Part shown: positions 1 through 13,203 of the stretch, piece by piece
How the letters are laid out: every line of letters begins with the position of its first letter
Position numbering within the stretch: position 1 is the first letter of the stretch
NCBI GenBank assembly: GCA_019057375.1
Contig: DXJF01000155.1
Span: 1-13,203 of the forward strand
Length of the DNA stretch: 13,203 nucleotides
From: Candidatus Heimdallarchaeota archaeon
Lineage (GTDB): Archaea > Asgardarchaeota > Heimdallarchaeia > Heimdallarchaeales > Heimdallarchaeaceae
Direction: 5' to 3'
Translations under genes and position numbers: made by a program
Notes under the pieces: generated by a model
Databases searched by the model: none
What the model was told of the DNA's origin: nothing
What the model saw: only the letters and a program-made list of their open reading frames with translations

Positions 1-81
1 AAAGAATATTTTGATACTTTAGAAATACCTGTTGAAATTCTTCCTTCAATATTGAGCAAAATTGACGATTTGGATTATTGA
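1..81 (+). CDS. 3' end of an upstream gene (partial), product unknown
   Basis: Frame 1 is open from base 1: KEYFDTLEIPVEILPSILSKIDDLDY, then TGA at 79-81. Composition is protein-like. Confidence 0.55.
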   Translation, partial: KEYFDTLEIPVEILPSILSKIDDLDY

Positions 82-116
82 ATCATAATCTGGAGGTTAA
101 ATAAAATTTTCTTATT

Positions 117-205
117 ACCTCTTCTTTCTTTTAAACACGTTAGATCTCAGATAAGAAGACATATTCAAAGAGTTTGGAAGCTCCAAGAAGGTGATCTTAA
201 CACAA
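117..205 (+). repeat. Copy A of an 89-bp imperfect dispersed direct repeat
   Basis: Manual ungapped alignment with 6103-6191 gives 72/89 identical positions. It starts with an identical ACCTCTTCTTTCTT and shares AGTTTGGAAnCTCCAAGAAGG. Confidence 0.85.
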
Positions 206-588
206 ATATACAGAATTTAAGAATAAATGTATTTAACTTAGGTATTGCAGATTCTTATAGAAACACATGGATAGCATTACTTTAGGTAATTGTAGTTTTC
301 ATCCTAAGATACTCAATCAAAAATCTATTAGCACTTGATTTTGAAAATATTGCTGCTAAATAAAATATATCTGTAGATGAAGCAATAAAAAACTCAAAGA
401 ATTAGAGAAATATAACGGAGAAGTTTTGCATCCTGCTCCTACCAAAATATGGGTTATTCACCTCTCTTCATTATCACCAACTATTCCACATGATGAAGGG
501 TAATGAAAGATATTACTTAAAAGATTCTGATAACATTGAATCAATAAAACATGAGCTTGTACTATCTGCTCTTCTTGAAATTAATTAA
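206..588 (+). pseudogene. Possible decayed coding sequence, family unknown
   Basis: Protein-like fragments in shifting frames, broken by stops: LLALDFENIAAK*NISVDEAIK / LKELEKYNGEVLHPAP / HMMKGNERYYLKDSDNIESIKHELVLSALLEIN*. Confidence 0.25.
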
Positions 589-595
589 CAAATTT

Positions 596-612
596 GCAGA
601 AATATTTAAATA
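596..612 (+). promoter_or_regulatory. Putative archaeal BRE/TATA promoter of the first cluster gene
   Basis: Purine-rich GCAGAAA followed by TATTTAAATA, about 45-50 nt upstream of ATG 659. Confidence 0.4.
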
Positions 613-658
613 TTATTAAATTAAAAGTACTATTTGAGTTAACAAATAAGTGATAAAT

Positions 659-1081
659 ATGGAAACAAAGGAAAAACTTCTTGTGGAAAAAATAAAATTC
701 CATACAGAAATTGAATTTAATGGTTCAGTAGCAGATTTTGTGGATTTTACTAAACAATTAGTAAATCTTGATAATACAAAAATCAGAGTAGAATGGGATG
801 ATGTTCACCCTACGGGATGCAGTAAGCTTGCAAGTTACAAATTCTTTGATAAAGAATTCACAGATAGGCACCTAAAAGACATTAGACCAATACAATTACA
901 AGACATCTATGGAGGAATCAGAACTCCCCATATCCATCTAGATGATTTTAATGTGATTTTTCTGAATAGAGATGTATTTAAACAAGTAGTTGATTACAGT
1001 GCATCTAGAATAAGCTCAGAAATTAGCAAAGATATAAACTTCGATCATGTAGAATTTATGGATAAAATGAGAAAACTATAA
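659..1081 (+). CDS. Uncharacterised ~140-aa protein with GGIRxPHxH motif; candidate substrate or partner of the adjacent radical SAM enzyme
   Basis: Clean ORF (track start GTG 650). ATG 659 is preceded by SD-like AAGTGA. Motifs EIEFNGSV, HPTGC and IYGGIRTPHIHL. Lies directly upstream of the rSAM/SPASM gene. Confidence 0.8.
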   Translation: METKEKLLVEKIKFHTEIEFNGSVADFVDFTKQLVNLDNTKIRVEWDDVHPTGCSKLASYKFFDKEFTDRHLKDIRPIQLQDIYGGIRTPHIHLDDFNVIFLNRDVFKQVVDYSASRISSEISKDINFDHVEFMDKMRKL

Positions 1082-1129
1082 TATTCTTATTATCTACCAA
1101 AACTAATTTATTTTTTTTGGAGATTTAAA

Positions 1130-2233
1130 ATGAAATGTTCGCTTAGCTTAACACATGACTGTAATATGGCTTGTAACTACTGCTATGCTGGGGTGAAAAA
1201 CTCAGAAGTAATGGATATTGAGATAGCAAAGAAGATTATTGATTTTATTTTTAAAACTATACCAAAAGACCAAAGTATTGAAATTAATTATTTTGGTGGT
1301 GAACCCTTTCTAGAATTTGATCTCATCAGAGAAATAACAAAATATGTACGGAAAATAGAGCAAAAATACAAAAATCCTGTTATGATTGGTATAACATCAA
1401 ATGGTACATTGCTAACAAGTGAAATATTAGATTACCTAAAACACGAAAGAATTAGTCTTTGTGTAAGTATTGATGGAAATCAGCAGGTGCATGATAGAAA
1501 TAGAAAATTTTCATCAGGAAAAGGAAGTTTTAGCTTAGTTAATGAGAAACTTGATTTAGCCTTAAGCATTCTTGACTACGTCCAAGTTAATGCAGTATAT
1601 GGACCAGATACTGTTGACAAATTACTTGAAACCGTTTCTTTCTTGTCAGAGAAGAATGTCTCTTCGATTCATCTAAATCCGAATATTACTGCTCAGTGGA
1701 GTAATGATTATTACCCAATTTTGAGAAAAAAATTTCAAGAAATTGCTGATTATTACATTTCTAGTTACACCAATGGTCAGGAAATTGCTATTAATTATAT
1801 TGACAACAAAATTATCATTTTTCTAAAAGGGGGGTATAGTGATTTTGATAAATGTCATATGGGAGAATTGGAGTGGGGATTCGCTCCAAGTGGAAATATA
1901 TATCCGTGTGAGAGATTAGTTGGTGATGATAACAATGAATCCTTTTGTATGGGAAATACACAAACAGGATTGAATGTTGATCGTCAATCCACAATTCTTT
2001 GGTCTAAGAATCAAATGGGAAACCTCAAGTGCAGAAATTGTGAGCTTCAGCAATATTGTATGAACTGGTGTGGTTGTACAAATTATTTTATGACTGGGAA
2101 AACGAATCAAACTGGAGAATTCATGTGTGCAAATGAACGCGCTGCAATTGAGGCTGCTAGAAGAGTTTTGATTTCACTGAAAGATAATCCATTATTCATC
2201 GATCATTTTTATCAATACTTACAAAGAAAATAA
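1130..2233 (+). CDS. Radical SAM protein with C-terminal SPASM domain (anSME/peptide-maturase-like)
   Basis: CNMACNYC (CxxxCxxC), FGGEPFL, TSNGTLL, VSIDG. SPASM cysteines in DKC...GNIYPC...CRNCELQQYCMNWCGC...FMC. GGAG SD at 1119-1122. Confidence 0.95.
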   Translation: MKCSLSLTHDCNMACNYCYAGVKNSEVMDIEIAKKIIDFIFKTIPKDQSIEINYFGGEPFLEFDLIREITKYVRKIEQKYKNPVMIGITSNGTLLTSEILDYLKHERISLCVSIDGNQQVHDRNRKFSSGKGSFSLVNEKLDLALSILDYVQVNAVYGPDTVDKLLETVSFLSEKNVSSIHLNPNITAQWSNDYYPILRKKFQEIADYYISSYTNGQEIAINYIDNKIIIFLKGGYSDFDKCHMGELEWGFAPSGNIYPCERLVGDDNNESFCMGNTQTGLNVDRQSTILWSKNQMGNLKCRNCELQQYCMNWCGCTNYFMTGKTNQTGEFMCANERAAIEAARRVLISLKDNPLFIDHFYQYLQRK

Positions 2234-2240
2234 AATGAGC

Positions 2241-2270
2241 AATGTATGTCTTCCCTATAAGAAATACATT
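2241..2270 (+). other. Inverted repeat/hairpin just after the rSAM/SPASM stop codon
   Basis: AATGTAT-g-TCTT-ccctat-AAGA-a-ATACATT: 7-bp and 4-bp stems separated by a 1x1 mismatch. Confidence 0.45.
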
Positions 2271-2305
2271 AACGCAATGTGAAATAGAAATCTTCTTATG
2301 AAACT

Positions 2306-2346
2306 ATCTGAAAACGTTTCAGATTTCTTATTTCTTATTGTTTTTT
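2306..2346 (+). terminator. Terminator-like hairpin with T-rich tail
   Basis: ATCTGAAA-acg-TTTCAGAT (perfect 8-bp stem, 2306-2324) followed by TTCTTATTTCTTATTGTTTTTT. Confidence 0.45.
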
Positions 2347-2412
2347 ACTACTATAAAATTCACTAAATCTCTATATACAAAAAACGATATAACGTTTCTT
2401 TGAGGTGACATT

Positions 2413-2802
2413 ATGAAGGAAGAGAGTTTTCCAAAATTTCGTGAAACAATAATAAAACCAACAGTAAAACAAATAATTGATACAATCGCTGATCCGCCAC
2501 CTGATCTTTACAGAATAATAACTAAAGATAGATGGAAACATATTATTGAAGCACAAATAAAATTAAAACTTAAATCAATTGAATTTGAGATAGAGTCACA
2601 AAAAACCACATTTCCCTTAACTATTACTTCAAAGAAAACAAATTGGTTTCTAGTAGAAATTAACGATAGTTTTGTTCTGATTGACACAGGCTATACAAGT
2701 GAGGGACTGGTTATCGAAGAAGCACTAGATAATGAGGGGTGTACATCTGCAAATCTTAATCTTATCTTATTAACTCATGCTTGGAAGAAAGAATACCATT
2801 AG
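2413..2802 (+). CDS. Chimeric ORF: N-terminal DPPP small-protein paralog (aa 1-~64) fused to a truncated metallo-beta-lactamase-fold fragment (aa ~65-123); may be a pseudogene
   Basis: The N-terminus aligns with 3255-3464 (FPxxxE, DPPP, IxxD[RK]WK, Q, EIE). The C-terminus NWFLVEINDSFVLIDTG...EGCTSANLNLILLTHA resembles the first strands of an MBL hydrolase but ends before a complete HxHxDH-type site. GAGGTGA SD at 2402-2408. Confidence 0.7.
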   Translation: MKEESFPKFRETIIKPTVKQIIDTIADPPPDLYRIITKDRWKHIIEAQIKLKLKSIEFEIESQKTTFPLTITSKKTNWFLVEINDSFVLIDTGYTSEGLVIEEALDNEGCTSANLNLILLTHAWKKEYH

Positions 2803-2812
2803 TATTTTTTGT

Positions 2813-3082
2813 TTATTTCTCAGATTGTATTTCTCTTATCTTTTTAATTACAGGAAACATATTGTTAAACTCAAAAACAATCTTTTTTTCTAATTCTTCA
2901 ATTTCTTCCTTTTTTGCATTAAATTCGTCTATATTTTCATCAATTAATTGCGTATCCACTCTCGCACCAAATCCGCTGATTTCGAAAATAAACTCGCTTT
3001 GAATATCCAATATTGCCTCTTCCAAGTCTAGAAGACTCCCAACAGTTGTTTCAATTTTTTCATCATACTTGTCTTTATTCAT
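2813..3082 (-). CDS. Small acidic, probably helical hypothetical protein (89 aa from MNKDK)
   Basis: GAGG SD is correctly spaced before ATG 3082 (track start 3094). TTTATATA box on the minus strand at 3116-3123. Rich in E/D/K/I. Confidence 0.7.
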   Translation of the reverse strand: MNKDKYDEKIETTVGSLLDLEEAILDIQSEFIFEISGFGARVDTQLIDENIDEFNAKKEEIEELEKKIVFEFNNMFPVIKKIREIQSEK

Positions 3083-3115
3083 AAACATCCTCAAACATTA
3101 AGATTTTCTTCAGAA

Positions 3116-3123
3116 TATATAAA
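3116..3123 (-). promoter_or_regulatory. Putative TATA box for the 89-aa gene
   Basis: Reads TTTATATA on the minus strand, about 35-40 nt upstream of ATG 3082. Confidence 0.5.
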
Positions 3124-3209
3124 CAACACCCTTATTGATATTACAGAGTTTAACCCGATTCAACATTCCATTAATAAATATACAAGAATATTAATTGATT
3201 CAGCTAAAG

Positions 3210-3247
3210 TTTATATATTTAAATAAATTAGTGTTTCTTTGAGGTGA
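3210..3247 (+). promoter_or_regulatory. Putative TATA box and SD for the DPPP peptide/B12-rSAM operon
   Basis: TTTATATA at 3210-3217 preceded by GCTAAAG. GAGGTGA at 3241-3247. Confidence 0.6.
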
Positions 3248-3254
3248 ATCGATT

Positions 3255-3464
3255 ATGGAAAAAAGATTTCCAGAATTAGGAGAACTAGTAAAATTTAAGC
3301 ATGTATTTGATCCACCACCTCCGTTTCTACATCTAATAGATGAGGATAAATGGAAAGATGTAGTTCAAATACAATTGGAATATGAAGCATTATTACTTAA
3401 ACATGAAATAGAAATTCTTACTGAAAAACTTCGAATGTACGAGAAATTGAAAAAGATTCTCTAG
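3255..3464 (+). CDS. 69-aa DPPP(P)-motif protein with a predicted amphipathic/coiled-coil C-terminal helix; candidate precursor or substrate
   Basis: Strong SD and TATA. VFDPPPPFL motif followed by a helix-like tail. Paralogous to the N-terminus of 2413-2802. Stop codon is 2 nt from the B12-rSAM TTG start. Confidence 0.8.
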   Translation: MEKRFPELGELVKFKHVFDPPPPFLHLIDEDKWKDVVQIQLEYEALLLKHEIEILTEKLRMYEKLKKIL

Positions 3465-3466
3465 GA

Positions 3467-5050
3467 TTGTTTTACTTAATGAACAATAATCTAATATCTT
3501 TCGTAGCACATAAGAATCAAGAAAATCTTGGTATTGGGTATTTATGCTCAATGTTACATTCTATAAACTTTGAGATTGAAATAATTGACTTCGATTTAGA
3601 AAAAGAAGAGATGCTAGAGAAATTAAATACATCAGATCCTTTAATTGTTGGCTTCTCTCTTATTTTTCAATTTTATTTATACAAATTTAAGAAAATTGTT
3701 AACTTTTTAAGAAGCAATGGTATCCAGTGTCATTTTACAGTTGGAGGACATTATCCTAGTCTCAGATATGATGATCTGCTCAACTACTTACCTGAGTTAG
3801 ACTCTGTTGTGAGATTTGAGGGGGAACATATAATCTGTGAATTAGCAGAAAAAATAAAGAAAGGAGAGGAATGGAGAAAAATCAAAGGGATTGCATATCT
3901 AGATAATGATACTCCATTTTCAAATGAACTTAGACCTCTGATTACAAATCTTGATTCTCTACCCTTTCCTTACAGATCAAAGGATAATCCTCATGAAATT
4001 CTAGGGAACAGAATATCCTATCTTTTAGCAAGTAGGGGGTGCATAAGAAATTGTTCTTTCTGTAGTGTCAGGAAATTTTACTCAACTCCAACAGGTAAAT
4101 TAAGGCGTAACAGAACCCCTGAAAATGTTGTTAAAGAAATTGAAGGATTACACAAGAATGATAACACTACAATCTTCTTATTTCAAGATGATGATTTCGT
4201 ATTACCTGGAAAAAAAGGATTAGAATGGATTAATAGCTTTGTAGAATTACTAGTATCTAAAAAACTAGGAGAAAAAATCCTCTGGAAAATAAGTTGTAGA
4301 TCTGATGAAATTAACTATGAACTTTTTAAAAGGATGAAAGAAGTTGGTTTAGCAACTGTCTATTTAGGGATTGAATCAGGAGTTGAACATGAATTAGAAA
4401 TTATGAATAAACAATTACACGTCAAGGATCATATTGAAGCTGTTAAAATTCTAAAATCACTTGACTTAACTTATGAATATGGTTTCATGTTATTTAATCC
4501 TTACAGTACTTTTGAAACAACTCAAAATAATGTTAAATTCTTAAAAGAAATATGTGGGGATGGAAGTGCTCCAATTGTGTTTTGCAAAATGGTACCTTAT
4601 GCAGGAACAGCTATCGAACAAAAGTTGATTGTAGAAAATCGATTGATAAAATCTGTTACGAATCCAGATTATGTTTTCCTAGATTCAAAACTAAATGAGT
4701 TTTACGATTTCTTTTCTTTGATTTTTAATGAATGGATTCATTCAAATCAAGGAATATTGACTCGCTTACGTTGGCACAGACTTGAGTTAGAAGTTCTAAA
4801 AAAGGATTATCCAGATGCAAAAGGATTCAAGGAGTACATAGTATTCCAGAAAAAAATAATAGCTGAATTTAATTCATTATTCTTTAAAATATTTGATAAA
4901 ACGAAGTCGTCATTTCATAATAATGATTTTGTTTCTTTTGCAACTAGAGAAGAAATTAGGAAACAATTAATCTCTGAGCAAAATAGGATTCTAGAAAAAT
5001 GGCATGGAGGAATAAGAGAATTTTCTAACCAAAACAGGGAACAAAGCTAA
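3467..5050 (+). CDS. B12-binding-domain radical SAM protein (class B methyltransferase-like)
   Basis: QENLGIGYL, VGGHYPSL, SRGCIRNCSFC (CxxxCxxC), FQDDDF, YLGIESG, GFMLFNP and PYAGT motifs. Start is TTG 3467 or ATG 3479. Confidence 0.93.
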   Translation: MFYLMNNNLISFVAHKNQENLGIGYLCSMLHSINFEIEIIDFDLEKEEMLEKLNTSDPLIVGFSLIFQFYLYKFKKIVNFLRSNGIQCHFTVGGHYPSLRYDDLLNYLPELDSVVRFEGEHIICELAEKIKKGEEWRKIKGIAYLDNDTPFSNELRPLITNLDSLPFPYRSKDNPHEILGNRISYLLASRGCIRNCSFCSVRKFYSTPTGKLRRNRTPENVVKEIEGLHKNDNTTIFLFQDDDFVLPGKKGLEWINSFVELLVSKKLGEKILWKISCRSDEINYELFKRMKEVGLATVYLGIESGVEHELEIMNKQLHVKDHIEAVKILKSLDLTYEYGFMLFNPYSTFETTQNNVKFLKEICGDGSAPIVFCKMVPYAGTAIEQKLIVENRLIKSVTNPDYVFLDSKLNEFYDFFSLIFNEWIHSNQGILTRLRWHRLELEVLKKDYPDAKGFKEYIVFQKKIIAEFNSLFFKIFDKTKSSFHNNDFVSFATREEIRKQLISEQNRILEKWHGGIREFSNQNREQS

Positions 5051-5129
5051 GAGATATCTAGAAAAGAATCTAAAAAATGAAAAAACTGATTATCAGGCAA
5101 ATTTTGCTAACAATCAGTAAATATCTTTA

Positions 5130-5867
5130 CTAATACACTATTGCTGAAGATGCCGAATTCCCGAAGTAGTTCCACCAAAATCCGAAAAATCCTAAATTGC
5201 ACCCTACGTAGAATCTAGCTCCTTTGTAATATGTATCTGAATATAAATATGCATAGCTTCCACATGAAAGTGATGCTGATTCAGCTCTGTTATCAAAACC
5301 ATACCAGCTAAGGTGTGGATAATATTTGGGGTATCTAGTATAACAGTAAGAGTATCCTCCTGGAAGAGTAATAGATGCACCACCCCACCAAGTATAATCA
5401 AATAGATGTAAACTATGGGTTGGTCTTTCATAATGTGGATCATGATTCTCTAGAATTTTTTGTATCTCTGCGTGTTGTTCTGGTTTGAGTTTATGTTTCT
5501 CTAAGAATTTGTTGTACTTTTCAGTTGCTTCTTCAACTTTTTTTACTTGTTGCTTTTTTATCTTCTCAAGTTCTTCTGGTGTTTTTTCTTTGGTAAATTT
5601 TTTAGCTAATTCTTTGTCTTTTTTGTATTGATCTAACAAGTCTCTATCCTCTAACCATTTTTCAAATTTCTCTTCAGTTGTAAAAGCATAAATCTTTCCA
5701 TCAGTTTCTGATTCTTTAGGTGCAGCAAAAAAAGGGATATTTTTTCCTTTTTCTTTCTTAAACTCTTCTGCTTCGTAATCTTTCTCAGGTCCTTTAATGT
5801 GTTTCTTATCTTCAGAAAGAGTATACTCCTCTCCATCAATTATTACTTTTGAAATATCTTTCTTCAT
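5130..5867 (-). CDS. 245-aa protein with a highly charged N-terminal region and a C-terminal beta/gamma-crystallin-like (two Greek key) domain
   Basis: GGAGGTTGA SD precedes ATG 5867 (MKKDISK), so the track start at 5897 is probably too long. The C-terminus has two similar units, LFDYTWWGG...HLSWYGFDNRAES and LYSDTYYKG...NLG...YFGNSASS, resembling crystallin Greek-key repeats. Confidence 0.65.
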   Translation of the reverse strand: MKKDISKVIIDGEEYTLSEDKKHIKGPEKDYEAEEFKKEKGKNIPFFAAPKESETDGKIYAFTTEEKFEKWLEDRDLLDQYKKDKELAKKFTKEKTPEELEKIKKQQVKKVEEATEKYNKFLEKHKLKPEQHAEIQKILENHDPHYERPTHSLHLFDYTWWGGASITLPGGYSYCYTRYPKYYPHLSWYGFDNRAESASLSCGSYAYLYSDTYYKGARFYVGCNLGFFGFWWNYFGNSASSAIVY

Positions 5868-6102
5868 ATATATCAACCTCCGTATACTATGAAGCAATTT
5901 GTACTCGCATATATTTATTTAAACGTTTGTATATTTGATTCGTTTTTGGTTTATAGTATTAGACAATGTTTTTATAGATGTTGGTTTGATGTAGCTTTTA
6001 TAATAAAAACAGATAGACAAGAAACTGTAGTTATTTAAAAGATATTAACTGAAAAATATCTGCTTATGATGCAATACAATATTTTGATTGTATCTTCCAA
6101 TA

Positions 6103-6191
6103 ACCTCTTCTTTCTTATAGATACTTTAGATTTCAAATAGGAAGATGAATTCATATAGTTTGGAATCTCCAAGAAGGGGACCTTAAAGCAA
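6103..6191 (+). repeat. Copy B of the 89-bp imperfect direct repeat
   Basis: 72/89 identical to 117-205. Ends 2 nt before the stop codon of the convergent gene at 6194. Confidence 0.85.
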
Positions 6192-6193
6192 CC

Positions 6194-7087
6194 TCAATCG
6201 ATCTCATCTTCTTGTACATCTTTTGATTTCTTAGCTTCTATAATTCGTTCCTCTGATTTATTTTCTAATAACAATTTTTCAATTGAGAAGAATCTTCTTC
6301 TAATTACCTTAATTAAGAAATGTAAAACAATTAACCCAAGAGCTATTAGATTAATATACCAATATTGTTTAGATAATGAATCATACCACATACCTACTAG
6401 TTTTAATCCTGGTAAGCATAGAATCCGAATCAGAGAAACGAAACAAAAGTAAATCACAGCAATGAAAATAAGTCTTTTCCAGTGTTTTATCTCTGAAAGC
6501 TCCTTTTTCTTTTGGGTTTCTACAGATTTCCTTGGAAAGAACATTCCGGTTCGTTGTCTGTACTCTAGATAGGAACTTCCATATTTTTTCAAAAGCTTTT
6601 TTTCTTCAAGTTCAGAAGTAACAACTAAAAACAATGAAAAAAGAGACCAAGATATAATTGATCCTGTTCTTATAAAAGGATGAACCGCCCATGGAAGATA
6701 GAGTGAAGTAGCTAATGTCATTAAAATCAACCCTAAATGCTGTGGATGTCTAATGAACTTATAAGGACCACCTGTTGCTAAATCCTGCTTCTTAATTTTA
6801 ACATTAGCTAAAGATAGTAAACCCCAGAGAAATAGCAGTAGACCAAGTATAAATAGAATTAACTCAATTGAGATAAATAAGGGGGCAATTTTGTCTTTTA
6901 CTGTAAATAGGGTTAATAACCAATATTTTCCATAAAATGAGAAAATCCAGTAAGAAGCAAAACCTATTGGTAAATAGTGGGTCATTGTTATCAGAATCCC
7001 AGCAATAATTGGAGTATAAATCCAGATTACAGCAGGTAAGAGAAGTAACTTCTCAATAATTCTTGAAATCAGATGAGCTTTTTTCAT
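6194..7087 (-). CDS. Isoprenylcysteine carboxyl methyltransferase / PEMT-family membrane methyltransferase
   Basis: Several hydrophobic helices. TGGPYKFIRHPQHLG and EEKKLLKKYGSSYLEYRQRTGMFFP are typical ICMT/Ste14-family motifs. Confidence 0.85.
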   Translation of the reverse strand: MKKAHLISRIIEKLLLLPAVIWIYTPIIAGILITMTHYLPIGFASYWIFSFYGKYWLLTLFTVKDKIAPLFISIELILFILGLLLFLWGLLSLANVKIKKQDLATGGPYKFIRHPQHLGLILMTLATSLYLPWAVHPFIRTGSIISWSLFSLFLVVTSELEEKKLLKKYGSSYLEYRQRTGMFFPRKSVETQKKKELSEIKHWKRLIFIAVIYFCFVSLIRILCLPGLKLVGMWYDSLSKQYWYINLIALGLIVLHFLIKVIRRRFFSIEKLLLENKSEERIIEAKKSKDVQEDEID

Positions 7088-7130
7088 GCCGCACTAGAGA
7101 TACCTTTGTTTTATTTAATTCTTGCTGAAA

Positions 7131-7148
7131 TTTATCATTAATGATAAA
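7131..7148. promoter_or_regulatory. Perfect 18-bp palindrome, putative transcription-factor operator in a divergent intergenic region
   Basis: TTTATCATTAATGATAAA equals its own reverse complement. It lies between the starts at 7087(-) and 7267(+). Confidence 0.5.
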
Positions 7149-7266
7149 AATAATGAGTCAACATATTAATCTGTTAGATCCCAATATACTAGAAATTTTT
7201 GGAAAATTTTTGACCAAACGATATGTTTTTTATTTATGACTTGCAAAATTTTACGAGTGATTTGCA

Positions 7267-8679
7267 GTGTCAAACCATATTATGTCCGAAGCAACAAAAA
7301 TAATAGAACTAATAGACAAATTTCCTTTTCTAGAGGAGATATTAGTGGAATTAGATCCTATTTTAAAACGCTTTCAAAACCCTATTATTCGTAAAACTGT
7401 GGGTAAAAAAGCTACACTGACTGATGTTGCCAGTCTTATTAATCAAGATCTCAAATCGGTAATAGATTTTTTCTCAAGCAAAATTGAACAACACATAGGG
7501 GATAAAGTGGACGTACAAATTGGTTCAACTGGTAAAAGTGGTTTTGAAGATGAACATGTACGAAAGAGAGAAATGCTCAAAGCTCTTGTGCTGGAACTTC
7601 ACGCAGGAGGAGAAAAATCCGTACTGAAAGCTCGGTTCAAGGAAATATTAGGAGATGTAGAGGCTACAGATATAGCTTCAATGGAACAAGAGTTAATCAA
7701 TTCTGGAGAGTTAACAGTTGATCAAATCACCTTGTTATGTGATTTACATGTAGGAATCTTTGAGGATTCATTGGAAAAAAATCTTAGACCTGAAGAATCT
7801 CCAGGTCACCCAATACATACTTACATGGAAGAAAATCGTGTTGCTGAAGAGTTGATTGCAGATATCAGAGAAACTCCTACTCCTGAATTAATTCAAAAAC
7901 TAGCCGATATTGAGATTCATTATACTAGATTGGAAAACCAACTGTTTCCTATGTTAGAAAAGAAAGAGTTCGAAGGTCCTTCTCAAGTCATGTGGGCAAA
8001 ACATGATGAGGTTCGACAATTGATTCGTCAAGGAAGCGAAGTTGATGCGGAAGAATTTGCTACACAAGTAGAAGATATGATTTTTAAAGAAGAAACTATA
8101 CTCTTCCCCACAAGTTTAGAACTTTTGACCATTCAAGATTGGCAAAAGGTGAAAAATGGAGAAGAAGAAATAGGTTTTGCTTGGGTTTCTCCTGGTGATG
8201 AATGGAAACCTATTACTCCAGAAGTTATTCATAAAGTAGAGGAACCTCCACAATTAACAGATATCTTGTCTATGCAAACCGGAAAGCTTACACTTGAACA
8301 GATTAATTTGATTATGACTAATCTTCCAATTGAGATATCCTTCATTAATGAGAATGAGGAAGTAGCATATTACTCGGATACTAAAGAAAGAATTTTTCCC
8401 CGTAGTCCTGGTGTTATAGGTAGAAAAGTCCAAAGATGTCACCCACCAAAGAGTCTTGATAAAGTAATGAAAATTATAGAAGCGTTCAAGACTGGTCAAA
8501 AAGATGTAGCTGAATTCTGGATAAATATGAATGGGAAATATATTCACATACGTTACTTCGCAATTCGAGATAACTCTGGAAAATATCGCGGGTCATTAGA
8601 GGTTATGCAGAATGTTACATCCATTCGAGCATTAGAGGGAGAAAGAAGATTGATTAATTGGGGAGAAGATGCTAAGTAG
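7267..8679 (+). CDS. DUF438-family protein (DUF1858-like N-terminus, DUF438, hemerythrin-like domain, C-terminal PAS_10)
   Basis: ELHAG, CDLHVGIF, PGHPIHTYMEEN, HYTRLENQLFP, GPSQVMWAKHDEVR, KEETILFP, RIFPRSPGVIGRKVQRCHPPKS, YFAIRDNSGKYRGSLEV. Confidence 0.92.
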   Translation: MSNHIMSEATKIIELIDKFPFLEEILVELDPILKRFQNPIIRKTVGKKATLTDVASLINQDLKSVIDFFSSKIEQHIGDKVDVQIGSTGKSGFEDEHVRKREMLKALVLELHAGGEKSVLKARFKEILGDVEATDIASMEQELINSGELTVDQITLLCDLHVGIFEDSLEKNLRPEESPGHPIHTYMEENRVAEELIADIRETPTPELIQKLADIEIHYTRLENQLFPMLEKKEFEGPSQVMWAKHDEVRQLIRQGSEVDAEEFATQVEDMIFKEETILFPTSLELLTIQDWQKVKNGEEEIGFAWVSPGDEWKPITPEVIHKVEEPPQLTDILSMQTGKLTLEQINLIMTNLPIEISFINENEEVAYYSDTKERIFPRSPGVIGRKVQRCHPPKSLDKVMKIIEAFKTGQKDVAEFWINMNGKYIHIRYFAIRDNSGKYRGSLEVMQNVTSIRALEGERRLINWGEDAK

Positions 8680-8700
8680 AAAGGGAATTTCCTTTTCCTC
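8680..8700 (+). terminator. Possible terminator hairpin after the DUF438 gene
   Basis: AAAGGGAA-t-TTCCTTTT inverted repeat followed by a pyrimidine run, immediately after the TAG. Confidence 0.3.
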
Positions 8701-8923
8701 TTATTTATCACCTCTATTCATTTTTATTAGGCTTCAAGCTAAATAGTTCAATGGTGTGAAATTAGTTGTTTTAATAGAGTTAAAAATGGATTGCATTTTT
8801 TATAAATTAGGTTTTTTGAAAATTCCACTAATTCTCAAAATTCAAGGCTATAACCCTTTAAAGAGCAAAACATTTGATATCATAGCTATAACTTTTTTAG
8901 GTTAGTTCTTTTAGCGAAGTGTA

Positions 8924-9982
8924 ATGAGTATTCGGGATCCCAAAAAACATAAGGTCATTTATAAAGAAACTCTTAAAAAAATTTCTGAACTCTTACCTTC
9001 CGTTAGACTTGAGCAACCTCCAATTGAGAATACTTTGATCATTATTGATGGTACAGCAAAATCTAGAACCGCAGTACTATTAGCGGGGGAGTTAAGCAAA
9101 CATTTCAATACTAAAATAGATATCATCTATTTCTTTTCAGAAAAATTTAGAGGTGCTACTGGGGTAAAAATAGAGAGTTATGAAGATTCTTTAGCCTTCA
9201 CTCATGAACATCTAAGAAGTGAAGATTTTGAGATTAAATGTCCAGTAGTAGAAAATACTGAAATGTTAAAAGTAATTTTTGATGATGCCTTTAAGAATAC
9301 AACCTATGATCTAATCATTATTCCTTCTTCATTCATAGGTATGAAAGAAGTACATACGAAAGTGGAAGATCTAGAAGAAACAGAAGCAGAAGTTGTAGTA
9401 ATAGGAGAGATTTTTGAATATCTTTTAGAAGAAGTAAAAGATATTCCTGTTTTAGTTGTTGAAAGTGAGAAAGTTAATTTAAACACGTTGTGGAAGAACA
9501 TTTGCATTTTTCTCGGAAAAAGCGCTCAACTAAGTCACATGAGCGAAACTGCTCTGAGATTTAGCTTAAAGAACACAGAGATTAGAGGTTTAGTTAACAT
9601 TTCACGCAGTTTTCACGAAGAAGAAACTGATGATGAATTTGAGCAAATTGTTAACAAGAATAAAAAAGAGCTAAATAGATTTGTGCAAGCGAATTTTGAA
9701 ACATTCAAGGAAGTTGAAAAATTTAAAGATTTTAATCTTATAACAACCGATAAAATAAGTGTCATAAAAAATCAATTAGTAGCATGTGGAAAAAACTCAG
9801 GATTCTTAATGATTTACATGCCAACGAAACATTCAAGTCTTGCAGGATTCTTTATTGAGTTTCTAGAAGATCCAAAAATAACTTGTCCAATTTTAATTGT
9901 AAAAAGGAAGATAACACCCCCTATTATAGAAAGGCAAAGAGAAGAGATTCCAAAGAAATTAAAAAAGAAGGAAAAGTTATAA
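8924..9982 (+). CDS. Hypothetical protein with universal-stress-protein-like (adenine nucleotide alpha hydrolase-like) fold, possibly two domains
   Basis: TLIIIDGTAKSRTAVLLAGELSKHFNTKIDIIYF, YDLIIIP, DIPVLVV and CPILIVK recall USP beta1-alpha1 and terminal-strand motifs. Lies upstream of a transporter. Confidence 0.55.
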   Translation: MSIRDPKKHKVIYKETLKKISELLPSVRLEQPPIENTLIIIDGTAKSRTAVLLAGELSKHFNTKIDIIYFFSEKFRGATGVKIESYEDSLAFTHEHLRSEDFEIKCPVVENTEMLKVIFDDAFKNTTYDLIIIPSSFIGMKEVHTKVEDLEETEAEVVVIGEIFEYLLEEVKDIPVLVVESEKVNLNTLWKNICIFLGKSAQLSHMSETALRFSLKNTEIRGLVNISRSFHEEETDDEFEQIVNKNKKELNRFVQANFETFKEVEKFKDFNLITTDKISVIKNQLVACGKNSGFLMIYMPTKHSSLAGFFIEFLEDPKITCPILIVKRKITPPIIERQREEIPKKLKKKEKL

Positions 9983-10142
9983 AGAAAAAAAAGTTATGGA
10001 CAAAGAGAAAGACAATGAATGAGATATATTGTCTCATGTATTTGAATAAAAAATGAAAATAGAGCTAAAGCTTCTATAATTCAATAAATGATTCAAGCTT
10101 GAACTCAACTCTGTAAAAAGAGGAATTTGTTAAGGTGATTAA

Positions 10143-11537
10143 TTGGCAGGATTGTTAGGAGAGTTACAGTGGATAGGAACAATACTCATTGTAATCGTCG
10201 TTCTAGCAACAATCATATTACTAACAAAAGAGGGGATTGATTCTACAAAAATCACTGCTACTGGTGCATTAGTAGTTTCATTATTATATCTAATACTTAT
10301 GGATTGGGAGAAAGGTTTTAGAGACAATTTAGCATTTGAAGAAGTACCTCACAATTTTCTAGAAGCCTTAGCAAAAACAGTTAATATAGAAGCTATACTA
10401 ATTATATTTTCTATAGGTATAATAGTAGCTATTACCAAGGGTGCGGGTTTTTTTGACTTTGTATCTCTATATATTGTTAAATTGACCAGAGGTGATCCGA
10501 AAAAATTAATATTGGCATTAGGAGGTCTAACATTCTTTGTAAGTATGTTCTTTGATAATTTAAGCGCTATTATTCTTCTAGGGTCTTTAACAGTTGTTAC
10601 ATGCAAACAGCTAGAAATTAATCCAGAACCGTATGTATTATTCGTAGGAATTAACACAATTATAGGAGGGTTACCTACTCCTGTTTCTTCGATTCCCAAT
10701 ATTATCTTCTTTAACTTATATCCAGAGGAAGGAATGAGTTTCATCAAATTTACAGCGTATATGTTCCCTATTGCCATTCTTTTCTTTGCGATTGCGTCTG
10801 CTTTTTTCTTCTTTGTTTATAGGAAGCAGCTCAGGATCAAAGTTACTGATGAGAAAAAAGAACAAATAGGAAGAATTAATCCTTGGTCAGGTATTGCTGA
10901 TAGAAAAAACATCTGGAAATCATTAATTCTACTCAGCTTTCTTTTTGTAGGATTTTTACTTACAAGCATTCCAAGTAATCCTCTAGATGTCGCTCTAATG
11001 GCTTTGATATCGGTCTTTTTCGGTCTTTTTCTATTCAGAACAGATTTGAAACGTTATCTTCGAGAAGGAGTCGAATGGGAGATGATTATTTTTGCTATCG
11101 CTTTATTTGTTTTAATGGGACTTTTAACCGCTGCTGGAGCTTTACTACCATTAACTAATATGCTTACAGGTGTGCTAGGTCCAGACCCAACAACAGGAGG
11201 TTTAATTTTGGTTGCAGTAATTATCGGTGCTGTAGGTTTACCAATCGCAGGATTTTTGAATAGTTTTTCAGCGGCACTTATTTTCTCCTATATCTTTAAG
11301 GCTTTACCCGCTGGATTATTAACCGGTTTATGGTTCGGTTTTGTTCTTTCTGGGAATATCGGGGGTGCATTGACCCCTCTTGGATCAATTACTATTCTAA
11401 TGTCACTAGAGATACTCAATAGGGAAGGATATCCTATATCCTTTCTCAAATATGTAAAAAGGATGCTACCTTTAACATTAGCATGTGGAGTGTTGGGTGT
11501 GGCGTATTCAATCTTTCTAATAGCTTTGGGGTTGTAG
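10143..11537 (+). CDS. ArsB/NhaD/CitMHS (ion transporter superfamily) membrane permease
   Basis: Many hydrophobic segments. SMFFDNLSAII, IIGGLPTPVSSIPNII and SGNIGGALTPLGSITIL motifs. GGTGA SD before the TTG start. Confidence 0.85.
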   Translation: MAGLLGELQWIGTILIVIVVLATIILLTKEGIDSTKITATGALVVSLLYLILMDWEKGFRDNLAFEEVPHNFLEALAKTVNIEAILIIFSIGIIVAITKGAGFFDFVSLYIVKLTRGDPKKLILALGGLTFFVSMFFDNLSAIILLGSLTVVTCKQLEINPEPYVLFVGINTIIGGLPTPVSSIPNIIFFNLYPEEGMSFIKFTAYMFPIAILFFAIASAFFFFVYRKQLRIKVTDEKKEQIGRINPWSGIADRKNIWKSLILLSFLFVGFLLTSIPSNPLDVALMALISVFFGLFLFRTDLKRYLREGVEWEMIIFAIALFVLMGLLTAAGALLPLTNMLTGVLGPDPTTGGLILVAVIIGAVGLPIAGFLNSFSAALIFSYIFKALPAGLLTGLWFGFVLSGNIGGALTPLGSITILMSLEILNREGYPISFLKYVKRMLPLTLACGVLGVAYSIFLIALGL

Positions 11538-11617
11538 TCATTTAGTTTGTTTCAATTCAAGAAAGATATCTGGTAAAAAAAGCAACTGATAGGAAAAGTC
11601 ACAAAAAAGTGAGACTA

Positions 11618-12799
11618 TTAAAAGAGATTTAGCTCTTTGTGTTTTTCAACTATTTTTTCTGCCATTATATCTAATGCTTTAAAATCCTCTTCTTTTGGGT
11701 GACCTTTGGTATAAACAGGTTCTAAAATCTCAACTTCCTTTAATCCAGGTACCATGCTGACAACTTGGTCAATGGTCTTTGTAAACCATCCATAAGAGCC
11801 AATAACTGAAATTAGTTTAATTTTTGGTTTCAAAGCATTTAGTAGATAGGTTGCATAAACTGCTAATGGGTGTGGACCAGCATGAACTGTTGGAGTGCCA
11901 AGAATCACCGTAGCTGCATCAACTAGAGTTATAGCAAGTTTACCTATATCTACAACAGCTAAATCAAACTGATAGACAGTTACATCTTTTTTTGCTAGAG
12001 CACCAACTAAGTATTCAACCATGATCCTTGTGCTTCCGTGCATTGATACATAAGGAATAACAACAACATTTTTTGGAGTATCTGAAATCCAATCTTCATA
12101 AGCATCTATTATGAAAGAGGGTTTGTCATAGATAGGACCATGACTAGGAGCTATCAATTGAATTTCCATTTTTTTTACTTTCTCAATGTTTTTTCGAATA
12201 ATTTTACTGAAAGGCATCATTATTTCAGCAAAATATCTTTTAGCAGCTTCATAGACTAATCCTTCATCTCTAACATAGAGATCAGTTGTTGCAACATGTG
12301 AGCCAAAAAAGTCACAAGAAAAGAGTATCTTATCTTCTACAAGGTAAGAAACCATTGTTTCTGGCCAATGAACCCAAGGAGTATGGATGAATTTTAAAGT
12401 CTTATCCCCTAAAGAAATTTCCTCCCCGTCTTCTACAATCTGTATTTGTTCTGGAGAAATCAATAAATGATCTATTAGCATTTCTTTTCCTTTTTTAGTT
12501 GCGAGAACTAATGCAGAAGGATATTTCTTAAGAACTGTTGGTATTGCTCCTGAATGATCTTGTTCTGTATGGCTAGATACAATGTAATCTATTTTTTCAA
12601 CATCTTTCAATTGAGTCAAGAGTATATTAATCATTTTTGGATCTACAGTGTCAATTAGAACATTCTTTTCACTACCTATAATCAAATATGAATTGTAACT
12701 GGTTCCATCAGGAAGAGGTATAAGGGAATCAAACAACCTTCTATCCCAATCAATTGCACCTAACCAAAAGACATTTTCTCTTATTTTTCTCTTTTTCAT
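11618..12799 (-). CDS. fprA: Flavodiiron protein (FprA family A-type flavoprotein)
   Basis: GTSYNSYLI, LIDTV, SHTEQDHSG (HxExDH), HWPE, SCDFFGSH, APSHGP, and a C-terminal flavodoxin domain (YVSMHGST, GSYGW). Confidence 0.95.
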   Translation of the reverse strand: MKKRKIRENVFWLGAIDWDRRLFDSLIPLPDGTSYNSYLIIGSEKNVLIDTVDPKMINILLTQLKDVEKIDYIVSSHTEQDHSGAIPTVLKKYPSALVLATKKGKEMLIDHLLISPEQIQIVEDGEEISLGDKTLKFIHTPWVHWPETMVSYLVEDKILFSCDFFGSHVATTDLYVRDEGLVYEAAKRYFAEIMMPFSKIIRKNIEKVKKMEIQLIAPSHGPIYDKPSFIIDAYEDWISDTPKNVVVIPYVSMHGSTRIMVEYLVGALAKKDVTVYQFDLAVVDIGKLAITLVDAATVILGTPTVHAGPHPLAVYATYLLNALKPKIKLISVIGSYGWFTKTIDQVVSMVPGLKEVEILEPVYTKGHPKEEDFKALDIMAEKIVEKHKELNLF

Positions 12800-13053
12800 G
12801 AGTATATAATAAAAAGGATTAGATTATTTAACTTCTTCTTATTGTTGAGTCATTTTTAAGTAATTCTAAAATCGCTTCTTTAAATTGAATATTTCTAATT
12901 TTTTTTTTTGATTCAAATTTTTCCTCCCATTACGAAGTAAGAATGCAATTTTTGTTTTTAATATTCTTTAGAGAAGAAAAGAGAAATTGTTTAAATAAAA
13001 CTTCATCTAAGATTCAAGATTGACCATATGATTCCATGGTGGTAAATTTAACC

Positions 13054-13176
13054 ATGAAAGTGGGAATACCCAGAGCTCTGTTGTTCTACAAATTCTTTCC
13101 CATGTGGACAACCTTCTTTATAGAACTTGGTGCAAAGGTTATTGTTTCACCAAATACTACAGAGCAAATAAAAACT
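13054..13176 (+). CDS. 5' fragment of an acyl-CoA dehydratase activase-related (DUF2229-like) protein, cut off by the sequence end
   Basis: MKVGIPRALLFYKFFPMWTTFFIELGAKVIVSPNT matches the characteristic 'KVGIPRAL..Y...P.W..FF.ELG..V.VS..T' N-terminus. Confidence 0.8.
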
Positions 13177-13203
13177 AGATCGGAAGAGCGTCGTGTAGGG
13201 AAA
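13177..13203 (+). other. Illumina TruSeq adapter contamination (artefact)
   Basis: AGATCGGAAGAGCGTCGTGTAGGGAAA is the start of the standard TruSeq read-2 adapter read-through sequence. Confidence 0.97.

Follow-up and report, generated by a model that had tools for sequence, protein, structure and literature searches.

Radical SAM enzymes encoded beside the gene of a small substrate are a known theme. Among the SPASM enzymes, CteB, PapB and QhpD are thioether-forming maturases, which act on ranthipeptides or on the gamma subunit of quinohemoprotein amine dehydrogenase, and QhpD sets a precedent for a target that is a small protein and not a short peptide. Each of the PQQ and mycofactocin systems is a trio made up of a SPASM enzyme lacking an RRE (PqqE, MftC), a stand-alone chaperone that is the partner protein of the enzyme (PqqD, MftB), and a tiny peptide (PqqA, MftA). 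The class B, or cobalamin-dependent, radical SAM enzymes that work on peptides and proteins, such as PoyC, ApyD, Mmp10 and MgmA, are mostly methyltransferases, and BchE, OxsB and HpnJ are class B enzymes with reactions other than methylation. ApyD makes β-methyltyrosine, and is a precedent for C-methylation of peptides and proteins (PMC10635010); a review quoted in that paper adds that B12-radical SAM enzymes can also form C-S and C-P bonds, contract rings and cyclise through C-C bonds.

In the locus described here, a SPASM enzyme and a class B enzyme each lie next to a small gene. We hold with moderate confidence that these are two independent modules, each consisting of a radical SAM enzyme and its own dedicated small protein, which have come to be adjacent on an accessory piece of the genome.

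Gene content of the locus

The window, that is, the whole stretch of 13,203 nucleotides that was analysed, comes from an archaeon of Asgard type: TBP was found, and Snf7/ESCRT-III scored over the Pfam cut-off, in agreement with the archaeal host suggested in an earlier note on this DNA. The note had also named five plus-strand ORFs, including a small gene directly before each of two radical SAM genes, and the ORF list and translations place all five as described. The features are:

659 to 1081, plus strand: pair A small protein, GGIRxPHxH family, 140 aa from ATG
1130 to 2233, plus strand: pair A enzyme, radical SAM/SPASM, CteB/PapB-like, 367 aa (Pfam, NCBIfam)
2413 to 2802, plus strand: orphan DPxP gene with a truncated metallo-β-lactamase fragment, 129 aa (PF00753)
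2813 to 3094, minus strand: acidic ORF, function unassigned, 93 aa (ORF list)
3255 to 3464, plus strand: pair B small protein, DPxP family, 69 aa (family HMM)
3479 to 5050, plus strand: pair B enzyme, class B radical SAM (Pfam); listed ORF from TTG 3467

Pair A occupies 659-2233, with the small gene at 659-1081 preceding the enzyme gene at 1130-2233. Pair B occupies 3255-5050, with 3255-3464 preceding the ORF listed as 3467-5050, whose true start is likely ATG 3479 because an orthologue, 89% identical, starts there. Neither small ORF is a chance reading frame, since conserved homologues are found in the same position, beside the same enzyme clade, in many genomes. Gaps of 180 and 450 nt and the opposite-strand ORF at 2813-3094 indicate that the block consists of at least three transcription units. 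That 93-aa ORF, which separates transcription units, has a weak, sub-threshold Pfam match to SSO6904 (E=0.044) and is absent from all related loci of either pair. A repeat of about 100 nt flanks the block on both sides. No peptidase, exporter or sulfatase was found with Pfam and NCBIfam in positions 1-7100 of the window, as had been remarked earlier for the block itself.

The gene between the two pairs had been taken for a second DPPP paralog. It does contain a DPxP module (about 2413-2620), whose product carries ADPPPDLY, but the gene as a whole is a chimera, in which the module runs into a metallo-β-lactamase remnant (about 2620-2799). Residues 76-123 of the product match PF00753 at profile positions 6-52 (E=1.5e-5), which makes this part an N-terminal fragment, and its HxHxDH motif is degenerate. 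The genes at 2413 and 3255 have a 59-nt leader in common. The same genome carries a second, complete and stand-alone pair B on contig C111, and residues 1-69 of the chimeric product are 53% identical to the DPxP protein of that cassette.

The SPASM enzyme and the GGIRxPHxH protein

The pair A enzyme belongs to the Radical SAM/SPASM superfamily. It matches Pfam Radical_SAM (E=2e-13) and also Fer4_12, and has the radical SAM cluster motif CX3CX2C at residues 11-18 (C11-x3-C15-x2-C18). The seven-cysteine SPASM motif, CX9-15GX4C ... CX2CX5CX3C ... C, is present in full as C242-x12-G-x4-C260, C301-x2-C304-x5-C310-x3-C314 and C333, and all of the cluster-motif and SPASM cysteines are invariant in the clade alignment. 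CteB, PapB and QhpD are the best sequence matches, likewise adjoin a small protein, and share with this enzyme the order of a radical SAM core followed by a complete SPASM domain that carries two auxiliary clusters. In contrast to them, the pair A enzyme lacks an N-terminal RRE, as judged from the best PDB match, CteB 5wgg (residues 101-445, E=3.9e-36), where the alignment begins at residue 101. The enzyme was not accepted as a PapB-family ranthipeptide maturase; its score against the NCBIfam PapB model (NF047865), 237 bits with E=3.1e-70, lies under the curated cut-off of 340.

The partner also differs from those of the thioether maturases, being a 140-aa protein of an unnamed and rare family, with 28 representatives (E<1e-3) among 1.84 billion (1.84e9) proteins and no Pfam or NCBIfam match. 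GGIRTPHIH forms residues 85-93, a PHxAGC-type segment lies in the middle, and conservation runs the full length, with G53, G85, G86, H91 and H93 invariant in the family alignment. An AF2 model (pLDDT 81) has no PDB fold match, and fold searches gave no clear match; the top Foldseek rows, which are non-significant, are winged-helix proteins. The only cysteine (GCSKLAS) has no acidic residue at +4. Because about 10 of 27 relatives lack this cysteine, and the CX3(D/E) motif was not found in the family alignment, a PapB-type thioether is not the universal reaction. Pair A was thus set aside as a PapB/CteB ranthipeptide system, for want of a CX3(D/E) acceptor, a universal cysteine and an RRE.

Like the PqqE/PqqD/PqqA and MftC/MftB/MftA systems, pair A combines a small soluble protein with a SPASM enzyme of about 370 aa that has no RRE, but Pfam and hhalign comparisons detected no similarity of the 140-aa protein to PqqD or the RRE, and the eight loci inspected share no tiny ORF for a precursor. 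None of the PQQ and mycofactocin NCBIfam models is among the best 25 of 73 matches listed.

Elsewhere, a homologue of the 140-aa protein (E<0.01) adjoins the SPASM clade in 11 of 11 other contexts (L085, L086, L089, L096, L097, L098, L099, L100, L101, L102 and L105), so that the co-localisation proposed for this small protein holds well beyond the present contig. There are two tandem paralogues at L098. At L100, pair A is found inside a large multi-radical-SAM cluster, which has its own Cys-containing candidate precursors. The 140-aa protein is probably the substrate of the SPASM enzyme, a partner role being less likely.

The cobalamin-dependent enzyme and the DPxP protein

The pair B enzyme belongs to the class B radical SAM enzymes. 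Like ApyD, PoyC, Mmp10 and MgmA, it has an N-terminal B12-binding Rossmann domain (PF02310, residues 18-126, E=2.5e-15) and a CX3CX2C radical SAM core (PF04055, E=1.3e-17), with C192, C196 and C199 invariant, and its gene adjoins that of a ribosomally made substrate candidate. The AF2 model (pLDDT 92, pTM 0.90) resembles OxsB, TsrM, MgmA (9ccb), CysS and TokK in Foldseek searches (E 1e-15 to 1e-23); OxsB, the best match, TsrM and MgmA fall between 1e-19 and 1e-23, and no solved enzyme is more than 20% identical in sequence. No RRE was detected in the enzyme, which differs from ApyD in this respect and has instead a C-terminal four-helix bundle. The named B12-radical SAM equivalogs, among them BchE, PhpK, ApyD, HpnR, HpnJ and the MCR Gln methylase, were all rejected as identities, with scores far under the curated cut-offs (BchE, 133 bits against 481; PhpK, 117 against 600; ApyD, 93 against 750). 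The earlier view that the locus cannot be matched to a named family is borne out, as both radical SAM enzymes lie under every curated NCBIfam cut-off and both small proteins lie outside Pfam and NCBIfam.

In the 69-aa protein, KHVFDPPPPFL, which includes FDPPPPFL, is followed by an amphipathic helix. The family consensus is LxFxPxWxDPxPxW, then the helix, with conserved aromatic residues flanking the DPxP motif and D19-P20 as the invariant pair (column counts, Asp 76/76 and Pro 74/76). Some members have Lys/Ala-rich N-termini, and in some the DPxP(W/F)P motif occurs two to four times ahead of a single helix; since such repetition is typical of multi-site substrates, the DPxP protein looks like a substrate. 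No Pfam domain or NCBIfam family matches it, and the database members are all annotated as hypothetical.

How constant is the pairing? Among the 78 best external relatives of the enzyme with enough upstream DNA, the family HMM finds a DPxP ORF directly upstream in 76, and in 79 of 81 locus entries in all, which upholds the proposed co-localisation. The loci are spread over Acidobacteriota, Alpha-, Gamma- and Deltaproteobacteria, Verrucomicrobiota, Nitrospiraceae, Actinomycetota (Kitasatospora), Promethearchaeota and Bathyarchaeia, and cultured carriers include Kitasatospora aburaviensis JCM 4613 and Limobrevibacterium gyesilva RN2-1. Judged by these genomes, the DPxP/B12-radical SAM pair is a cassette that has no name as yet but is widely distributed, in many bacterial and archaeal phyla. 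Across the 81 neighbourhoods there is no conserved protease or exporter, in keeping with the earlier observation for the block and in contrast to a canonical RiPP cluster, where a precursor with a cleavable leader is accompanied by a conserved protease and/or exporter; that identity was rejected on these neighbourhoods and on the result for positions 1-7100 of the window. No other family recurs in more than about 11 of the 81. The cassette differs in this, and in its unnamed small-protein family with the invariant Asp-Pro, from the ApyD, PoyC, Mmp10 and MgmA systems. The DPxP protein is the probable substrate of the B12-radical SAM enzyme.

Modules, pathways and reactions

Might the whole block nevertheless be one pathway, with both radical SAM enzymes acting on the small proteins, for example by both modifying the 140-aa protein, or both modifying the DPPP proteins, as the earlier note had proposed? 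The genes of the two pairs lie on the same strand within 4.4 kb, with the repeat of about 100 nt around them, and chance adjacency is itself unlikely because both cassettes are rare in the phylum (7/400 and 3/400 genomes, and 0/24 same-genus genomes, with these queries). However, the comparison with other loci goes against a single system. The 140-aa protein and the SPASM clade are absent from 80 of 80 B12-radical SAM loci, and the DPxP HMM has no match in the pair A loci or in 80 SPASM loci. (One B12-radical SAM locus, L026, has just a weak, partial radical SAM match of 20% identity.) The closest relatives of the two pairs (53% and 83-89% identity) lie in different neighbourhoods, and the other pair was not found near them within the sequence available. 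The stand-alone second pair B in the same genome, together with the minus-strand ORF and the remnant of a gene that interrupt the block, also argue against one pathway, which we regard as very unlikely; the juxtaposition of pairs A and B is, by these comparisons, specific to this contig. The distant pair A loci L098 and L100 do have B12-type radical SAM genes nearby, but these are of other clades, with 28% and 21% identity; pair A may thus recur, in a looser way, together with B12-radical SAM enzymes.

If there are two modules, are the small proteins substrates? They might instead be obligate accessory subunits, such as chaperones, peptide-recognition or activating partners, the true substrate being a small molecule, some other protein or a micro-peptide missing from the annotation. 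A SPASM enzyme without an RRE, like PqqE and MftC, would suit such an arrangement, as would the separate precursor-like peptides at L100 and the non-significant winged-helix rows, and the full-length conservation of the 140-aa protein, with its invariant GG and HxH, fits a metal-binding partner or chaperone too. Against this, Pfam gives no PqqD/RRE signal in 27 members of the family even when hits up to E=1 are allowed, hhalign of the family with the N-terminus of an RRE-containing SPASM enzyme returns a probability of 0.1, and a search around eight pair A loci turned up no shared micro-ORF as a potential hidden precursor. What is conserved in pair B is a short linear motif, repeated in some members, and no other conserved neighbour gene could encode a substrate. 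The accessory role seems unlikely to us. The reaction of the pair B enzyme may also be other than methylation, for instance an oxidative rearrangement, or a C-C or C-heteroatom crosslink that joins a flanking Trp or Phe to the Asp-Pro segment. The conserved aromatics around the motif would be suited to this; the best structural match, OxsB, is no methylase, and among the NCBIfam families the cyclase BchE scores highest, although scores so far under the family cut-offs cannot discriminate between reactions. Given that most characterised class B enzymes of peptides and proteins are methyltransferases, non-methylating chemistry on the DPxP protein appears distinctly improbable.

What the sequences show directly is which genes are present, the superfamilies to which the enzymes belong, and the constant association of each small protein with its own clade of enzymes. 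We infer from them that the small proteins are most likely the substrates, and the sites and chemistry proposed here are likewise the most likely ones. In module B, binding of the small protein by the enzyme would most likely involve the amphipathic helix of the former and perhaps the C-terminal four-helix bundle of the latter. The enzyme would then modify the strictly conserved W-x-x-D-P-x-P-x-W segment, the most probable reaction being a C-methylation that depends on cobalamin and falls on the invariant Asp-Pro or beside it. Because no protease or exporter accompanies the cassette and some N-termini are Lys/Ala-rich, the product is probably an intracellular modified small protein, not a secreted peptide. 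In module A, the reaction of the RRE-less CteB/PapB-like enzyme is most likely an intramolecular one within the 140-aa protein, such as formation of a crosslink. Candidate sites are the GGIRxPHxH loop, which is invariant, and the middle segment, which varies and is of PHxAGC type or rich in Pro and Trp.

Both small-protein families, then, lie outside Pfam and NCBIfam, next to enzymes that no curated model claims. That two rare cassettes lie side by side on one contig does not here make them one pathway. We tentatively suggest that the DPxP protein and its B12-radical SAM enzyme form an undescribed and broad system, which would carry out a new radical modification on an intracellular Asp-Pro protein, and that the GGIRxPHxH/SPASM pair is a rarer second system of the same logic. 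With two genes, the DPxP cassette is compact, and its invariant motif is sharply defined, so that, cultured carriers being at hand, the chemistry is directly testable. The known protein cases of B12-dependent radical chemistry are the methyl-coenzyme M reductase methylases. If the suggestion is true, the cassette would serve post-translational modification of a protein and not production of a secreted natural product, and, should the product indeed be intracellular, it would add to the few cases in which such chemistry is directed at proteins instead of metabolites.

The DPxP protein and its B12-binding enzyme

How closely are the small genes of this window tied to the radical SAM enzymes that follow them? 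Two pairs are considered: pair A is the 140-aa protein with its SPASM enzyme, and pair B is the 69-aa protein with its B12-binding enzyme (B12-rSAM). The genes concerned are these.

659-1081, + strand, 140-aa protein with GGIRTPHIH
1130-2233, + strand, radical SAM/SPASM enzyme
2413-2802, + strand, 129-aa protein with ADPPPDLY
2813-3094, - strand, 93-aa ORF
3255-3464, + strand, 69-aa protein with FDPPPPFL
3467/3479-5050, + strand, B12-binding radical SAM enzyme

For pair B, a scan covering one genome per prokaryotic species turned up 407 stretches coding for relatives of the B12-rSAM, of which the best 80, at 39-53% identity, were taken together with their flanking DNA. In 66 of these best 80 of 407 loci, a motif search detected D-P-x-P in a small ORF upstream of the enzyme gene. 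With an HMM made from 64 unique DPxP sequences, the upstream ORF was recognized in 79 of the 81 locus entries with enough upstream DNA, that is, in 76 of the 78 external loci, a co-localization that bears out the proposal of an earlier note that the small gene is tied to its B12-rSAM. The consensus reads L-x-F-x-P-x-W-[IFW]-x-D-P-[IVPG]-P-[PEW]-[WF]-L, and an amphipathic helix some 40 residues long comes after it; the Asp is invariant (76/76) and the following Pro is present in 74 of 76. A few loci (L005, L014, L021 and L052) carry 2-4 repeats of the motif ahead of a single helix. When all ORFs within 6 kb were clustered, no other gene family occurred in more than about 11 of the 81 neighborhoods, and the pair-B cassette is two genes only. 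Every DPxP member is annotated in the databases as "hypothetical protein". Neither Pfam nor NCBIfam has a model for it, and the ESM Atlas gave no usable match for either the 69-aa or the 140-aa protein.

The B12-rSAM itself falls far below every NCBIfam cut-off (score/cut-off of 133/481 for BchE, 117/600 for PhpK and 93/750 for ApyD), in keeping with the earlier view that the system matches no named family. In its confident AF2 model (pLDDT 92, pTM 0.90), a B12-binding Rossmann domain and a radical SAM barrel are accompanied by a four-helix bundle at the C-terminus, and a Foldseek search with the model returned the class B enzymes OxsB, TsrM, the MCR glutamine methylase MgmA, CysS and TokK, at 13-20% identity.

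A second complete pair B is present in the source genome (3.47 Mb, 89% complete), on contig C111 (4.5 kb); its enzyme and that of the window share 63% identity. The 129-aa protein at 2413-2802 matches the small protein of C111 at 53% identity, against only about 30% for its neighbor at 3255, and has retained the shared GTTTCTTTGAGGTGA leader. The C-terminal 55 residues of the protein consist of an N-terminal metallo-beta-lactamase fragment with a degenerate HxHxDH motif (2620-2799, LIDTG ... LLTHAWKKEYH), truncated and fused in frame to the DPxP gene; the nearest relative of the fragment in the genome, 44% identical, lies on contig C5 at 26761-26925. Judged from its sequence, this gene is an orphan, rearranged DPxP copy. 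The description of it as a second DPPP paralog thus stands insofar as it is a DPxP copy, but it is a chimera, and closer to the C111 copy than to the gene beside it.

Within the phylum, only 3 of 400 genomes have a match to the DPxP profile, and the 24 same-genus genomes searched have none. In both of the other genomes with a match, the DPxP gene once more adjoins a B12-rSAM, 53% identical. A pair B from another sample, 83%/89% identical, has a completely different downstream neighborhood. The host was thought to be a probable archaeon, and this is right, since the genome encodes TBP and a Snf7-type ESCRT-III (above Pfam cut-offs) and its genes have their closest homologues in Promethearchaeota and Bathyarchaeia MAGs.

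The GGIRxPHxH protein and its SPASM enzyme

The 140-aa protein belongs to a much smaller family. A word-based homologue search found only the protein itself, and 1.84 billion representatives, searched exhaustively with HMMER, yielded only 28 relatives at E<1e-3. G53, G85, G86, H91 and H93 are invariant in the alignment, and the middle segment takes one of two forms, a Pro/Trp-rich stretch or PHxAGC, whose His and Cys co-vary. In every other context with a homologue at E<0.01 (loci L085, L086, L089, L096, L097, L098 with two tandem copies, L099, L100, L101, L102 and L105), the gene adjoins the same SPASM clade, 38-65% identical to the window enzyme, so that here too the proposed tie between small gene and enzyme holds. 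At L106 the resemblance is at the motif level only (GGWPGCHLH, E=7.4).

The SPASM enzyme has a complete 7-Cys SPASM motif. It is most like PapB and CteB, yet its PapB score of 237 bits is under the family cut-off of 340, and since it aligns to CteB only from residue 101, it is without the RRE, the peptide-binding domain, that CteB carries. The 140-aa family showed no likeness to PqqD/RRE by Pfam (E up to 1) or by hhalign against the N-terminus of an RRE-bearing SPASM enzyme. For the AF2 model of the 140-aa protein (pLDDT 81), Foldseek found no PDB fold match at E<=0.001, and the best Z in a wide VIA-align search was 3.8. No PqqA/MftA-like micro-ORF, as a hidden precursor, was shared around the pair-A loci.

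One system or two

Do the two pairs form a single two-radical-SAM system, as the earlier note had it? The evidence argues against this. The 140-aa protein and its SPASM clade occur in none of the 80 pair-B loci (the best 80 of 407), where a single weak, partial radical SAM match of 20% identity, at L026, was the only hit. Neither the pair-A loci nor 80 additional SPASM loci gave a match to the DPxP HMM, and the genes downstream of pair A's closest relative (53%/65% identity) are unrelated. B12-type radical SAM genes do lie near two distant pair-A loci, L098 and L100, but they fall in other clades, being 28% and 21% identical, and L100 holds candidate peptides of its own. Such cassettes may have a loose tendency to collect in accessory islands; there is no support for a shared pathway.

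L100 (GCA_003353855.1, contig PIVS01000017.1) encodes at 5448-6053 two tandem peptides of 84-99 aa with the C-terminal end MIAKDGCISAPSGPGC. They belong to a cluster of at least five radical SAM genes, among them three for large B12-like enzymes, one for a SPASM enzyme with an RRE and one for a SPASM enzyme of the pair-A type, which is accompanied by its 145-aa protein; the whole resembles an uncharacterized multi-radical-SAM peptide cluster. At L098, a 249-aa protein (8474-9223) with three EPAH(W/F) repeats, one of them EPAHWFDPRL, directly follows the distant B12-rSAM that is 28% identical to the window enzyme, and may be an analogous repeat-bearing substrate of that enzyme.

The whole 6-kb block of the window is bracketed by a repeat of about 100 nt, at 106-205 and 6092-6191, whose copies are 79-85% identical; the contig begins only 105 nt to the left of the first. 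The genome has at least five copies, others being at C103:1620-1729, C17:16206-16305 and C111:2121-2178, this last a partial copy that precedes the second DPxP gene by about 140 nt. The repeat has no Rfam match, and could be a small mobile or regulatory element that marks accessory insertions.

As had been said, no peptidase, exporter or sulfatase was found in window positions 1-7100, and Rfam and tRNA scans of the window (13.2 kb, the whole contig, 30% G+C) gave no RNA genes. A 255-aa protein (5130-5897, - strand), Lys/Glu-rich in its N-terminal half and with a very aromatic C-terminal domain rich in Tyr, Phe, Trp and Gly, belongs to no family of Pfam or NCBIfam and is without a paralogue in the source genome. 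Farther on, a 470-aa protein (7267-8679, + strand) combines DUF1858, DUF438, hemerythrin and PAS_10 domains and is probably an O2/NO- or iron-sensing protein; near it are a CitMHS/ArsB-type transporter (10143-11537) and an ODP-type metallo-beta-lactamase/flavodoxin-like protein (11618-12799, - strand).

Proposed reactions

What might the enzymes do? For pair B, the short, invariant and sometimes repeated linear motif, the strict gene pairing and the lack of anything else conserved nearby suggest that the small DPxP protein would be the substrate of the B12-rSAM. By analogy with peptide- and protein-methylating class B enzymes, such as ApyD, which makes beta-methyltyrosine (PMC10635010), the reaction would most likely be C-methylation at or beside Asp-Pro, though some other class B chemistry is possible. 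For pair A, the 140-aa protein may be modified by its own SPASM enzyme. A PapB-type Cys-to-acid thioether was considered and set aside as the universal reaction, because about a third of the relatives lack the Cys. That the 140-aa protein instead serves as a partner or chaperone of the SPASM enzyme is a real rival to its modification.

In the literature searched we found no description of a DPxP/B12-rSAM or a GGIRxPHxH/SPASM family, which is no proof of novelty. The theme, a radical SAM enzyme with an adjacent ribosomal substrate, is a known one, the substrate role here being predicted from sequence. Pair B is of interest because it is so widespread, compact and easy to test.

What the first reader, a model, noticed from the sequence alone, without database searches (positions are those of the whole stretch)
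2394..3464. Duplicated DPPP small-protein genes that share a 15-nt leader
Seen: both genes are preceded by the identical 15-mer GTTTCTTTGAGGTGA (2394-2408 and 3233-3247) and then TTATG. Their products align: FPKFRE/FPELGE, IADPPPDL/VFDPPPPF, IITKDRWK/LIDEDKWK, EAQ/QIQ, FEIE/HEIE. The segment before DPPP is about 7 aa longer in copy 1. Inference: a paralogous precursor family with a conserved Asp-Pro-Pro-Pro core and a C-terminal helical 'follower' for enzyme recognition or oligomerisation, the reverse of the usual leader-core layout.
Basis: partly seen in the sequence, partly recalled or inferred. Interest (0 to 1): 0.7.

Follow-up and report, generated by a model that had tools for sequence, protein, structure and literature searches.

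The report
Asp-Pro small proteins paired with B12-radical-SAM
The two look-alike genes belong to an unannotated family of ~70-residue proteins, with an invariant Asp-Pro motif followed by one long helix, that sits directly upstream of one clade of cobalamin-type radical SAM enzyme in archaea and many bacterial phyla; it is probably the enzyme's substrate, in a modification system I found no description of.

Summary
The exact 15-mer occurs only at 2394-2408 and 3233-3247 in the window and in the whole 3.47-Mb genome. The two products are homologous (BLASTP E 2e-7).

Three points are new:
- Gene 1 (2413-2802) is not small. It is a 129-aa chimera: a DPPP module lacking its last ~11 residues, fused to an inactive fragment of a metallo-beta-lactamase gene.
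- Gene 2 (69 aa), and a third paralogue on another contig, each lie 11-14 nt upstream of a B12-binding radical SAM gene.
- This pairing is general. In 77 of 80 loci fetched with the enzyme (Asgard archaea, Bathyarchaeia, Acidobacteriota, Proteobacteria, Kitasatospora and others), a homologous small ORF lies directly upstream.

Across the family Asp is invariant. The next Pro is kept in 95% of members and the Pro at +3 in 73%. A long amphipathic helix follows. No Pfam or NCBIfam model matches, and every source calls these proteins hypothetical.

Best reading (about 0.55): a RiPP-like substrate modified at the Asp-Pro motif, with the helix as docking element. Main rival: a non-substrate accessory subunit.

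The 15-mer is the Shine-Dalgarno sequence plus promoter-proximal bases, not a structured RNA.

Other first-reader notes of this scan cover this same stretch of this genome. A sequence look-up found no look-alike in other windows.

The parts
2371..2377 (+). TATA-like box upstream of gene 1 (CTATATA)
   Evidence: Read directly. An ATATA core aligns in all three paralogue upstream regions. Its promoter role is inferred from archaeal promoter geometry.
2394..2408 (+). 15-mer leader copy 1; Shine-Dalgarno GAGGTGA at 2402-2408, 4 nt before the ATG
   Evidence: GAGGTGA occurs 184 times in the genome, 73 of them 3-10 nt before a start codon. TCTTTGAGGTGA occurs only at these two sites.
2413..2802 (+). 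Gene 1, a 129-aa chimeric ORF. Residues 1-63 are the DPPP module (Asp-Pro-Pro-Pro codons at 2491-2502) lacking the last ~11 residues of the helix. Residues ~70-123 are an internal N-terminal fragment of a metallo-beta-lactamase-fold gene that ends just where the HxHxDH motif should begin.
   Evidence: Pfam PF00753 matches residues 76-123, E 1.5e-5. The module is 56% identical to the C111 paralogue over 66 aa. The tail is 45% identical to an intact 254-aa MBL ORF on contig C5. A contig of the source run bridges the junction.
2813..3094 (-). 93-aa acidic helical ORF between the two genes; no family assigned and not shown to belong to the system
   Evidence: only a weak sub-threshold Pfam hit.
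3210..3217 (+). TATA-like box upstream of gene 2 (TTTATATA)
   Evidence: promoter role inferred.
3233..3247 (+). 15-mer leader copy 2; Shine-Dalgarno GAGGTGA at 3241-3247, 7 nt before the ATG
   Evidence: No Rfam match and no fold beyond shuffled controls.
3255..3464 (+). Gene 2, a 69-aa member of the Asp-Pro small-protein family (Asp-Pro-Pro-Pro-Pro codons at 3309-3323). Residues 1-22 are flexible; a long helix spans 30-68.
   Evidence: An 83%-identical orthologue, P0002, exists in a public assembly.
3479..5050 (+). B12-binding (class B) radical SAM enzyme, the conserved partner gene; its ATG is 14 nt after the gene 2 stop
   Evidence: PF02310 and PF04055. The CxxxCxxC cysteines are invariant in 32 homologues. 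AF2 model pLDDT 92. The best fold matches are OxsB, TsrM, MgmA/QCMT, CysS and TokK.

Best explanation
Genes 1 and 2, plus a third copy on contig C111, belong to an unannotated family of ~60-110-residue proteins. Each has a flexible N-terminal segment carrying an invariant Asp-Pro motif (mostly D-P-x-P followed by W or F), then one long amphipathic helix. The family is encoded as a two-gene cassette directly upstream of one distinct clade of cobalamin-dependent (class B) radical SAM enzyme. The most likely mechanism is RiPP-like. The small protein is the enzyme's substrate. The helix, and perhaps the N-terminal P-E-F segment, docks on the enzyme, possibly on its C-terminal four-helix bundle. 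The enzyme then modifies an unactivated carbon at or next to the Asp-Pro motif; C-methylation is the default chemistry for this enzyme class. No protease or exporter is conserved with the pair, so the modified protein probably stays whole and inside the cell. Shown here: homology, motif conservation, strict gene adjacency across domains, co-divergence with the enzyme, the predicted fold, and the class of the enzyme. Inferred: that the small protein binds the enzyme, that it is modified, and at which site and by what chemistry. The shared 15-mer is the ribosome-binding site (GAGGTGA) plus 8 promoter-proximal or 5'-UTR bases inherited by both paralogues. Gene 1 is a rearranged remnant that has lost its helix end and its own enzyme gene.
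For: Adjacency: an iterated HMM over 4,314 plus-strand ORFs from 80 enzyme-anchored loci gave 78 hits, all immediately upstream of the enzyme, in 77 of 80 loci. Two of the three misses lack upstream DNA, and the third (L079) has a 174-aa ORF with DPPPW. In the window's own genome, two of the three copies are followed 11-14 nt later by paralogous enzymes that are 63% identical. Motif: D 100%, P 95%, P+3 73%; the helix carries a 3-4 residue hydrophobic stripe. Substrate-like features: repeated DPxP(W/F) units within single proteins (L022, L031, L039, L069, L079) and two tandem small genes before one enzyme in L050. The motif lies in the low-confidence flexible part of the model. Motif subtypes follow the enzyme clades. 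Gene 2 has a strong Shine-Dalgarno sequence, while the enzyme gene has only AGG overlapping the stop codon. Enzyme: B12 and radical SAM domains, invariant cluster cysteines, and a class I B12-rSAM fold. Its nearest solved sequence relative is the protein-modifying glutamine C-methyltransferase 9CCB (PMC12931638).
Against: There is no direct evidence of binding or modification. The small proteins are conserved along their whole length, not only in a leader or a core, which also fits a folded partner subunit. No protease, exporter or RRE domain is conserved nearby, unlike most RiPP clusters. The second Pro is missing in some clades (DPID, DPAV, DPIG), so only Asp-Pro is general. Class B radical SAM enzymes also carry out non-methylating chemistry, so the reaction type is open.
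Confidence: 0.55

Rival explanations
1. The small protein is not a substrate but an accessory subunit or adaptor of the B12 radical SAM enzyme. Its long helix packs against the enzyme's C-terminal helix bundle, and the Asp-Pro loop helps to form or gate the active site for a different substrate (a small molecule, a lipid or another protein).
For: The protein is conserved over its full length, with a continuous hydrophobic stripe on the helix. The enzyme ends in four long helices. The cassette has no protease or exporter. There is precedent for a small partner protein being needed by a class B enzyme: MpcC with MpcB in clavusporin biosynthesis (PMC10849626).
Against: Repeated motif units within one protein and tandem small genes before one enzyme are unusual for a stoichiometric subunit. 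The motif lies in a flexible region. No fused small-protein/enzyme form was found among 80 loci or in a search of longer proteins, which is weak evidence.
Confidence: 0.3
2. The small protein has its own function (for example a coiled-coil structural or regulatory protein) and is merely syntenic with the enzyme.
For: No biochemical link has been shown, and the single long helix could self-associate.
Against: Adjacency is kept in 77 of 80 loci from two domains and more than ten phyla, while all other neighbours change. The small protein was found in only 2 of 201 sampled genomes of the window's phylum and 3 of 201 of a second phylum, always beside the enzyme in the loci held. The pair therefore moves as a unit.
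Confidence: 0.05
3. Gene 1 is still a working second substrate, fed to the enzyme encoded about 670 nt downstream, and not a dead remnant.
For: It keeps an intact TATA-like box, the identical 15-mer, an open frame and an unchanged DPPPDLYR motif.
Against: It has lost the last ~11 helix residues. It is fused to a beta-lactamase fragment that lacks the metal-binding motif. No other protein with this architecture was found.
Confidence: 0.3

Closest known systems
Bottromycin precursor BotA with its class B radical SAM methyltransferases (my own knowledge of the literature, not tested here)
   Same: A ribosomal substrate whose recognition part lies C-terminal to the modified residues (a 'follower'). 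Cobalamin-dependent radical SAM enzymes act on sp3 carbons, including that of a proline.
   Different: In bottromycin the core starts right after Met1 and the cluster also has YcaO enzymes, proteases and an exporter. Here 18-26 residues precede the motif, the cassette has two genes only, and the enzyme is not a recognised orthologue.
Clavusporin system MpcA/MpcB/MpcC (PMC10849626)
   Same: A small ribosomal peptide with leader, core and follower is C-methylated (including on Pro) by a B12 radical SAM enzyme encoded just downstream.
   Different: MpcB has a CX7CX2C motif, needs the DUF5825 partner MpcC, and sits with an S9 peptidase and an MFS transporter in Actinobacteria only. The window enzyme has CX3CX2C, none of those partners is present, and the pair occurs in archaea and many bacterial phyla.
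MgmA/QCMT, the methyl-coenzyme M reductase glutamine C-methyltransferase (PDB 9CCB; PMC12931638)
   Same: It is the nearest solved sequence relative of the enzyme (E 7.5e-13), has the same class I B12-rSAM fold, and acts on a protein substrate.
   Different: Identity is only about 20%. The NCBIfam model TIGR04014 scores 88.6 bits against a cutoff of 360. Its substrate is a large enzyme subunit, not a dedicated small protein encoded next door.
SCIFF (ScfA/ScfB) two-gene cassettes (my own knowledge)
   Same: A widespread minimal cassette of one small conserved protein and one radical SAM enzyme, with no conserved protease or exporter and no known role.
   Different: SCIFF uses a SPASM thioether-forming enzyme and a Cys-rich peptide. 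The proteins here have no Cys, and the enzyme is cobalamin-type.

Membership tests
Class B (cobalamin-dependent) radical SAM enzymes (partner gene 3479-5050) | N-terminal B12-binding Rossmann domain | tested here: met
   PF02310 E 2.5e-15, 56.8 bits against cutoff 32.1. Fold matches OxsB, TsrM, MgmA, CysS and TokK.
Class B (cobalamin-dependent) radical SAM enzymes (partner gene 3479-5050) | Radical SAM core with a CxxxCxxC cluster motif | tested here: met
   PF04055 at 64.9 bits. C188, C192 and C195 are invariant in 32 homologues.
Class B (cobalamin-dependent) radical SAM enzymes (partner gene 3479-5050) | Cobalamin actually bound, and methyl transfer or other B12 chemistry | not testable with these tools
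   Needs purified protein.
RiPP precursor peptides (generic) | Small ribosomal gene next to its modifying enzyme, conserved as a pair | tested here: met
   77 of 80 loci, plus two pairs in the window's own genome.
RiPP precursor peptides (generic) | Enzyme-dependent covalent modification of the peptide | not testable with these tools
   Needs mass spectrometry after co-expression.
RiPP precursor peptides (generic) | Leader or follower removal and export genes in the cluster | tested here: not met
   No protease or transporter is conserved. The commonest extra neighbours (DUF711, a sulfotransferase, a BMC shell protein) occur in about 10 of 80 loci each.
Ranthipeptide / PapB-type substrates (because of the SPASM enzyme at 1130-2233) | Cys-containing CX3D/E-type motifs for thioether formation | tested here: not met
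   The DPPP module of gene 1, gene 2 and the C111 copy contain no Cys. The SPASM gene is absent from the C111 locus and from the 80 loci. The enzyme itself scores 237 bits against the PapB cutoff of 340.
Clavusporin Mpc system | CX7CX2C enzyme, DUF5825 partner, S9 peptidase and MFS transporter | tested here: not met
   The motif is CX3CX2C, and no such neighbours are present. Criteria are taken from PMC10849626.
Pfam DUF7355 (only weak Pfam hint for the small-protein part) | Score above the gathering threshold | tested here: not met
   Gene 1 scores 13.3 bits against cutoff 27 (E 0.085). DUF7355 is not among the families matched by any of the 45 members scanned at E up to 1.
Metallo-beta-lactamase fold (tail of gene 1) | HxHxDH metal-binding motif and the full ~200-residue domain | tested here: not met
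   Only profile positions 6-52 of 196 are present. The ORF ends at LLTHAWKKEYH, where the intact paralogue has LLTHGDFDH.

The most novel reading that the evidence does not exclude
A pan-domain protein-modification system that I found no description of. One clade of cobalamin-dependent radical SAM enzyme modifies the invariant Asp-Pro site of a dedicated ~70-residue helical protein. The protein is neither cleaved nor exported, so the product would be a modified intracellular small protein (for example a protein-derived cofactor or a switch) instead of a secreted natural product, possibly with new chemistry on Asp or Pro.
Probability: 0.35. Interest if true: 0.8.

Novelty: new variant of a known kind. 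Interest (0 to 1): 0.62.

Why it matters
Class B radical SAM enzymes carry out some of the hardest reactions in biology, and most of their clades have no known substrate. This clade comes with a built-in candidate substrate and an invariant two-residue site, so its chemistry can be tested directly by a simple two-gene co-expression. The cassette is rare within each phylum sampled (about 1-1.5% of sampled genomes) but spans Asgard archaea, Bathyarchaeia and at least ten bacterial phyla, which points to a mobile accessory function. The small-protein family is absent from Pfam and NCBIfam and is labelled hypothetical everywhere, so defining it would improve annotation of several hundred genomes.

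Tried and rejected
- Complex prediction of gene 2 with its enzyme, plus SAM and a 4Fe-4S cluster: no verdict. The score was 0.36, but one control reached 0.22. This is not used as evidence either way.
Conservation of the 15-mer in orthologues is therefore untested.
- A metagenome scan with gene 2 found no relative.
- No RNA run holding the stretch was listed, so expression is untested.
- The ESM Atlas gave only sub-0.9 hits to unrelated eukaryotic clusters.
- A profile search of solved structures with the small-protein alignment gave only chance coiled-coil hits.
- PADLOC gave no meaningful defence-system assignment.
- Rfam and RNA folding of the leaders found no family and no structure beyond shuffles. 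A riboswitch or structured leader is rejected.
- The search for longer, fused forms found none, which is weak evidence.
- Eight literature searches found no description of this pair. The library lacks most subscription journals, so prior description cannot be excluded.
- The idea that the upstream SPASM enzyme is part of the same system is rejected for lack of support. It is not conserved with the pair, and the proteins have no Cys.

Full report
**1. Observation**

The 15-mer GTTTCTTTGAGGTGA is at 2394-2408 and 3233-3247. No further copy occurs in the window at up to 2 mismatches (0.06 expected). None occurs in the 3.47-Mb genome at up to 1 mismatch. Both copies are followed by TTATG.

- Gene 1 is 2413-2802 and gene 2 is 3255-3464.
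- Their products align around DPPP with 12/37 identities, E 2e-7.
- Gene 1 against gene 2 at the DNA level is 15/15 identical in the 15-mer, 56% in the coding part and 44% further upstream. The leader is therefore better kept than the gene.

**2. What the 15-mer is**

Its last seven bases, GAGGTGA, match the canonical Shine-Dalgarno complement of the 16S rRNA 3' end (established knowledge).

- GAGGTGA occurs 184 times in this 33% G+C genome, 73 of them 3-10 nt before a start codon.
- The longer TCTTTGAGGTGA occurs only at these two sites.
- An ATATA core, TATA-like, aligns about 17-20 nt upstream in all three paralogues.
- By archaeal promoter geometry, transcription would then start inside the 15-mer. 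This is an inference.
- The third paralogue has a diverged version (11 of 13 aligned bases and a 2-nt gap).
- There is no Rfam match, and the leader RNAs fold no better than shuffled controls.

I read the 15-mer as ribosome-binding site plus promoter-proximal bases, retained by constraint or by local gene conversion between two genes 840 bp apart.

**3. Gene 1 is a chimera**

The ORF encodes 129 residues.

- Residues 1-63 are 56% identical to the paralogue on contig C111, but stop about 11 residues short of its helix end.
- Residues 76-123 match the start of the metallo-beta-lactamase domain (PF00753, E 1.5e-5).
- That part is 45% identical to an intact 254-aa protein on contig C5.
- The frame ends exactly where the HxHxDH motif should begin, so this part cannot be catalytic.
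- A contig of the probable source run (marine sediment metagenome, 2015) covers 1800-2727 and bridges the junction. A second contig starts at 2703, and the beta-lactamase homology continues in frame across their overlap. This is the same sample, so it is not independent support.
- No other protein with this architecture was found.

**4. Context in the genome**

- Gene 2 is followed 14 nt later by a 523-aa protein with a B12-binding domain and a radical SAM domain.
- The third paralogue (74 aa, contig C111) is followed 11 nt later by a paralogous enzyme that is 63% identical.
- Gene 1 has no enzyme gene of its own.
- The SPASM-type radical SAM gene at 1130-2233 scores below the cutoff for every NCBIfam peptide-maturase model (best PapB, 237 against 340).
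- That SPASM gene is not found at the C111 locus or at related loci, and the DPPP proteins have no cysteine. I do not count it as part of the unit.

**5. The pair is conserved across domains**

A scan of species-representative genomes with the enzyme found 407 relatives, and the best 80 loci were kept. They come from Promethearchaeota, Bathyarchaeia, Acidobacteriota, Alpha-, Gamma- and Deltaproteobacteria, Verrucomicrobiota, Kitasatospora, Anaerolineales, Thermotogae and others, at 40-53% identity.

- An HMM started from the four archaeal proteins was iterated over all 4,314 plus-strand ORFs of these loci. It converged on 78 ORFs, every one directly upstream of the enzyme, in 77 of 80 loci.
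- Two of the missing loci have no upstream DNA. The third has a 174-aa ORF with DPPPW.
- No other neighbour is conserved. DUF711, a sulfotransferase and a BMC shell protein each occur in about 10 loci of related genomes.
- The enzyme tree groups the archaeal copies together, with the window's two enzymes as sisters. Motif subtypes of the small protein follow the enzyme clades.
- The cassette is sparse. It was found in none of the 24 other sampled genomes of the genus (using the smaller A1 profile), in 2 of 201 sampled genomes of the window's phylum, and in 3 of 201 in the phylum of locus L041.

**6. Anatomy of the family**

Over 82 sequences with about 15% mean identity:

- Asp is invariant, the next Pro is kept in 95%, and Pro at +3 in 73%.
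- W or F follows at +5. Upstream there is an L-x-F-x-P-x-W pattern in bacteria, or hydrophobic-P-E-F in archaea.
- Variants at the motif are DPPP 16, DPGP 13, DPVP 12, DPIP 9 and others.
- Five members carry two to four DPxP(W/F) units, and one locus has two tandem small genes.
- AlphaFold2 on the 45-sequence alignment gives a flexible N-terminus (pLDDT about 60), a short helix at 23-27, and a long helix at 30-68 (pLDDT above 90).
- Conserved hydrophobic positions recur every 3-4 residues along the long helix.
- No Pfam or NCBIfam model matches any of the 45 members scanned.
- In the 5.8-billion-protein collection, every hit that carries a name is called 'hypothetical protein' and none has a Pfam domain.

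**7. The enzyme**

- The model has pLDDT 92 and pTM 0.90. It shows a Rossmann domain, a TIM-barrel core and four long C-terminal helices.
- The best fold matches are OxsB, TsrM, MgmA/QCMT, CysS and TokK.
- By sequence, the nearest solved relatives are 9CCB (E 7.5e-13) and OxsB. 9CCB is the methyl-coenzyme M reductase glutamine C-methyltransferase (PMC12931638).
- All NCBIfam hits lie far below their cutoffs (BchE 133 bits, PhpK 117, ApyD 93). The clade is uncharacterised.

**8. Interpretation**

These points favour a substrate role, that is a RiPP-like precursor modified at the Asp-Pro site with the helix as docking element:

- strict adjacency of the two genes;
- co-divergence of small protein and enzyme;
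- the flexible location of an invariant dipeptide;
- repeated motif units and tandem small genes;
- the strong ribosome-binding site of the small gene.

These points keep an accessory-subunit model alive:

- conservation along the whole length of the small protein;
- the lack of any protease or exporter.

The chemistry is inferred only. C-methylation of an sp3 carbon is the class default, but other B12-dependent radical SAM reactions are known. The complex prediction gave no verdict and is not counted as evidence.

**9. Comparison and novelty**

- The system works most like follower-type or leader-core-follower substrates of class B enzymes (bottromycin; clavusporin, PMC10849626). It fails the defining features of both.
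- As a minimal cassette it resembles SCIFF, but with a different enzyme class.
- I found no description in the curated family libraries or in the paper library searched. That library lacks most subscription journals.

I rate it a new variant of a known kind.

**10. Earlier notes**

- The scan holds other first-reader notes on this same stretch. One proposes methylation of the DPPP motif by the B12 enzyme, which agrees with my reading. One proposes a two-radical-SAM system; the second enzyme is not supported here.
- A follow-up report on an overlapping stretch is withheld.
- A follow-up on another piece of this genome calls the organism a Heimdall-group Asgard archaeon. This fits the Promethearchaeota and Hodarchaeota affiliations of the closest hits, but I did not test it.

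Noticed in passing
window 650-2233: A radical SAM/SPASM peptide-maturase-like gene (1130-2233; best model PapB, 237 bits, below cutoff; no N-terminal RRE) is preceded by a 143-aa ORF (650-1081) with no family hit. This is possibly a separate enzyme-substrate pair. It is not conserved with the Asp-Pro/B12 cassette.
   Followed up: partly
window 5130-5897 (-): A 255-aa ORF with no family hit. It has a Lys/Glu-rich helical first half and a strikingly Tyr/Trp/Gly/Ser-rich C-terminal ~90 residues. It is convergent with the B12 radical SAM gene.
   Followed up: no
window 2813-3094 (-): A 93-aa acidic helical ORF lies between the two Asp-Pro genes, with a GAGG ribosome-binding site before an internal ATG. 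The only hit is weak and sub-threshold, to the calcium-binding protein SSO6904 family (E 0.044).
   Followed up: partly
L031, L039, L069, L079 (small ORFs upstream of the enzyme): In one enzyme clade (Syntrophales, a deltaproteobacterium, Thermoanaerobaculaceae, Thermotogae) the small protein is longer. It carries two to four DPxP(W/F) units in a Trp/Pro-rich N-terminal extension.
   Followed up: partly
L054-L056, L062, L064, L068, L070, L074-L076, L083, L085, L086, L090, L092, L096, L100: In a mainly Pyrinomonadaceae/Acidobacteriota group the small protein is short (57-90 aa), has a Lys/Ala-rich N-terminal tail (MATKKKAAKK-like) and a shorter helix. BMC shell-protein and DUF711 genes are frequent neighbours in about 10 of the 80 loci.
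   Followed up: partly
window 7267-8679 and 11618-12799: One gene encodes a DUF1858-DUF438-hemerythrin-PAS_10 protein. A minus-strand 393-aa ORF has a beta-lactamase-like N-terminal half and looks like a flavodiiron protein; this was read by eye and not scanned. Together they suggest oxygen or NO sensing and detoxification genes of an anaerobe.
   Followed up: no
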